Origin: Lytechinus pictus
Taxonomy: Eukaryota
DNA length: 64,000 nt
Direction: 5' to 3'
NCBI RefSeq assembly: GCF_037042905.1
Contig: NC_087250.1
Span: 14,820,001-14,884,000, forward strand
This document shows, piece after piece, positions 1 through 64,000 of the stretch (the first letter of the stretch is position 1; the number at the start of each line of letters is the position of its first letter). The position numbers were made by a program, and so were the translations under genes. The notes beneath the pieces were generated by a model. The model saw only the letters and a program-made list of their open reading frames with translations, did no database searches and was not told where the DNA came from.

Positions 1-541
1 AATAATAATCGTAAAGGAAAACAAAATAAAGGTTTGATGCTGATCATTTGGTCTGTTTGTAATAACACAGTCATAAAGCCAGGCATGATACACAGAAATA
101 TACAAATAGAAAAACCGTTGGATCAGACACTCAAAATCTGTGGGAATATGGCTGTGCCACTCCCAGAAAAAATAATCACAGAAACAAAAATCTCACTATA
201 TATTTATCTAAATCATTTTTTTCCTCAGGATTTCAAGGTCTGCTAATCAGCATAGAAAATAATGCCTTCAAAGTAGGCCCTTGGGAGAAGTCTGTTCATT
301 ATTTAGTTGTTTGTATGTTAAGCATCACTTTTTCACTAGTGGTAACAAACACAATCACTTATACCAAGGGCCTGTTAGACAAAATAAAACTTGAAACAAA
401 TAGTAGTCCAAATGGAGCCAGCCCATGTAGACATTTTCCCATGTAGCAGGGCCCTATTTACACTGGCAAGCTTGTATCATAGACTCCTGAAATTGTGTTG
501 TTTTGTTAAGGAGAGAGTAGGTGTCACATTGAACATTTCAG

Positions 542-799
542 GGGAGTGTTTCAAGAAGCAACTTGTCAGTGATTTAACCGACTAGTCTGTTATGAGCCAA
601 TCAAATGAAAGGATTTCAGTAGCTTAAAATAGTTGTATCAAAGGCTCCTTAGATTGAACCACATCCATCAAGCAGACCCTGTTACCTTGACACTTGAAAT
701 CCTACTAATTTGCTCTGAGCCAATCAGGTGCAACGATATCAGTAGCTTATAACAGGTGTCATTGAAAATCACTGGCTATTTGTTTTATGAAAGACTCCC
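542..799. mobile_element. PIF/Harbinger-like MITE
   Basis: Imperfect TIR gggagtgtttca...tgaaagactccc, 3-bp TSD CAG. Confidence 0.6.
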
Positions 800-957
800 C
801 AGATTAAAAACAAGTTCAAAGATGCGAAAGGTTAGCAATTAATCTTAAGCTTGTTTTTCAAGATTGATTGTACATGTACATTGTAGTCAATGCAATCAAT
901 CATAGAAAAATGTTCTACGATCATCGCTAAGCTTTGTGTTACGGGTCCCCCTGTTAC

Positions 958-1199
958 CTTGAGACTTGGAACCCTTCTGGTAGCACCGGGGCCTTCTCGT
1001 TGCTCCCATCCACGTAGCCCTGGACCAGCTCCAGAGCGTTCTCAGGTCTGGTGTCCTGCGGGATGACCTTAGAGATCTTGAGCAGGAGGCCTTCCAGCTC
1101 GGCGGACATGGAACTGGTCTTGTAGCTGTCAAACTCTGGGAAGGTCTTTGGCTTGAAGTAATCGAAGATGTAGCAGCAGTTGGACCAGTCGAGTTGGAC
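958..1199 (-). CDS. CABIN1: CABIN1 exon VQLDW...[22 protein letters not shown]...PVLPEG
   Basis: Matches [22 protein letters not shown]; 242 nt, donor gtaaca. Confidence 0.95.
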
Positions 1200-4100
1200 C
1201 TGGAATAAGAGCAAATTAAATGACCGAAGTGGGTCTTGTAGAGCTCTGTTGAATTTCAAATAATATCAAACACAATAAGAGTTTGTCATGTAGCTGCACA
1301 ATTCTGGGAAGACATAAGGCTGGAAGAATCAAGAGATGATCAGCGTAAGTAGTTGGACCAGTACAGGTAAAGCTGGAGCAAAATCCAAATACATATTGTC
1401 ACGGTTCCTTAATCAAAGCCTTGGGCTTAACACAGCAATAAATGCTACAGTGAGACTAATCCAATCTAACACGATTACATTTTTCTTGTAGCTGCCAAGT
1501 CTTGTCTAAATTTGTTCAGTAGGGTGTTCATAGAAAAAAAAGAAACACTGTTCTGTAAACGAACAAGCCTTGACTTTAGTCTTACCTCAGTTGTTCCATG
1601 ATCCTGTAGATGTCCTGTCTTTGTCTTCTGGGTAGAATGTACATAAAGACAAGAGAAACACTGTTCTGTGTCTAAACAAGTCTTACCTTAATCGCTCCAT
1701 CATCCTGTAGATGTCTTGTCTTTGTCTTCTTGGTAGGGTGTCCATAAAGACAAAAGAAACACTGTTCTGTAAATGAACAAGCCCTAACTATTCTAATCTT
1801 ACCTCAATCGCTCCATGATCCTGTAGATGTCTTGTCTTAGTCTTCTTGGTAGGATGTCCATAAAGACAAAAGAAACACTGTTCTAAGGTATGTCGAAGGT
1901 CACTCGAGAATGGATGCCTCTCATCCTCAGAGAACTTGCCGAGCTCTCTGCTCAGAACGCGGATGTACAGCTTCAGGAGGGCTCCCTCGCAGTTACAACA
2001 CCAGGATTGTCTGGATGGAAGAGATCATGGAATACATACAGAGATTTTTTTTTCTAACTTCATTTCCAGATTGAGTATGCGTTCTTAATTACTGAGTGCA
2101 AGCCATACATTGTATCTCCCATAACATACAGGTACTATTACTCAAATCTAACGAAGTGGAAGTCACACAAGACAGTAACTCCATTTTACTTAGAAGAGCA
2201 TAACAACTAAGTACTGAAAGGCTATATGACACTCAAAACATTTTGGCCTCAGCTTATTGTCAATTACACTTAAACACAATGATTTTGGTTTTGTCACTTT
2301 ATTTTCAACAATCTCTCATTTATAAATGGAAGCATGGAAGAGACGTAGTGTAGCGGATCTGACTCTCTTATAATCAGAGGGTCGTGTGTTCGAATCTCAC
2401 CATGGCCTAGCGTCCTTTGGCAAGGCGTCAATCCACAATTTGCCACTCTCCATCGCGGTGTTAGATGGGTACCCGTTAGGATGCGAAGCCTATGTAGTAC
2501 GACTAGCAACTGAGTCTTTGAACTCTTGTTGGAATGCTCCCCAGGGAGTGGAGAAGGTGAATACATTGTATGCGGGCATGAAAGGATCCGATGACCGGAG
2601 AAATAATATATCTATAAAGCGCTTAGAGACGCCGTTCTGATGTATTAAGCGCTATAAAAAAGTGGATTATTATGATTTTCAATAAATCAATTGGATATTT
2701 CTTATTCATTATTCGATTGTTTTGTGCATTCTGTCTGCAAAATATGTTATAAAAATTTCTCACCTTCCCAGGTAATCATGAGCATTCTCAAGTAGCATGA
2801 GGGAAGATGATATCATTGGAACGGAGCTGGGTGAATTACTTCCATCTGCTCCCTCATGGTCAGACGAGGGCAGGCTTTTAGCCGCTAAGTGGTCTTCCTC
2901 ACTGCAAAGTAAACAAATCAATTCAATGCGATAACTATGGAAATCTAAACCCATGGGCCCGTATTCTGAAGTCGGGTTTAACTTAGACTCAGGTTTAAAT
3001 TTGTGGTTTAAGTATGGGAAGCCAAAAGTATCAAATTTTTTTATAAAGTTGCATGTTTCTTATGTTTACTGTGCTCTTTCCTGATTCATCGATGGTGAAG
3101 ACAATCATCTATTTATACTTCCTACACAATTATGAATGATTTGAGAACCAAATGAGCTGAAATATGATATCTATACTGTTAGTAATTTATGTAACAATTG
3201 GCTATCCATACTTAAACCACAACTTTAAACCTGAGTTTAAGTTAAACCTGCAATCAGAATACGGGCCACAAGGTGCAGCCAAGTGGGTTTAAAAGTTCGA
3301 TAGTTACCTTATGCTCTCAAAACCTACCGATGCACTCACATCTGTGCATCATTTGTTTTATCGAATGGTTAAATTTTTCGGCAAAAAAATCATTAATAGT
3401 TTTTTTACAGCCATGCATAAGTAATTACCATCACATGGCTAGCCAGGCATCCGGTAAATTTGCCATGCATACATAATTACTGGACGCATGGCAAATTTAC
3501 CGGATGTAATTACTTAATATGCATGATACCCATTCTATAATACTTACTATTTAATGATGTGGTACAGAACAACCCAAGGCATGATCGATGTGGGATTGGT
3601 TGTCTCGTTGACATTTTGATCCATGATAGTCCATTCCGTGATCATATTGGCTATTACAAATAATATCAGATCACATGAGGCGCATTGGACCAATCAACTG
3701 CGCAGATTGTTTTCAAGAGGGTTATAATACTTACTATTTAATGATGTGGTATAGGACAACCCAAGGCATGATTGATGTGGGATTGGTTGTCTCGTTGACA
3801 TCATTATGATCCATGATAGTCCATTCCATGATCATATTGGCTATTACAAATCGTATCAGATCACATGGCGCGCATTGGACCAATCAACTGCGCAGATTAT
3901 TTTCAAGAGGGTTATAATACTTACTATTTAATGATGTGGTATAGGACAACCCATGGCATGATTGATGTGGGATTGGTTGTCTCGTTGACATCATTTTGAT
4001 CCATAGTCCATTCTATGATCTTGATCAAGGTGTTGACGGCCTTTCTCAGTAATCCAGTTCCTCCTGTTCCCAAAGAACTGATCTCACAACACTCAAATGA

Positions 4101-7100
4101 TCTGAGAATAATGAAATAAAGAAATAACATTTCTATAACGCCTTTTCTAAGAAAGGTACAAAGCGCATTACATGTAAGTTATTTACAATTAAATAAAATA
4201 TAAACATATGCAGAGATCATTGGCCTTTTACAGGATAGTTCCAATACCTGTGGAATATTCCATATTATAAGTATGAAACATATAAATTAAAAAACAAACA
4301 TAATAATAATAGGCATTTATATACATGTAGTGCCATCTATCTCGATATGAATCTATTCTGAGTCGCATTGTTATTATTACCCCGGCTTTAGCTCGAGCTG
4401 CCTTTCAGCGCTCTGTGCATTCGAGGAATTAATCCTGCCAGGTACCCAATCACTTTGCCTGGGTTGAGTGCAGCACAATGTGGGATAAATTTCTTCCTGA
4501 AGGAAAACACGCCATGGCTGGGATTCCAAACCACTAGACCATGGAGCCCCCACAAACAGGATGCTACTGGGGATGATAGGATTTTGAAACACACTTACGT
4601 TTGAAGATGGTGAAGAATCTTATTGAGGGTTTCCAGCCAGAGCTGATGGAAGGCTTGCAACCCTTCTCGCTGGACACCTTGCCACGTCTCCACCATTCCC
4701 AGAACACAACAGAATATACTTTCCTGGATAGGAGAAAAATTCGGAAAAGGCAAAGATGAGGAGGAGGATTCTCAGCATTTGCATGACACTATAATGTACC
4801 TGTTTAAATAAAAGTTAACAATCAAATGTTTATGATGATGATTGTAATTGCGGTGATGATGATGATGGTGATGATGACAGTGATGATGATGAAGATAATT
4901 GTGATGATGATGATGATGGTGGTGATGATGATGGTGGTGATGATGGTGATGAAGATGATGATTGTAATGATGATGATTATCAGAGTGCAGTGGTGATGAT
5001 TATCAGAGTGCAGTGGTAATGATGATGATGGTGGTGGTGATGATGATGATTATTGTAATAATAGTGATGATGATAATGATGGTGATGATGATGATGATTG
5101 TAATGATGATAATTATCAGAGTGCAGTGGTAATGATGATGATAATGATGGTGATGATGATGATGATTATCAGAGTGCAGTGGTAATGCTGATGATGATAA
5201 TGGTGGTGGTGATGATGATTATAATGATGGTGATGATGATTGTAATGATGAGGATTATCAGAGTGCAGTGGTAATGATGATGATTGTAATGGTGATGATG
5301 ATGATAGTAATGAAAATGATGATAGTATTGGTGATGATGTTGATGATATGAACCTTGTGAAATACAAAACAGTGTGGTCCATTGGTTATAACATTGGACT
5401 CATAATCGTAAGGTTGGGAGTTTAAATCCCTACTCTGCCATTGTCTCCACTTTGATAAAAAGACCCGAGAGTACTACCTGTCGTCTATAAAGTCAGCCAC
5501 TATGACTGATTAACCTAGATGTAAAATGTTTCCTAGGTAATTGGTTATATACCAGCTTGGCGTTTACCAGCAAAACGATGTCCTGTCGAGTTCCTACGGG
5601 AGTTACCATAAACAGAAACCTTAGTATCTTTCAATGCTATCTGTGAATGGATGATTATGAAAAGCTAAAAATATCTTTCTAGGGTGTTTCCTTGACACAC
5701 CGCCTCACGGTTATATCCCCCCTTGACCCCCTTAGAAATCTTGCTAGCACTAAAACTTTATAGGATATAAATTCACAAGAATTACTTTGGTATCTTTTAG
5801 CTCCATCTGAGACTGGATGAGCAGAAGAAGCTGGGAGCATCTCTCTGGGGTATTCTCCGGACGCACTGCCTTCGGCGTGTGTCTGAGGGTGGGGCGGAGA
5901 AGCTCCACCACCTTGCCATGTTCCCCTGAGGCATGCAGACGTTGGAGCTGCTCCAGGCTTTGGCATCGCTGCAGGGACTCAACCTCAGATGTGATGCTAG
6001 CTGTAAAATAATCACAGAAAAGGAAAAGTAGACTTCACCCAATCTTACAATCTGATTTTTATTTATTTATTTCTGATATTTTGACAGGGTAGCCCATTCA
6101 CCAATAAGTAGTGGTCTTCCATGGGGCCCTGAATAACAATAAACATATTTACAAAATGAATAACGTACATGTATGTACAGAATGTTACGGCATTAAAATT
6201 CACATTAGGATTTGAATGTAAAACGAAACATTAACAAACTTAGCAGCAAACTTAGTTGATCAACCTCAACTATGGAAAAATCAGCAATGCCCACATCTAA
6301 AATGCATGTTTCTTCAAAAAATTTCTTGATATGATGTATATTCATACATTCATCGTTTTCTTGACAATTGGTGTGTTTGCCTTTGTTTACAAAAGACATT
6401 TTGCAAATTTCCTGTAGAAAAAATTATGACACCAATGGATTTCTGTAGAGCTACGATTGATTGGATAAATTGTAACTCTTTGTAAGACAGGGCCCAAGGC
6501 CAACTGCAGATAGAGTTGCGATTAAACGCAAGTCAATATATCAAGCGCAAGTCCCTTATTTACACAATTTTGATTGGTTGAAGGCCAAGTTGCAAATAAT
6601 TTTCAGAGTTGAGCTTGATTACAGCTTTTTCTGCAAGGGGCACCAAGTTGTCTCGTTGCCACATATATCTGATTACGTTTGGTATGAAGGATGGTGAGTT
6701 TTCTGATAAAAAAAACTTTAGTATAACATATCTTTTTATAAAAGTAAAAGGCAAACAACTGGATATTGTAAGTTTTTTGTATGAGCAAACTGGAGAGTTA
6801 AAACATAGTAATTTTTTTTTTCCAATGTACCTCTGTCGAAACTTTAAAAAATCTTCTAAAAACTTTATTATTCAACTCTTCGCTCTTTATTCACCTTGAA
6901 CACTCTACAGAGTGGATTTGGCGCTTTATAAGTCACACATTATAAATACTGGGCTGATGCAGTCAACTTATCATCATCAACAAATCCATTCTCTCTGTGA
7001 AAATTCTTCTCTCAGCCAATCAAATGTGAGGATTTCAATAGCTTTTAACAGTAACTTGCTCTGTGAAACAGGGCCTGCCTATACTCTACCTATTGAGATC

Positions 7101-10100
7101 AATGCTCCATGTTTGATGTTTGTCACTGTAACTTCAGTTGGCCTCTGTTCTTCGATCGCAACATCCTCATTGATCTCCATCTTCTCCTCCTCCTCTCCTT
7201 CCTTTGTTTGCTGTCTTTCATCTATTCTCTTCTCCTCCTCTCTCTTCAGAACTTCTTTGCACTAAAAGAGAGACAAACTCAAATTAATTAATCAAATTTT
7301 CTAACTCATTTCCATTTTTACCTTCACTGATTTTCCTCAGTTTTCAATATATTTGCATCCAACAGGTTTACTGTAATACTGCCATACTTTGGCAAAAGGA
7401 AGCAAGTTACAAAAGTATCATTTGTTGTAAATGAGCAATGTGCGTTCGCCATTTACATAGGCATCAATGCAATTTAACAACATATTTTCTTTAATATCTT
7501 TCCATAGAACGATCATTTCTTCCCCAAATTTTGCCTCAACGTGCAACATACAAAGGGTGTTTCAGAAACAACAATAACTCAAATTTGACTGATGTGTCAC
7601 TTGCTTTCTTTTGCCGAAGTTGGGCAGTTAATTGAGACCATAATGTTCCTATTTACTAAACTTTGTTAGTCAAAGATAACATTCAAGGGATGTTGCAAGA
7701 AACTCTTAATCAATTGTAAAGCTAAGTTTAGGTTCATTGTAAGCAAGTTTGACACTGATTGATATTTTACTTGCGGTCTAAAGTACCAACTTATTTTCAA
7801 CATTTGGAATCGATATATCAATTAAAATATTTTTGCACAATTGCATCCAGAAGGCTTATTCTAATGAGACTATCATTTCCTATTTTACACTATAATTTAT
7901 TCACTAAACTACAGTGTAGTGTTAGATTTTAGTCAATTAAGTGAAAGATAACTGATAACAAAGGGATATTGTTTTCAGCAGGTCAAATCATTCTAGCAAT
8001 TTCCTCTTTTGTGATTGAAATATGATTCTACCACCATTCCCCTCAGTAAAGTACACATCTTATCCTGTTTTCAACAGTTAAAATCGATCTCGCAATTTCC
8101 TCTTTTGTGATTGAAATATGATTCTACCACCATTCCCCTCGGTAAAGTACACATCTTATCCTGTTTTCAACAGTTAGCATCGATCTAGCAATTTCCCTTT
8201 TTGTGATTGAAATATGATTATTCAAACATTCCCCTCGGTAAAGTTCACGTCTTACCCTCTCAAATGCATCTTCACCTTCCGCCGTTTTTCCGATCTGAAG
8301 ATAATACCGAGCCTGCAGCCAGTGTACTGTAGGGGGAAACAACATGATGATAATCTGCTTGTTGCCGGTACCAAAGGCCACAGATCTGGCAACATGTACT
8401 GAATCAATGTGACTTCCTGGAGGTACATCATATCATCTTCATGGTACTCTAACACCCACTGATGGTTGCACAAAAGGTTCCCCATTCACTACACGTGATA
8501 CACTTAAATGATCAATGGTACCATCTTGCCAGTATCAAAGCTTACAGGTCTGGCAACATGAATTAAATCAAAGAGAGTTATTATTATTCACTACACTTTA
8601 CATAATTAAATGAACAATGGTAAACACTGTACCTCTTGCTGGTACCACAGGCCACAGGTCTGGCAACATGTACTGCATCAAGGTGAGTTCCTGGAGGTAC
8701 ATCATATCATCTTCATGGTGCTCTCCCCATTTGAAGGTGCAAGTTGTGGTATTTGCACCAAGCCTGCATATAGGAGAGAGTACATGTATTTCTGTAATGA
8801 CTAAGAATGCTCATATCTGATTGAACTGCATCGGTATGGTCTCATGAATATTTCAATATCAAAACTTAAAGACCATTCATACCGTATCTTAGTTTGACTG
8901 ACATGCAATTCGGTGGATTCACAATACGGTGCGCCACCATCTATTGGTTGCAGCGAACAGGCCAATTGTCTAACCTCGCAGGCGACATCGCGCGCATGCA
9001 GCGCACAGTGCTAGTTTACTGTAATGTGACTGTGATGCTTCAAAAATTAAAACCATATGGCACAAATTTACCAAACGGTCTAAATTTCTCGCAAAAATAT
9101 GCGGGCAAATTTCCCTCCCACCTCCTGGACCCTAGTAAATAGCATATCCGGTTGAGCTGCGTCGGCCCGCGCTGAATAATTGCATGCATACACTTTAGTA
9201 CTAGCATGTGCAACTTTTTCCCCATGAGGCATTGCGAATTTTAGCCCGTCCGCTGCAACCAATAGATGGCGCCCCGTATTGTGAATCCAACGAACCGCTG
9301 ATGCTGCGGGAAATATTGCCATGAGTCTCTACAACCAGACCCTCATAGGGATGAAATCATTTAAATGGTTCCATGACATTTGCTCCGCTGTGAATTCCAC
9401 ACACTAATCGAATGACCAACTTCTTCTTCCAGAGTAAGTGCTACTTCAATGTGATGAAGATAAACGCACTGGTTGTGTGTGTACAGTGTATGTGTGGAAC
9501 TTTTCACATACTGTTATTTCATAATAAATTAAGCTCTTGTTCTTGTAGTGCATGTGCGAATATATACATGTGTAAGTAAAAACATTCTTGTTTGTGGTGT
9601 TTACTTCAGCATCCCACTCAAGAAGGCCTTGAAGGCATCAACAGAGGGGTAATTACTGGTTCCTGTTGGAGGTTGTTCCAGTCCTTGCAGGTTCTTGGGA
9701 AGAAGAAGCATGGGTTTAACACAATACCCTACTAATATACCCTAACCAACATAAAACCCTATTGCAACCCTAACCCTAATCCTAATCTTGCACAAAATAA
9801 AGCCCGGAGCTATTGTTGCCAGAGCAAATGTTGTGTCCCCATTTTGATATGCTGTTCCACCATTTCATGCCCTTTTGTTGACATAATTAAAAAGGAAAAT
9901 TGCACGAAGGTCTAATTTGTGTGTCTAGAGCATCATGGGTGTGGTGGCTCGCCTTGTAAAGAAGGTCGTGTGTTTGAATCCCACCACAGCCTAGCATCCA
10001 CTGTCAAAGCGTCAATCCACATTTTGCCACTCGTCACCCAGGTGTTAAATGGGTACCTGGTATGGTGTGAAAGCCTATGAAGTACATGTATGCTTAGAAT

Positions 10101-13100
10101 TCAGGGAGGCGCGAGAGCTCAGTCGGTAGAGTGGGGTTCAATTCCCACTTGGTGCACTAGTGCCCTTTGGTATAAAGACATTCATCCTCATTACCAGGTC
10201 CCTCACAAAGGACATATAAGCTGTCGGTCCTCTGGTTGCTTGCTTGCTTTCAAGCATTCATGCTTTGTTAGCAATCAGGTAAAAAATCACCACCATTTAC
10301 CAAGTTTGGAAACTCTTGTTGGAATACTCCCAAAGGGAGTGGAGAAAGTGCATACAATGTCAGAGGGCATGCAAGGATCCAATATCGGAGCAGTATTGTA
10401 GCTGTAAAGTGCGCTAGAGATGTCATTCCTAATAGGTACTCGATAGGGTGAGAAAACCTATGAAGTATGCCTAGCAAATTGAGAATCTTGTTGGAATGCA
10501 CCCTAGGGAGTGGAGAAAGTACATGACTTATGTGTGGGCAAGCCACTAAACACTTCAGGGTCCTATCTTACAAAGAGTTGGTATTGATCCAATCAATCGT
10601 AACTTTTTGAAAAACCATCAGTGTCATAATTTTTTTTACAGGAATTTGCAAAATGTCCTTTGTACACAAAGGCGAACACACCAAATCGTCAAGAGAACGA
10701 TTAATTTATGAATACACATCATATACATCTAGAATTTTTTTTGAGCAAATGTGCATTATAGATGTTGACGATGCTGGCCGTCCATAGTTGTGATTGATTG
10801 CATCAATCACAGCTCTTTGCAAGACGGGACAAGACGTCATTCTGGGCCCCGTCTTACAAAGAGTTGCGATTGATCCGATCAATCACAACTATGGATGGCC
10901 AGTAAAGTCATCATCTCTTACGCATGTTTTTTTCAGAATACTTTCTAACTTTGATGTATATTCATGCATTCATTGTTTTCTTGAAAAATCCCTGTGCTTC
11001 TCTTTGCTTACAAAGGGCATTTTGCAAATTTCCTGTAGATAAAATTATGACACTGATGGATTTCCATTGAGTTTCGATTGATTGGATCAATCGTAACTCT
11101 TTGTAAGACGGGCCGCTAATTTATCAAGAGCAATATTAAGTAGAATATAATTATCATTATCATATACTAACATGGCTGGTGATGCTGCCGGCGTGTTACC
11201 ATTAGTCTTCGCAGACAGACACCGATCAAGGTTGAACTCCGCTGATAGAAGACACATCATACTCATCTCACGAACGACCATCTCGTCCTCGTCACAGCTG
11301 AAGAAAATGAGAAGGATCGAGTCAAAATATACATTCATAATATCTGAGCTTGTATTCTGATCTCTTGTACACATCTAGGAATATAGCTATCAACCATCAG
11401 GACTTCTGAAATCATGTTTAAGCTCCCAGTCTTTCCCATTATTAGCAATAGATAGAAATCTATTATGTTTCATTTCAAACACTTTTTAAAAGTGGTCAAA
11501 AATCAAACTTCCAACAACAATTCTTGCAGACTGATTTGCTTTCTCTATCTCTGATAGACATCTAGGAACACAGCTGTCAATAAATCAGGACACCTGAGAT
11601 CATGTTCGTCTACCAGTCTTTATGATCATAAGCAAGAAATATTGAGATTCAACTGAACAGAACAGTTCAGGCAGACTGATATGCTTTCTCACTCTTTTGT
11701 AAACATCCAGAAACACAGCTGCCATGACATCAAGCGATCTCAGATCATGTTTGGCTACCAGTCTTAACAATTATCAGCAAAATATAAAAATATAGATAGT
11801 TTCATTTCAAACATAATTGAAATTGGTGAAAGATTAAACTTACCAGAATAACTCGGGCAGACTGATATGCTTTCTCAATCTTTTGTAAACATCAAGGAAC
11901 ACAGCTGCCAGTCCATCAGGCCATCTTATATCGTGTTTGGCTACCAGTCTTTCAAGATACCTGCTCATGACATCAATGATGCCATTATTCAACTGACACT
12001 CAACCAGTAAACTGTGAACATCATCTGATTCCCCGGCTATGAAGGCATCTCTGTCGATCACAGGGGATTCTGAAATTTTAGGAAAGCAAGATATAACAAT
12101 GATGATCATTTATTGGGTATTATACATGGTCTACCTTCATTTTATTTAATGCCATTCAGTCCAACATTTTGTCTAACAACCATTTGGTCCAATCATCAAT
12201 TCATCTAATCACAAGTTTGTCTATGACCATTTCGTCTCATAACCAGTTGGTCTAGTATTTATTTTATTTTCATTCATTTCACCAAATTAACACTTAGTCC
12301 AATTAGACCAAATGTTATATGGACTAAATGGGTATTTTTCTCTAGAAACTTTGCGCAATGTCCTTTGTAAACAAAGAGAAGCACACAAATTTTCCAGAAA
12401 ACAATGAATGTAAGAATATTCAGCATAGCTAGAAAATATTTTTAACATGTAATTTAGAAGTTGACGTTGCTGGCTTTCCATAGTTGTGGTTGGTCGGATT
12501 ACTTATAACTCTTCGTATGCTGGGGCCCTGAATTATTTACATGATGAATAGGAGTTGGTTAGACCACATCTTATTGGCAAAACAATGTTTATCTTTACTA
12601 AATGAGGGCCCCGTCTTACATAGAGTTACGGTTGATCCAATCACCTGTTACTCTATGGAAATCCATCAGTGTAATAATTTCTTCTACAGGAAATTTGAAA
12701 ATGTCTGTTGTATAAACAAATAGTCAAGAATGAATAGAAAGAATAGTCAATGAATTTATGGATATGTACATTCATATTTAGAATTTTTTTTGAACAAACA
12801 TGCATTTATATGTTGACTTTGCTGGCTTTCCATAGTTGCGATTGATTGGATCAATAGCAACTCTTTGTAAGACGGGCCCCAGGGCTAAGTGACCAGATAT
12901 AATTTGCTGCATACTTTAGAAAATTTTAAAAGAGCTGAAAATCAAATTAAAAAAAGCTGAAATCAGGAGCTGAACCCTCATACACAGACCTAGTACTTAT
13001 CAATTCATCAACAACACTAGCTTTTATTTAAATCTTTTCATATAACCTCTCTTTAGGGCCAAGAGTAAGATGAATGTTTATGGAGATTTGGAACTACCCA

Positions 13101-16100
13101 ATACCAACAATTTTGTGAACTCACCCCTTGTTTTCTTTACATCTGGTTCCACAGCGACATTCTCTCCTGACTTCTTGGGCTCCAACTCCTCCTCCTCATC
13201 ATCACTAGCCAAGAGAGTTGATGGAAGGAACTGACGGAGTACCTCAGTATAGTTTATTGTCTCCTCTTCTTCTTTTTTCTTTACTGTAGTATTACGGACC
13301 TGTTATAAAAATATTGGTTTTATACCATATAATGAAGTTTCATCATAATATTATGGAGTACCTCAGTATAGTTTATTATCTCCTCCTCTCTTTTTCTTTA
13401 CTGTATTATTACTTACCTGTTTAGTGGTTTTCACTCATGTAATGAAGTTTCATCATAATCTTATGGAGTACCTTGTATAGTTTATTGCCTTCTCTCCTTC
13501 TTTTCTTTAATGTAGTGTTACCTGCTATAAAAGTGGTTATTTAAAGTATAATGAAGTTTCATCATAATCTTATGGACAACCTCAGTATAGTTTATTATCT
13601 CCTCTTTGTCTTTTTTTAATGTAGTATTATTTACCTACCTATTATGATGGAGGATAATTCAATATATGACTAAATAATGTGAAGTCACTATGAACTGAAA
13701 GGGTTTCTCAGTATAAGAAACTGATGCCTCTTCTCCTTTAATACAAGATTGTGATATGCACTAGTAAATTAGAGCTTGCTCTATTTAAGATTGGAAGTTG
13801 TAACAGAAAATGGACAAAACAAGAAATCAGAAGGTATTTCAATCGAGCGTAGGTTACTATCTTTCTTCTTGCTTCTGTTCTATTTAGATATTTTTTTATC
13901 TGGTTGTGATAAACTTATGCAACTGTACACATCAATAACAAAGATTTATTGCAATGGATATGATGTAGTCCCCCAGGGAAGCTTCTCATCCCCTCTCATT
14001 TTTAAGCCCTGTTTAAATATGTGCTGCAAAAAAATAGCAGTAATATCCATCAGTGCAAAGTTTAAATGCTATACAAAATACCAACCAGTCAATTGTTCAC
14101 TTCTTATTCTAGCCAAGGTAAAATTTTAATACAAATATAGAAAACTATACTGGAAAGTAATAAGGTAACTTCTTATTCCTTACCCGAGCTGAGCGTCGTT
14201 TCCCAGGGGCTGGCATATCCCGTAACATTTTCTTCCTCTTGTGTCCTCTCCGGCTCTTTTCTGATTTGGCATCCTCAACGTCCATAGACATTTCATCTAG
14301 TTTTGGGAGGAATAGAGATTCAGTGGTGATACAAAAAGTTAAAAAATAAAGCAAATAATGCACATAGCTACTCGATGGCTTTTCTCTTCCAATCCTCTAA
14401 ATATATGCATCAACAACACAATCAGGAAAGCGGTTGTACAATCCTGTTTTTGGCAGGAATCCAACTCAGTGCCTTTTCCCTTGTTTGGGAGGAACAGAGA
14501 TTCAGTGGTGATACAATATATGTTATAAAAACAAGTCTTTATGAAATGGAACCAGTACTCACCATCATGTTGCAGCTTTGATTTGTCCTGAGAAGACTCG
14601 CACAGGGTAGACTCCCTACCAGACTGTTGAATGCTATCCTGGCTGCTCCCTGCTGTACTGTCTGCCTGCAGTTCAATGTTTGGCAGGTCTGAAGTGGCTG
14701 GGGTGGAGTCTAGCCCTGCAGTGGTGCTATCAGGAGGTTCCTGCCCTCTTTCCATCTTTAAAATACATAAGAAAAAAATTAGGAGAGCATCAGATTTAAT
14801 CCTCTATCATCATTGCACACATTGCCAACTCTAATTATCATTGTACTTCTTGAAATGGCATGAGCAATTTAAAATGTTCATTACATTCCTTCTGTCTCTT
14901 ACCGTTTATTATACACAAAGTCAATTGATATTAACATCAATGTAGGAAAACTATAATACCATATTACCCAGACTATGCTGAAAAGCAGGGAACCCTCGTT
15001 TTGTCAGATAAGATACATTCCTGTTATTGGGCAGTAGAAGCAGCTTTCTTGTTTTGTTTTCTAACGTGTGAATCAATGATAAAGTTCTGAATATTACTTT
15101 TCTTTTAACCCTATCTAGGCCGGGGGGGGGGGGGGGGGGGGGGGCCTTGGAGGCCCCCCTCAACGTTTTGCGCAATATTTTCACCGCATGAATTTTTTTG
15201 ACCGCACCGCTCGCAGTCTTGCGCAACTTTTGAGACCAATTTTGCGTCACCCAGGTACGTGGTTCCGGAATTACGCAACATTATGTAAGTGCATGTCAGA
15301 CCCAAAATTGCTCAAAAACGTGATTTTGTGTTCAAAGTCAATGCAAATTGTGTTTTCAACCAAAAATCACAAATGTATGATTATTTTTAGTTTTGCTGGT
15401 CTAAATTGATATTTTCTATGCTTTTTATGATCTCAGAAGAGTCCCCAACAAATTTCATTGAAAAAACAATGAAAAACAAAAGGTAAAAAACATGGAAATA
15501 CGTAAGAAATTGCAAAAAACAATATAATACATAAGAAAATGATTTGATATCTCAATTTGGTTCATGTAAAATACCCCGGCCTAGATAGGGTTAAGTATCT
15601 CAAAACCATCTGATTAATTTCCCCTTATTGAATGGAAATTGCTTTGCAACCCAGACTGTATATCTAACTTATTTCCGCAGCTAAATAATACATTTTTCAT
15701 CATCATCCATTAAAGTACATTCCACCAGGTTGGTGTATAATCGTACTTGTAGAATTGTGCAGGAGTATGTACAGTGCTGTGGAAGATCTATTCTACATGC
15801 GGTTAAAAAGAATCCTTAGCGCAATTGGATTTTCTGCACCTCGGCCTTGTGAAGCTGGCTACTGAGTGCAGTTAACTGTAATGGTAGGGAGAACATTCTA
15901 CAGTCAAATGGTATCAGGAATAAAAGTTGCCTGATTAGTAACGGTGCGAGCATGTGGGACGTGTAATCTCATCTGATGGGTGGGTAGATAACTTTGGGCC
16001 ATGTGACAAAACTATGTGCTTGATCTTAAATCTGATTTACGAGCAATAAAGCATAGAAATCAACTGCACAATTAATTGCCAAGGTTTGTGTTACTGGGGG

Positions 16101-19100
16101 CCGTTTCATAAAGATGTTCGTAAGATAAGAGTGACTTTACGAATGCCTGGTGATCCTTTATTGTGGTAAAATTATATCCACCATTAAATGTTCATTGGTG
16201 ATTATTCAGCGCATAAGAAAGGTTCACCACTCGTTCTTAAAGTCGCTTTTAACTTACGAACAGCTTTATGAAACACCCACCTGGTATTCGATATCAAAAA
16301 GAATTCTTTTATTGACATTCAGGCAAAACAATAACAGCAAGGAATTCCTTGCTACTGGGTACTCAATTTGTACACTTGGATGGAGAGCAGTAAATGCAGA
16401 TAAAGGCCTTGCCAAAGGAAGCAAGTGCGCAGTGGGATTCCAACCCTGGACCTTGTGGTTCAAAGTCCGAAAACTTATCCACTAAGCCTCAAAACCTCTA
16501 CAAGTGTTTTGGTTGCGGATTGAAAAAAAATGGATCAGCCAATTCGGTGGATTCACAATACAGTGCGCCATCTATCAGTTGGCAGCGGATAGGCGAATTT
16601 CTAACTTTTTGGTCGACATCACGCGCTGGCCAGGCGCAGCGAGCGTATTTTGCTGGTGTAAAGATGCTTCAAAAATGAAAACCATATGATAAGCGGATGA
16701 AGAATTCACAGTAAACTGTCTAAATTTCCAAAAGAAATCTGCAGCAAATTTCTCTCCCACCTCCTAGACCATGGTAAACAGCATAATTTTATGCAAACCG
16801 GTCAAGCCGCGTCGGTCAGCACAGCATAATGCACTAGCGCGCTCAGCAGATCTTGACTCTTTCCCATGAGGCATTGCGAATTTTGGCCTGTCCGCAGCAA
16901 CCGATAGGTGGCGCACCATATTGTGAATCCACCAAATTACATAGGGTCGGTCAGTTGAGTACAACCAAACAATTTAGGGAGGGGGCCTTACTTCTGTGGC
17001 TGATGGAACTGTGGCATCCTGTCTGGATCCTCCATCCAGGCTCTTCAGATAGGCTTCTGCAATCTGCTTCAGGGTCCTGGCAGAGTTTCCTATAGTTCCC
17101 ATTAGTTTTGGTGAACCATCATCTTCTACTTTAGTCTTGCTCTCATCAGGGTTGATTTTTGTCTCTGACACAGTTTCTACATCCACATACTCTTCAGAAT
17201 CTAATGTAAAACACAGAAATGCAAGTAAGAATAATAATTTGATGGCAGTGAAGGAGGCAAGGGACAGGTTGAGAGATAGAAACAGAGCTGCCAACCTTTA
17301 AAGTAAAAGGTAGTACTCCAGAAGCTCAAAAGTCATAATTTTGACAAAAAAGTCATGATTTCATGTGCCACGCAGTATCAATTTTTTTTTAAAGAGCTAT
17401 CAAAAATATAAAGAACAGATTCCTCATAAAGAAATGAATGCTCTCTCTTTTAAGGCTCAGATTCGGAATCATCTCTGGTACTCTCTCTTTTGCATAAATC
17501 CAAGAGGAAAAAACAAGATCGAGTCAGTATGTGATAACATTAAGAGGGATGTAAATAAAGATACATGATCATTCAAATAATGAGTATCATTGGCCACCAC
17601 TGCCTAAGATATTACTACATGTATATAGTATTAAATGTTAACATACTTGTTTGCCCTCAAAAGAGTAATAATTAAGCTCAAAGCATGATGGCATAATTTG
17701 ACATGAAAGTCATAATAATTATGACTTTTCTTAATAGTTGGCAGCTCTGTAGATAGGTACACGTACATGTATACTGCATGTAGGCCGAAAGAAGAGTTTA
17801 AATGGGTGGGGAGTGGAAGTAAACAGTGCTTACACTAACTCACCTGGGGGGCATGGCTTTTTTGGCCCCATCTCGAGAGATGCCAATGGGGAAGCCGTTC
17901 AGGGAATCCCAGCATTGCACCAGTCAGCCAGGGAAAATGTTAAGTACTTATATGTAAATCCCGGGGCCTCGTCTAACAAAGAGTTACGATTGATCCAATC
18001 AATCGTAACTCTTTGTAATACGGGGCCCTGGTGTGCAGCTGAGGATCCAATGGACATTGCTATACAAGATCTTGTGTATTCATACCATTTATATTGGGCT
18101 TATAAATATGCCTTTAAGGGGGGGTGTGAAGACCATTTCGAACATAATAAATAAATATAGTTTACAGTTCGGGGAGTTGCATAAGCTAAGGCATGTGAAT
18201 ATCAGTTTTTAACATTATTCAAATTTAGTGTTGGTAGAGTTGTTGTAGAGAAAGAAAAGAGGAAAAGAAAGAGAAAGAGAAGATGAAAAGTAAGAGGAAT
18301 GAAACGATAAGATCATGGAAGCATGTCATGAAACAAGCTACTGTGACAGGCTACTGAAATCCTTGCATCTGATTGGCTGAAGGCAACTTAGTTAGTGAAT
18401 ATCGCTGACAAGATGAAACATCCCCGCACCTTTTTGTTTTGATTCTTCTGCTTCAGGCATGGGTTCATCTCTCTGCCCTGGGGTCTGCTCTCCCATGTGC
18501 CCTGGGGTCTCTGTGGGTATTTGACTGTTCTCCATGTCCCCTCCTATTCCGCTTGAGATCGGGGATGTTCCAGCCGCCTTCTGGTTGGATGGATCTACAT
18601 CCATTGGAACGGGAGACGACTCCATCTCAGCGCTCGTTTGTGAGACATCTTTTGGTACTGTGGATTTTCAAATTGAAACCTCAATTGCGGAATTCTGAAC
18701 TTAGGTTTAATTCAAAATCGGGGGGGGGGGGGGGGGTTCACAAAGATTTAAGTATGACTTAGAGGCGCATTTAAATGCCAACGCATATATGATATGCAAC
18801 GCGCAATCTTATTGACTGATACGCAGTAGTGCATGTCCGCTTTGCATGATCTGACCAATGTGGTCATGCCTCTTACAATGCATGCAACTAGGCATTGAAG
18901 TGTGACTCTACGTCATACTTAAAAAATCTTTGTGAAACACCCCCTGGTCTGAAGTTGTGGTTTAACTATGGAGAGCCAATCATGACACAAACCCCTAACT
19001 GAAGGGGTTTGATTTATGACTTCATCTTTCACTAAGATCATTTGCATCTCTTTGAGAATAACGACTAATAATATTGCATTTATAGAGCACTTAATATGAA

Positions 19101-22100
19101 GATCTCTAAGTGCTTTACATCAATTAGAAGAATTGTTGAATTACAATTATTTTACATTTTACATTATTAAGATAACATTAAATATACATTACATGGCATA
19201 TCAGTATAATACTATTGAATTAAATTACACTACATTATTAAACTACATCAATTACAATAATGAAAAGTACAACAGTGAGAATAGATAGGTTTTATAAGAT
19301 AGTATTAGTTTTCTTCTCCATTGTATATAGCATGATGAAAGAGAACAGTGAACTGATGAACCTAATATTAACAAAATTTTGGCTTCTCATAATTTTAACA
19401 CAGAGTTAGACAAAGGCATATAAGTTAACCCTATATAGCCAAGGCTATTTTGAGGTGGTGCTGTTTTTGCTGCCCCCTCCCCCACCCCCCTCAGGGGCCT
19501 GTTTCATAAAGGACTTGCAACTGTTGTACCTTTGCCATTATGGCAACTACCATGGCAACAGGGCTTGGCAGCCAATCATAATCAAGGTTACCATGGTAGC
19601 TGCCATAAATGGCAAAGTTACAACAGCTGCAATTCCTTTATGAAACGGGCCCTAGATCTTGACCGTTGATCATGCGACTGCGACGGAAATTGGCACGCAT
19701 GTCACCCATGACGCAAATTGATTGTCTATTGTACTAAAATTCCTCAATTTTCAATTAATTAATTATGCTAATTAATGCATAAAATCATAATTTGACTATA
19801 AATCCTTAAATATAGCCCCAAAACTGCTTGAGTTTGGTCTGGACACTCTTTATTACCAAATATATATTTAAAAATGGCAATATCAATTTTTACTTTTATT
19901 TTAGTTTTATTCATTTTCATCTTACTGTACATACCTGGTTCTTTAGACTTGTAATCCTCCATATCAATGATAGTGACAAGACTCTGTAAAGTCAACAAAA
20001 ATACTAATGTCAACAACACCGAAATAATAATGAATAATACTATTGTATTATGAATGAATTTCTAGTACACTTTTTTCATCACACGTAACTGCCCCCTTGA
20101 CTGGTGAGGACTTCTGCAGTGACATGGGTCATCAGTAGAGGGGGGGGGGTAATAAAGTATCCACCTTACTAGGAGCTCAAGGCACTCCTACATGTACATT
20201 ACCCCGGCTAAGCTAGTCTACCAATTCCGTTGCGCACAGCTTTTTGAGGAATTACTTCCTGCCGGTACCCATTTACCTCACCTGGGTTGAGTGCAGCACA
20301 ATGTGGGTAAATTTCTTGCTAAAGCAAAACACGCCATGGCTGGGAATCGAAACCACGTCCTTCAGATTGAAAAACGACAGTCTGGGTCACTAGACCACGA
20401 TGCCCCCACACGGCTTGTGTCATAACATCAGGTTGTCGCATCGGTTCAGGCAACCGCGTATACCCGCCCATTCCAGAAAGCCCCCCCCCCCTAAAAAAAA
20501 ATTCCAGAGGCTCTTTAATCACATATACATGTAACTTTACCCATTTTGCCTATAATCTAGGTAGAAGATGACAGTTTTTTTTGTAATGACAGACCAACAA
20601 TCCTAGTCAATAAAAAAAAAGAGAAATACTACAAGACCAGAGTGTATACACAGTGACTTCAGCATCAGACACAATGCTGACGTTTCGCGTTAGCCGCGTC
20701 AGATAAGACTCGTAAAGCCTCTACCTAGATAAAATTTCAATTTCAATTTCAATTTATTCAACCATAGTCAGATAAGACTCATAAAGCCTCTACCTAGATA
20801 AAATTTCAATTTCAATTTCAATTTATTCAACCATAAAAATATCAATATAAAAATCATACTGTGTTCATAATTATGCAATAGATAACACAAAATGTGGCTA
20901 GGAACCATAAAAAAGCAAACTACTCGTAGAGAATGGCCCAAAAAGACAATAGTATTAAGGCTACTCAACCGATGAATCATGATTCTTTATACGCTTAAAG
21001 GAGATATGGTAATCAGCAGCTTGGTGTAACTGAGCAAAGACTTACCATTGGTGGATCCTTTGAAGTCATGTGATCATAAAGGGCAATTAGTCTTTCTCCA
21101 AGAGGCTTCCACCTGGGTTGATAGAAAATCAATTCAATTCATTTATGAATTAATAAAATAAAAATAATTAAGAGAAAAAACAATTCATAACTTTACAAAA
21201 TAGATCTAAAAGTTTATATTTTCACCAGTTTTAACATTATTGTAACATCATAAATTATCAAATCTGGTAAGTAGCAGCAGTAGTAGTAGCAGCAGTAGCA
21301 GCCGCAGCAGTAGTAGTAGTAATACTAGTATGAGTAGTAGTAGTAGTAGTAGTTGACTTTGTAGCAGTAGTAGTACTAGTAGTCGCAGTCGTGGTAATAG
21401 TGGTATTGGAAAGAGTAGTAGTGTAAACAAAATAATGCAAAATCTTACCTAAGTTCTGTCAAGGGTTGAAGGAACTTGATTCGAGGTAAAGGTGGAGGTT
21501 TGGCAAGCTCTTGTCTCGTGTGCCTCAGGGCCAATGCATCATCTACTATCTGTGATATAGAATAAATATAGATATAAAAAACTAAAATATAAATCATACA
21601 TATATATTTGTTGTTTCTTGAATCATCAACCAGATATACATGTAGTCCAAACAAATATGATACATGTAGACTGAATACTCTGTTATTATTATTATTTTTT
21701 CAACTTAGACAAGTGGACAAATGACCCCCCCTTTAAAGCCCGAATTCACAAAGGCAGTTTTGAAAACCATCAGTTGAACCCATGGTTTATGCAGATTTAT
21801 GCTCATTAACCGCATTTAATGTCCAATGCTAATGCGCGCTTTTGTCACAGTGCACCAACTTGACGCCTATTGCCAAGGTTATGTATGCTATTTTATTCAT
21901 GAGTCCACTGTTTGAAGAGTGGACTTGTTAATTCAATAGCATGGATAACCACAGCAAAAGGCGTCAATTTGGCACACTGACAAAAGCGCGCATCAGCATT
22001 GGACATTTTTTTTAATATATGCGGTAGATAAGCGTACATGTAATTCATACAGGAAATATGCATAAATCTTTGTGAATTCGGCCCTATGAGTACATGTACA

Positions 22101-25100
22101 AGTTCATTTTATCAGCTCATTTTAGTTTCAAATCATTCATTACTGTCAGAAAATATGAAGTAATGTTTTTCTCTTCTTCACTGTTAAAGCATGGGAAAGA
22201 GAAAAACAAACATTCTAAACACACTTTGATATTTTCAGCTTCCCATCACTTTGGCACTAGGTTAGACCATGGTCTAAATTAAACGTAAAAGAAAGTAGTT
22301 GCAGCAAACAATTATTTTGTGAGCAAGTCTTTTAAATCAAGGTCAAAAGTCAAAATATTATCATACATCTAGATCTGGTACATTAGTGTAAACTTATATT
22401 TGTAAAATCATGAAATCCTAGCTCAAAATTGATAATTCTGATGTTCACTATCACAGATAAGCCTATGTGGGACAGTGTATTAATATTGCTTCGAAAATAC
22501 CCAACATTTGATGGAATTCCGAGCTTATTTTGCTCATTTCTCAGCAATTACACTATTTCTTCCAGAGCTATTTGGCACATGTTTTTTTTATTTGTACATG
22601 GGAACACTTTGGTCATTTTATAGGATTCTGTTTGAACTCATTGAGATCGTTACCACAACTGGCATTTATCTTTAAACCAGATTTAAGAATATGGCTATAA
22701 AGTTTAAATATGCAATCTTCATACCTTTTTTCGCTTATCTTTGGGTACTTCATGGTAAAAGACATCATCATCGCTATGAAAAAAAAAGAGGAAACAAATT
22801 CTGCATGAAAATTTGAGCTACTGTACTATTCTCTTTTAATAGCTAGCCTGGCTCACACCGTAGCATTCTGGGCATTCAGCTGCATATTGCCCGGACGCTG
22901 ACAATCGCAGCCTCTGGTTTTAAAATCATGGTTAGATGTTATCACACCATCATACATACAGATTGAGACAATTTTGTTCTAAACATAGAAATCAAATGCT
23001 GTAAAATACGGAATCTCCAATGAAAATCTCAGATAAACGTCGCTAACACAGATAAGTATACATTAGGTCGGTGACACAAAGCTTAGCAATCATTGCACAA
23101 CATCTTTTTACAATTTATTGCATTGACTTCAATGTACAATTAATCATGAAAATCAAGCGTACGATTAATCACTAACCTTTGTGTTAAGGGACCATGATCA
23201 TGTAAGACGCATCATCCCAAATGGATTTATAAACAAAATTGCTCAGAGTAGATGATACATTAAGATGCTGATGTACTGTACAATCCAACCAGGGCCCCAA
23301 AGATATCGAGTGATCCAATCAACCTTAAATATATGGAAATCCATCAATGTCATGATTTTTTCTATATGAAACTTGCAAAATGTCCTTTGTAAGCAAGGAA
23401 AAGCAAACTGAATGTCCAAGAAAATGATAAATGAATGAATAAACATATCTAGAAAATATTTTGAAAAAAACATGCATTTTAGATGTTGACGTTGCTGGCT
23501 TTCCATAGTTGTGGTTGATGGGATCAATCGCAATTCTTTGTGAGACATGGCCCAGACCTAACAAAGCATTTACGTTACTTCGAACAGCATGGTGTGACTT
23601 TAGCACATGGCTGGCTTTAAAACCCCAAATTCACAAAGTTGGTTTTAAAAACCATCGGTTGAACCCATGGTTTATGCAGATTTCCTGTATAAATTACGCT
23701 TATTTACCCTGTATATTAGAACAAGTGGAACGCCTCTGGCAGTCTCGCCTGCATTACGCAATTTAATATAGCAGCAGTGCTAACTTTGAAAACTACTATA
23801 AAATAATCATTCACAAAAACACCATTCATATAATGACATAATACCACGTTCATTGACCATAGATGACATTTGAATGGTGACGTAAGACTTGTCAAATACA
23901 CCCATGTCCACATTTCATTCACTCTATCCAAAAACTTTCAAAGTTATGATGGCAATTCAACAATTACCCCAACATGGCCTAAGTTTATTGACCTTAACTG
24001 ACCTTTGACCCTGGTTTTGTGACCTGATTTGATTTTGATGTTGACGCCGCCGTCGGAAAAGCGGTGCCTATAGTCTCGCTCTGCTATGCAGGCGAGACAA
24101 AAATGTCCAATGCTTATGCGAACTTTTGTCAGAGTGCGCCAAATTGGCGCCTGTGGCCATGATTAATTACGCTATTTTATTCATGAGTCTGACACTGTTT
24201 TTAATTAATGAGTTCACTCTTCAAACAGTGGGCTCATGAATAAAATAGCGTACTTAACCATGGCAACAAGGGTCAATTTGGCGCACCCTGACAAAAGTGT
24301 GCATCAGCATTGGACATATTTTTAATATACGCGGTAGAGACGTAATTTATACAGTAAATCTGCATAAACCATGGATTCAACTGGTCAAAAGGTTTCTTAC
24401 CAGTGTTTAAACAGATCTAAGCAATCTCTTCTGAGACAAGGCTGCTCGGAGTAAATCTGATCTCTAAGGGCTAAACCTACATAAACAAAACAACAAAGAA
24501 AAATAAGCACCATCAGTGAGCCGTTAAAACCTCATATCTAAACATCTACAGTTCTTTGATAGTACAGCTTAGGATCAATTTTATACTTCAGACATATGAA
24601 GCAACCTTCTTTTAGTAAGAACGAGTTATCTGCAGAAATTATGAGACTGCTTTAAGGGTGACACGACATATGCTCCTGCGACATTTGCTCAAATTCAAAT
24701 ATATCAGAGGGCATAGGGTTTACTTAGAGTTAGGATTGTACTAGGGTTCTTGATGTCATGGAACTGTTTTAAGACAATCAACTTTGCCACTATTGCCTCA
24801 TTTCTAAAATACAATCTTGACAGACAGTCCTCAGACTTTGAACACCTTGATGTATCTAAAAGCCCACCAACATCAATAATATTGCATTTCTTATTCCATG
24901 TATTGTTGTTAAAAGTTCACTTATTTATTTATTTTGTTTTATTTATACAGGGTAGCCTCATCAGTAGTCATGTACTGTTTTCAAGGGGGCCCTGTAAACA
25001 AATATTTACAATATAACAGACAAGCAAATTACGTAAGGAAAAAAACAAACAGAACATGCAAAATAATCAGAAGAGAATACAAGGAAAAAAGATGATGGTA

Positions 25101-28100
25101 CATGAGTACAATGTAGGGAAGTAACGTTAATTCATCTAGATTTCAATCAGCATTACAATACAGGAAAAATACCCCCCCCTCCCCCTACATTTCAATTATT
25201 CAAATTCAGGTAAATCAATGTGATTGCTACTCAATGTGAGTAGCATACGATCTACGAAATTAACAAGAGAAACTCATAAAAGCCTATATCTCTGCTTCAC
25301 ATACTGATTTCTGCATGTTGCAGCTTGATTTGAAAAAAATAAATCTTGGTTCCAGATCTTTAATTAGATATGAGTGGAATACCCTGGGACTGGAAACTCA
25401 TGCCAAATCATCACTGACACTCGTTTACTTGTATTAATAATGATAATAATGATTACAATAATAATAATAATAATAACAATAACAATGATAATTTCTGGCT
25501 GTTCTAGGAGTCGAGGTGTCCTTTGAAACGATACAGGAGGCAAGCTTGCTTGGAACAGCTCATATCCTATGGAAGGTCTTGAATTAGAAAGAGAAGTGAA
25601 CAATGAGAAGAGGACCCATTTGATAGAATATAGAACAATAACCCCAGATTTCTGGAAGAAGTCCGGTTGCTGTTTAATACACCAACAGAACATCAAGTTG
25701 TGGACAAGGGAAATAATAATAATAATAAGAATAATTATGATAATGATAATAATACTAATAGTTTTTATTTACCCACGTTAGCCACTTCAGCTCTTATGAA
25801 CTGTTCTCCCAGCGGGCCCTGAATAACATAACGTTATTATTACCCTTCTCTATTCTGCAACGTCAAGCACCTGACAAGGCAGAAGGACCAATTTTTAAGT
25901 CTTTGGTATGACTTGGCCGGTGTTTGAACCTATGACCTTCCATTCATGATGCAGACACTCTCTACCAGTGATCTGCTAATGCAAAGTTTCATGAAATGAT
26001 TCTTTTCTTATACCTATACTTTAAAAGGTGTGACATTACAAATACGTTACACTGGTTAAAGTTTGATGACAATAAACCCATCTGACTTACTCGCATTTTT
26101 TTTCTGGTGAACAAATATTCTCACAATGTTACTATGTGTCTTGATAAGAACAAGATACTTGCCTTTTGTGTAACGTTTGTCTCTTTCCAGGGCTTGTGCG
26201 ATGTAGTACAGGCAAGCTGGAAAGGAAATAAGATATATAAACACATGCATGAGAAACAAGAAGTACAATAAGAAAGACAAGAACACAAATAAAAAATAGC
26301 ATGAGCCACAAGTGATAATTAATTAAAGAAAAATGAATCCTAAAGGATGGCATGAAAACAGATTAATCAGTAGAAAAAGATTAAGATCCCATGAAAACTG
26401 GAATGTTTAAAGGAGAATGAAACTCTTGGAGCAAGTTAGCTTTTGTGAAAGCAGAAAAATCAAAGAATAAGATCAACAAAAGTTTGAGTAAAATAGGACT
26501 AGCAATAGAAGAGTTATGAGCATTTGAATGTTGAGATCACTAATGCTATGAAGATCCTCCAATTGGCAATGCGACCAAGATCTATGATGTCACAGATGAA
26601 CAACTCTCCCCTTTTGGACACTGAAAACATACCCCAAAACATCTCTTTTTGCTCATTCTAATCATATGACAAACGATTCATCAATGATATAATGTTGTGA
26701 AACCTCTGTACTTGTCCTCTCATAAAGAGAACACCTCACCTTGTGATAGACTCTATAAAAGTGAGAATATAAGTGAAATAAGTACTAAAGTAGTGAGGGA
26801 GTTGTACATGTGTGACATCACAGATCTTGGTCGCATTGCCAATGGGAGGAACTACATGGCATTAGCGATCTCAATATTCAAATGCTCATAACTTTCTTAT
26901 TATACATTCAATCTTCCTCAAACTTTCAACAATATGTTTCTTTGATTTTTCTCTTTGATATGGATTCAGCTGGTTTCATTCTCCTTTAAGTGAGGTTTGT
27001 AAGAACTGTCCTCTGGCAAGGGACTCTTCACCCAGATGTTATAATGGATGCGGACATCAATGTGATTACAATGGCATGATTGCACTGATAATAACAGTTG
27101 CCCGGCCAGGATGCTCCCCAGGGGATGGAGATGGTGCACATTATGGCCCGCATTCTGAAGTCAGGTTTAACTTAGACCACGGTCTAACTCTGTGCTAAAA
27201 TTATGGGAAGCCAAACGTTTGAAAATTTTGTTTACTGTGAATGCTTCTCATGTTTACTGTGCTCTTTACTAATTCTTTAATGGTGAAGACAACTGTCATA
27301 CTTACTCTTCCCAGGCAGTTGATAATGTTTTGGGAGTCAAATGAGCTGATACATTGAACCTCTACTGTTTATGTAACAATTGGCTATCCATACTTAAACC
27401 ACAACTTTAAACCTGAGTTTAAGTTAAACCCGACTTCAGAATACGGGCCTATGTGTGGAACAGTGATGTTTCCCCATGACAGGGTAATAATAATTACAAG
27501 AGCTTAGAAACACAAAGTATGAAGTGCTATATCATCATTATTCTGATATAGAAAAACTTTGTGGCGTTACTCATTGCATTAACTTAGACCTTGAGTCTTT
27601 GACTAAGATATGGTGTTATGTACACTGGTTAATTAATCTCCTAAGATAATAATAATAATAATAATAATAATGATAATGTCCTTTGAAACGATACAGAAGG
27701 CGAGCTTGCTTGGAACAGCTCATATCTTACGGAAGGTCTTGAATTAGAAAGAGAAGTGAACAATGAGAAGAGGACCCATTTGATAGAATATAGAACAATA
27801 ACCCTAGATTTCTGGAAGAAGTCCGGTTGCTGTTTAATATACCAACAGAACATCAAGTTGTGAACAATGGAAATGATAATGATAATAATTGTAATAATAA
27901 TAATGATATAATGATGATAATAATAATAACAATAAAAATAATAATATACTGATTTGTATAGTGCAGAAACTATGTGCATATATTCTTCTGCTCTGTAATC
28001 AAGAGCTACTGGAATGCTTGAAGAAATAAGTTTAGAAAAAGGAAAGAAGGAAAAAATTCATGGAAAAGATAGGTTTTTAAGTCTAAGTTAACGCAAATGA

Positions 28101-31100
28101 GTGACGCCACAATCAGTGCGCAACTTGCTCGTATGCATTTTGACATGCATGAATAACATGCATGAATAAGGAGTTAGTACCGGTATATGATATTTTTAGT
28201 TGCATTTTAACGCAACTCTTTCAGCAAATGGCGGCTTGGCCCTTGATAATCGGTAGTCAATACTTACTGACATAGTCATTGATGGCATATAGGATTGTAC
28301 AGAGAAAGTCCAAGCAAGGCCAATGGAGTTTAGAACACTTCAGGCCCTGCTCGAAGGCCACCCTTGCCAAGGCAAGCTGACTCAGCTTGACCGCCACGGT
28401 GCCGATCCGATACCAGAGAGTGACGTCTGTACTGTCTAAATTGACAGCCTGTAACACGAGAAAATGTAAATGCTGTGTGATGAAAAGATTCATGAATTCA
28501 ATTCAATTCAATTCAATTTGCATTTATTTCATTCTCGATAAAAACAATTATAAAGCAAGGTATGAGAAACAATATATTTACAAGCAAGAGTAAAAATGAA
28601 AATGAAATGGGGAACTGCATATTAAATAAAGCCAAGTGGCCATGTGTAAGCGCAGTTCCCAGAACATTGATAACATGACATGGTATAGAGAAACAATAAG
28701 ATAAAGAATTAAACGTGAAATATAAACAACAAAAACACAAAAAGAAAAAAACAAGAAAAAAATAACTATACATATTTAAGATATAGGAACTGCTTCAATC
28801 TTTTTTTTGAATGACCTAACAGACTTGCTTTCAATTACATCTCTAGGGGTAGAGTTCCAAATCACAGGAATATTCAGATTGTATCAGGCTCCTACCACCC
28901 TCACTTTCCCAGAGCTGCCAACTAGCCGCCAACATTTGAAAATGAAAAAAAAAGGAGTCCTAATCGCGTGGGACAAATTTTTCTGTTCAATGTCAGGTGT
29001 GTCTCCCTCACTTTTATTTTTTTTTTACTTTTTCATGTTAAGCATTCTTACATTTAAACATTGAGAAATTACAAGTGTTGAAAAACTATATTACTCTATT
29101 AATACCCATACACACACCCATACCTACCACACAATTACACATAGATGGGAAGATTTATTGTTTATCTTAAATAAATGGGAAAACAAGAGTGCTCCTCTTT
29201 TTTATTGATAAAATATCTTAAAAACAGGGTATCTCCTGGAAAAAAAGGAGTAGTTGGCAGGCCTGCTTTCCCCTCAAAATAAAGAAATCACACAAAAAAT
29301 CTAGTGAAGAGTTGTAGGTTTCCATCCCATTGAGCACATATAGTATAGCATATCCATTTGAATTCAGAATCTGAAAAGCAGAACACTTAACATTTATTTC
29401 TGTGTACAAACCAATGGAATCACAACACTTCTAACACATGACATTATGGTCTCAGGGTCGGTGATAGCAAGTACGTGTAAGAAGAAAGCCTATTTTTCGA
29501 AGCCCGATGATTAAATTAATTTCAAAGCAACATACTCGGCTGGAAAGCGGTGAAAACGCATAAAGCTTGCATTTCTGTATTAAGTAGTTTACAAGCTTTC
29601 GATTGGTATAAGTTTTTGTCAATTTCAATTTTGGGTCTGGGTCTTTGTCTTTATCTTTAATTTCACTCTTGAAGCATAATCCCCCTCCCTCCCTCCCCCA
29701 CCCCCTCCTAACCCCCCCCCTCCATGTACTGTACCTCCAGATAGTTTTCCATAGCAGTATTCATATCGTCCTTTCCAAGCGCCAGATTACCCAGATTCTT
29801 GTAGCTTGAGTATTTCAGGGTTATCGCTGTATTGGTCACTGTTCCTCTCCTCTCATCCGGAGAAACCTTTACCTATAACAAAGCAAGAATTCCAACTGTG
29901 ATCCTAAAATCAACTGATTTGTGGGGCAATGGTGAAAAATATTTGACTGTCCTGTGGTAGTGCGTGGCTTGTGCAAAATATACACAATATGTTACATTTA
30001 TGTTATTCTAGAGTCACTCCTCCTCTTCACTCATCCTGAGAAACCTTCACCTTTCTTGACAACACAAGAATTGCAACCGTGATATATCATCCTACTATCA
30101 ACTGATCTGTGGGGCAATGGTGAAAAATATTGACTGTCCTTTGTTAGTGCATAGAGACATTCCTTGTAGCTCATTTTGCGATATGCATGATAATAAGAAA
30201 AACTATGATATTCCATATAGTCAGTGTTCTTCTCTCATCCTGAGACACTTTCACCTACAGCATAACACAATAATAGCCACTTTGATATATACCATACTAA
30301 TATCACCTGATTTGTGGGGCAATGGTGAAAAATATTGACTATCCTTTGTTAGTGCATTGAGAAATTCCTTGTAGCTCATTATGCAATATTCATAATTGTA
30401 AGAAAAAATTATGATATTCTATATGGTCACTGCTCGTCTCCTCTCATCCTTTGAAACCTTCACCTATAAAAAGACAAGTATTGCAACTGTGATATTTCAT
30501 TCTAATATCAACTAATTTGCGGGGAAATTGTGAAAAATATTGACTGTCCTTTGTTTACAGTGCACAGAGACCGTAAATGTAGCTCATTGCGCAATATGCA
30601 CAAATATATAATAAATATTATGTCATTCTCTTTGCTCATCATTTGAACTCATCCTGTGCAGCCTTTACCTATGAAAACACAAGTAGAGCAATGTGGTACA
30701 TGTATATCACCCTAATATCAACCGTTTTATGGGGCGATGGTGAAAATAATCTCATGTCCTTTTGGTAATGCATATCAATAGAAGCCCATTATAAAAACTG
30801 CGCAATTAAAAATTAAAAGAATGGTATGTAATTCTGGTTGCTCTGAACTTATTCTGTTTAACCCTAACCAGACCGGGCTTTTTTTAGTGTAATATGACCG
30901 GGGGCTGGGGGTTGAATCAATCCCCCTTGAGATCTCGGCCGCCGATCGCACGAACGCTGTGATGTGATCTACAAGGCTGTTTGGTTAATTTTTCTGAATT
31001 ATTAAGATTTTTTATATGAATTAATTATGCGTAATTTTTCAATCGCATACCCGGGCATCATAAATTTGGTCTCAATAGATGCGCAAGACTTCAAAGTAAA

Positions 31101-34100
31101 AATTCAGCGAGTGGTGAGGTCGAAAAAATTTCGTGCATCGAAATAGTAACGGAAAATGTCGAGGGGGAGTTGATTCAACCCCCCCCCCCAAGCGGTTTTA
31201 GGGTTAAGGGTCTATAGCTAAAACTATTACCTGGAACCAGTAACATACAGGTACATGTATAATTTCATTTGAAGAAGAAGTGAATATCTACCAAGGTACC
31301 ATTAAATGGTAGTAAAATAATGTAATTAATGAAGCACTCATATGCACTCTTCATATTAAATACTTCTTATTATCATAACTATCCTGGTTCTCACCCGGCC
31401 ATCAAAATTTTAGATATTCCTGCTATCCATTTATGGCCAAGATGCAGGAGACCATTTATAAAAATACAGTTAGATTCAGTATTCCAGGCATGGTTACCTT
31501 AGACAGGAATCTTGTCTGAAGGAGTTCATTGTAAATGTCTTGAGCCTTCTCCACGTTTCCACTACGTTGAAACTCAAGCGCTTTCTTGTAGAGTGAGAAC
31601 GCTTCCTCTTCCTACAGAAAAAGAAATATCACTAGATAGGGTTACATTGAATATATAATGTTTTGTATTATGGACATGGTATTACCTAAAACACAAAATA
31701 CGATACAGGAGCACATTCATATTAATCATTAATTGATATTTCAATCTTACTCAAAATCATATATTGACGTGCATTACACATGGTGCTATTAAAAAATATA
31801 TATATATGTATTGAACATAAACCAATCCATCAAAAAATTTCACTTTGGGCTAATTTTTACATTTTTTTAATTGAGAGCTATTTTCATATGAACCTTTCAT
31901 TCATAGCATGGTTTACAATGAACTAAAGATAGTTTAGGGCTTGAATTAGTAGAATTAGCATTTAGTAGAATTGTCATTTAGTTAAAATTATTGTTTTACC
32001 TATAATAATGTCATTGTTTGGTGGTAACCTCGATTAGCATCTTGCTATTATGTTAGCTCCAATTACCAAATGTTTTTGTTCGTATGTGGTGTACTATTTC
32101 ATGCAATTGTACCGGACAGTGAGATTTGGTAATAAATTCAATTTCAATTCTCAATTAATCCCATGCCGATGAAGGCCTTGTCGTGGATGCCTTGCTGCCC
32201 ATCCCATTGGCCTTACAGAGTTATTGCGCCCTTTACAACTTTTTTCCTATTCAGGCTGTAATATAGAAATTGTCATGTCGGTGCAAGATTGCCCTTAACA
32301 CCACACTCTGCACATCGCATGCCTTACGCAATGCACTTATGCGTGCTGCTAAGGGCGTTTCTGCACCGACGAAGTTAGCATTTATATATTTTGCTAATAA
32401 GGACATTCTTGCTCCGAGGCAATGAAATGTGCCAAATAGAAAAGTGGGCTTGCCCTGAAATTATCAAATTTCAGGCCAGATAGTTTATTACGGAGAGAAT
32501 AAAGTTTATTTATATTTACCTGAGCTTCTTTAGTGAGTTCAACTTCTGATTCTTCGTCGCTGTCTGAATCTTCACTGCTCTCATTCAATGCCGATATCAT
32601 AGACTGAAACAAAGGGGGGTAAAAATTGAATATGGTCACCTTTGCATGATTGGTAATAATTTCTTGTGCTTGAGATACTCTAAACTTTCTGTTTACACAT
32701 AATACTAATAGTTACCTTTATTAGATCGCTTCGTATGTTGGTTTCTAAGCACTTTACATTGTAATTATTATTACCCCGGTCATAAGATCCATCACAAAAA
32801 GTGCACCATCTCCACTCCCTGGGGAGTATCCTGGCCAGGCAACCGTTTAATCGTGCACACACACATGCCAATCTAATGACATTGACGTTCAAATCCTACC
32901 CATTTAACACCTGGGTCGAGAGTGGCAAAGTGTGGATCAACGCCTTGCTAAAGGACGCTAGGCCGCAGTGGGATTCGAACACACGACCTTCTGATTACAA
33001 GGTGAGAGTCAGAACCACTACACCACGACGCTTCCATAATGGGAAAGTACTTCCATAATTCTAATTAAATCATGACAAATAACTAACTTTGCATTCAAAT
33101 GCTTTTTAAAGATAAATGCTAGTTGTGGTAATGATCTCAAAATAAAGAATTTAATGACATGACCGCCCAATTATTTGCATTTATTAATAATAAAATGTGC
33201 CTAATGGTACTGGAAGAAATAGTGTAATTGCTGAACAACAAGGAAAATAATCACTGCATTACGGTCAACTGTTAGGTCTTTTTCCAAGCAATAATAATAC
33301 ACTGTCCCACGTGTGCTTATCTGTGTTGGTGATCTCCAGTCATGATTAAACAAAGTTAGGTTTATGTCAATGTATCAGATCTAGATCTATGAATGATAAT
33401 AGGGTGACAATTAAACTTGATTTTAAAGACTTTCTCATTGAATATTTATTTTCTTTACATTCTCTTACCTTTTAACAAGTATAATAATAATAATAATAAT
33501 AGAGGTATATTTACCCAGGGTAGCCACTTCAGTTCCGAAAACTGTTCTCCCAGCGGGACCTGCTATTATTACCCTGGCCCTAGCTGGGCTGCCTAGGCGC
33601 TCAAGCATTCAAGGAATTAATCCTGCCGGGTACCCATTCACCTCACCTGGGTTGAGTGCAGCACAATGCGGGTATATTTAATGCTGAAGGAAATTAAGCC
33701 ATGGTTGGGATTCGAACCTACATCCCTCTGATTGAAAGACAAAGGTTGTAACCACTTGATCACTATGCCCCCAAACAGAAAGCGTATCAATCAATAGTAT
33801 TATTGTTTACATACCATAGCAGATTTTGGTTTCTTCGCCTTGGGTTTTGCCGGGGTGATCGGATGAGTCTCTGTGCGCTTGTACAAAGATGGACGGCTGA
33901 TGGAAACAATCGTTCTCTTCCTCTTCATTTCCTGTGAGATAATACCCAGGGGTCGGTTTCAAAAAAGCTTGATACATGTATGATAAAAAAAATCTACAAT
34001 AAATAGTTAAAAGCTACTGAAATCCTTCAATCTGATTGGCTGATGGGAAAATTTGTTATAAACATTGTGCATTTGTGGTTATAACAAGGCTCTATGAAAC

Positions 34101-36969
34101 AGGACCCAAGATTTATGACGGTGAAAAGAATATAGAAAGGAATTCCTATTGTAAACTTGTACACAACAATCTTCTAATGCTTTTTTGTTACATCAGCAAG
34201 TACATGTACAGCATCTATGACGAAGGTCTGATTATAAAGCTTGTAGCCTCGTATGTGAAAGCCTCCTAAACATCTATAGGTAAAATTTCATGACTGTGAA
34301 AAAAAAATTGTGTCCTTAATCTTTTAATAGTACACTGGAAAACATCTTTGTTTAATAACAATGTTTGGTCATTAGTTATTCGATGAAACCAAAATTGGTA
34401 GTCAATCGTCCCACATGGGTGATTGTATTAAAAGAGAACAATTATGCCTCATCAAAATGTTGACTAACCTTTTCAAGATTTCGAAGCAATTTCTTTTCCC
34501 TCCCTCGCTGTCTTTTCTGAGATACGACGTCATCTTCCTCGTCATCATCGGCATCGTCGTCCCCGTCATCATCATCATCACGCTTCTCATCTGATGAAGA
34601 GGAGGAAGATGATGATGAATCGCTGATGATTCTATTTCTTTTGGGTGCTCTATGCACTTGCAGATGGGTTGCTGTAGAACGACAGATAGTAAAGCACAAA
34701 TGAATTGACTTGAATTACTGAACATCAAATGCATGCCTGAATTCTAAATGTCTTTTCACAACAGACGAAAATTCATCAAAATTTGGGTCAAAGCACGAAG
34801 ATGTTACGAGTTATTCTGATAATCAGACCTAGTTTTAACCCTACACTAAACAAGTAATTTTGTAAACAAGTCTATGGAATACTCGGTTTTATCTTTTTCG
34901 TTCAATATGGCTGATAAAAATAAGGTACATAGATATCTATTTTTATGCTCCTTTTATTAGCCTTCCTGAAGACATTATTAAATGTTTAACTTTGAAACAG
35001 GAAGTGTTGAGCAACTTTTAACAAAAAGGTTTTTTTTTTTTTTTTTTTGGGGGGGGGGGTCATTTTAATAATAAAAACTAAAAGTAGGTGTTGGAGTCTG
35101 GGGCGACAATCTACATTTTGCTTCCAACATGAACGCAAAGACCAAAACCCCACAAGGACCAGGGTCCCATAACACAAAGGTTAGCGATTGATTGTATATT
35201 GTAGTCAAAGGAATCAATCGTAGAAAGATGTTCTAGATCATCGCTAAGCTTTGTGTTATGGGCGCCAGCACTAACACCGAACTTGATATACCTGGGGGCC
35301 ATTTCATAAAGCTGTTTGTAAGTTAAGAGCGACTATAAGAATGACTGGTGATCCTTTCTCACACGCTAAACCATTGCCAATGAACATTTTGGTGTATATA
35401 TACCATTTACCAGAAGAAAGGATCACCAGTCGTTCTTAAAGTCACTCTTAACTTTCTGAAACACCCACCTGTATCGCCTTCATCATCTTGTAGGTGAGCT
35501 GTGGCTTCCAGCAATCTTTGTTTTGCAGCCTCCTAAAAAATAACAAAGAACACAACAAAAAGAAACAGATCAACAAACAGGGCCCAGTTTCATAAATTCA
35601 ATAAAACATTTCCTAAAATTCAATTAAATCTATTTTCTACATATTTAGTAAAAAACATACAATATCAGTACAATCAAAATGCATTCATAGATAATTACAA
35701 TACAAACATAAATAGTTTATATCACATAGAAAAGACATAAGAAAATCAAAATGTAGAGGGGATTGACAAAGGCCATATTGACTTATCAAGGACAATCCCC
35801 AATAAAAAAAATAAATGGATTACATAAATTATATTAAAAAAAGAAAGATACTTGACCTAAAAAAAAACGGACAGAGCAAAAAATGGAATACGCAAAACGG
35901 GGAGGGAGAGACAAAAAATAAAATAATTCAAAAAAAATCTGTTCAACTTGGGCCAAAATTTGACTTCAAAAAAAGTAAACAAAAACACATTGAAATTGTA
36001 GGATGATTATTTTTCAATTATTTCCTTTAACTTGTGCTTTCTTTAGATGTTTTACATTTCTGTTCAGTCTAGACCTGAGTCCATTTGCATTTCTTTTCAG
36101 CACTGCCCTTGCAGTCTGAACTTTGGTCATTTATTATATTCAGTTTTCATTCATTCATTCTACTCTGAATGCCTTGGTCCTCTGATTCTCTTTTATCATC
36201 TTCATTCCTTCTCTATTCATGTGTTCCACTCATTCCATCCCTCACCTGACTCCTTAGTTTCTAATGCCATTATTACATAATCACCAGACATCTTTGTCAT
36301 CTTCATCTCATTCCTTATTGGTTTATCTTACGAATTTGGTTCTTACATTTTACATGCAGTTCGATCCTTCCATTTACAGTTTGATTGGTTGTTATTTCTA
36401 ATTCAAATAAATTATGTAAATTGTATATCATTGAGTTTTACTGAGGCAAAGTAGCCCAGAGATTAAATCAGTGCACGACCAAACTTCTTCGACTTCAGTT
36501 CAGTTTATTTGCGTCTCTTCCTAGTTTCACTTATTTTCCCTTTGTGGATGATTTGAGTTTGCTGCCTTGAACTTACATCATTTCTACCCTGAACTTGACT
36601 TATAATTTTACACCTTACAAAATCATAATAAATGGGCCTGGTTCATAACTGTTTGGAACCAATCAAAATCAAGGATACCATGAAAGTTACCATTTATTTT
36701 ATGCAACGAACAGGGGCCCCTGGCCAATTGAACTGACTCCAACATTTTGGGCTAGTAGGTACCGGTAGGCCTATATGGCCAGATCTCGGACCCCTACAAA
36801 CTCCCATCAAATTTGGGTTTATGTCCCCCCCCCCCCCCCCCCCGATTCTTCAACAAGGAAAATATTGAGTTTGACATGATTGAATTCATGAAAAGTGTTT
36901 GGTATTACGATCCACTACTATACTTACATAGCTATGACCAGTCTCTTTCAGTGTCCGGATAATAGGCAT
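958..36969 (-). CDS. CABIN1: Calcineurin-binding protein cabin-1 (HIRA complex TPR scaffold), 30 coding exons, 3'-incomplete at window start
   Basis: Manually spliced exons keep one open frame (4088 nt) with matching phases. Peptides follow vertebrate CABIN1 in order: [122 protein letters not shown]. Confidence 0.95.
1470..1775 (-). repeat. Three decayed tandem copies of the 3' end of CABIN1 exon 1803-2010
   Basis: Repeated gaacagtgtttc...caggatcatgga...ag|gtaag blocks, period about 100-115 bp. Confidence 0.85.
1803..2010 (-). CDS. CABIN1: CABIN1 exon [15 protein letters not shown]...[24 protein letters not shown]
   Basis: Matches SWCCNSDGALLRFY...LEQCFYCLYSFPSKK; 208 nt. Confidence 0.95.
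2336..2673 (+). mobile_element. tRNA-derived SINE with L2-like tail
   Basis: Degenerate A box and GTTCGAATC B box, body shared with 9936-10420 and 32700-33034, tail taaagcgcttagagac...taagcgctata...(tat)n. Confidence 0.8.
2764..2901 (-). CDS. CABIN1: CABIN1 exon EEDHL...[19 protein letters not shown]
   Basis: Matches PMLPSSLMLLNTAHEYLGR; 138 nt. Confidence 0.94.
2956..3267. mobile_element. MITE family A (ggcccgtattctga TIR)
   Basis: Long TIRs; sister copies at 27145-27449 and 62752-63062. Confidence 0.85.
3536..4020 (-). repeat. About 190-bp tandem repeat spanning the 3' half and donor of CABIN1 exon 3925-4101
   Basis: Near-identical units at about 3536, 3723 and 3913, each with gtaagt donor. 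Confidence 0.9.
3925..4101 (-). CDS. CABIN1: CABIN1 exon ...[13 protein letters not shown]...[14 protein letters not shown]
   Basis: Matches LTNNLIQVIDCSM...SSVLPWIILHRII; 177 nt. Confidence 0.92.
4312..4549 (-). mobile_element. tRNA-derived SINE (second family)
   Basis: Same body as 20198-20407 and 33565-33772 (ggtaccca...cctgggttgagtgcagcacaatg). Confidence 0.75.
4599..4723 (-). CDS. CABIN1: CABIN1 exon ESIFCC...[15 protein letters not shown]
   Basis: cag/gtaagt, phase 0 to 2; aligns with EEWVATVTQLL region. Confidence 0.87.
4830..5350. repeat. Imperfect (GAT/GGT)n microsatellite with embedded gattatcagagtgcagtggt units
   Basis: Directly visible trinucleotide tract. Confidence 0.9.
5372..5615 (+). 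mobile_element. SINE-like element with degenerate tRNA head
   Basis: gtgtggtccattggt...ctcataa...gagtttaaatccc head followed by non-tRNA body. Confidence 0.5.
5786..6000 (-). CDS. CABIN1: CABIN1 exon ...[15 protein letters not shown]...VVELLRPTL...[10 protein letters not shown]...
   Basis: Matches KSLERCQSLEEIQRL...VVHLLRPTL...PERPAQLLLL; 215 nt. Confidence 0.94.
7090..7261 (-). CDS. CABIN1: CABIN1 exon [10 protein letters not shown]...[10 protein letters not shown]
   Basis: Open frame, tag/gtagag, phase 0 to 1. Confidence 0.87.
7975..8255. repeat. About 85-bp tandem repeat abutting the donor of exon 8256-8326
   Basis: Three-plus copies of tagcaatttcctcttttgtgattgaaatatgatt...cattcccctcggtaaagt. 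Confidence 0.85.
8256..8326 (-). CDS. CABIN1: CABIN1 exon [24 protein letters not shown]
   Basis: Matches VYWLKARFLALQG; 71 nt. Confidence 0.92.
8633..8763 (-). CDS. CABIN1: CABIN1 exon LGANTT...[12 protein letters not shown]...WPVVPAR
   Basis: cag/gtacag boundaries, phase 2 to 1 as required. Confidence 0.85.
8895..9300. mobile_element. TIR element (ggtggattcacaatac...gtattgtgaatcca), sister copy 16535-16956
   Basis: Inverted subterminal repeats and a second similar copy in the window. Confidence 0.7.
9420..9710 (-). mobile_element. CR1-type LINE 3' fragment
   Basis: Minus strand reads [13 protein letters not shown] (CR1 ORF2 C-terminal motif) and ends in (GAA)n. Confidence 0.7.
9936..10420 (+). 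mobile_element. SINE with a second SINE nested inside
   Basis: Body matches 2336-2673, interrupted at about 10100-10300 by agagctcagtcggtagag...ggttcaattccc head. Confidence 0.6.
10558..11116. mobile_element. Two adjacent MITE family B copies (gggccccgtcttacaaagagtt TIR)
   Basis: TIRs at 10558/10828 and 10844/11114; more copies near 6290-6495, 12606-12880, 23290-23553 and a minimal hairpin at 17962-18028. Confidence 0.8.
11172..11297 (-). CDS. CABIN1: CABIN1 exon ...[20 protein letters not shown]...
   Basis: Matches [20 protein letters not shown]; 126 nt. Confidence 0.9.
11345..11770 (-). repeat. Three decayed copies of the 3' part of CABIN1 exon 11844-12069
   Basis: Repeated cagactgatatgctttctc...aacacagctg...ctaccagtctt blocks. 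Confidence 0.8.
11844..12069 (-). CDS. CABIN1: CABIN1 exon ...ESDDVHSLL...[12 protein letters not shown]...RWPDGLA...SLPELF
   Basis: Matches EKQDVHEFLL...NGGILELMMRYL...RWPPGLA; 226 nt. Confidence 0.94.
12606..12880. mobile_element. MITE family B copy
   Basis: TIR gggccccgtcttaca...tgtaagacgggcccc. Confidence 0.8.
13125..13299 (-). CDS. CABIN1: CABIN1 exon [27 protein letters not shown]...
   Basis: Matches [24 protein letters not shown]; gtgagt donor gives the required phase 1. Confidence 0.9.
13300..13640 (-). repeat. Three decayed copies of the acceptor and 5' part of CABIN1 exon 13125-13299
   Basis: Period about 110 bp; ggagtacctcagtatagtttatt...ttacctg. Confidence 0.85.
14184..14296 (-). 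CDS. CABIN1: CABIN1 exon ...RGHKRKK...GKRRSAR
   Basis: Matches KGVKRKK...AKRRSAR; 113 nt. Confidence 0.92.
14563..14755 (-). CDS. CABIN1: CABIN1 low-complexity exon (MERGQEPP...KLQHD)
   Basis: Open frame, aag/gtgagt, phase 0 to 1. Confidence 0.8.
15109..15590. mobile_element. piggyBac-type MITE
   Basis: TTAA on both sides; TIR ccctatctaggccgggg. Confidence 0.85.
16097..16280. mobile_element. PIF/Harbinger-like MITE family C
   Basis: ggggccgtttcataaa...ttatgaaacacccac, TSD CTG on both sides; sister of 35295-35468. Confidence 0.85.
16535..16956. mobile_element. TIR element, same family as 8895-9300
   Basis: aattcggtggattcacaatac...atattgtgaatccaccaaatt inverted ends. Confidence 0.7.
16992..17200 (-). 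CDS. CABIN1: CABIN1 low-complexity exon (SEEYVDVE...PSATE)
   Basis: Open frame, tag/gtaagg, phase 1 to 0. Confidence 0.8.
17283..17749. mobile_element. Non-autonomous TIR element (cagagctgccaac)
   Basis: 13-bp perfect TIR; related ends at 28910-29265; TSD not clean. Confidence 0.65.
18430..18657 (-). CDS. CABIN1: CABIN1 low-complexity exon (PKDVSQ...EESKQK)
   Basis: Open frame, cag/gtgcgg boundaries, phase 1 to 1. Confidence 0.8.
19935..19983 (-). CDS. CABIN1: CABIN1 exon [16 protein letters not shown]
   Basis: Matches SLGKRIDLSDY; 49 nt. Confidence 0.88.
20198..20407 (-). mobile_element. tRNA-derived SINE
   Basis: Minus-strand head with gtggtctagtg and ttcgattccc; body shared with 4312-4549. 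Confidence 0.75.
21046..21112 (-). CDS. CABIN1: CABIN1 exon [22 protein letters not shown]
   Basis: Matches WKCLGESLLAMYNHLT; 67 nt. Confidence 0.92.
21270..21422. repeat. (AGT/AGC)n microsatellite
   Basis: Directly visible. Confidence 0.9.
21449..21549 (-). CDS. CABIN1: CABIN1 exon [15 protein letters not shown]...
   Basis: Matches IVDEALGLRKKRQAL; 101 nt. Confidence 0.92.
22282..22672. mobile_element. Kolobok-like non-autonomous element; inverted sister at about 33109-33472
   Basis: TTAA-flanked; end accacaactggcatttatct is the reverse complement of agataaatgctagttgtggt at 33110. Confidence 0.6.
22725..22773 (-). CDS. CABIN1: CABIN1 exon [16 protein letters not shown]
   Basis: 49 nt, phase 2 to 0, fills the gap between flanking exons; AG/GT. 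Confidence 0.85.
24401..24476 (-). CDS. CABIN1: CABIN1 exon [25 protein letters not shown]
   Basis: Matches GLVLKEKIFEEQPCLRKD; 76 nt. Confidence 0.93.
25493..25710 (+). mobile_element. 5'-truncated R4/Dong-like non-LTR retrotransposon in (AAT)n
   Basis: Encodes [21 protein letters not shown]; (AAT)n on both flanks. Confidence 0.75.
26163..26216 (-). CDS. CABIN1: CABIN1 exon [17 protein letters not shown] (GC donor)
   Basis: Matches CLYFICKALEKDCRYSK; donor AG|GCAAGT. Confidence 0.9.
26411..26985. mobile_element. Kolobok-like MITE
   Basis: TTAA TSD; TIR aggagaatgaaac; internal inverted repeats. Confidence 0.85.
27145..27449. mobile_element. MITE family A copy
   Basis: TIRs and 3-bp TSD TAT. 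Confidence 0.85.
27677..27870 (+). mobile_element. Second 5'-truncated R4/Dong-like copy in (AAT)n
   Basis: Encodes [22 protein letters not shown]; (AAT)n on both flanks. Confidence 0.75.
28268..28448 (-). CDS. CABIN1: CABIN1 TPR exon [16 protein letters not shown]...HWPCLD...INDYV
   Basis: Strong match to the CABIN1 TPR region; 181 nt. Confidence 0.95.
29735..29872 (-). CDS. CABIN1: CABIN1 exon VKVSPD...[10 protein letters not shown]...AMENYLE
   Basis: Matches LKYSTYKNLA...AMEFYLE; 138 nt. Confidence 0.93.
29873..30770 (-). repeat. Tandem repeat (period about 180-210 bp) built from the acceptor and 5' end of CABIN1 exon 29735-29872
   Basis: Repeated ctctcatcc...aaacctt..acct and tggggcaatggtgaaaaatattgactgtcc blocks. 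Confidence 0.85.
30862..31203. mobile_element. piggyBac-type MITE
   Basis: TTAA flanks, ccctaa...ttaggg ends, internal gttgaatcaa/ttgattcaac inverted motif. Confidence 0.75.
31498..31611 (-). CDS. CABIN1: CABIN1 exon [15 protein letters not shown]...RFLSK
   Basis: Matches EAEAFALYHKALDLQ; 114 nt, AG/GT. Confidence 0.93.
32520..32603 (-). CDS. CABIN1: CABIN1 exon SMISALNES...TKEAQ
   Basis: Matches IRIAALN...TKEAQ; AG/GT boundaries, 84 nt. Confidence 0.93.
32700..33034 (-). mobile_element. tRNA-derived SINE, same family as 2336-2673
   Basis: Minus-strand ggaagcgtcgtggtgtagtggt...gttcgaatccc head and shared body. Confidence 0.85.
33565..33772 (-). mobile_element. tRNA-derived SINE
   Basis: ggttcgaatccc B box on minus; body shared with 4312-4549. 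Confidence 0.75.
33815..33931 (-). CDS. CABIN1: CABIN1 exon EMKRKR...KPKSAM; final ATG aligns with the vertebrate start Met
   Basis: cag acceptor, gtatgt donor, 117 nt phase 0. Confidence 0.75.
34469..34671 (-). CDS. CABIN1: CABIN1 N-terminal extension exon (acidic/Ser-rich, ...[13 protein letters not shown])
   Basis: ctacag acceptor, gttagt donor, 203 nt phase 1 to 0, open frame. Confidence 0.7.
35295..35468. mobile_element. MITE family C inserted exactly at a CABIN1 splice donor
   Basis: TSD CTG at 35292-35294 and 35469-35471; TIR ggggccatttca...tgaaacacccac. Confidence 0.88.
35469..35532 (-). CDS. CABIN1: CABIN1 N-terminal extension exon ([21 protein letters not shown])
   Basis: ttttttag acceptor, 64 nt phase 0 to 1, donor gtgggt. 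Confidence 0.65.
35995..36590. repeat. Left arm of about 600-bp diverged inverted repeat
   Basis: Colinear reverse complement of 40330-40945. Confidence 0.85.
36928..36969 (-). CDS. CABIN1: CABIN1 putative first coding exon ([14 protein letters not shown]); whole exon 36928-36991
   Basis: Acceptor ttctgcag, donor gtaagt, in-frame upstream TGA, ATG with A at -3, phase 0 into next exon; no recognised homology. Confidence 0.55.
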
Positions 36970-37082
36970 CTTTGTTCGTTCGCATATTCACCTGCAGAAG
37001 GGAAAATATATCATAAAGAATAATAGTATTATAAACATAAATCTACATTCTAGATTAATGTCGTCTCCTTTTGACTTTTGTC

Positions 37083-39030
37083 ATGTTCCCAGAACGTGTT
37101 TGGAACTTTTTCAAAGACCAAGCACTCGCGATTAGAACTTGTGGAGGATATTTAGTGGACAGTGTTCTTGCACCATTGGCATAGCTGATCTCGGAGAAGT
37201 CATCGATTGAATATAATGGAATGTCAACAAAGGCCAACATCTACTTGCTCTTCGTTGGACCTCCCTCAACTGGGAAATCGCAGGCCACACAAGTAGGAAC
37301 AACTGACCCTCTACAGGCGATAGATACTGTACGAAACAACACGATTCCCCTTGCCATCGAAAAGTCCACTTCCGGAGGACTGTTTTGCAGATTGGCCGAA
37401 GGGGATGGAATGATGGTCTCCGGCGAGATACACGACATTCTTCTGAAAATGGCAAAGAATGACGGAGAGAGCGCAAGTGGGGATATTGCAACTTTGTGCT
37501 ACTTGTTTAGTGGTGAAAAAGTATCGACGACATACATGTACGCTACCCAAAACAAAAAGGAAATAGAGGCTGGGCGTGCTTTCTCCATTGTAGGTGCAAC
37601 CCAACAAGGACCAGCCGCTCATCTCCTCACAGCTCTTGACAATGGTTAACGGGATGATTGAGAAACTATTGAGCCATTTCCAAGATTGCTTGCGAACCTT
37701 TCCCAAGGATACGCGAGAAGCACACCATCGTCTACTTGAATCAGGATCGCTTAGTATCACGAAGTGTGCTATAAGTCGTCGAAAACCGACACGAAAAGGG
37801 TGTAAAATATTCCTTTTCAGATTGCAAGAAAAACTAAACAAAATGAGCAGTACATCAAGGCGATAAACCAAACCATTGTAGAGGGAACTTTTCCTCCTCA
37901 GACATTCGACTTGCCGCACCCATTCAGGTTCTCAAGTCCATAGTAGAAGACCTGCTGGTGGGACGTCCACCAAATGCACCAAACCAACTAATCGGACTGG
38001 AGAGTCTAGTGGCAGCCCAAAAGCTGGTTAAATATGCAGAAGGGCAGAAAGAGACTTTCTTAACCGTAAGTATATCAATCAACTGGTACATGGATATTGT
38101 TTAACACAAAAAATATCAATAATACCAACGTGTTATATTGCTAATTACTAGGCTTTTAGGTATATATTTGAATATTATTATATTAGAAAATACAATTCAC
38201 TTTATGAATGTGATGATCTTCTCTGAACAGAACAAATTTAATAATTGTCTATTACTCATGTGTGTATTTTGATTATACATGTAGAACATAAAGATGACAT
38301 TTTATTAACTTTTCCAAATGTTGATATTGAGTCAATAATTATGTGTGTAATTTAATGATTGCAGAAAAACATGTGACTTTATATCAATTTATGTTGTATC
38401 GATTAATGTTACAGGAACTTTGAGATATTACGACCAAAGTGACCACTCCGGTCAAGGATCAGCCAACACCAACCAGTGTGGCTGCTGCCAATGTTAGATC
38501 ACCAGGAAACGTGCCGATATATCGCTCCTTCAAGTCTACCTGCATTAAGCCCATGAGGAGCGTTAGCAGTGTGGAATTTCCAAGTGCTCTCACGGATCTC
38601 AAAGATGTTGGGGAGGTAACATCGATCCGCAGTGGAGGAAACAGCAGGCCCTCGGTGGTATTTTGTTAAAAAAGACCCAGATATCATCGACTGGGACACC
38701 TTCACTATTGTTAGTAGAGAGGAATACCCCATAGCCTGCATAAAGAATTTGCCAAGCTGTGAACACCAAAAACATGAGGAATGCGCTTATTAGCAGTGTG
38801 GAGTTTTCAAGAGCTCCCACTAATTTCAAAGATGTTGGGGCGGTAACTTAGATCCGCAGTGTAGGAAACAGCAGTTTCTCAGTGGTATTTGTTAAAAAAG
38901 ATCCTCATATCATCGACTGGGACACCTTCACTAAAGTAGAGAAGCTTACATCGCAGCCTACATAAAATTTGCCAAGCTGTGTTACCAAAAACATGAGGAA
39001 TGTGCTTATCCAAAGGAGAAATGAGATTGT
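37083..39030 (+). pseudogene. Decayed P-loop NTPase gene, DUF3987/YfjI-like, two exons (intron 38066-38414)
   Basis: NIYLLFVGPPSTGKS Walker A at 37257-37280, hydrophobic strand plus GEIHD, SIVGATQ motif; in-frame TAG at 37182, frameshift near 37647, internal about 220-bp duplication in exon 2. Confidence 0.7.
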
Positions 39031-40329
39031 TTTGTTAAGTATTTACGTGTGAACAGTGATCTTGTTTTGTATACATATTGATATCATAAGATATTGTGAT
39101 ATTAAGAATGATTTTTTATTCAAAATTGATGTCATGTACCGAAAATTATAACATGTTGAAAGCTTGATTTTTTTCTGCCGACCCAAATCATACATTATAA
39201 TTTTTTTTTTCTGTTTACAGATGTCATTAGATAGTTCAAGATTTTACTGCTTTATCTTCAAAATTTGAAATTACATGTAGTTTTAGCATGATATGTATTC
39301 ATAAACATAACCTCTCTTAATTTCTATGATAATTTCTTGTTTGTTGTACATAATATTTTAAATATATTATGAAAATATATTTTTATTTCAACTTTGAAGC
39401 ATAATTTAATGTGACTTGTTATCACCAATAACTTTCATTAGGCCTATTGTTTGCAGTATTTTTAAACAAATTTTTGTCATTGCAAACTTCATTATAATGC
39501 CAATTCATTTTTTAAATTGGATCGAGACATATTACATTAATTATAGTTGCACATGATAACAATCCCTCTTTTTTATTGCTCAGACCAAGACATTACTAAA
39601 AACATTTTTTTTCCACAATTGATGAAATTATTATGAATATCCCATAAAAAATTACAATAAATGTACAGAAAGAATGATAAAGATAAATGAAAGAAGAAAT
39701 GAGAGAAAAGGGCTAGTGTGCAAACACGGGTGAATATTTTTATATACAGACAAAAAAACATGAAGATACAAGTTTATTCTACAGGCCTGTTTATTATTTA
39801 TATATTTTGGCTTTGAATCTTATTTGTTATTTCTCCTTTTCGTCTCTGGTTTCTTACCTTTGTTATTTTTCTATTTCTTTGCTTGGTTTCTATGTATCTT
39901 ATTCTTTCTTCTATTTCTTTTCTGTTTTGTCAGTTCCTTTTTACTCCGCCTTCTATTACATTATAATTCTCCTAAAAACTAACATTTTTTTCATCACACT
40001 TTAATACAAAAACGATTACAGTTGAAGTTCTATCAGACTGACAAAAAAATTATAGTAGTAAATATTGCAAAAAAGAATAATCAATAAAAACTTATAATTA
40101 TAATAATTTTCATGATCTATGTCTACATTTTCCTCAGATCTTCATCAATTACTTTCATTAGGCCAATTATTTCTATTAAAAAAATTCAGTGCAAACTTCC
40201 ACTTTAATGGCAACTCCATTTTAAGATTGGAACGAGAAATATTACATTCATACAGGTATATGGTTGCACTTACATGTATAGACTTCTAATGATACTGTAA
40301 GGCGCTGTAAGGTTGAGAAAAAAATGTAG

Positions 40330-40945
40330 CTCTATGCAGCAAACTCAATCATCATCAAACCAAATGGGAAGTAAGTGAAACTATATGAGACGCAAAATGA
40401 ATCGAACAGAACCCGAAGAAGTCTGGTAGTGCACTGCTTTAAATTAGCTTTAATCTCTGGGCTACTTTGCCTCAGCTAAACTCAGAATCACATAATAATT
40501 TACATATTCAAATCAAGTAGAGTCAACCAATCAAAATCAAATGAATGGAAGGATCGAACTAAAATGTAAGAACCCAATTCATAAGATAAACCAATAAGGA
40601 ATGAGATGAAGATGATAAAGGATGTCTGGTGATTATGTAATAATGGGAATAGAAACTAAGGAGTCAGGTGAGGGATGCAATGAGTGGAACACCTGAAGAG
40701 AGAATAGAGAAGGAATGAAGATGACAAAAGAAAAAGAGAGAAAAGGCATTCAGAGTAGAATGAATGAATGACAACTGAATATCATTGAACTCAAATACCT
40801 AAGTTCAGACTGCAAGGGCAGTACTGAAAAGAAATTCAAATGAACTCAAGTCTAGACAGTTCACAGAAATGTAAAACAGCTGAAGAAAACACAAGTCAAA
40901 GGAAATAAACAAAATAGGAAAATGACAAAATAACCATCCTACAAT
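40330..40945. repeat. Right arm of about 600-bp diverged inverted repeat
   Basis: Colinear reverse complement of 35995-36590. Confidence 0.85.
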
Positions 40946-41308
40946 ACAAATCCCTCTTTTTTATTGCTCAGAACCACTCATTCAATGAACAAGGTTATGC
41001 TCAGTGTCAGAACGAGACATTAAATAAACAGATGGTGAGAGAAGAGGGCCTAGGCTATAGATCTAGTCTTTAAAAATATGTAATTCATTAAAACAAACAG
41101 TTTGTACTTTTCCTACAAACCATGATAAAGCAATTGGGTGTCTCGCGTTTTCAAATTTTTGGATAAATTCTAGCTGTAGGATGGAAGATCGGGTGTCCGG
41201 ACACTTTATATTTTTGAAGCCTTCTTTTTTGTCTTAAGATTACACTAAAAATATGAATTCAATAGTTGTAATCATCTTATATTTTGTTCTCTATAATATT
41301 TCCTTACA

Positions 41309-43156
41309 CAAGGCTCCACATTAACTTTTTTTGGTGGTGGCCCGTTTGGGCCACCAAAACCATCAAATAATTTTTTTTGGTGGCCCGATATTAAAGTTTG
41401 GTGGCCCGAAAAATATAAAGAAAAACATTAAAAATGAATAAAACAAACTTCTGAAATATTAATTCTGCAGCCACTACCACTAAGTTACTTTCACTTTATA
41501 CTTCTTGTATGTAAACCTTGTTTGCTGTTATTTACTTTGCTAATTGATAATTGTTTCTATCGTTGTAAAAATGAAATGATTGAAAGTGAATAAATGAATT
41601 GTATTGTTCGCAGGTTGTGTGGACTTTTTTTTAAATCTCTGTATAGAGATAATGGTAAAGTAAATAAATAGTGCATAGCAAACTCAGATAGATGTACAAA
41701 ACAATGTTTTTTCCTTCCTTCCTCTTTGAATCCTAAAACCTAGATTATGCATGCCCCAAATCCAGTTTATTTCTCTTTTGCAGCATATTATAGAAGGAGA
41801 AAATCACAGAAAAATATGCTGCAAAATTAGAACAATGCATAAAAGGGGGAAACAAACGAAAATAATTTTCAAAAAGTATATAACAAAAAGAAAACAAAAT
41901 AATAAAAGAAATTAGTGAAATAAAACAAAAGAAAGAAAATGAAGAAAGAAAAAAACAAAGAACAGGGAAAAAAGGAAAAAAATTAGAGAGAAAAAAGAAA
42001 AGAAAATTAAAGAAAAATTAATAAAACAAGGTTAATATAAAAATGGGGAAAAGGGGAAAATTAAGAAGCCATTAGGCCCTACATATATTTTTAACAGCTG
42101 TGGCAACAGTCTATTCTGACTGGAATATAATTAAAAGCCAAGCAAATAATTTTCACTTACCTTTTGGGAATGGCACATTTCTACTTTTATATCCTTTAGT
42201 TTGTATTATTTTATTTTCAGTAGAACCATATTTTTTAATCAGGCATATTCAATGGGAAGGGGTATAAATGGTTTAACCACTGTCAAAAAAAAATGAAAGA
42301 AAAAAAAAGAAAACGGCAAAAACTATATCTGGAAAAAGTGTGAGAAAAGTCCTTCCCTATATTTGCCAAAATGTTGGAAAAAAATCACATTTCATATCAA
42401 TGAAATGCCTTCCCAAAGTATTTACTTTCTCAAGAGTGGTTTAAGAAGTCATTTATAAACAAGAAAGAAATAAACTGTCTGTCTGTTTAAGGCTAGAAAA
42501 TACACAGCTTCGAAAGAAACCAAGTATCAACATACATACAAATGCACACGTGGGACTGTGATGTACTTGCCTATGTGTTTTTATGTGTATTAATTCATGT
42601 GGAAATCAGTCTTTTTGAGTTAAAAGAGAGGTCATAATTCCTCTTCTTAATACTTGCAAATAATCAGGGTACACCAGATTTTCGTAATATAGACTGTAGA
42701 ATTGCATTTCATTGGTGTAAAAGGTGACTTTGACTTAGATTTTCAAAGTTCTGTGGAAGATTTCTCAGCAGCAACATTTTTTATCGCAGCTCCCTGAGTC
42801 TGAATGGGCTGAGCTAGATCTAGAGCACAGCTGTATGCAGTGGCTTCATGCAAAGCTCACGCCAGCCGGCCGGCGCGGCTGGCTGGATAATAGCTACTGT
42901 ATGCTATAGCTGTAGGCCTAATATGCAAACTTTGTGTGTGTGTATTTGTGTGTAGATCAACAAAAAGGGCGCATGACGGGCTTGCAATTTGAGCTGTAGA
43001 AAGTTGATAAATGCGTGCAAAATTGGGAGAAAAATTGCGCTACTTTGAAAATTATTGGTTTCCCGATTCGGGCCACCAAAACTTAACATTTTATCAATAA
43101 TGGTTGCCCGAGGTGAATTTTTGGTGGCCCCGGGCCACCGCTAATGTCGAGCCTTG
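41309..43156. mobile_element. P-element-like non-autonomous transposon
   Basis: TIR caaggctc(c/g)acatta, 7-bp TSD ccttaca, subterminal ggtggccc motifs. Confidence 0.8.
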
Positions 43157-43359
43157 CCTTACATTTTGTACTAAAAATTGATGACACTTCGCTTGTAATT
43201 TTTTCCAAAAGACTTTCTAAAATTGATCGTCCGGACACACAACCTGTCCGGACACACAACAACTGGGTATACCGTATATTCCAACCAGAAAATAAAGATC
43301 GTGTCTCAATACGAGAGCAAAATATCATAAAATAAAAAATTTCTTCTCCTTTTCTTCTA

Positions 43360-43690
43360 AACCATCTTCTCAATCCTCTTCTTAGACAGGAATAACCGTC
43401 GTTTCTGGGGATTTATTCAACAATTTCTGACATTTTACTGTAATCCCCATGAGCCAACGCAGTTCAGCGGAACAACCAAAATACAGAGACTGAAGCTTTT
43501 GGTCTATCCTCTTCTTTGACTTTCGTTCTTTATCTTCCTCTTCTCCTCGACCTCATGCAATACATCATGTTGCCGTTGGCTCGCCTTGCCAGCGCAGGGG
43601 CCGCGCCGGAGATCAAATCTTCACAATCGTAGGTCGCTCGTACTCGAAGGTGACCAACACTCAACAGCAAGAAATGTGATTCTGCAGTTC
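43360..43690 (-). promoter_or_regulatory. Candidate CABIN1 promoter/non-coding first exon
   Basis: Non-repetitive, locally CpG-rich patch upstream of the first coding exon, which itself has a splice acceptor; no strong donor identified. Confidence 0.3.
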
Positions 43691-44799
43691 AGCCCCGGGG
43701 GGGCCACTTACATTGACGAGTGGATACCATGCGCGACCAAAAAAACACGTAAAAAGGATGTCTTTTTCACGATAGGGCACGTTACGTACGTAACGTGATA
43801 AGGGTGTCAAAAACACAAAAATAATGAAAAAAGGGTATCTATTTCGCTAGGAAAATTACGTGTTTAGGGTCGAATTCGCGGGGATGATAAAACAAAATTA
43901 AAATGTTTTATAAAGGATGTCCTTTTTGCCCCAACACTTCGTCTTTAGAGTCCAATTTGCGCGAGGTGTAGAAGGTGGGGTCGTACTAAACCAAATAAGG
44001 TAAAGCCGACGACCGAAGGACCCGTAACAATAAATAAAACATTCGGCTTAACTGCAGAATACCCCGACACTGCTCACTACCCAATCGTTGGTCAGCCAAC
44101 ACAACGATGTCAAGACCTATAGCTATATACTAATTCAATGGTATATAGCCTAGATATATCCATACTATTATATACGTACATGCATTACTGGTACTACTAC
44201 TACTACTATACTACGTACGTACGTACGTATGACGGTACGTACGAGCAATGCATCCAGGCCATACGTAATGACCTTTGCCCTTTGACTACTACTAGAGCTA
44301 TAATTAAACATCGTTGGGTGCGCAACGACCCACGTTGTGACGGTACGGACGGTGCAATATAATATTCAAAACATCGCTAGCCAACGACCAACGATGTGAC
44401 GGTGCCATGTAACATTTAAAACATCGTTGGCTAACCAACGACCCACGATGTGAAGGTGCAATAGTACAAGATTAATACACTCTTTTAAATTACCTACTAC
44501 TACTAGCTATTGCTATACATCGTTGGGTGCGCCGCTAGCCAACGACCAACGATGTGACCGTGCAATGCAACATTCAAAACATCGTTGGCAAGCGTTTCAG
44601 AGTATGGTTTCACAAAACAGTTTAATATATGCATATCCTGGTTAGTGAGGTGATCGATGTCATTCACTCTCTATTTCTTTTGTATTTTTTATACATGAAA
44701 TATTTTCATTTTTTCTTCATTAAAATATGAAATAAAGTTTTAATTCCCATTGAAGGAATTCAATGGGAATTGAATTCAATGGCCGGGAATTGAATTCAA

Positions 44800-44817
44800 T
44801 TAGGGTTAGGGTTAGGG

Positions 44818-44858
<41 letters not shown>

Positions 44859-44884
44859 GGTTAGGGTTAGGGTTAGGGTTAGGG

Positions 44885-44944
<60 letters not shown>

Positions 44945-44979
44945 GGTTAGGGTTAGGGTTAGGGTTAGGGTTAGGGTTA
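44800..44979 (+). repeat. Interstitial telomeric repeat (TTAGGG)29 with three TTTAGGG variants
   Basis: Directly visible. Confidence 0.98.
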
Positions 44980-46600
44980 TATTCACATCGTTGGCATCGC
45001 CGGCAATGTTGGCCTCTACAACAGGCATATTCACATCGTTGGCATCGCCGGCAATGTTGGCCTATGTAAGATACATTCACATCGTTGGCACTGTTGGCAT
45101 CTACTACAGGCACCAACACATCGTTGGCATCGCGGGCGCTGTTGGTATATACATACTAAACATACATTCACATCGTTGGCATCGCCGGCAAAGTTGGCCT
45201 ATACTTACTAAAGATACATTCACATCGTTGGCATCGCCGGCAATGTTGGCCTCTACTACAGGCATATTCACATCGTTGGCATCGCCGGCAATGTTGGCCT
45301 CTACTACAGGCATATTCACATCGTTGGCATCGCCGGCAATGTTGGCCTATGTAAGATACATTCACATCGTTGGCACTGTTGGCATCTACTACAGGCACCA
45401 ACACATCGTTGGCATCGCGGGCGCTGTTGGTATATACATACTAAACATACGTTCACATCGTTGGCATCGCCGGCAAAGTTGGCCTATACTTACTAAAGAT
45501 ACATTCACATCGTTGGCATCGATGGCAAGGTTGGCCTGTACTACAGACACCAACACATCGTTGGCATCCTGGCCGGCGCTGTTGGCCTATACGTACTAAA
45601 GATACATTTACATTGTTGGCATCGTTGGCACTGTTGGCATCTACTACAGGCACCAACACATCGTTGGCATCGCGGGCGCTGTTGGCCTATACATACAAAA
45701 GATACATTCACATCGTTGGCATCGCGGGAAAGGTTGGCCTATACTACAGACACCAACACATCGTTGGCATCCTGGCCGGCGCTGTTGGCCTATACGTACT
45801 AAAGATACATTTACATTGTTGGCATCGTTGGCACTGTTGGCATCTACTACAGGCACCAACACATCGTTGGCATCGCGGGCGCTGTTGGCCTATACCTACT
45901 AAAGATACATTCACATCGTTGGCATCGAGGGCAATGTTAGCCTGTACTCTACAGTACAGACACCAACACATCGTTGGCATCGCGGGCAATGTTGGTCTAC
46001 ATAGGAAACTACAGATATGATCGCATCGTTGGCATCGCGGGCACTGTTGGCATGTACTACAGACACCAACACATCGTTGCCATGGCGGGCAATGTTGGTT
46101 TACATAGGCAACTACAGATATGATCGCATCGTTGGCATCGAGGGCAATGTTGGCCTGTACTACAGACACCAACACATCGTTGGCATCGCGGGCAATGTTG
46201 GTCTACACATACTACGGAAATATACACATCGTTGGCATCGCGGACACTGTTGGTCTACATACTACAGAACACAGATATAGATCGTTGGCATCGAGGGCAG
46301 TGTTGGCCTGTACCGACTACAGACACCAACACACCGCTACCATCGCGGACTGTGTTGGCCTACACGTACTACGAAAATATACACATCGTTGGCATCGCGG
46401 GCAATGTCGGCCTACATACTACAGATGCACACAGATATATATATAGATCGTTGGCATCGCGGGCAGTGTTGGCCTGTACTACGGACACCAACGCACCGCT
46501 AGCATCGCGGACTGTGTTGGCCTACACGTACTACGAAAATATACACATCGTTGGCATCGCGGACACTGTTGGTCTACATACTAATCGCGCGCGCTCGCAT
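44980..46600. repeat. 40-55-bp minisatellite with higher-order structure, about 33 units
   Basis: Conserved core cacatcgttggcatcgc.ggca.tgttggcct with variable linkers. Confidence 0.95.
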
Positions 46601-47084
46601 CGTTAGCGTTACAGTGCAGTCTGAACACTTAGAATCTATTCAAAAAATACTTGTAAGTTGTAAATCATTCAATTATTTATTATAGCTGATTTTCTGATTT
46701 GATAGCTTAAGTACATCGTTGTGCGTTGGCTCTCCAACGATAAGGTAACGCAGTGTCCGGGTATTCTGCAGTTGTTCCAAACATTCCTGTACTTGTTTAG
46801 GGGTTCATTTCAGGGAACATTTTCCAAGAGTATCGTTTTGTTACCAATACTTGTTAAGGGTAGGGTTTCACACGCCAATACTTGTTAAGGGGCGCATTTT
46901 CAGAATATGGGAATTACGTGTTTAGGGTGCTTTTCGAGACCCCATGGTCGCGCATGGTATCCACTCGTGAATGGAAGTGGCCCCCCCGGGAGTTCAGCCT
47001 TAATTTTTCCTCCTTTTTCACAACATACACATGATCTTCACAATCCATCAGCATCACCACATCATGACCGGAAATCCCGAACAG

Positions 47085-47531
47085 CAGTAGAGGCGCACGG
47101 CCAATATTGGAGACTGTCTCCAATGTGGGAGATTATCTCCAATATCAGAGACTTTTGTAAAGAATTTGAGTATCCAATTTCAGAGACAGTCTCCAGTTTT
47201 GGAGTCCAATTTCCTTTGTTTACATTTGCTGTAAAAGGATTACCTTGGCGGTAAATAAAAATGTGATAAGCAGATTCCTCATGAAAAATTACCCCTTTTC
47301 ACCGTCTACTTTAAATATTCACCGTCTACTTTTGTTTTGATAAGGATTTTTGTTGTCAATCACACACAAAACAAATGGGCTTCTGACCTCAGTGAGACAA
47401 AATTTTGGGTGGAAAAAATCATGCTTTTGTTGGTGTTGTTTCTTTTGTCCTCTTGCAAAGCAAGTCTCCAATGTGGGAGATTGTCTCCCCTATTGGAGAG
47501 AGTCTCCCATATTGGCCGTGCGCCTCTACTG
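47085..47531. mobile_element. MITE with 5-bp TSD
   Basis: TIR cagtagaggcgcacggccaatat; TSD aacag on both sides. Confidence 0.88.
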
Positions 47532-48252
47532 AACAGCATTAGTCTAAAACTTTAGATTTTGACAATGAATGTCAATCACCACTGATCACTCCAAAGTCCA
47601 AATAAATGACAACATTCCCAATCAAAATTATTATTCTTTTTTTATATTTTGTCAATTTCTCAAATTAAACATGATTATTGATAAACTTGTGTCGTTGTGA
47701 AGTTGTGTAACATACCCATACCAGTACCACCACTAGACCCTATACACCTTCTTTCAAAACAGAAAATAAAGGGGAAATTTGGCTTACCCATCCACAAAGT
47801 TGACAAGATGGAATTCAAATTGGCCCCGGCGTCCTGCCTGATCGCGGATCGCGCTGTTGCCTGGCCTGGGAATTCCCATTCATTCATTCACTATGCACGT
47901 TACCAGCACGAACAAAGCAGTCATAGTCATAGACATAGATCATCATTTGGCATTTCAGGATACCGTACGGGATACCGGCAGTACCGTCGTTCACAAAGGA
48001 TTCGACCATTATCATCTCGACCCCAAGTACGGGGAACTCGGCATACGTGAACGTGACATCAGTATGACGATAAAGCGAGCGTCGAATTTGGATCACCTTC
48101 CCGGATCACCTTGTCGACAAAATAAAAAAAAGGAATTAACGTAAAACGATTTTACCTTTAAAAATTCAAAGATACTCTTTCGTGTGCTATGCAGATGTGA
48201 TTCCACTTTTTCCCTTACGTTGATGCACATGGGCCTCACTTGTACGAGGCAC

Positions 48253-48637
48253 CACTATTACGTACGGGGGGCAGTCTGCCCCCCTGACGAGCCACTACAA
48301 CCACTGAACTAGAGATTTTTTAGTTCAGTGGCCACAACCCATGGAAAGGACGTATCCCTGCCCCCCTGACGAGCTTGAAGACCTTTATTGCCCCCCCTGA
48401 CGAGCTTGAAGACTTTTTTTTTTTTTTTTTTTGCTTGCTTAATTGTCAATTTTTTTTCTGATATGAAATCCTTTATTTGTGATTGAAGACCTTTTTTTTT
48501 TTGCTTGTCAATTTTTTTTTCTGTTACGAAATCCTTTATTTGTGATTGAAGACTTTTTTTTTTGCTTGTCAAATTTTTTGGCGGACGGTTTTGCCCCCGT
48601 CCCCTGTGGAAAATCCTAGGTACGCCGTACGCCACTG
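48253..48637 (-). mobile_element. hAT-like MITE family D (cagtggcgtacc), inverted copy without TSD
   Basis: Reverse complement of 58830-59135; flanks do not match. Confidence 0.8.
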
Positions 48638-48640
48638 GCA

Positions 48641-49036
48641 CAGATCATTGGTCCTGCCCAGTGGCGTACCTAGGATTTTCCAGGATTTTTGTCAGGGGGG
48701 GCAAAAAGGTCTTTCAAGCTCGTCAGGGGGGCAGGGATACATGCATGGGTGGTGGCTCGTCAGGGGGGGGGGCAGACTACCCCTCTGCCCCCCCCCCCCC
48801 GTAGGTACGCTAGTGGTCCTGCCTATCTCTACAATCCGTTGAATCGCATTTTCACAGTCATGGGCTTCTACAACTCTTGTGCAAACCCAATCATCTACAC
48901 CATGAGCAATGCCGAATTTAGACTTGCCGCCAAAAGCGTTCTGACGCGTAAAGGTAGCGATAAAATATCGGCTTTCGGAATCAAATCAGAAACAGACAAT
49001 GCCGATACTGCAACGAGTTCAGTGCACGATGCTTAA
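48641..49036 (+). pseudogene. Class A GPCR C-terminal fragment (ECL3-TM7-tail), paralog of 61086-62318
   Basis: Removing the MITE restores QIIGPAYLYNPLNRIFTVMGFYNSCANPIIY...; TM1-6 not found upstream. Confidence 0.8.
48659..48815 (+). mobile_element. hAT-like MITE family D inserted in GPCR fragment
   Basis: 8-bp TSD gtcctgcc. Confidence 0.9.
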
Positions 49037-49954
49037 ACACTTCATTAACATGAAGTTATACTTTACTTGATTAATCATAATCAACACTGTATCATTGGCT
49101 GCATGGGTATAGCTATGACATGCGATCCCAACCCACCTCATTTGTACAGTTGCGTCCTAGAAAAAAAAAAACGAATCGAGAGTTATCGATGAGTTAACAT
49201 ACACAAACAAATACAACAGATTACCTACAGTATCATTTGAAAGTTTAGAATCTCTTCTTTCATCTGGTATAACTCAGAAGATTCCTGGGAAGATTCCTCA
49301 TTCCCGTATGAGACAGTGAATAAAAACAATTTGAATAAAGGATACCAAAGTCCACTTGTCGGGGAATATCTGAGTTTCAAAAAGAAATTCATGTGTGTAA
49401 AAGGTTCAGTATCAGCTCTTTAATTTGATACCTAACTCACAGATAATGGTCAAGAAATAACAAACTTCTTTTTAAGATAATTTGTCTTTTGTATTTGTGA
49501 TTAAGTGATGATAAATCATTGAATTTTAGGTTTCGGTTTTCCTCGGACGCCTTTTATTGGGATTGCGTATGGTATCACCACAGATAAAATTCATAAAGAT
49601 GTTTCTATAATAATAGGAGTTGCATTATCATGTACTAATGTATAGCCATAATAACCAACGGTGTTCATGAGAGTGTATGACTTTTTTCTTGACAGCATAT
49701 GCCCCACAATTTCGCTCTCTTTTGGCTAAACTTGTTCAACCATGCTGTTTATTATGTTTATAATGTATATCTTATCTCTGTGATCTACTTTTCCACTTAA
49801 AAAAAAAATATTGAAGTACACTCATATTGCTTCACATTTAAACGGAATTAAACATAGGAATCAAACTCACCGTGAGAACAAGCTAAAATTGGCACCTTCA
49901 ACAAGGTCAAGACAGTACATTTTACACCTTTTTGGTGTGCATTTGGGTTGCAGC

Positions 49955-50158
49955 CATTGGCAGCGGAAGGCAAAAAATTTAGGGGGGTCCATTTGAAATT
50001 TTTGGATGGACACGGGTAAAAAAATTGACAAGCAAAAAAAAAAAAAAAAAAAAAAGGTTCTCAACTAAAAATTTAGGGGGGGGAGACCGTCCCCCCCACC
50101 TCAAATTTAGGGGGGGGGGGACAGGTCCCCCCGTCCCCCCCTGCTTCCGCCGCCTATG
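49955..50158. mobile_element. hAT-like MITE
   Basis: Ends cattggcagcggaag / cttccgccgcctatg; 8-bp TSD gttgcagc. Confidence 0.88.
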
Positions 50159-51599
50159 GTTGCAGCTAATAAAGATGTTGAGATGTTTTAGAGTGTGCAT
50201 GTCGTATTCACTCACTGCATGTGTTACTGTGTTTTACTATATAGTGGTATGAAAATGTACAAAATTGGTTCGATTTTCATAATGTCTTGTTGAGAAAAAT
50301 ATATATATTACCCAATATTTTGCTAATGACGTTTAGATGAAATGAATGAATGTAAAAATTATTATTGATTCTAGGTTTAATTATTGGTTTGCAAGTAATC
50401 CTGGGAAACAAGCGAAATTATCTATGGTATTTTGGTTGTTTGTATCTACTGTACATGTACAATTGATCTATATAGGCCTTCATGAAGCATGTAATTCATT
50501 CTCTAGATTTTTTTTCTTATAGTTTATTTTGTTATTATTGCGCTTAACACGATTTTTCTCACTATTATATCAACGGTACAGAGTACAATATTATTGTATC
50601 CATTGCAGTAAATAGAACTGGTCATAAGGACTTTTTTATTTGCATAAAATGAAAAAGGAGTCAAGTCTCTAAACATAATGGTCACCCCTTTTATTAATAC
50701 CTAATTACAAATATATATTTTGTAAAGATCTTTTTCTATAAAAAAAATATTCAAAACATCCTTCTAAAAACGCTTGTGTACATAGATTGCAGTAAACTGC
50801 ACTGTAAAAATAAAAACATGGCAGGTGTTTTTGGGGTCGATTTAAATGATAGACAATTCAAATATTATGGGTGCATTTTTCGATTACTTTTTGAGGATTT
50901 TTTTTTGTGAAACGTAAGTCAAAGTTTCAGAGATTTCAAATTGAATATTGATTGAAAATGTTGTGGAAATAAATGGAGGTGTATGGGTTCGAGATGTTCG
51001 TAACTTGTTTGCTTTTTTATCTCTTAAATTATCTTGGTTTCATTTTGGACGTGCTTATTTGGCAAAACTATATATCTTTTTATTTTGTTTGATTGTTTTG
51101 AAGAGTATAATTGTTTGACTTTACCATCGAAAGGCTAAGCTTCCTCGAAGTTAGGGCGGTAAAACTTATTATCAGACATCTTCTGATTTGCGATGCAAGT
51201 TCTCCGACGCTGTAATTCGCGGGGGAGGGGGTATTTTCTTACAAGTAGAAAAAATAGGCCATCAAACTGAATTCCTCCTGCCCCCTACCCGCTCCCCACG
51301 CCATTGGTCTGTAGCAACGTCACAACATAAAATCCATTACAATATTTTTTCGGTAGGCACTTTTGATGACAAAGTACAGCGAGGGGTGATAAAATGTCCA
51401 GCTCTACGTCACTATCCATCCGACGGTTCGCCACTGAATATTCATTAGATCGTGGTCGTGTGCATGTGTGTGTGTGTACGATACCGAGTGTGAATAACCA
51501 AATAGAGTTTTCAAATGGTGTGTGTGTGTATAAAACAACGTAGGGGTTTATAGTGTAGAAAATAAGTGTTTGATGAAGTTTTTACATAAGAAGAAATAA

Positions 51600-52040
51600 T
51601 ACAAATATATGGAGGACAATGGAAGATGAGGTGAGGCAAGTGTGCAGTGAGGTTTTTATCAGAAGAGGAGATAATACAAATATATTATGGAGCACAATGT
51701 AAGTTGAGCAGAGGCAAGTGTACAGTGAGGTTTTTCAAAAAAGGAGATAATACAAATATATGTGGAGGACAATGTAAGATGAGATGAGGCAAGTGTGCAG
51801 TGAGGTTTTTTCAAAAGAGGAGATAATGTAAATATATGCGGAGGACAATGTAAGATGAGATGAGGAAAGTGTGCAGTGAGGTTTTTTTCAAAAGAGGAGA
51901 TAATACAAATATAGTATGGAGGACAATGTAAGATGAGCAGAGGCAAGTGTGCAGTGAGGTTTTTTCAAAAGAGGAGATAATATAAATATATGCGGAGGAC
52001 AATGTAAGATGAGATGAGGCAAGTATAAAGTGAGGTTTTA
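51600..52040. repeat. About 75-bp minisatellite in left TIR arm (about 6 units)
   Basis: ggaggacaatgtaagatgag...gcagtgaggttt repeats. Confidence 0.9.
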
Positions 52041-52745
52041 TCCGATTTTGATGAAATTTTCAGTCTCATGCTTGTTGGATTTTTCTCTTTGTATTCAAAT
52101 CAACATTTTGCTTGGGTGGACTTGAACTTTAAGACAAAAATGTAATGAAAATAGGCTTATGTGGCGGTAAGGCAAGTCTCAAATCATATGGATTAATTGG
52201 GGGCCAATTTTTTGGAATGAACTTAACATCTCGAGTGCTTTGAGGTTTGAACCTCCTGCTTGCATGAATGAATTTTGAACCTTTCCACTCCCAAAATATA
52301 TAAAATCTCTTCCCAAAAGATGCAAATCTGATAGAAATAATTGTTTTGTCTTTTTTAAACCAGAATATGCATAACAATAGTCTTAATATTTTTTCTTAGT
52401 CATGTTACACCCAAGTCAGCAGGAAAACTATGGTCCCAGAAAAAATTTACCGAGGCAAATTTACGTGGGCTGGTTCAACTCTAAGTGTTGATTTTGAAAA
52501 AAAATCAAAAAATAATATCTTGTCAGTTCATAATACTCATTTTGTCGATAGGAGTCCATTCAAGGTCAATAATCATAACTGATATTAAGTGGAAAGGCTA
52601 TATCTTTTCCTTGCTGATCTAGCAAGTCATGATCTTTACCTCTGTCATTTTTAACTCTGCCATATTTACCCGGCACCATAAAATTGAATACCAGCCCTGA
52701 ACCTTATCATCATTACCATCGATCACTTTCAAATATACCTCACAC

Positions 52746-52860
52746 CAGGGACCTGGGAACGATTTTTTCAGTGGGGGTGCTGAAATCTCTCCTCAAAGGT
52801 GGGGGGGGGGGGGACACCCGCACCCACACACACACCCACCCACACACACCCTTATATATA

Positions 52861-52912
<52 letters not shown>

Positions 52913-55693
52913 TGACTTCTTAGCTTTCTTCTTATAAAAGCATATAGATATATAATTAGATAACTCGAGCGCAAAGCGCGAGCTATTTTTTTTTCGGGGG
53001 GGGGGAATTTCATGTATTTTGTCCTGAAAATTTAACATTTTGAGCAATGTTTGTGGTTCTGAACAAGATGCGTATGTAACAAATAATAACTGCGAACGTG
53101 ATCAGCGCGAGCAGATATTTTTTATATACGCTCTGGCCTGATCGAAAGGGACGTGTTATAAGGACTATTTGCAGTTACCCATTAAGACGATACATCTATC
53201 AACTATCAAATAATGCGAACGCGAAGCGCGAGCTGAAAAATTTGACATTCCGACCTAAGTACTGGATATTCTAAGCACTCTTTGTAATCATGAAAAGGGT
53301 AGGTATATAAATATATAATTGATGCGAGCGCGAAGCGCGAGCGGAAACAAAATTGAGATTTCAGACCAAAAACGAGACATTCTAAGCACTTTTCTAATCA
53401 TGAACAGGATATGTATAACACTATACAATTGATGCGAGCACGAAGCGCGAGCGGAAATAAAAATGAGATTTCAGACCTAAAAACAGGACATCTTAAGCAC
53501 TTTTCTAATCATGAACAGGATAGGTATATAACTATACAATTGATGCGAGCGCGAGCGGAAACGAAATTGAGATTTCAGACCAAAAAACGAGACATTCTAA
53601 GCACTTTTCTAGTCATCATGGTCATAAAGAGGATATGTATATAACTATACAATTGATGCGAGCGTGAAGCGCGAGCGGAAATAAAAATGAGATTTCAGAC
53701 CCCCAAAAAACCAGGACATCTTAAGCATTTTTCTAATCAAGAACAGGATAGGTATATAACTATACAATTGATGCGAGCGGAAACAAAATTGAGATTTCAG
53801 ACATATAAATGGGACATTCTACTCGTGTTTTGTAAATCAAGAAAATGATGGGTAATTGGATATATTCTGACATTAATAATGTGAGCGCGAAGCGCGAGCA
53901 GAATTTTGTTGATATTCTGATCTGAAACTCCGCACTGAATGTAATATGGTTTGAACAGATAAAGAAAAATCAGACGAACATAAGAATAAAGATTTGATCA
54001 AAATCCGACAAGGATTTTAAAGATTAGCATTATTCCGGTGAAACAGTTTTAAGCATGTTTTCATTAATATTCAATGAGCAAACTGATGATGTCATATCCC
54101 CCTTGTTCTTTTGTATTTTATTACATATAACTAGGTTTTTTCAATATTTTCCCTTCAAGAACCAAAAACAGTTTAATTGACAACTGATTTAGTCCATTAG
54201 ATATTCTTTGCTGCATCTTATTTCATTATAAGGGAGACATTATCATTCACACTGGTATGAAAAAAATTAAACAATTTTGATTCCATGTAATAACACAAGA
54301 AACAGGATAGTGGGGATGTGACATCTTCAACCCACATGGACGAAAATCCCAGAGGGGACAGGGGGACGTGTCCCCCCTACCAAATAATAGTAGGGGGACA
54401 CAAGATCGAATGTTCCCCTAGTACTATTTTTGGTCTTTCATGATGGAGAAAAATTCATCACTTCACAATCGAAATAATAGAAGGATTTTTGACTAAATGA
54501 CCTTACATTTTTGGTGAAAACCTTTTTTTTTTTAGGGAGGGGGGGGGGGGGGGGCTTGTCAAATTTTGTTAGGGTTAAAATGACCTTACATTTAGGGTGA
54601 TAACCTTTTTATTTTTTTTGCTTGTCAAATTTTACAGGCCCTTTGGGGACAGATTTCCGCCCATGTCAACCCACATATTAATTATTTATGACGACATGCA
54701 TATCACCATTTTCATAAAATATTGCTAAACTGTAAAATTAAATAACTTAACTATTTGTTATCAGATTTTCATAAAATTTATTTATTTTGATAAAATGTAT
54801 TTGATATAAATATTTTCAGCCCGGAGTTCCCCCAAAACAAGCTGCGTATCTCAATAAACATGCGTAGAGTTAGACCTAGTATCTGGGCATTCTACATACA
54901 TTTTTTATTATAAAAATCAATAATGCGAGTGCGGATGCGCGTGCGGGAAAATATTTGATATTCCGATTTGAAAAAGGGTGAAGAATTTAAACACTATTTT
55001 AAGAACTGTGCCGGAAAATTCTGAAGGGGGGGTTCTACAAAACGTCGTTCATTTTTATTACATTTCTGTCATTTATCATATACCTACCACTAGCTTTCCA
55101 GGAGGTGCTGCCTATGGAAAATAATACATGCAGCACCCCCAAATTTTGGGGGTGCTTCACCCCCAGCACCCCCGCTTCCCAGGGCCATGGGGCAGGGCGA
55201 AAAAGACTGTGAAATTTGATTTCTATTGTCTGACTTGTAATTGTTTATACAAAACACGGGAGGTCGGGCGCGCGCACACTTGATTCGACATAAAACCTGG
55301 AAGTTTCAAGTCCAACCACACCCATATCCTATGTCCCTCCCTGCTATCGAGTAGTGTGTAAACCATATATAGAGTGTTTAGGTTTATGTATAACTCTATG
55401 GTGTAAACTATGGTTATCACGTATCGCGCGCGACCACGTCTGTTTCGGAATGCCGGGGCTTGATTGAGTCGCGTTATAGGAGGGATGTTATTGGAATATG
55501 TGAAAGACTTTGTAAATGATTTGCGATTGTCGGATGTGATAATTATGTAAATTATAACATATTTAAAAAAAATACAGGGGGGAACCTGATTTCGTGGGGG
55601 GTGCTGCCTATGGAAAATAATACACGCAGCACCCCCAGGAAAATTTCTGAGGGTGCTTCAGCACCCCCAGCACCCCCGCTTCCCAGGTCCCTG
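52746..55693. mobile_element. hAT-like non-autonomous element with internal about 118-bp gcgagcgcgaagcgcgagc tandem repeat
   Basis: TIR cagggacctgggaa; 8-bp TSD cctcacac. Confidence 0.9.
54335..54665. mobile_element. CATGG...CCATG MITE nested inside a Kolobok-like fragment
   Basis: 8-bp TSD tcaaccca. Confidence 0.85.
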
Positions 55694-57331
55694 CCTCACA
55701 CCATTTACATCATCACAAACTTCAACTCTCACACTTTGAGTCAATCAACTTAACACTCTCATGCTTGATTAATAATTTTCTGTTGTAACGGGACGCACAC
55801 ATTATGCCAAAATACCACTTAGTCTTGAATTTATTAAATTAATCAAATTGAAATATATATGACATACTGTTGCACAAGTGGAAGCTACGTTGTCATGATA
55901 AGAATAGTAATAATAAAATTCAGAGTATATAATTAGCCATAGTATATTTGATTGACTTATACTTCAGGTTTATGTAGCTATACATATTTCAAGTAATTGG
56001 TTTTCTTTTCTTTTTTTGGGGGGAGGGGGATTGTCCTCAGTGATAGTTGATACCTACTGTGTGTTTGGCCAACTTTAATTGGTAAGCATACATTGACTTA
56101 ATTTGTAAAAGATAAAGTATATAGACCATGCACATGTAAAGAAATTAAGTTCAAGAATATATTTTAAAAAACGACAACAACAAACAGTATAAATGCATAA
56201 CAGGTATAATACAACCTATTTGAACAAAAGAACTTTCACAATTTGCAAGCACTACATTTGACAGTAAGCTGAATCAAATAGTAGAATCTGATATTGGACG
56301 GAAAGAGATTATATGTCATTACGCGTGAAAGACAATCTATTTATATGTAATTAATGGTAATTACAGGATCACTAAGTTCTTCTACATCACGGCTTTATAT
56401 ATTGTTGATTTATCAAGTTGTGTAAGTAGGCCTACTGTTACAATATCAGTTGCCTGGTTGAGGCAAGATTAATGGTTGTTGTGATTAAATGAAATCTATA
56501 AGAGTTAGATAACAAAATAAATACAAGAAAATACCAACAGCTAGGCAACTTTTTTTTTTTTTCATACACTATGTGCCTTTTTTTTTCTCATCAAAACTAA
56601 ATGTGACCAGCCACCCAGAATCAACAAAAGTTGCCATGGATAGTTTTTAGTAAATAAGCACAATAGTTTTTAATAAAATAAAAAAATATCAAAATTTAGT
56701 TAATCTAAAAGAGTAATTATTTTTCTTTATACTGTCAAAATTTAAGGTTGTAAAAGTTGAAGACAAAAATACAAGAGTTTCTTTGAAAACCATTCCTTAA
56801 TAGTTTAAGGTTGCATATTACATATCTCACAATTGAGTGAACCCCAAATATCGAACCTTGTTTTCTCCGAATTCGTTGAAGCTCTCACCAAATTTCCTGC
56901 ATTCAATCAAGTACTTAAGAGGGACATTATTGACCTCAATTGATATATCATTTTAGAGCTCATGATGTGCTTGTTCAAGATGAATGAAAATCTTCAAATT
57001 AATATATGGCATTTATTGTTAGTTTTAGGGTGGCTGGAGACATATAGCTTGTCAATTGCATAAAACGATCAACTTTTTTTACAAGTGACCCAAATTTTTC
57101 TCAGGTTTTACTTCACTTTATAAACTGACCAAGCCATGGTAATTTGAGAGCATATGACTGTCAAAAGAACAAGAAATCAGAGACAAAAAATTTCAGGAAG
57201 GTCCCACACATATTTCATGGTATTGCCCAAATATATATTTTTATCTGCCAAAAAAGCATGTTACAATTAACATGTTTTTTTTACTGGCAAGTATTACACT
57301 AGCAGGACATGATAATAAAAAGAAACTGAAG

Positions 57332-57336
<5 letters not shown>

Positions 57337-57429
<93 letters not shown>

Positions 57430-57452
57430 TATATATATATATATGTGTGTGT
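57337..57452. repeat. (TA)n/(CA)n microsatellite
   Basis: Directly visible. Confidence 0.95.
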
Positions 57453-57598
57453 GAAGTAATACATGTACTACAGCTTTGGCAACTCTTTTATATTTAAATA
57501 TTGTGTGAAAGAAATGGATGAAGAGAACAATGGTAGGCGTAGCTTAAATCAAGGTTCCCCAGAGCTATCTACCCTTTTTGGAAAAATTGGTGATGCCG

Positions 57599-57603
57599 AA
57601 AAA
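57599..57603 (-). terminator. Pol III T5 terminator directly after the tRNA-like gene
   Basis: TTTTT immediately 3' of the discriminator A. Confidence 0.55.
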
Positions 57604-57675
57604 TGTCTCTGCCGGGAATCGAACCCGGGCCCCCAGCTTTGAACGCCGGTGCCTTAACCACTAGACCACAGAGAC
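57604..57675 (-). tRNA. 72-nt tRNA-like cloverleaf, anticodon UCA (opal-reading), probably repeat-borne
   Basis: GTCTCTG-TG-GTCT AGTGGTTA AGGC-A-CCGGC GTTCAAA GCTGG-GGGC-CCGGG TTCGATT CCCGG-CAGAGAC-A; all four stems pair; A and B boxes intact. Confidence 0.6.
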
Positions 57676-58382
57676 AGGTTAGTGGCTAGGGCGACCCCGA
57701 TCCAATTGACCGTCAGATAGACAGATTTTCGACACCATACCAATTATAATTTCCTTTGTCGGGTGAAGGTGGGTTTTGAACAATGACAAGCCGCCATGCC
57801 TCAGCTGGATCAAAGCTATTGCTTTGATACAGTACACGTATGGGAGAAAGTATACATGGATGAAGAGAACAATGGTAGGCGTAGCTTAAATCAAGGTTCC
57901 CCAGAGCTATCTACCCTTTTTGGAAAAATTGGTGATGCCGAAAAAATGTCTCTGCCGGGAATCGAACCCGGGGTGGTTAAGGCACCGGCGTTCAAAGCTA
58001 TATATATATATATATGTGATACAATAGTATAAATAACGTTTGTTTACAAATGGTAGTGGCAGGATCAATGAAATAATAAAAAATCATACTAGTGTATGAT
58101 GTTGGGAAGTACTGTTATAATAGTAGAAGTAGTATTAGTATATAGTAGTCAAAACATGACCAAAGTTTAATGTGTGGTAACAGATGCATGTTAACAATGT
58201 TTCTACACCGTCTCCTAAGACTGTTGTATAGGCAGCAAAATGGTTGCAAATTTTGTCTAAAATGGTATGAGGACAATTAACAAAAAAAAATTACCAAATA
58301 AAACACTATACACTAATGGCAAAGAATCTTGCATGAAATAGTTGTCACAGAATAATGATTAGCCTCAAAACTGATTACTTGA

Positions 58383-59770
58383 TAAAACCTCACCGTACAC
58401 TTGCCTCATCTCATCTTACGTTGTCCTCTACATATATTTTATCATTATACATTTTTTTTAATAAAACCTCACTGCACACTTGCCTCATCTCATCTTACAT
58501 TTTCCTCCACATATATTTGTATTATCTCCTTTAAAAAAAAAAAACCTCACTGCACACTTGCCTCAGCTCATCTTACATTGTCCTCTACATATATTTTATC
58601 ATTATACATTGTTTGATAAAACCTCACCGTACACTTTCCTCATCTCATCTTACATCGTCCTCCACATATATTTATATTATCTCCTCTTTTGAAAAAAACC
58701 ATCACCGTACACTTTCCTCACCTCATCTTACATTGTCCTCTATATATGTTTGTATTACCTCCTCTTTTCAAAAAACCTCATTGCACACTTAATTGCCTCG
58801 GCTCATCTTACAGTAACATTGTCCTGTACCAGTGGCGTACCTAGGATTTTCCACAGGGTGGGGGGGGGGGGGGCAAAACCATCCGCCAAAAAATTTGACA
58901 AGCAAAAAAAAAAGTTATCAATCACAAAGAAAGGATTTCGTACAAGAAAGAAAATTGACAAGAAAAAAAAAAAGGTCTTCAAGCTCGTCAGGGGGGCAAT
59001 AGAGGTCTTCAAGCTCGTCAGGGGGGCAAAAAAGGTCTTCCAAGCTCGTCAGGGGGGCAGGGATACATCTTTTGCATGGGTGGTGGCTCATCGGGGGGGG
59101 GGGCAGACTGCCCCCCCCCCGTAGGTACGCTAGTGTCCTCTACATATATTTGTATTATCTCCTCTTTCGAAAAAAAACTCACTGTACACTTGCCTCATCT
59201 CATCTTACGTTGTCCTCTACATATATTTATATTGTCTCCTCTTTTGAAAAAACCTCAGTGCACACTTGCCCCATCTCATCTTAATTGTCCTCCACATATA
59301 TCTGTATTATCTCCTCTTTTGGAAAAACCTCACTGCACACTTTCCTCATCTCATCTTACATTGTCCTCCACATATATTTGTATTATCTCCTCTTTTGGAA
59401 ATACCTTACTGCACACTTGCCTCATCTCATCTTACATTGTCCTCCACATATATTTGTATTATCTCCTCTTTTGGAAAAACCTCACTGCACACTTTCCTCA
59501 TCTCATCTTACATTGTCCTCCACATATATTTATATTGTCTCCTCTTTTGAAAAAACCTCACTGCACACTTGCCTCATCTCATCTTACATTGTCCTCCACA
59601 TATATTTGTATTATCTCCTTTTTTTAAAAAACCTCACTGTACACTTGCCTCAGCTCATCTTACATTGTCCTCCATAATATATTTGTATTATCTCCTCTTC
59701 TGAAAATAACCTCACTGCACACTTGCCTCACCTCATCTTCCATTGTCCTCCATATATTTATATTATTTCC
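58383..59770. repeat. About 75-bp minisatellite in right TIR arm (about 14 units), interrupted by a MITE
   Basis: aaacctcactgcacacttgcctcatctcatcttacattgtcctcc repeats. Confidence 0.9.
58830..59135 (+). mobile_element. hAT-like MITE family D
   Basis: cagtggcgtacctagg...gtaggtacgctagtg; TSD tcctgtac/tcctctac (1 mismatch). Confidence 0.85.
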
Positions 59771-60964
59771 TCTTATGTAAAAACTTCATCAAACACTTAT
59801 ATTTTCTACACTATAAACTCCTACGTTGTTTTATACACACACACGCCATTTGAAAACTCTCTTTGGTTGTTCACACTCGGTATTGTACACACACACACAT
59901 GCGCACGACCACGATCTAATGAATATTCATCGGCGAACCGTCGGATGGATAGTGACGTAGAGCTGGACATTTTATCGCCCCTCGCTGTATTTTGTCATCA
60001 AAAGTGCCTACCTATTTTTTCTTATAGGACGCCTCACTTGGCCAGTACAAGAGTATAGTTTATTTAGGCTATATTATGAATTTTTGATTTAGACATCGTG
60101 TGTAGGAATTCTTAAAATCATTACCAAAAAGGAGGTGACCGATATTCCAATCAACCTCTTGAAAGAAAAGCATCCACCTCTCCAACCCCTCCCTAATTGA
60201 ATAAATCTAACGAGCCACTCTACATGATCTGACGAATAACGAATAGTTGAAAGAATTTGGATAGGAAGGAGAGAGAAAAGAAACACTTCTCGTTAAAATG
60301 GAAAATATGGGGTAAGATTTCTATTTACTCATATTTTACTTATATGACTCAGGAAATAAAATGTTAAAAATAAAAAGTGGGTCGAATATAATTCAGTTAG
60401 GAAAACCGAATGGCGGACGGGGAGGAAGTCTATTAATACATATAGGACGATTGATTGATTTGATAATAAATAAAAATAAAATAAAAAATTTGATAAGTTC
60501 TTACGTCTTCTTGGTGAAAGACTTTTCGTAACATTTTTTTTTTCGATTTTGAAATACGCTGATCATAAAATGGGGGTGAATTTAGCTTTATGAAAATAAA
60601 TGGAGTCCGTGGCGAACTTAGAAATTCGTTCAAAGCATGCATTTAATGGAGTTGCGATGTAAGCGGCATATTGAAATATAAGAAGTGGTGATTTTTACAA
60701 ACAATAATAGAAATGAAGACTGGTGGAATCAGGGCAATTATATAGTATTTTCACTTATAGTGTGTATTGCATGCAACCACCCTGTTGTAGAGCGATGAGA
60801 AAATTGGTATAGTAAACCACGGACCTATAGGCCAATGGGTAAATTAATGAAAGTGTCGCAAGGACACGATTTTGAATGTTTGGAATGAAATTATAAAGAC
60901 TTCCTCCAAAGGTTTATTGGTTTATGGGTGGAGCCTTTTGGGGGCATCAAATTAAAGTAGTTCC

Positions 60965-60972
60965 TATAAATA
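60965..60972 (+). promoter_or_regulatory. TATA box of the GPCR gene
   Basis: TATAAATA about 120 bp before the ATG, with CCAAT/ATTGG boxes near 60832 and 60916. Confidence 0.5.
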
Positions 60973-61085
60973 CAAGGTTTTTCTCGTTCAGTATTCTATA
61001 CAGCCCCAAAAGCAGGGAAGTTGCGGGAGAAATTAATATCGCATCTTCTTAAATTCGCCCCTGGACTGATATTAAGCATAGTCTA

Positions 61086-62318
61086 ATGATGCCTCTAAAT
61101 AAAGCGGAATCATCACCATATTTCTCAGAAACACTTCCTACATCTTTCCCTGGGACTATCCCCGGATCATCTCTCTTTACGGAGTCCAGGACTGAGTTTG
61201 AAACACAGAGTTATTTTATTGAGATCCTGGATGAGAATCCAGGTTCTCAGGTAGGCCTATCGTTGGCCGAAGCCACGGGATCCAGTCTGAGAAGCACCCG
61301 AGTGGAGGATTCCCAAGCCAGTGTTTCTTGGGAGTGGTACCCGCTTGAATGGAAATGGTGGACGATCATCCAACTCCTAGCTGCGAATGTAGGAATCATC
61401 GGAAACTTCCTGGTGATCCTGGTTGTTTTCAGGAGAGGGATCAAACGGAAGTCCACCGACATCCTCATAGGAACTTTGGCCATTGCTGATTTCCTGACCT
61501 CCATATTCCTGATACCCCTGCCACCAATCAAGCAACTCCCATCGACTTGGATCGGTCAGATCTACTGCAAGATAGTCTATGTCAACATCGTCATGTGGAC
61601 CTCTGTGACTATTTCTGTTTTCATCCTGTCGGCTGTGTCCATTGAACGCCTTGTTGCCATAGCCTATCCTCTACACTTCAAGACTATCTTTTCAAATCGC
61701 TTGACAGCTATCTACATCTTCGTCATCACTGCAGTAGTGATCATCATCCAGGTCGTGTGGTCTTTCACGGCCTTCGTCGATGAGGACAAGAATACATGCG
61801 TATTGCGATATTCTTCAAAGCAACTACAGGCGGACGTCGGGATCGCCTTGTTCTTCTACAAGATTGTCATACCGGGTTTTGTCATGTTTGTGTCGCAAGC
61901 TCTGACGGTAATGGTTCTGCGAGCAGAGTACAAACGGTTCGGCGACACGGGCAAAGACATCAACGTTTGTAGTCCTCAGTTCAAGCTTTTGATAGCGAAG
62001 AAAAGGGTTGTGAACATGCTCCTGATCGTCCTATTAACCTTCTTCATCTGCTGGGGTCCTAATCAGATCTTCTATCTGTTGCTCAACCTTGGTCTAGTAC
62101 CCACATCTTATCTCTATGGTCCGTTGCATCGATTTCTTGTTGTTTTAGCTTTCTTCAACTCTTGTCTCAATCCGGTTATCTACACGGCCCGTTATCCACG
62201 GTTCCGTGAAGCTCTTAAAGATTTGTTCTCAAGCTCTTCTATCAAGTCACAAGTCCCAATCTTTGGGCAGAAAATGGAAACTTCTACAGTGCCTACCATT
62301 GCCAGTAATGTTGCTTGA
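61086..62318 (+). CDS. Single-exon rhodopsin-family GPCR (galanin/allatostatin-A/somatostatin receptor-like), 410 aa
   Basis: Seven hydrophobic segments; GN (TM1), LAIAD (TM2), Cys pair, SIERL (TM3), CWGP (TM6), NSCLNPVIY (TM7). Confidence 0.95.
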   Translation: MMPLNKAESSPYFSETLPTSFPGTIPGSSLFTESRTEFETQSYFIEILDENPGSQVGLSLAEATGSSLRSTRVEDSQASVSWEWYPLEWKWWTIIQLLAANVGIIGNFLVILVVFRRGIKRKSTDILIGTLAIADFLTSIFLIPLPPIKQLPSTWIGQIYCKIVYVNIVMWTSVTISVFILSAVSIERLVAIAYPLHFKTIFSNRLTAIYIFVITAVVIIIQVVWSFTAFVDEDKNTCVLRYSSKQLQADVGIALFFYKIVIPGFVMFVSQALTVMVLRAEYKRFGDTGKDINVCSPQFKLLIAKKRVVNMLLIVLLTFFICWGPNQIFYLLLNLGLVPTSYLYGPLHRFLVVLAFFNSCLNPVIYTARYPRFREALKDLFSSSSIKSQVPIFGQKMETSTVPTIASNVA

Positions 62319-62751
62319 CTCCATAAAAGGGGGGATGCGGGAGCGCTATCGGGACTGTCATCTCCTATATAGACTAAAACTAAAAACTACAAGTTGCACA
62401 TCTGATTACGAAAAGAACGTTCAGATTCCCTACAAGCGTTGTCTTGATAGAGTGTATACTCTTGAGTTACAAGGTACATGCATGGTAGCTTATTGGGGAT
62501 GTGGAAGTGAAGAACTTTAAATGATACCAACATAGAATTAAATTTAAGAGTTATTGGACTTTCTGCCATTCAGACAAGATGTTCCATGCATGATTCGGAA
62601 ACGTGGGGAATTGATAATCAATTCTGTTTGGTATGTTTCATCAAGGGGTGATCTTTGTCGGGAGTTAAATAACTAACAGCACTTTCATTTTAAGTATTCT
62701 AAAACACAGTAATGGATTGCATGGTGCATAATCGTCGCCGATTTATCCTAT

Positions 62752-63062
62752 GACCCGTATTCTGATAGCAGGTTTAACTTAAACTCAGGTTTAGAGTTGT
62801 GGTTTAAGTATGGATAGCCAATTATTACATAAATCACTAACAGTAGAGATATCATACTTCAGCTCATTTGGCTCTCAAATCATTCATAATTGTCTAGGAA
62901 GTGTAAATATATGATTGCATTGACCATCGATGAATCGGGAAAGAGCACAGTAAACATAAGAAACATACAACTCCATAAAAATTTTGATACTTATGGCTTC
63001 CCATACTTAAACCACAACTTTAAACCTGAGTTTAAGTTAAACCCGACTTCAGAATACGGGCC
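62752..63062. mobile_element. MITE family A copy
   Basis: TIRs and 3-bp TSD TAT. Confidence 0.85.
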
Positions 63063-64000
63063 TATGTCTTCAAATACGGCATAACGGCGTCGTGTCCAAA
63101 TGTCACCCTTTCCCATTTTATAGAGAATCATTCTATCTGTTAAAAAAATTCCTTCAATTTCTCTTATGACTTTAAGCTGAAATCTTACTAGTAATTGCTG
63201 ACAGGAAATTCAACGTCCCTGCATGCAGCAACCCCCCCCCTCGCCTTCCATTTTAAACGATGGTGTGTGATTCTTTGCTTGATTACTGGTACAATGAATG
63301 CTCTTTTTTTTTTCTCCCTGACGTCGTGTTCATCTACATTGGTGTGGTTGGTGTAAATCATCTGAGTATTGTGCTTTATAGGGTTTATGTATTATTTTTC
63401 ATTGTGAAGTGAATATAGGTCACTATTCCTTATTGAAAAGTTCTTCGATCATATTGCCTTAAAATCGAAAAAGAGCACAGAGGCTTACAAAGAAATATTA
63501 ATAGGATATTGTTTTGTTATTTCTAAATGAGGTTGGGTGAGTAGCATTATATTTTTTCAATAGATTCCACTGAGGAGAAACTGTCACTGTTTTTAGATGG
63601 AAAATGTTATTTTTGTCGATAATCTTGTTGTTTTTCTTATCATTTTCGTGTTGCCGTCTTAATAGGGCGATTCCATGCTAGAAAAATCAGCCTTTCTACT
63701 GGGTAGACATGTAAAAAAAATGACAATCAACAAAAATGTCGTGCCCATGGATGAATTGGAGGTGAAAATGTTGCGTGCCGTATACATTTCTGAGTCCCAT
63801 ACGACACGCATTAATTATCACCTTTAATTCACCCATAATCAACATACTTTTTGTTGGTTATCAGTTTTTCACATGACTACCCACTATAAATTCATTCACA
63901 AAAAATGATTTTTTTTTTTACTGCTCAAGCATTCAGCTAAGAGACTAGAAATTGTTGTCAAAATGTCCCGTACGACACGTGAAGAATCACCCTAAACATG

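Follow-up and report, generated by a model that had tools for sequence, protein, structure and literature searches.

A telomere-type tract and a self-derived minisatellite in a Merlin-like transposon nested within a second transposon of Lytechinus pictus

Introduction

How does a run of telomere repeats come to lie deep inside a chromosome arm, and could a transposon have carried it there? In the cited parts of the literature, short interstitial telomere-type sequences (ITSs) of mammals are traced to insertion during double-strand-break repair (PMC7215372, PMC6410037, PMC2246262), the transposition of mobile elements is named only as one way in which large ITS blocks might arise (PMC6410037), and the abundance of ITSs on metazoan chromosome arms is called a mystery by a nematode review (PMC9071541). 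Tandem repeats borne by MITEs and other DNA transposons include Xstir, Ensat1, oyster HindIII and the GTCY microsatellite MITEs (PMC6947457), and Merlin elements have been proposed to spread tandem repeats as proto-satellites (PMC8101967, cited part). Both associations, internal tandem repeats in Merlin elements and such repeats carried by MITEs, are already known.

Here we analysed a 64-kb stretch of Lytechinus pictus DNA (the window), in which a telomere-type tract and a minisatellite lie within one transposon that is itself inserted into another (Table 1). The assembled piece extends at least 7.2 Mb before the window and 10.4 Mb beyond it, so the tract is truly interstitial.

Table 1. Coordinates of the nested elements, their internal features and the CABIN1-like start exon, as positions in the window.
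Feature	Position	Strand	Evidence
First coding exon of CABIN1-like gene; ATG 36969, acceptor 22 nt upstream	36928..36991	-	protein matches, splice signals
Left copy of outer 8-bp TSD AGTTCAGC	43686..43693		exact repeat
Outer non-autonomous element; TIRs 43694-43739 and 46945-46990	43694..46990		inverted arms, TSD, run depth
Left copy of inner 8-bp TSD AAACATTC	44037..44044		exact repeat; single copy at the empty site (X9, X10)
Left TIR of inner element; GG start; contains ATCGTTGG/CAACGATG motif pair	44045..44110	+	TIR alignment
Subterminal palindromic repeats, CATCGTTGG / CCAACGA motif; direct copies at 44309, 44422, 44518, 44580	44300..44592	+	motif search, folding
Fragment of another, much more abundant repeat (~110 bp, approximate limits)	44621..44735		depth spike in X1, X9, X10, X23; loose end 44656
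Hairpin / palindrome cluster, 16-bp GAATT-type units, abutting the tract	44740..44801		folding; indel variant in X1 and X9
Interstitial telomere-type tract, G-rich strand on +	44800..44976	+	unit count
Minisatellite, 32 units (39-62 bp), CATCGTTGGCA motif; higher-order repeats of 285, 203 and ~162 bp	44986..46593	+	unit split, motif count
Right TIR of inner element; CC end	46713..46778	-	TIR alignment
Right copy of inner TSD AAACATTC	46779..46786		exact repeat
Right copy of outer TSD AGTTCAGC	46991..46998		exact repeat

Two nested elements with true target-site duplications

The inner element spans 44045–46778 (2,734 bp), starts with GG and ends with CC. Its terminal inverted repeats (TIRs) are imperfect and 66 bp long; 54 of the 64 aligned columns are identical, a further 4 columns hold gaps, and 24 of the first 28 bases match; the left end reads GGCTT and the right end, in reverse complement, GGAAC. 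Across the window, this is the only GG...CC pair that combines an exact 8- or 9-bp target-site duplication (TSD) with a TIR match of at least 16/28. The outer element, with CCCGGG ends and 46-bp arms that are 96% complementary, measures 555 bp once the insert is removed. The odds of meeting either 8-mer TSD, inner or outer, at a given place are ~1–3 in 100,000.

The outer element belongs to a high-copy family, with several dispersed copies in different surroundings; the sequence flanking position 43694 takes many forms, and depth is high in each of the four sequencing runs compared. Contigs of two of these runs, X9 (1 contig) and X10 (63 contigs), depart from the window at 44034, continue with a single AAACATTC and run on into the sequence from 46787 onward. 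Because sister copies of the outer element hold a single AAACATTC at this empty site, the inner TSD is a real duplication, and the locus consists of nested non-autonomous TIR elements with true TSDs. A previous sequence-only reading had described a 2734-bp GG...CC element with TIRs of about 65 bp and an 8-bp TSD, lacking a transposase and sitting in a CCCGGG-ended element with an 8-bp TSD of its own. This description stands in each of its parts, and the search for empty sites that it had called for gave the junctions above, with the one AAACATTC joined straight to the right arm. Open reading frames within the inner element are array or microsatellite frames with no transposase frame among them, two of its frames scanned against Pfam matched no family, and a search of 43000–48500 against Rfam at E 0.1 gave no match.

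A minisatellite grown from the element's own end motif

The units of the minisatellite have a mean pairwise identity of 0.73 (32 units by our own split). The heptamer ATCGTTG, on either strand, occurs 40 times inside the inner element (14.6 per kb) versus 3 times in the other 61 kb of the window (0.05 per kb). Each TIR and the palindromes of the left arm contain it, nearly every array unit opens with it, and the unit can be aligned to the final left-arm repeat. Since the motif is common to the TIRs, the left arm and the array units, the array is home-grown: it was built from the TIR/subterminal motif of the element itself and is not captured foreign cargo. The 1.6-kb minisatellite that had been listed as cargo is thus present, but cargo is the wrong word for it. 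Subterminal repeats can serve as transposase-binding sites in other DNA transposons, and the ATCGTTG-bearing subterminal motif is probably such a site as well.

The higher-order repeats are 96–99% alike near the tract and ~83% alike at the far end, and the best-match identity per unit is 0.99 beside the tract and has dropped to 0.89 where the array ends (Spearman -0.71; the p of 6e-6 is overstated as the units are not independent). This gradient is most simply read as a series of local duplications, of which the latest took place next to the hairpin and the G-rich tract. The locus also shows how the end motif of an element can give rise to a minisatellite. The MITE-borne repeats in the cited part of PMC6947457 are likewise minisatellites that a non-autonomous element carries and that grew out of a part of its sequence, whereas the array here comes together with a hairpin and a telomere tract, and its homogeneity rises toward both.

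Hairpin, telomere tract and copies in other sequencing runs

The hairpin cluster (44730–44802) folds at -18.2 kcal/mol (z -4.3), and one of 200 shuffles was as good. In the palindromic arm, 44500–44600 reached a z of -3.1 and 44300–44445 a z of -1.6, which is not significant. The tract holds 29 units, 26 reading TTAGGG and three TTTAGGG, the latter identical to one another. The subterminal palindromic motifs, hairpin and 29-unit tract had all been named from the letters alone and are found again here, with the three variant units as the one amendment.

Of 24 listed sequencing runs, four (X1, X9, X10 and X23) were compared with the window over 43165–44823, with 44792–44823 masked and the tract letters left out; holes in depth may stem from the filter and so prove little. 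No RNA run was among the listed holders in the run search. The left arm of the inner element was found in X1 and X9, which come from two studies, and was absent from X10. Both arms show the same three differences from the window in ~660 bp: an 8-bp insertion at 44322, one substitution at 44600 and an indel in the hairpin cluster. Their contigs end 25 and 27 letters beyond the GAATTCAAT that precedes the tract. The X9 records that run on unlike the window amount to 0.14 of 36, that is five, and as five other records already fill this count, the X1 and X9 tails would match the masked TTAGGG. These contig tails, whose own letters were masked, suggest that the tract is also present in the X1 and X9 copies.

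X1 and X9 have no depth over the unique flank at 43557–43668 and almost none over 43277–43332, holes that the filter may cause, which suggests that their copies lie at other loci. As X9 also has no depth over 44061–44172, the copies could be alleles of the same locus rather than transposed sisters. In X9, where contig depth does not equal copy number, the inner-arm contigs have a depth of 7.6–8.6 versus 77–136 for single listed outer-element contigs. Given this low depth relative to the outer element, the inner family looks small and low-copy, hence little dispersed. The proposal that the element disperses interstitial telomeric repeats is therefore upheld for a TSD-flanked mobile insertion that carries the tract and falls short for substantial dispersal, with the low X9 depth and the absence from X10. 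As a separate observation, 43557–43668 has no depth in any of the four runs, and this flank may belong to a rare or polymorphic larger insertion.

Ends and duplication fit the Merlin type

Elements outside the Merlin superfamily can also have GG ends and 8-bp TSDs. Merlin is placed with the IS1016 group of IS1595 (Feschotte 2004, as summarised in PMC8101967). Merlin elements are defined by terminal GG, TIRs of 24–462 bp and TSDs of 8–9 bp, and imperfect TIRs and internal tandem repeats have been reported for them (Lopes et al. 2021, PMC8101967, cited part). The inner element has 5'-GG at both ends, TIRs of ~66 bp and an exact 8-bp duplication that is a single copy at the empty site; it also shares the imperfect TIRs and the internal tandem repeats, and differs in having no transposase and no sequence match to the examined records of that source. 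From its ends and TSD, the inner element fits the Merlin type, and the Merlin/IS1016-type assignment made earlier agrees with the published definition.

A transposase partner sharing the TIRs was sought by TIR pattern scans of viral contigs and genome contigs, which gave 0 matches; patterns for the array unit and for a second GG-ended family of the window (see below) likewise had 0 matches in viral contigs. Two metagenome matches to the TIR were set aside as chance or uninformative: one in bacterial DNA, and another of 21–22 bp in eukaryote-like DNA that lacks the GG end, a TTAGGG array and the motif. Six motifs from the TIRs or the array were all absent from the examined parts of the PMC8101967 supplements.

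TTAGGG in other GG-ended elements

In the S2 Appendix of PMC8101967, of which the first ~400 letters per record were covered, so that counts are minimum values and include neither the far ends nor the TSDs of the Ptychodera elements, TTAGGGTTAGGG occurs at least 36 times, and the 30 of these 36 places that were viewed all stand in one Ptychodera flava family context. Several of the sites directly follow a long hairpin after a GGCA(C/T)C start, and the records that start further out run from the GG start through a long hairpin to a TTAGGG pair. Of the seven distinct records with a listed DDE_Tnp_IS1595 open reading frame, the six examined all begin with TTAGGGTTAGGG, which lies ~0.5 kb upstream of the frame in five records and 0.85 kb upstream in one with a shorter frame. 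Its position on the sense strand is direct for the three plus-strand records and deduced for the three reverse-complemented ones. A long CCCTAA run in the Ptychodera record LD349245.1 lies outside the element's GG start and was hence excluded from the count. These appendix records support TTAGGG beside a hairpin as a trait of the family as a whole, at least in one Merlin family that has a transposase. The layout is common to the P. flava family and the inner element while the sequence is not, and the seed has 2 units there versus 29 here. In the parts of the paper considered, the text carries no remark on the Ptychodera hairpin with (TTAGGG)2, and the main text has 0 occurrences of 'telomer'. 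Its table lists Merlin-1_Aplcal (Repbase) with a 6-bp repeat of 39.5 copies, the unit not being given.

Within the window, a second GG-ended family is represented by two decayed copies, at 24657–24765 (TSD 7/8) and 9367–9839 (TSD 7/9), with GG-type ends (GGTGACAC... and GGTTCCAT...) that are unlike in their first bases. They hold 4 and 7 degenerate TTAGGG-like hexamers against a background of ~0.3 per 100 bp, enrichment p-values being inflated because the family was found by looking for TTAGGG. In both copies, the G-rich strand runs inward from the same end, with the same polarity. This family, which has no known transposase, is suggestive backing for a built-in TTAGGG seed. In the literature covered, with Repbase entries and most subscription papers outside its scope, neither telomeric repeats as part of Merlin elements nor ITSs in sea-urchin transposons were described.

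Origin of the tract

The reading we prefer, at a probability of roughly 55%, is that the element is non-autonomous and of Merlin type, and that a TTAGGG seed was built in beside its hairpin, lengthened by slippage and carried passively. The inner element would be a young, low-copy, cut-and-paste DNA transposon, excised at its GG-ended TIRs by a transposase made elsewhere and pasted into a copy of the abundant 555-bp element, where the insertion and the duplication of 8 bp can be read directly. The telomere tract would most likely have begun as a short TTAGGG seed that was part of the element's build just inside the hairpin, placed as in other GG-ended elements of marine deuterostomes, and replication slippage would have lengthened it. 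The array would have arisen by tandem amplification of the element's own subterminal motif, most recently at the tract end, where the hairpin and the G-rich tract may stall forks. The tract would then ride passively with the element, leaving an ITS at least 7 Mb from either end of the assembled piece.

A rather unlikely alternative is that telomerase or another repair process patched a break at the hairpin, in one step and in an ancestor of the family, so that the tract hitch-hiked and no seed was needed. The tract does begin exactly at the palindrome arm, whose last TT is in register with TTAGGG, and together with the captured fragment of a foreign repeat it interrupts the subterminal repeats, which looks repair-prone; in-register bases also mark horse ITS insertions, with at least one at 31 of 40 loci in the cited part of PMC7215372. 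However, just two (left) and one (right) in-register bases are frequent by chance, the three identical TTTAGGG variants suggest copying inside the tract, and a one-off repair fails to explain why hairpin and TTAGGG recur in dozens of copies of an unrelated Merlin family, as the P. flava records show in the part covered. Like break-repair short ITSs, the tract is a short, nearly perfect TTAGGG run far from the ends, with two in-register bases at one junction. It differs from them in lying inside a mobile element with its own TSD, in having 29 units versus the 2–25 quoted for human short ITSs in the parts cited, and in that no tract-free junction or ancestral site was seen in the compared runs, where the tract letters were masked.

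The remaining alternatives concern how far the tract has travelled, what kind of element carries it and whether the assembly is right. The element could have moved without a long tract or only once, with the copies in other runs being alleles and nothing dispersed. The low inner-arm depth is compatible with one to a few copies, the X1 and X9 arms differ at three places only and display no second flank, and no look-alike was found in the other windows (247 windows of this genome compared); what makes this unlikely is that X1 and X9 hold the inner arm yet lack depth over its flank (holes that may be due to the filter), and that a few RNA reads with 18 differences over 44401–44454 point to diverged relatives elsewhere. 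Distinctly improbable, and partly overlapping the other alternatives, is a Mutator/foldback-type or other TIR element whose subterminal repeats amplify and whose Merlin-like ends are convergent. Foldback-like elements, including sea-urchin TU, typically carry arrays of TIR-derived motifs, and in TU-type elements long arrays mirror each other across the two ends. Like TU, the inner element comes from a sea urchin, has TIRs and repeats a short subterminal motif in tandem, and the pattern scans revealed no partner transposase. In contrast to TU, its array is one-sided and in direct orientation, its longest inverted match is the short TIR, and the 66-bp TIRs, terminal GG and exact 8-bp TSD agree with the Merlin definition. 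Simple repeats are error-prone, and the tract and array lengths rest on the assembly, without a spanning read or contig; still, that telomeric reads were wrongly joined in or that the array length is wrong is very improbable, as two nested TSDs and two TIR pairs close perfectly around tract and array, the left arm as far as the tract junction is present in two independent runs, and the array has structured higher-order repeats.

With a built-in seed as the preferred origin, Merlin-type transposons may account for some of the telomere repeats that lie inside chromosomes. The origin of ITSs is only partly settled, and a TSD-flanked element with 29 units, together with a transposase-bearing family with a conserved seed, offers a concrete and testable route. 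The single locus itself is probably neutral clutter. More tentatively, and with a low probability, TTAGGG boxes by the hairpin could be a working cis part of a Merlin lineage in marine deuterostomes that slippage lengthens, and hence a systematic, telomerase-independent source of ITSs. If the boxes work, they might serve, for example, as a site for host telomere-repeat-binding proteins that drive the transposase promoter or shield the element.

The CABIN1 context

The insertion had been placed just upstream of the likely CABIN1 5' end, a detail that needs correction. CABIN1-like exons on the minus strand match L. pictus cabin-1-like proteins, mostly at 90–100%, and these proteins and two Diadema proteins start with MPIIRT at window position 36969, a start codon that lies 7,076 bp from the inner element. 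Because a polypyrimidine-CAG splice acceptor precedes this ATG, a non-coding exon is probably located further upstream. Among 12 canonical donors between 37 and 52 kb, the one at 47787, 1 kb beyond the element in CpG-rich promoter-like DNA, is a candidate for the end of the first CABIN1 exon, and the inner element may therefore lie in CABIN1 intron 1. The interval from the CABIN1 start to the element is crowded with other insertions, and in this TE-littered 5' region the tract is probably without effect on CABIN1. A first-exon candidate ending ATG|GT at 43363–43365 was rejected, as the related proteins start at 36969; it also abuts a 124-bp insertion, and an RNA run has no depth at 43557–43668, where holes prove little. 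Searches of PDB and Atlas returned generic TPR matches only.

Several minor features were observed around the gene start and the nested pair. At its N terminus, the CABIN1-like protein is lengthened by an acidic/basic extension of ~140 residues in four exons (36969–33815, minus strand), which is common to Diadema, while most other matches are without it and start at an M(I/L)xIAALN motif. Just upstream of the CABIN1 start exon lies a broken DUF3987-like P-loop frame (37185–38050, plus strand; Pfam E 2.3e-5, below cut-off). Toward the nested pair follow a probably hAT-like element of ~1.85 kb (41309–43156), which has inverted ends of the CAAGGCTC/GACATT type and a flank duplication that nearly matches, and the 124-bp insertion (43383–43506), a miniature element of high copy number that ends in TAGAC...GTCTA and is flanked by an exact 9-bp TSD, TCCTCTTCT. 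Just right of the pair is a small element with 70-nt inverted arms (86%) at 47085–47531. The promoter-like, CpG-rich stretch runs over 47780–48130 on the minus strand, with a strong splice donor at 47787. Beyond it, at 48640–49036 on the plus strand, a fragment resembles the last helix and tail of a GPCR (NPIIY by eye; no Pfam match) and is split by small elements.

What the first reader, a model, noticed from the sequence alone, without database searches (positions are those of the whole stretch)
57604..57675. Fully paired tRNA-like gene with an opal-reading UCA anticodon, carried by a repeat
Seen: the minus strand folds into a canonical 72-nt cloverleaf with a perfect 7-bp acceptor stem and paired D, anticodon and T stems. 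It has intact A and B boxes and a T5 stop right after the discriminator. The 7-nt anticodon loop GTTCAAA puts TCA at positions 34-36. Known: tRNA-Sec has a long variable arm and non-standard stem lengths, which are absent here (4-nt variable loop). SINE heads usually lose acceptor pairing and read on into a body rather than terminating. Inference: a mobile, multicopy UGA-suppressor-like or tRNA-mimic Pol III gene, possibly derived from tRNA-Glu (TTC shifted by one). G32 is atypical, so decoding function is uncertain.
Basis: partly seen in the sequence, partly recalled or inferred. Interest (0 to 1): 0.75.

Follow-up and report, generated by a model that had tools for sequence, protein, structure and literature searches.

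The report
tRNA-like module of a mobile repeat
The "opal-suppressor tRNA" is one of more than two thousand near-identical copies of a tRNA-like piece carried inside a 409-base mobile repeat that lands in (TA)n microsatellites, and its stop-codon-reading anticodon is a single inherited mutation of an older glycine-type (TCC) version, so it is most likely repeat DNA and not a working suppressor gene.

Summary
Window 57604-57675 (-) is a fully paired 72-nt cloverleaf with anticodon TCA, G32, tRNA-type promoter boxes and a T5 run. It scores 60.9 bits on Rfam tRNA, within the range of this genome's real tRNAs (59.5-65.7).

It is not a single gene. The 812-Mb genome, apparently a sea urchin, holds 1,176 exact copies and at least 2,306 near-exact ones. 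Each sits at positions 182-253 of a 409-nt unit found singly, in short arrays, or in arrays of about 45 units.

The arrays lie inside (TA)n microsatellites, and I found an empty site to match a filled one. Their 3' ends are fixed at unit 368 or 409, their 5' ends are scattered, and inverted neighbours are always head-to-head. Copy number rises toward the 3' end (1,696, then 2,306, then 2,976).

An older, more diverged subfamily carries TCC and eight other diagnostic differences, so TCA is a C36-to-A subfamily mutation.

The stems show no covariation. Private substitutions are as frequent in the tRNA part as in the flanks. A canonical tRNA-Sec exists elsewhere in the genome.

Whether Pol III transcribes these copies, or whether they are charged, could not be tested.

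The parts
57604..57675 (-). 72-nt tRNA-like module (unit positions 182-253). Anticodon TCA, G32, discriminator A. One of 1,176 identical copies.
   Evidence: (RF00005, 60.9 bits).
57599..57603 (-). T5 run directly after the discriminator, resembling a Pol III terminator. The family consensus is T6.
   Evidence: T6 in 36 of 40 TCA copies and T5 in 3.
57448..57856 (-). One complete 409-nt repeat unit: 181 nt upstream, the tRNA module, then 156 nt downstream.
   Evidence: copies 90-99% identical in 30 other loci. Consensus.
57336..57447 (.). Compound (CA)n/(TA)n/(TG)n/(TA)n microsatellite abutting the unit's 3' end (unit 409).
   Evidence: Across 63 array segments, 49 have (TA)>=5 within 40 nt of the 3' end.
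57857..57972 (-). Truncated upstream unit (unit 228-343): T arm, 3' acceptor half, T6 and 3' flank, joined directly to position 1 of the full unit.
   Evidence: D5: 90 nt 100% identical to 57514-57603; D10: 31 nt identical..
57973..57999 (+). Inverted 27-nt fragment, equal to tRNA nt 15-41 including the anticodon loop, fused head-to-head to the truncated unit. Five unit positions (223-227) are missing at the junction, a twin-priming-like layout.
   Evidence: (D4, last row). 14 of 14 inverted neighbours elsewhere are head-to-head.
58000..58015 (.). (TA)8 tract on the far side of the insertion.

Best explanation
The 72-nt cloverleaf is the tRNA-derived module of a roughly 409-nt non-autonomous repeat family, not a dedicated opal-suppressor gene. 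The genome holds about 3,000 units of this family and appears to be a sea urchin's.

What is shown:
1. The same unit occurs thousands of times on all large contigs, as single units, short arrays and arrays of about 45 units.
2. The units sit inside (TA)n microsatellites. For one copy there is a filled site and 11 empty sites of the same host repeat.
3. The TCA anticodon is a diagnostic C36-to-A change of the young, amplified subfamily. An older subfamily has TCC, the Gly-UCC anticodon.
4. Copies decay without compensatory changes in the stems. Private substitutions are as frequent in the tRNA part as in the flanks.

What is inferred:
- Spread is RNA-mediated, by target-primed reverse transcription using a LINE enzyme (about 55% likely). 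A sense-strand transcript of a unit or array is primed from a nicked (TA)n target on UA-rich spots of the unit (around positions 368 and 409/1). This gives fixed 3' ends, random 5' truncation and multi-unit inserts. Because (TA)n is self-complementary, it also gives head-to-head inverted pairs.
- The tRNA module keeps working Pol III promoter boxes and a terminator because the family is young. Some copies may be transcribed.
- The product is unlikely to decode UGA. It has G32. A36 removes the Gly anticodon identity. The acceptor stem differs from real tRNA-Gly. More than 1,000 active suppressor genes would be hard to tolerate.
For: Copy number:
- 2,306 hits at up to 2 mismatches and 1,176 exact 72-mers; reversed controls gave 0.
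- The unit and its arrays appear (about 45 units of 406 bp; 35 of 36 tRNAs identical).

Target site:
- L007 holds 1.07 units inside the (TA)n of another repeat. 11 of 11 other copies of that host repeat have the uninterrupted (TA)n.
- Other copies of the host repeat are filled with different extents and orientation.

Array ends (63 array segments):
- 3' ends fall at unit 366-368 in 21 and at 407-409 in 25.
- (TA)>=5 lies beside the 3' end in 49 and beside the 5' end in 19.
- 5' starts are spread from 1 to 359.
- In 77 copies anchored on a 3' 35-mer, 56 are 5'-truncated at scattered positions and only 44 keep the whole tRNA.
- 35-mer counts rise 5' to 3': 1,696, 2,306, 2,976.
- Inverted neighbours: 14 head-to-head, 0 tail-to-tail.

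Subfamilies:
- The 17 TCC copies share 8 further diagnostic positions.
- They are 8.1% diverged from their own consensus, against 2.5% for the 40 TCA copies (Mann-Whitney p 9e-7).
- Two intermediate copies exist.
- Only 19 exact TCC 19-mers occur genome-wide.

No sign of selection on the tRNA part:
- 95.9% of stem cells pair, against 95.8% in shuffles (129 of 500 shuffles as high). There is 1 compensatory cell and 30 unpaired cells of 735.
- Private substitutions are 18 of 3,156 in the tRNA and 60 of 7,875 in the flanks (p 0.32). Variant alleles per site are 0.35 and 0.38.
- Stems are more mutated than loops (1.47% against 0.76%).

Other checks:
- A real tRNA-Sec lies elsewhere: 2 loci, 76.9 bits, 87 nt.
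- A real Gly-UCC cluster lies on C13.
- Microsatellite-specific non-LTR retrotransposons are known (PMC4640811, passages read).
Against: Points that could indicate constraint on the tRNA module:
- The consensus cloverleaf is perfect in both subfamilies. It scores like genuine tRNAs (60.9 bits against 59.5-65.7).
- Counted per cell, the tRNA part is less diverged than the flanks: 1.17% against 2.21%, p 2e-4. The tRNA-selected samples gave 1.6% against 2.0% and 4.3% against 5.6%, neither significant. Weak constraint or gene conversion is therefore not excluded.
- TCA is kept in 44 of 44 copies sampled without regard to the tRNA. The 7-nt anticodon loop shows 1 substitution and 1 gap among those 44 copies.

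Gaps in the evidence:
- No small-RNA or tRNA-seq data could be examined, so Pol III transcription, maturation and charging are open.
- For the retroposition model, no partner LINE was identified and no poly(A) is present.
- Target-site duplications cannot be seen inside (TA)n.
- The two 3' ends coincide with TA-rich spots of the unit, so a DNA-copying mechanism primed by microhomology remains possible.
Confidence: 0.8

Rival explanations
1. The family is a working natural opal suppressor or recoding tRNA. Pol III transcribes many copies, the RNA is matured and charged (for example by TrpRS, given C35, A36 and A73; this identity rule is recalled, not tested), and it reads UGA at a low level.
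For: The cloverleaf is perfect and scores in the range of real tRNAs. Its promoter stretches are identical to those of real tRNA-Glu. A T5-T6 run follows it. There are 1,176 identical copies. TCA is kept in 44 of 44 copies sampled without regard to the tRNA. Per-cell divergence is lower in the tRNA than in the flanks.
Against: The stems show no covariation and stem-breaking changes are tolerated. Private substitution rates equal those of the flanks. 33 of 77 anchored copies lack a complete tRNA. TCA arose as one of 9 subfamily-diagnostic changes spread over the whole unit. G32 is present, and the acceptor stem is unlike that of the genome's Gly or Glu tRNAs. More than a thousand active suppressor genes would be expected to be harmful (inference). 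The family's distribution is that of a transposon landing in microsatellites.
Confidence: 0.04
2. The copies are transcribed or bound by the Pol III machinery and serve a non-decoding role. Possibilities include TFIIIC/B-box sites acting as chromatin boundaries, a source of tRNA-fragment-like small RNAs, or a decoy for tRNA-binding factors.
For: The same intact promoter boxes and terminator appear in most young copies. Copy number is high and spread genome-wide. Per-cell divergence is somewhat lower in the tRNA part.
Against: No data bear on occupancy or small RNAs. Event-level substitution rates do not differ from the flanks. Frequent truncation removes the module. Such roles are usually by-products of SINE-like repeats, not the reason they exist (inference).
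Confidence: 0.1
3. The spread is DNA-mediated, not RNA-mediated. Broken (TA)n tracts, which are fragile and cruciform-forming, are repaired by microhomology-primed copying from unit arrays elsewhere, or by reintegration of extrachromosomal circles of the satellite.
For: Both preferred 3' ends (unit 368 and 409/1) are TA-rich spots that could pair with a (TA)n end. Inserts exceed one unit. Long homogeneous arrays exist as donors. Fold-back or inverted junctions are common. No partner LINE, poly(A) tail or target-site duplication was seen.
Against: (TA)n is self-complementary, so a DNA end could copy either donor strand. Yet the anchoring is one-sided: 46 of 63 segments end at the two 3' spots, while 5' starts are scattered. 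14 of 14 inversions are head-to-head. Copy number rises steadily toward the 3' end. Simple circle reintegration predicts a 5' start equal to the 3' end plus 1, which is not seen.
Confidence: 0.3
4. It is a selenocysteine tRNA gene, as ARAGORN labels it.
For: Anticodon TCA.
Against: It is 72 nt long with a 7/5 acceptor/T layout, a 4-bp D stem and a 4-nt variable loop. Only RF00005 reaches threshold on the window. Real tRNA-Sec genes of 87 nt score 76.9 bits on RF01852 at two other loci.
Confidence: 0

Closest known systems
tRNA-derived SINEs (Pol III retroposons mobilised by LINEs)
   Same: The module is tRNA-related with internal promoter boxes. There are thousands of copies. Subfamilies are defined by diagnostic substitutions. 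The 3' end is fixed beside a simple-repeat tract and 5' truncation is variable. Copies decay neutrally. tRNA finders call such copies tRNAs with odd anticodons.
   Different: The tRNA sits in the middle of the unit (182-253 of 409) and is followed at once by a T5-T6 run, so a Pol III transcript from it would not cover the element. Inserts include sequence upstream of the tRNA and often more than one unit. The acceptor stem is fully paired. The tail is (TA)n, not poly(A). No LINE-derived tail was identified.
Satellite DNAs derived from SINE-like Pol III elements: Xenopus laevis satellite 1 and the Hy/Pol III satellite of European plethodontid salamanders (review PMC6947457, Table 1 and passages read)
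   Same: Head-to-tail arrays of a unit a few hundred bases long that carries a tRNA-type Pol III promoter module. The organisation is both dispersed and tandem.
   Different: No sequence comparison with those satellites was made. Here most loci hold only 1-3 units, placed inside (TA)n microsatellites. The module is a complete cloverleaf with an opal anticodon.
Microsatellite-specific non-LTR retrotransposons, e.g. the (TG)n-specific Togen families, some HERO families, and R4/Dong (PMC4640811, passages read)
   Same: Insertion into one kind of microsatellite. A fixed 3' end and a ragged 5' end.
   Different: Those are autonomous elements that encode an endonuclease and a reverse transcriptase. 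This 409-nt unit encodes nothing and would have to borrow such an enzyme. No (TA)n-specific partner was looked for or found here.
Twin priming of L1 insertions (5' inversion; recalled from the literature, not read here)
   Same: Head-to-head inverted segments at the 5' side of an insertion. In the window, an inverted piece (unit 196-222) lies immediately 5' of the direct piece (which starts at unit 228).
   Different: In most pairs here both arms end at the canonical 3' ends beside (TA)n. That points to priming from both strands of a palindromic target, not internal priming on one RNA.
Opal suppressor tRNAs and tRNA-Sec
   Same: Anticodon UCA.
   Different: There is no evidence of charging or decoding. 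G32 is present. The copy number and distribution are those of a repeat. Genuine tRNA-Sec is present elsewhere with its special structure.

Membership tests
Canonical cytosolic elongator tRNA gene | Cloverleaf that reaches the Rfam RF00005 gathering score | tested here: met
   60.9 bits against a cut-off of 29. Genuine tRNAs of this genome score 59.5-65.7.
Canonical cytosolic elongator tRNA gene | Internal Pol III promoter boxes and a downstream T-run | tested here: met
   The D-loop and T-loop stretches are identical to those of the genome's tRNA-Glu-UUC. T5 is present here and T6 in 36 of 40 copies. The box consensus itself is recalled.
Canonical cytosolic elongator tRNA gene | Anticodon for a sense codon, with a pyrimidine at position 32 | tested here: not met
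   TCA and G32.
Canonical cytosolic elongator tRNA gene | Stems kept by compensatory change, and the gene more conserved than its flanks | tested here: not met
   1 compensatory cell and 30 unpaired cells of 735, no better than shuffles. Private substitutions 0.57% against 0.76% in flanks, p 0.32. Per-cell divergence is lower (1.17% against 2.21%), so weak constraint is not excluded.
Canonical cytosolic elongator tRNA gene | Mature, CCA-tailed, aminoacylated RNA | not testable with these tools
   Only poly(A)-type RNA-seq could be laid.
tRNA-Sec | About 87-90 nt with a long variable arm, a 13-bp acceptor+T stack and a 6-bp D stem; RF01852 at or above 47 bits | tested here: not met
   72 nt with a 4-nt variable loop. 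Only RF00005 passes on the window. Real tRNA-Sec scores 76.9 bits elsewhere.
tRNA-derived SINE | tRNA-related head at the 5' end whose Pol III transcript runs through the body | tested here: not met
   The tRNA lies at unit 182-253 and is followed by T5-T6. Inserts include upstream sequence.
tRNA-derived SINE | Fixed 3' end with a simple-repeat tail, variable 5' truncation, and subfamilies with diagnostic changes | tested here: met
tRNA-derived SINE | Target-site duplications and a partner LINE sharing the 3' tail | tested here: inconclusive
   Insertion lies within (TA)n, so duplications cannot be seen. A partner LINE was not searched for.
Satellite DNA with a Pol III module | Head-to-tail arrays of a constant unit | tested here: met
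   406-412-bp spacing at many loci. About 45 homogeneous units at C2:8.866-8.884 Mb.
Satellite DNA with a Pol III module | Long arrays as the main form of the family | tested here: not met
   Most of the 63 segments examined are under 2.5 units.
Microsatellite-targeting retroelement (non-autonomous) | Insertion into one microsatellite type, shown by filled and empty sites | tested here: met
   One filled site against 11 of 11 empty (TA)n sites of the same host repeat. (TA)n lies beside 49 of 63 3' ends.
Microsatellite-targeting retroelement (non-autonomous) | An RNA intermediate and dependence on reverse transcriptase | not testable with these tools
   Inferred only from the one-sided pattern of ends.

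The most novel reading that the evidence does not exclude
The young subfamily is actively transcribed by Pol III from more than 1,000 identical genes and matured into a UCA-anticodon tRNA. In this reading the C36-to-A change was not a passenger. One version is that it made the RNA invisible to GlyRS, removing a cost of mis-charging and allowing the burst of amplification. The other is that the RNA is charged by another synthetase and gives this sea urchin a standing, repeat-encoded pool of opal suppressor that modulates UGA read-through.
Probability: 0.04. Interest if true: 0.85.

Novelty: new member of a known kind. Interest (0 to 1): 0.3.

Why it matters
- **Annotation.** Any tRNA finder run on this genome will report one to two thousand high-scoring 'suppressor' or 'SeC' tRNAs. 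These should be masked as a repeat family, not counted as genes.
- **Transposon biology.** The family is a clean case of a tRNA-bearing tandem unit that lands in (TA)n microsatellites, with fixed 3' ends, ragged 5' ends and only head-to-head inversions. It could help identify a (TA)n-specific retrotransposition machinery in echinoderms. It also shows how satellite-like arrays get scattered through a genome.
- **Translation.** It raises a testable question. A genome carries more than 1,000 promoter-intact genes for an opal-anticodon tRNA-like RNA. How does it keep them silent, uncharged or harmless?

Tried and rejected
**Searches that gave nothing**
- A DNA search of the genome with the 72-mer found nothing, not even the window itself, because very common words are skipped.
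- The look-up of sequencing runs listed no RNA holder.
- Three raw RNA-seq runs of a coded organism were laid. Reads cover the whole unit evenly in both mate orientations, cross unit-to-unit junctions, and show no pile-up, ends or drop at the tRNA or its T-run.
  - About 1,400 of 12.9 million records were laid in the richest run. That share is below the family's share of the genome (my arithmetic).
  - This fits read-through or background and says nothing about a tRNA-sized product.
- The Rfam scan at E up to 1 over 57300-58100 found no ribozyme or other RNA in the unit. It gave only sub-threshold microsatellite hairpins.
- Six literature searches found no description of this family. Repbase and Dfam could not be consulted.
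- Earlier-scan look-ups by words and by sequence gave nothing.

**Readings considered and rejected**
- Origin from tRNA-Glu by a shifted TTC. The old subfamily has TCC in register, and the shifted reading would put G at position 33.
- A Helitron or MITE carrier. The arrays have no conserved termini or inverted ends, and the flanks beyond (TA)n are unique or belong to unrelated repeats.
- Reintegration of a unit circle. 5' starts are not the 3' end plus 1.
- In-place growth of (TA)n inside old arrays as the only cause of the flanks. Empty sites of the host repeat already carry the (TA)n.

**A bias I corrected**
- My first conservation estimate came from copies chosen by an exact tRNA pattern and was therefore biased. 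I repeated it on copies chosen by a flank pattern.

Full report
**What is there**

On the minus strand, window 57604-57675 reads as a 72-nt cloverleaf.
- It has a 7-bp acceptor stem, a 4-bp D stem, a 5-bp anticodon stem and a 5-bp T stem.
- It has a 4-nt variable loop and discriminator A.
- The anticodon loop is GTTCAAA, so positions 34-36 are TCA and position 32 is G.
- TTTTT follows directly.

ARAGORN finds this as the only tRNA of the window and labels it SeC because of the anticodon. Rfam gives one hit at gathering threshold in the whole 64 kb: RF00005 tRNA at 60.9 bits, E 1e-10. Real tRNAs of the same genome score 59.5-65.7 bits with the same model, so by score it cannot be told from a gene. 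The bare RNA folds at -30.4 kcal/mol (z -2.0), with the D stem open in the minimum-energy structure.

**It is one copy of a large repeat family**

The window belongs to an 812-Mb assembly of 368 contigs.
- A 35-nt stretch from the anticodon arm to the T arm occurs 2,306 times at up to 2 mismatches. The reversed control gave 0.
- The full 72-mer occurs exactly 1,176 times.
- Many hits are spaced 406-412 bp apart.
- One array on contig 2 has about 45 units, and 35 of the 36 tRNA modules I read there are identical.

Comparing 30 loci with the window defines a 409-nt unit, window 57856 down to 57448 on the minus strand. The tRNA lies at unit positions 182-253. Nothing else in the unit matches an Rfam family.

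Earlier notes of this scan call the genome a sea urchin (unchecked notes). An intronless GPCR ORF at 61053-62318 has its nearest Atlas cluster mostly in Echinodermata, which fits that label.

**Where the copies sit**

Nearly all arrays are bordered by (TA)n.

One case gives a filled site and its empty counterparts.
- In L007, 1.07 units (unit 380-409 plus 1-409) lie inside the (TA)n tract of a different and much more abundant repeat.
- 11 of 11 other copies of that host repeat have the same two flanks joined by an uninterrupted (TA)n.
- Other copies of the host repeat are filled at the same tract with different extents, and one in the opposite orientation.
- Those host copies are only about 80% alike, while the inserted units are about 95% or more like the family consensus.

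I take these to be independent insertions into (TA)n.

**The shape of the insertions**

Over 63 array segments:
- The 3' end lies at unit 366-368 in 21 and at 407-409 in 25.
- (TA)>=5 lies within 40 nt of the 3' end in 49, and of the 5' end in 19.
- 5' starts are scattered from 1 to 359.

In an independent sample of 77 copies anchored only on an exact 35-mer of the 3' flank:
- 21 reach unit position 1.
- The other 56 start anywhere from 3 to 296.
- Only 44 contain the whole tRNA.

Genome-wide counts of three 35-mers, all at up to 2 mismatches, rise from 5' to 3':

| Unit positions | Count |
|---|---|
| 31-65 | 1,696 |
| 204-238 | 2,306 |
| 297-331 | 2,976 |

Adjacent arrays in opposite orientation are head-to-head in 14 of 14 cases, with 5' ends meeting and 3' ends facing outward.

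The window shows the same layout, in this order:
1. (TA)8.
2. An inverted 27-nt piece (tRNA nt 15-41).
3. A truncated unit (228-343).
4. The full unit.
5. A compound (CA)/(TA)/(TG) microsatellite.

**How it most likely spreads (inferred)**

A fixed 3' end, a ragged 5' end, a 3'-ward copy-number gradient and head-to-head inversions are the marks of target-primed reverse transcription with 5' truncation and twin priming. The twin-priming concept is recalled from the literature, not read here.

The two preferred 3' ends are UA-rich spots of the unit. These could pair with a nicked (TA)n target. Because (TA)n is self-complementary, both target strands could prime, which would explain the exclusively head-to-head pairs.

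Microsatellite-specific non-LTR retrotransposons are known (PMC4640811, passages read), but I did not identify a partner element.

A DNA-copying route primed by TA microhomology remains possible. The one-sidedness of the pattern argues against it, since a (TA)n DNA end could copy either donor strand. I put RNA-mediated spread at about 55% and DNA-mediated spread at about 30%.

**Where the TCA comes from**

I searched for the same T arm with U33 but not A at position 36. This found 220 places. Among the first 100 listed were the genome's real Glu, Gly-GCC and other tRNAs, and about 28 members of this family with TCC, TCG or TCT.

I fetched 18 TCC loci and 2 TCG loci. All lie in the same 409-nt unit.

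Of 59 units plus the window:
- 40 have TCA, 17 TCC, 2 TCG and 1 TCT. The sample was enriched on purpose for non-TCA copies.
- The TCC copies share eight further diagnostic positions (unit 7, 32, 91, 137, 286, 354, 401, 405).
- They are 8.1% diverged from their own consensus, against 2.5% for the TCA copies (p 9e-7).
- Two TCA copies carry several 'old' states and look intermediate.
- One TCC copy sits on the young background and looks like a back-mutation.

Only 19 exact TCC 19-mers exist in the genome. So the family began with a Gly(UCC)-type anticodon, and a master copy with C36 to A then amplified about a hundredfold.

The genome's real tRNA-Gly-UCC lies in a cluster of about 35 genes on contig 13. 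It is 49 of 72 identical to the module. Real Glu-UUC is 48 of 72 identical. The deeper origin (Gly or Glu) is therefore open, but the 'shifted TTC' idea is not supported.

**Is the tRNA part under selection?**

*Stems.* On 51 copies (35 distinct), 95.9% of stem cells pair, against 95.8% in shuffles (129 of 500 shuffles as high). There is one compensatory cell and 30 unpaired cells of 735.

*Divergence in copies chosen by a tRNA pattern.* Outside the pattern, the tRNA did not differ from the flanks: 1.6% against 2.0% (p 0.35) for TCA copies, and 4.3% against 5.6% (p 0.15) for TCC copies.

*Divergence in the flank-anchored sample.*
- All 44 complete copies have TCA, and 10 are identical to the consensus.
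- Per cell, the tRNA is less diverged than the flanks: 37 of 3,156 against 174 of 7,875 (p 2e-4).
- That gap comes from shared subfamily variants in the flanks.
- Private substitutions are 18 of 3,156 against 60 of 7,875 (p 0.32).
- Distinct variant alleles per site are 25 of 72 against 86 of 224 (p 0.17).
- Stems carry more changes than loops (1.47% against 0.76%).

I read this as no, or at most weak, constraint.

**What it probably does**

The module keeps promoter stretches identical to working tRNA genes, and a T6 run in 36 of 40 young copies. Some Pol III transcription is therefore plausible. I could not test it.
- No RNA holder was listed.
- The three raw RNA-seq runs I could lay are cDNA libraries. 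They cover the whole unit evenly on both strands and across unit junctions, with no feature at the tRNA.

Decoding of UGA is unlikely.
- G32 is very unusual at that position.
- A36 removes the Gly anticodon identity, and the acceptor stem is unlike real tRNA-Gly. The identity rules are recalled, not tested.
- More than a thousand active suppressor genes should be costly.

A canonical tRNA-Sec (87 nt, 76.9 bits on RF01852) is present at two other loci. The SeC label is therefore wrong.

**Comparison with what is known**

The nearest kinds are:
- tRNA-derived SINEs.
- Satellites that grew from SINE-like Pol III elements: Xenopus satellite 1 and the salamander Hy/Pol III family (review PMC6947457, Table 1 and passages read).

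The family differs in four ways:
- The tRNA is complete, sits inside the unit and has its own terminator.
- Inserts are multi-unit.
- The tail or target is (TA)n.
- Inversions are strictly head-to-head.

Another sea urchin genome paper reports 3,393 tRNAscan predictions (PMC11310861, passages read). That fits tRNA-like repeats inflating counts in this group but says nothing about this family. My six literature searches found no description of it. Repbase and Dfam were not available, so it may already be catalogued there.

**Verdict**

The finding is real, but it is a repeat module whose opal anticodon is an inherited subfamily mutation. As a suppressor tRNA it has low interest. As a (TA)n-targeting, tRNA-bearing tandem retroposon it has moderate interest for people who study transposons.

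Noticed in passing
window 58384-59779: A minisatellite of 76-78-bp units, with at least 12 copies 72-93% alike, lies about 500 bp from the tRNA repeat. It is unrelated in sequence to the 409-nt unit (families D1-D3).
   Followed up: no
window 61053-62318 (+): An intronless 421-codon ORF encodes a rhodopsin-family GPCR (Pfam 7tm_1, E 9e-36). Its nearest Atlas cluster is mostly echinoderm.
   Followed up: partly
G000 C13:22.08-22.16 Mb and C3:30.24-30.34 Mb: Dense clusters of genuine tRNA genes. About 35 tRNA-Gly-UCC genes lie on C13 and at least 35 tRNA-Gly-GCC (plus a CCC variant) on C3, in both orientations at spacings of 0.7-5 kb.
   Followed up: partly
genome-wide, e.g. G000 C3:23817816, C4:17917635 (one search list): Two other dispersed tRNA-like families carry a CTTCCAA anticodon loop and different T arms. 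They are probably separate tRNA-derived SINE families.
   Followed up: no
L007:1184-1326 and 1768-2500 (G000 C1:6.024 Mb) and L062-L072: The host repeat of the filled/empty-site comparison is very abundant (2,692 first-look candidates, copies 87-97% alike over 533 nt). It carries its own (CA)n and (TA)n tracts and an internal duplication of about 100 nt.
   Followed up: partly
L013:1218-1297 (G000 C1:8.507 Mb): An array of the tRNA unit is flanked on both sides by what reads like the C-terminal part of a Tc1/mariner-type transposase gene, so the array seems to have landed inside a transposon copy. The identification is by eye only.
   Followed up: no
window 37185-37646 (+): A 154-codon ORF has a weak, sub-threshold match to Pfam DUF3987 (E 2e-5, 24.2 bits against a cut-off of 27).
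   Followed up: no
window 55101-55693: Two direct repeat pairs about 500 bp apart (41 nt at 95% and 32 nt at 94%), suggesting a local duplication of about 500 bp (D8 and D11).
   Followed up: no
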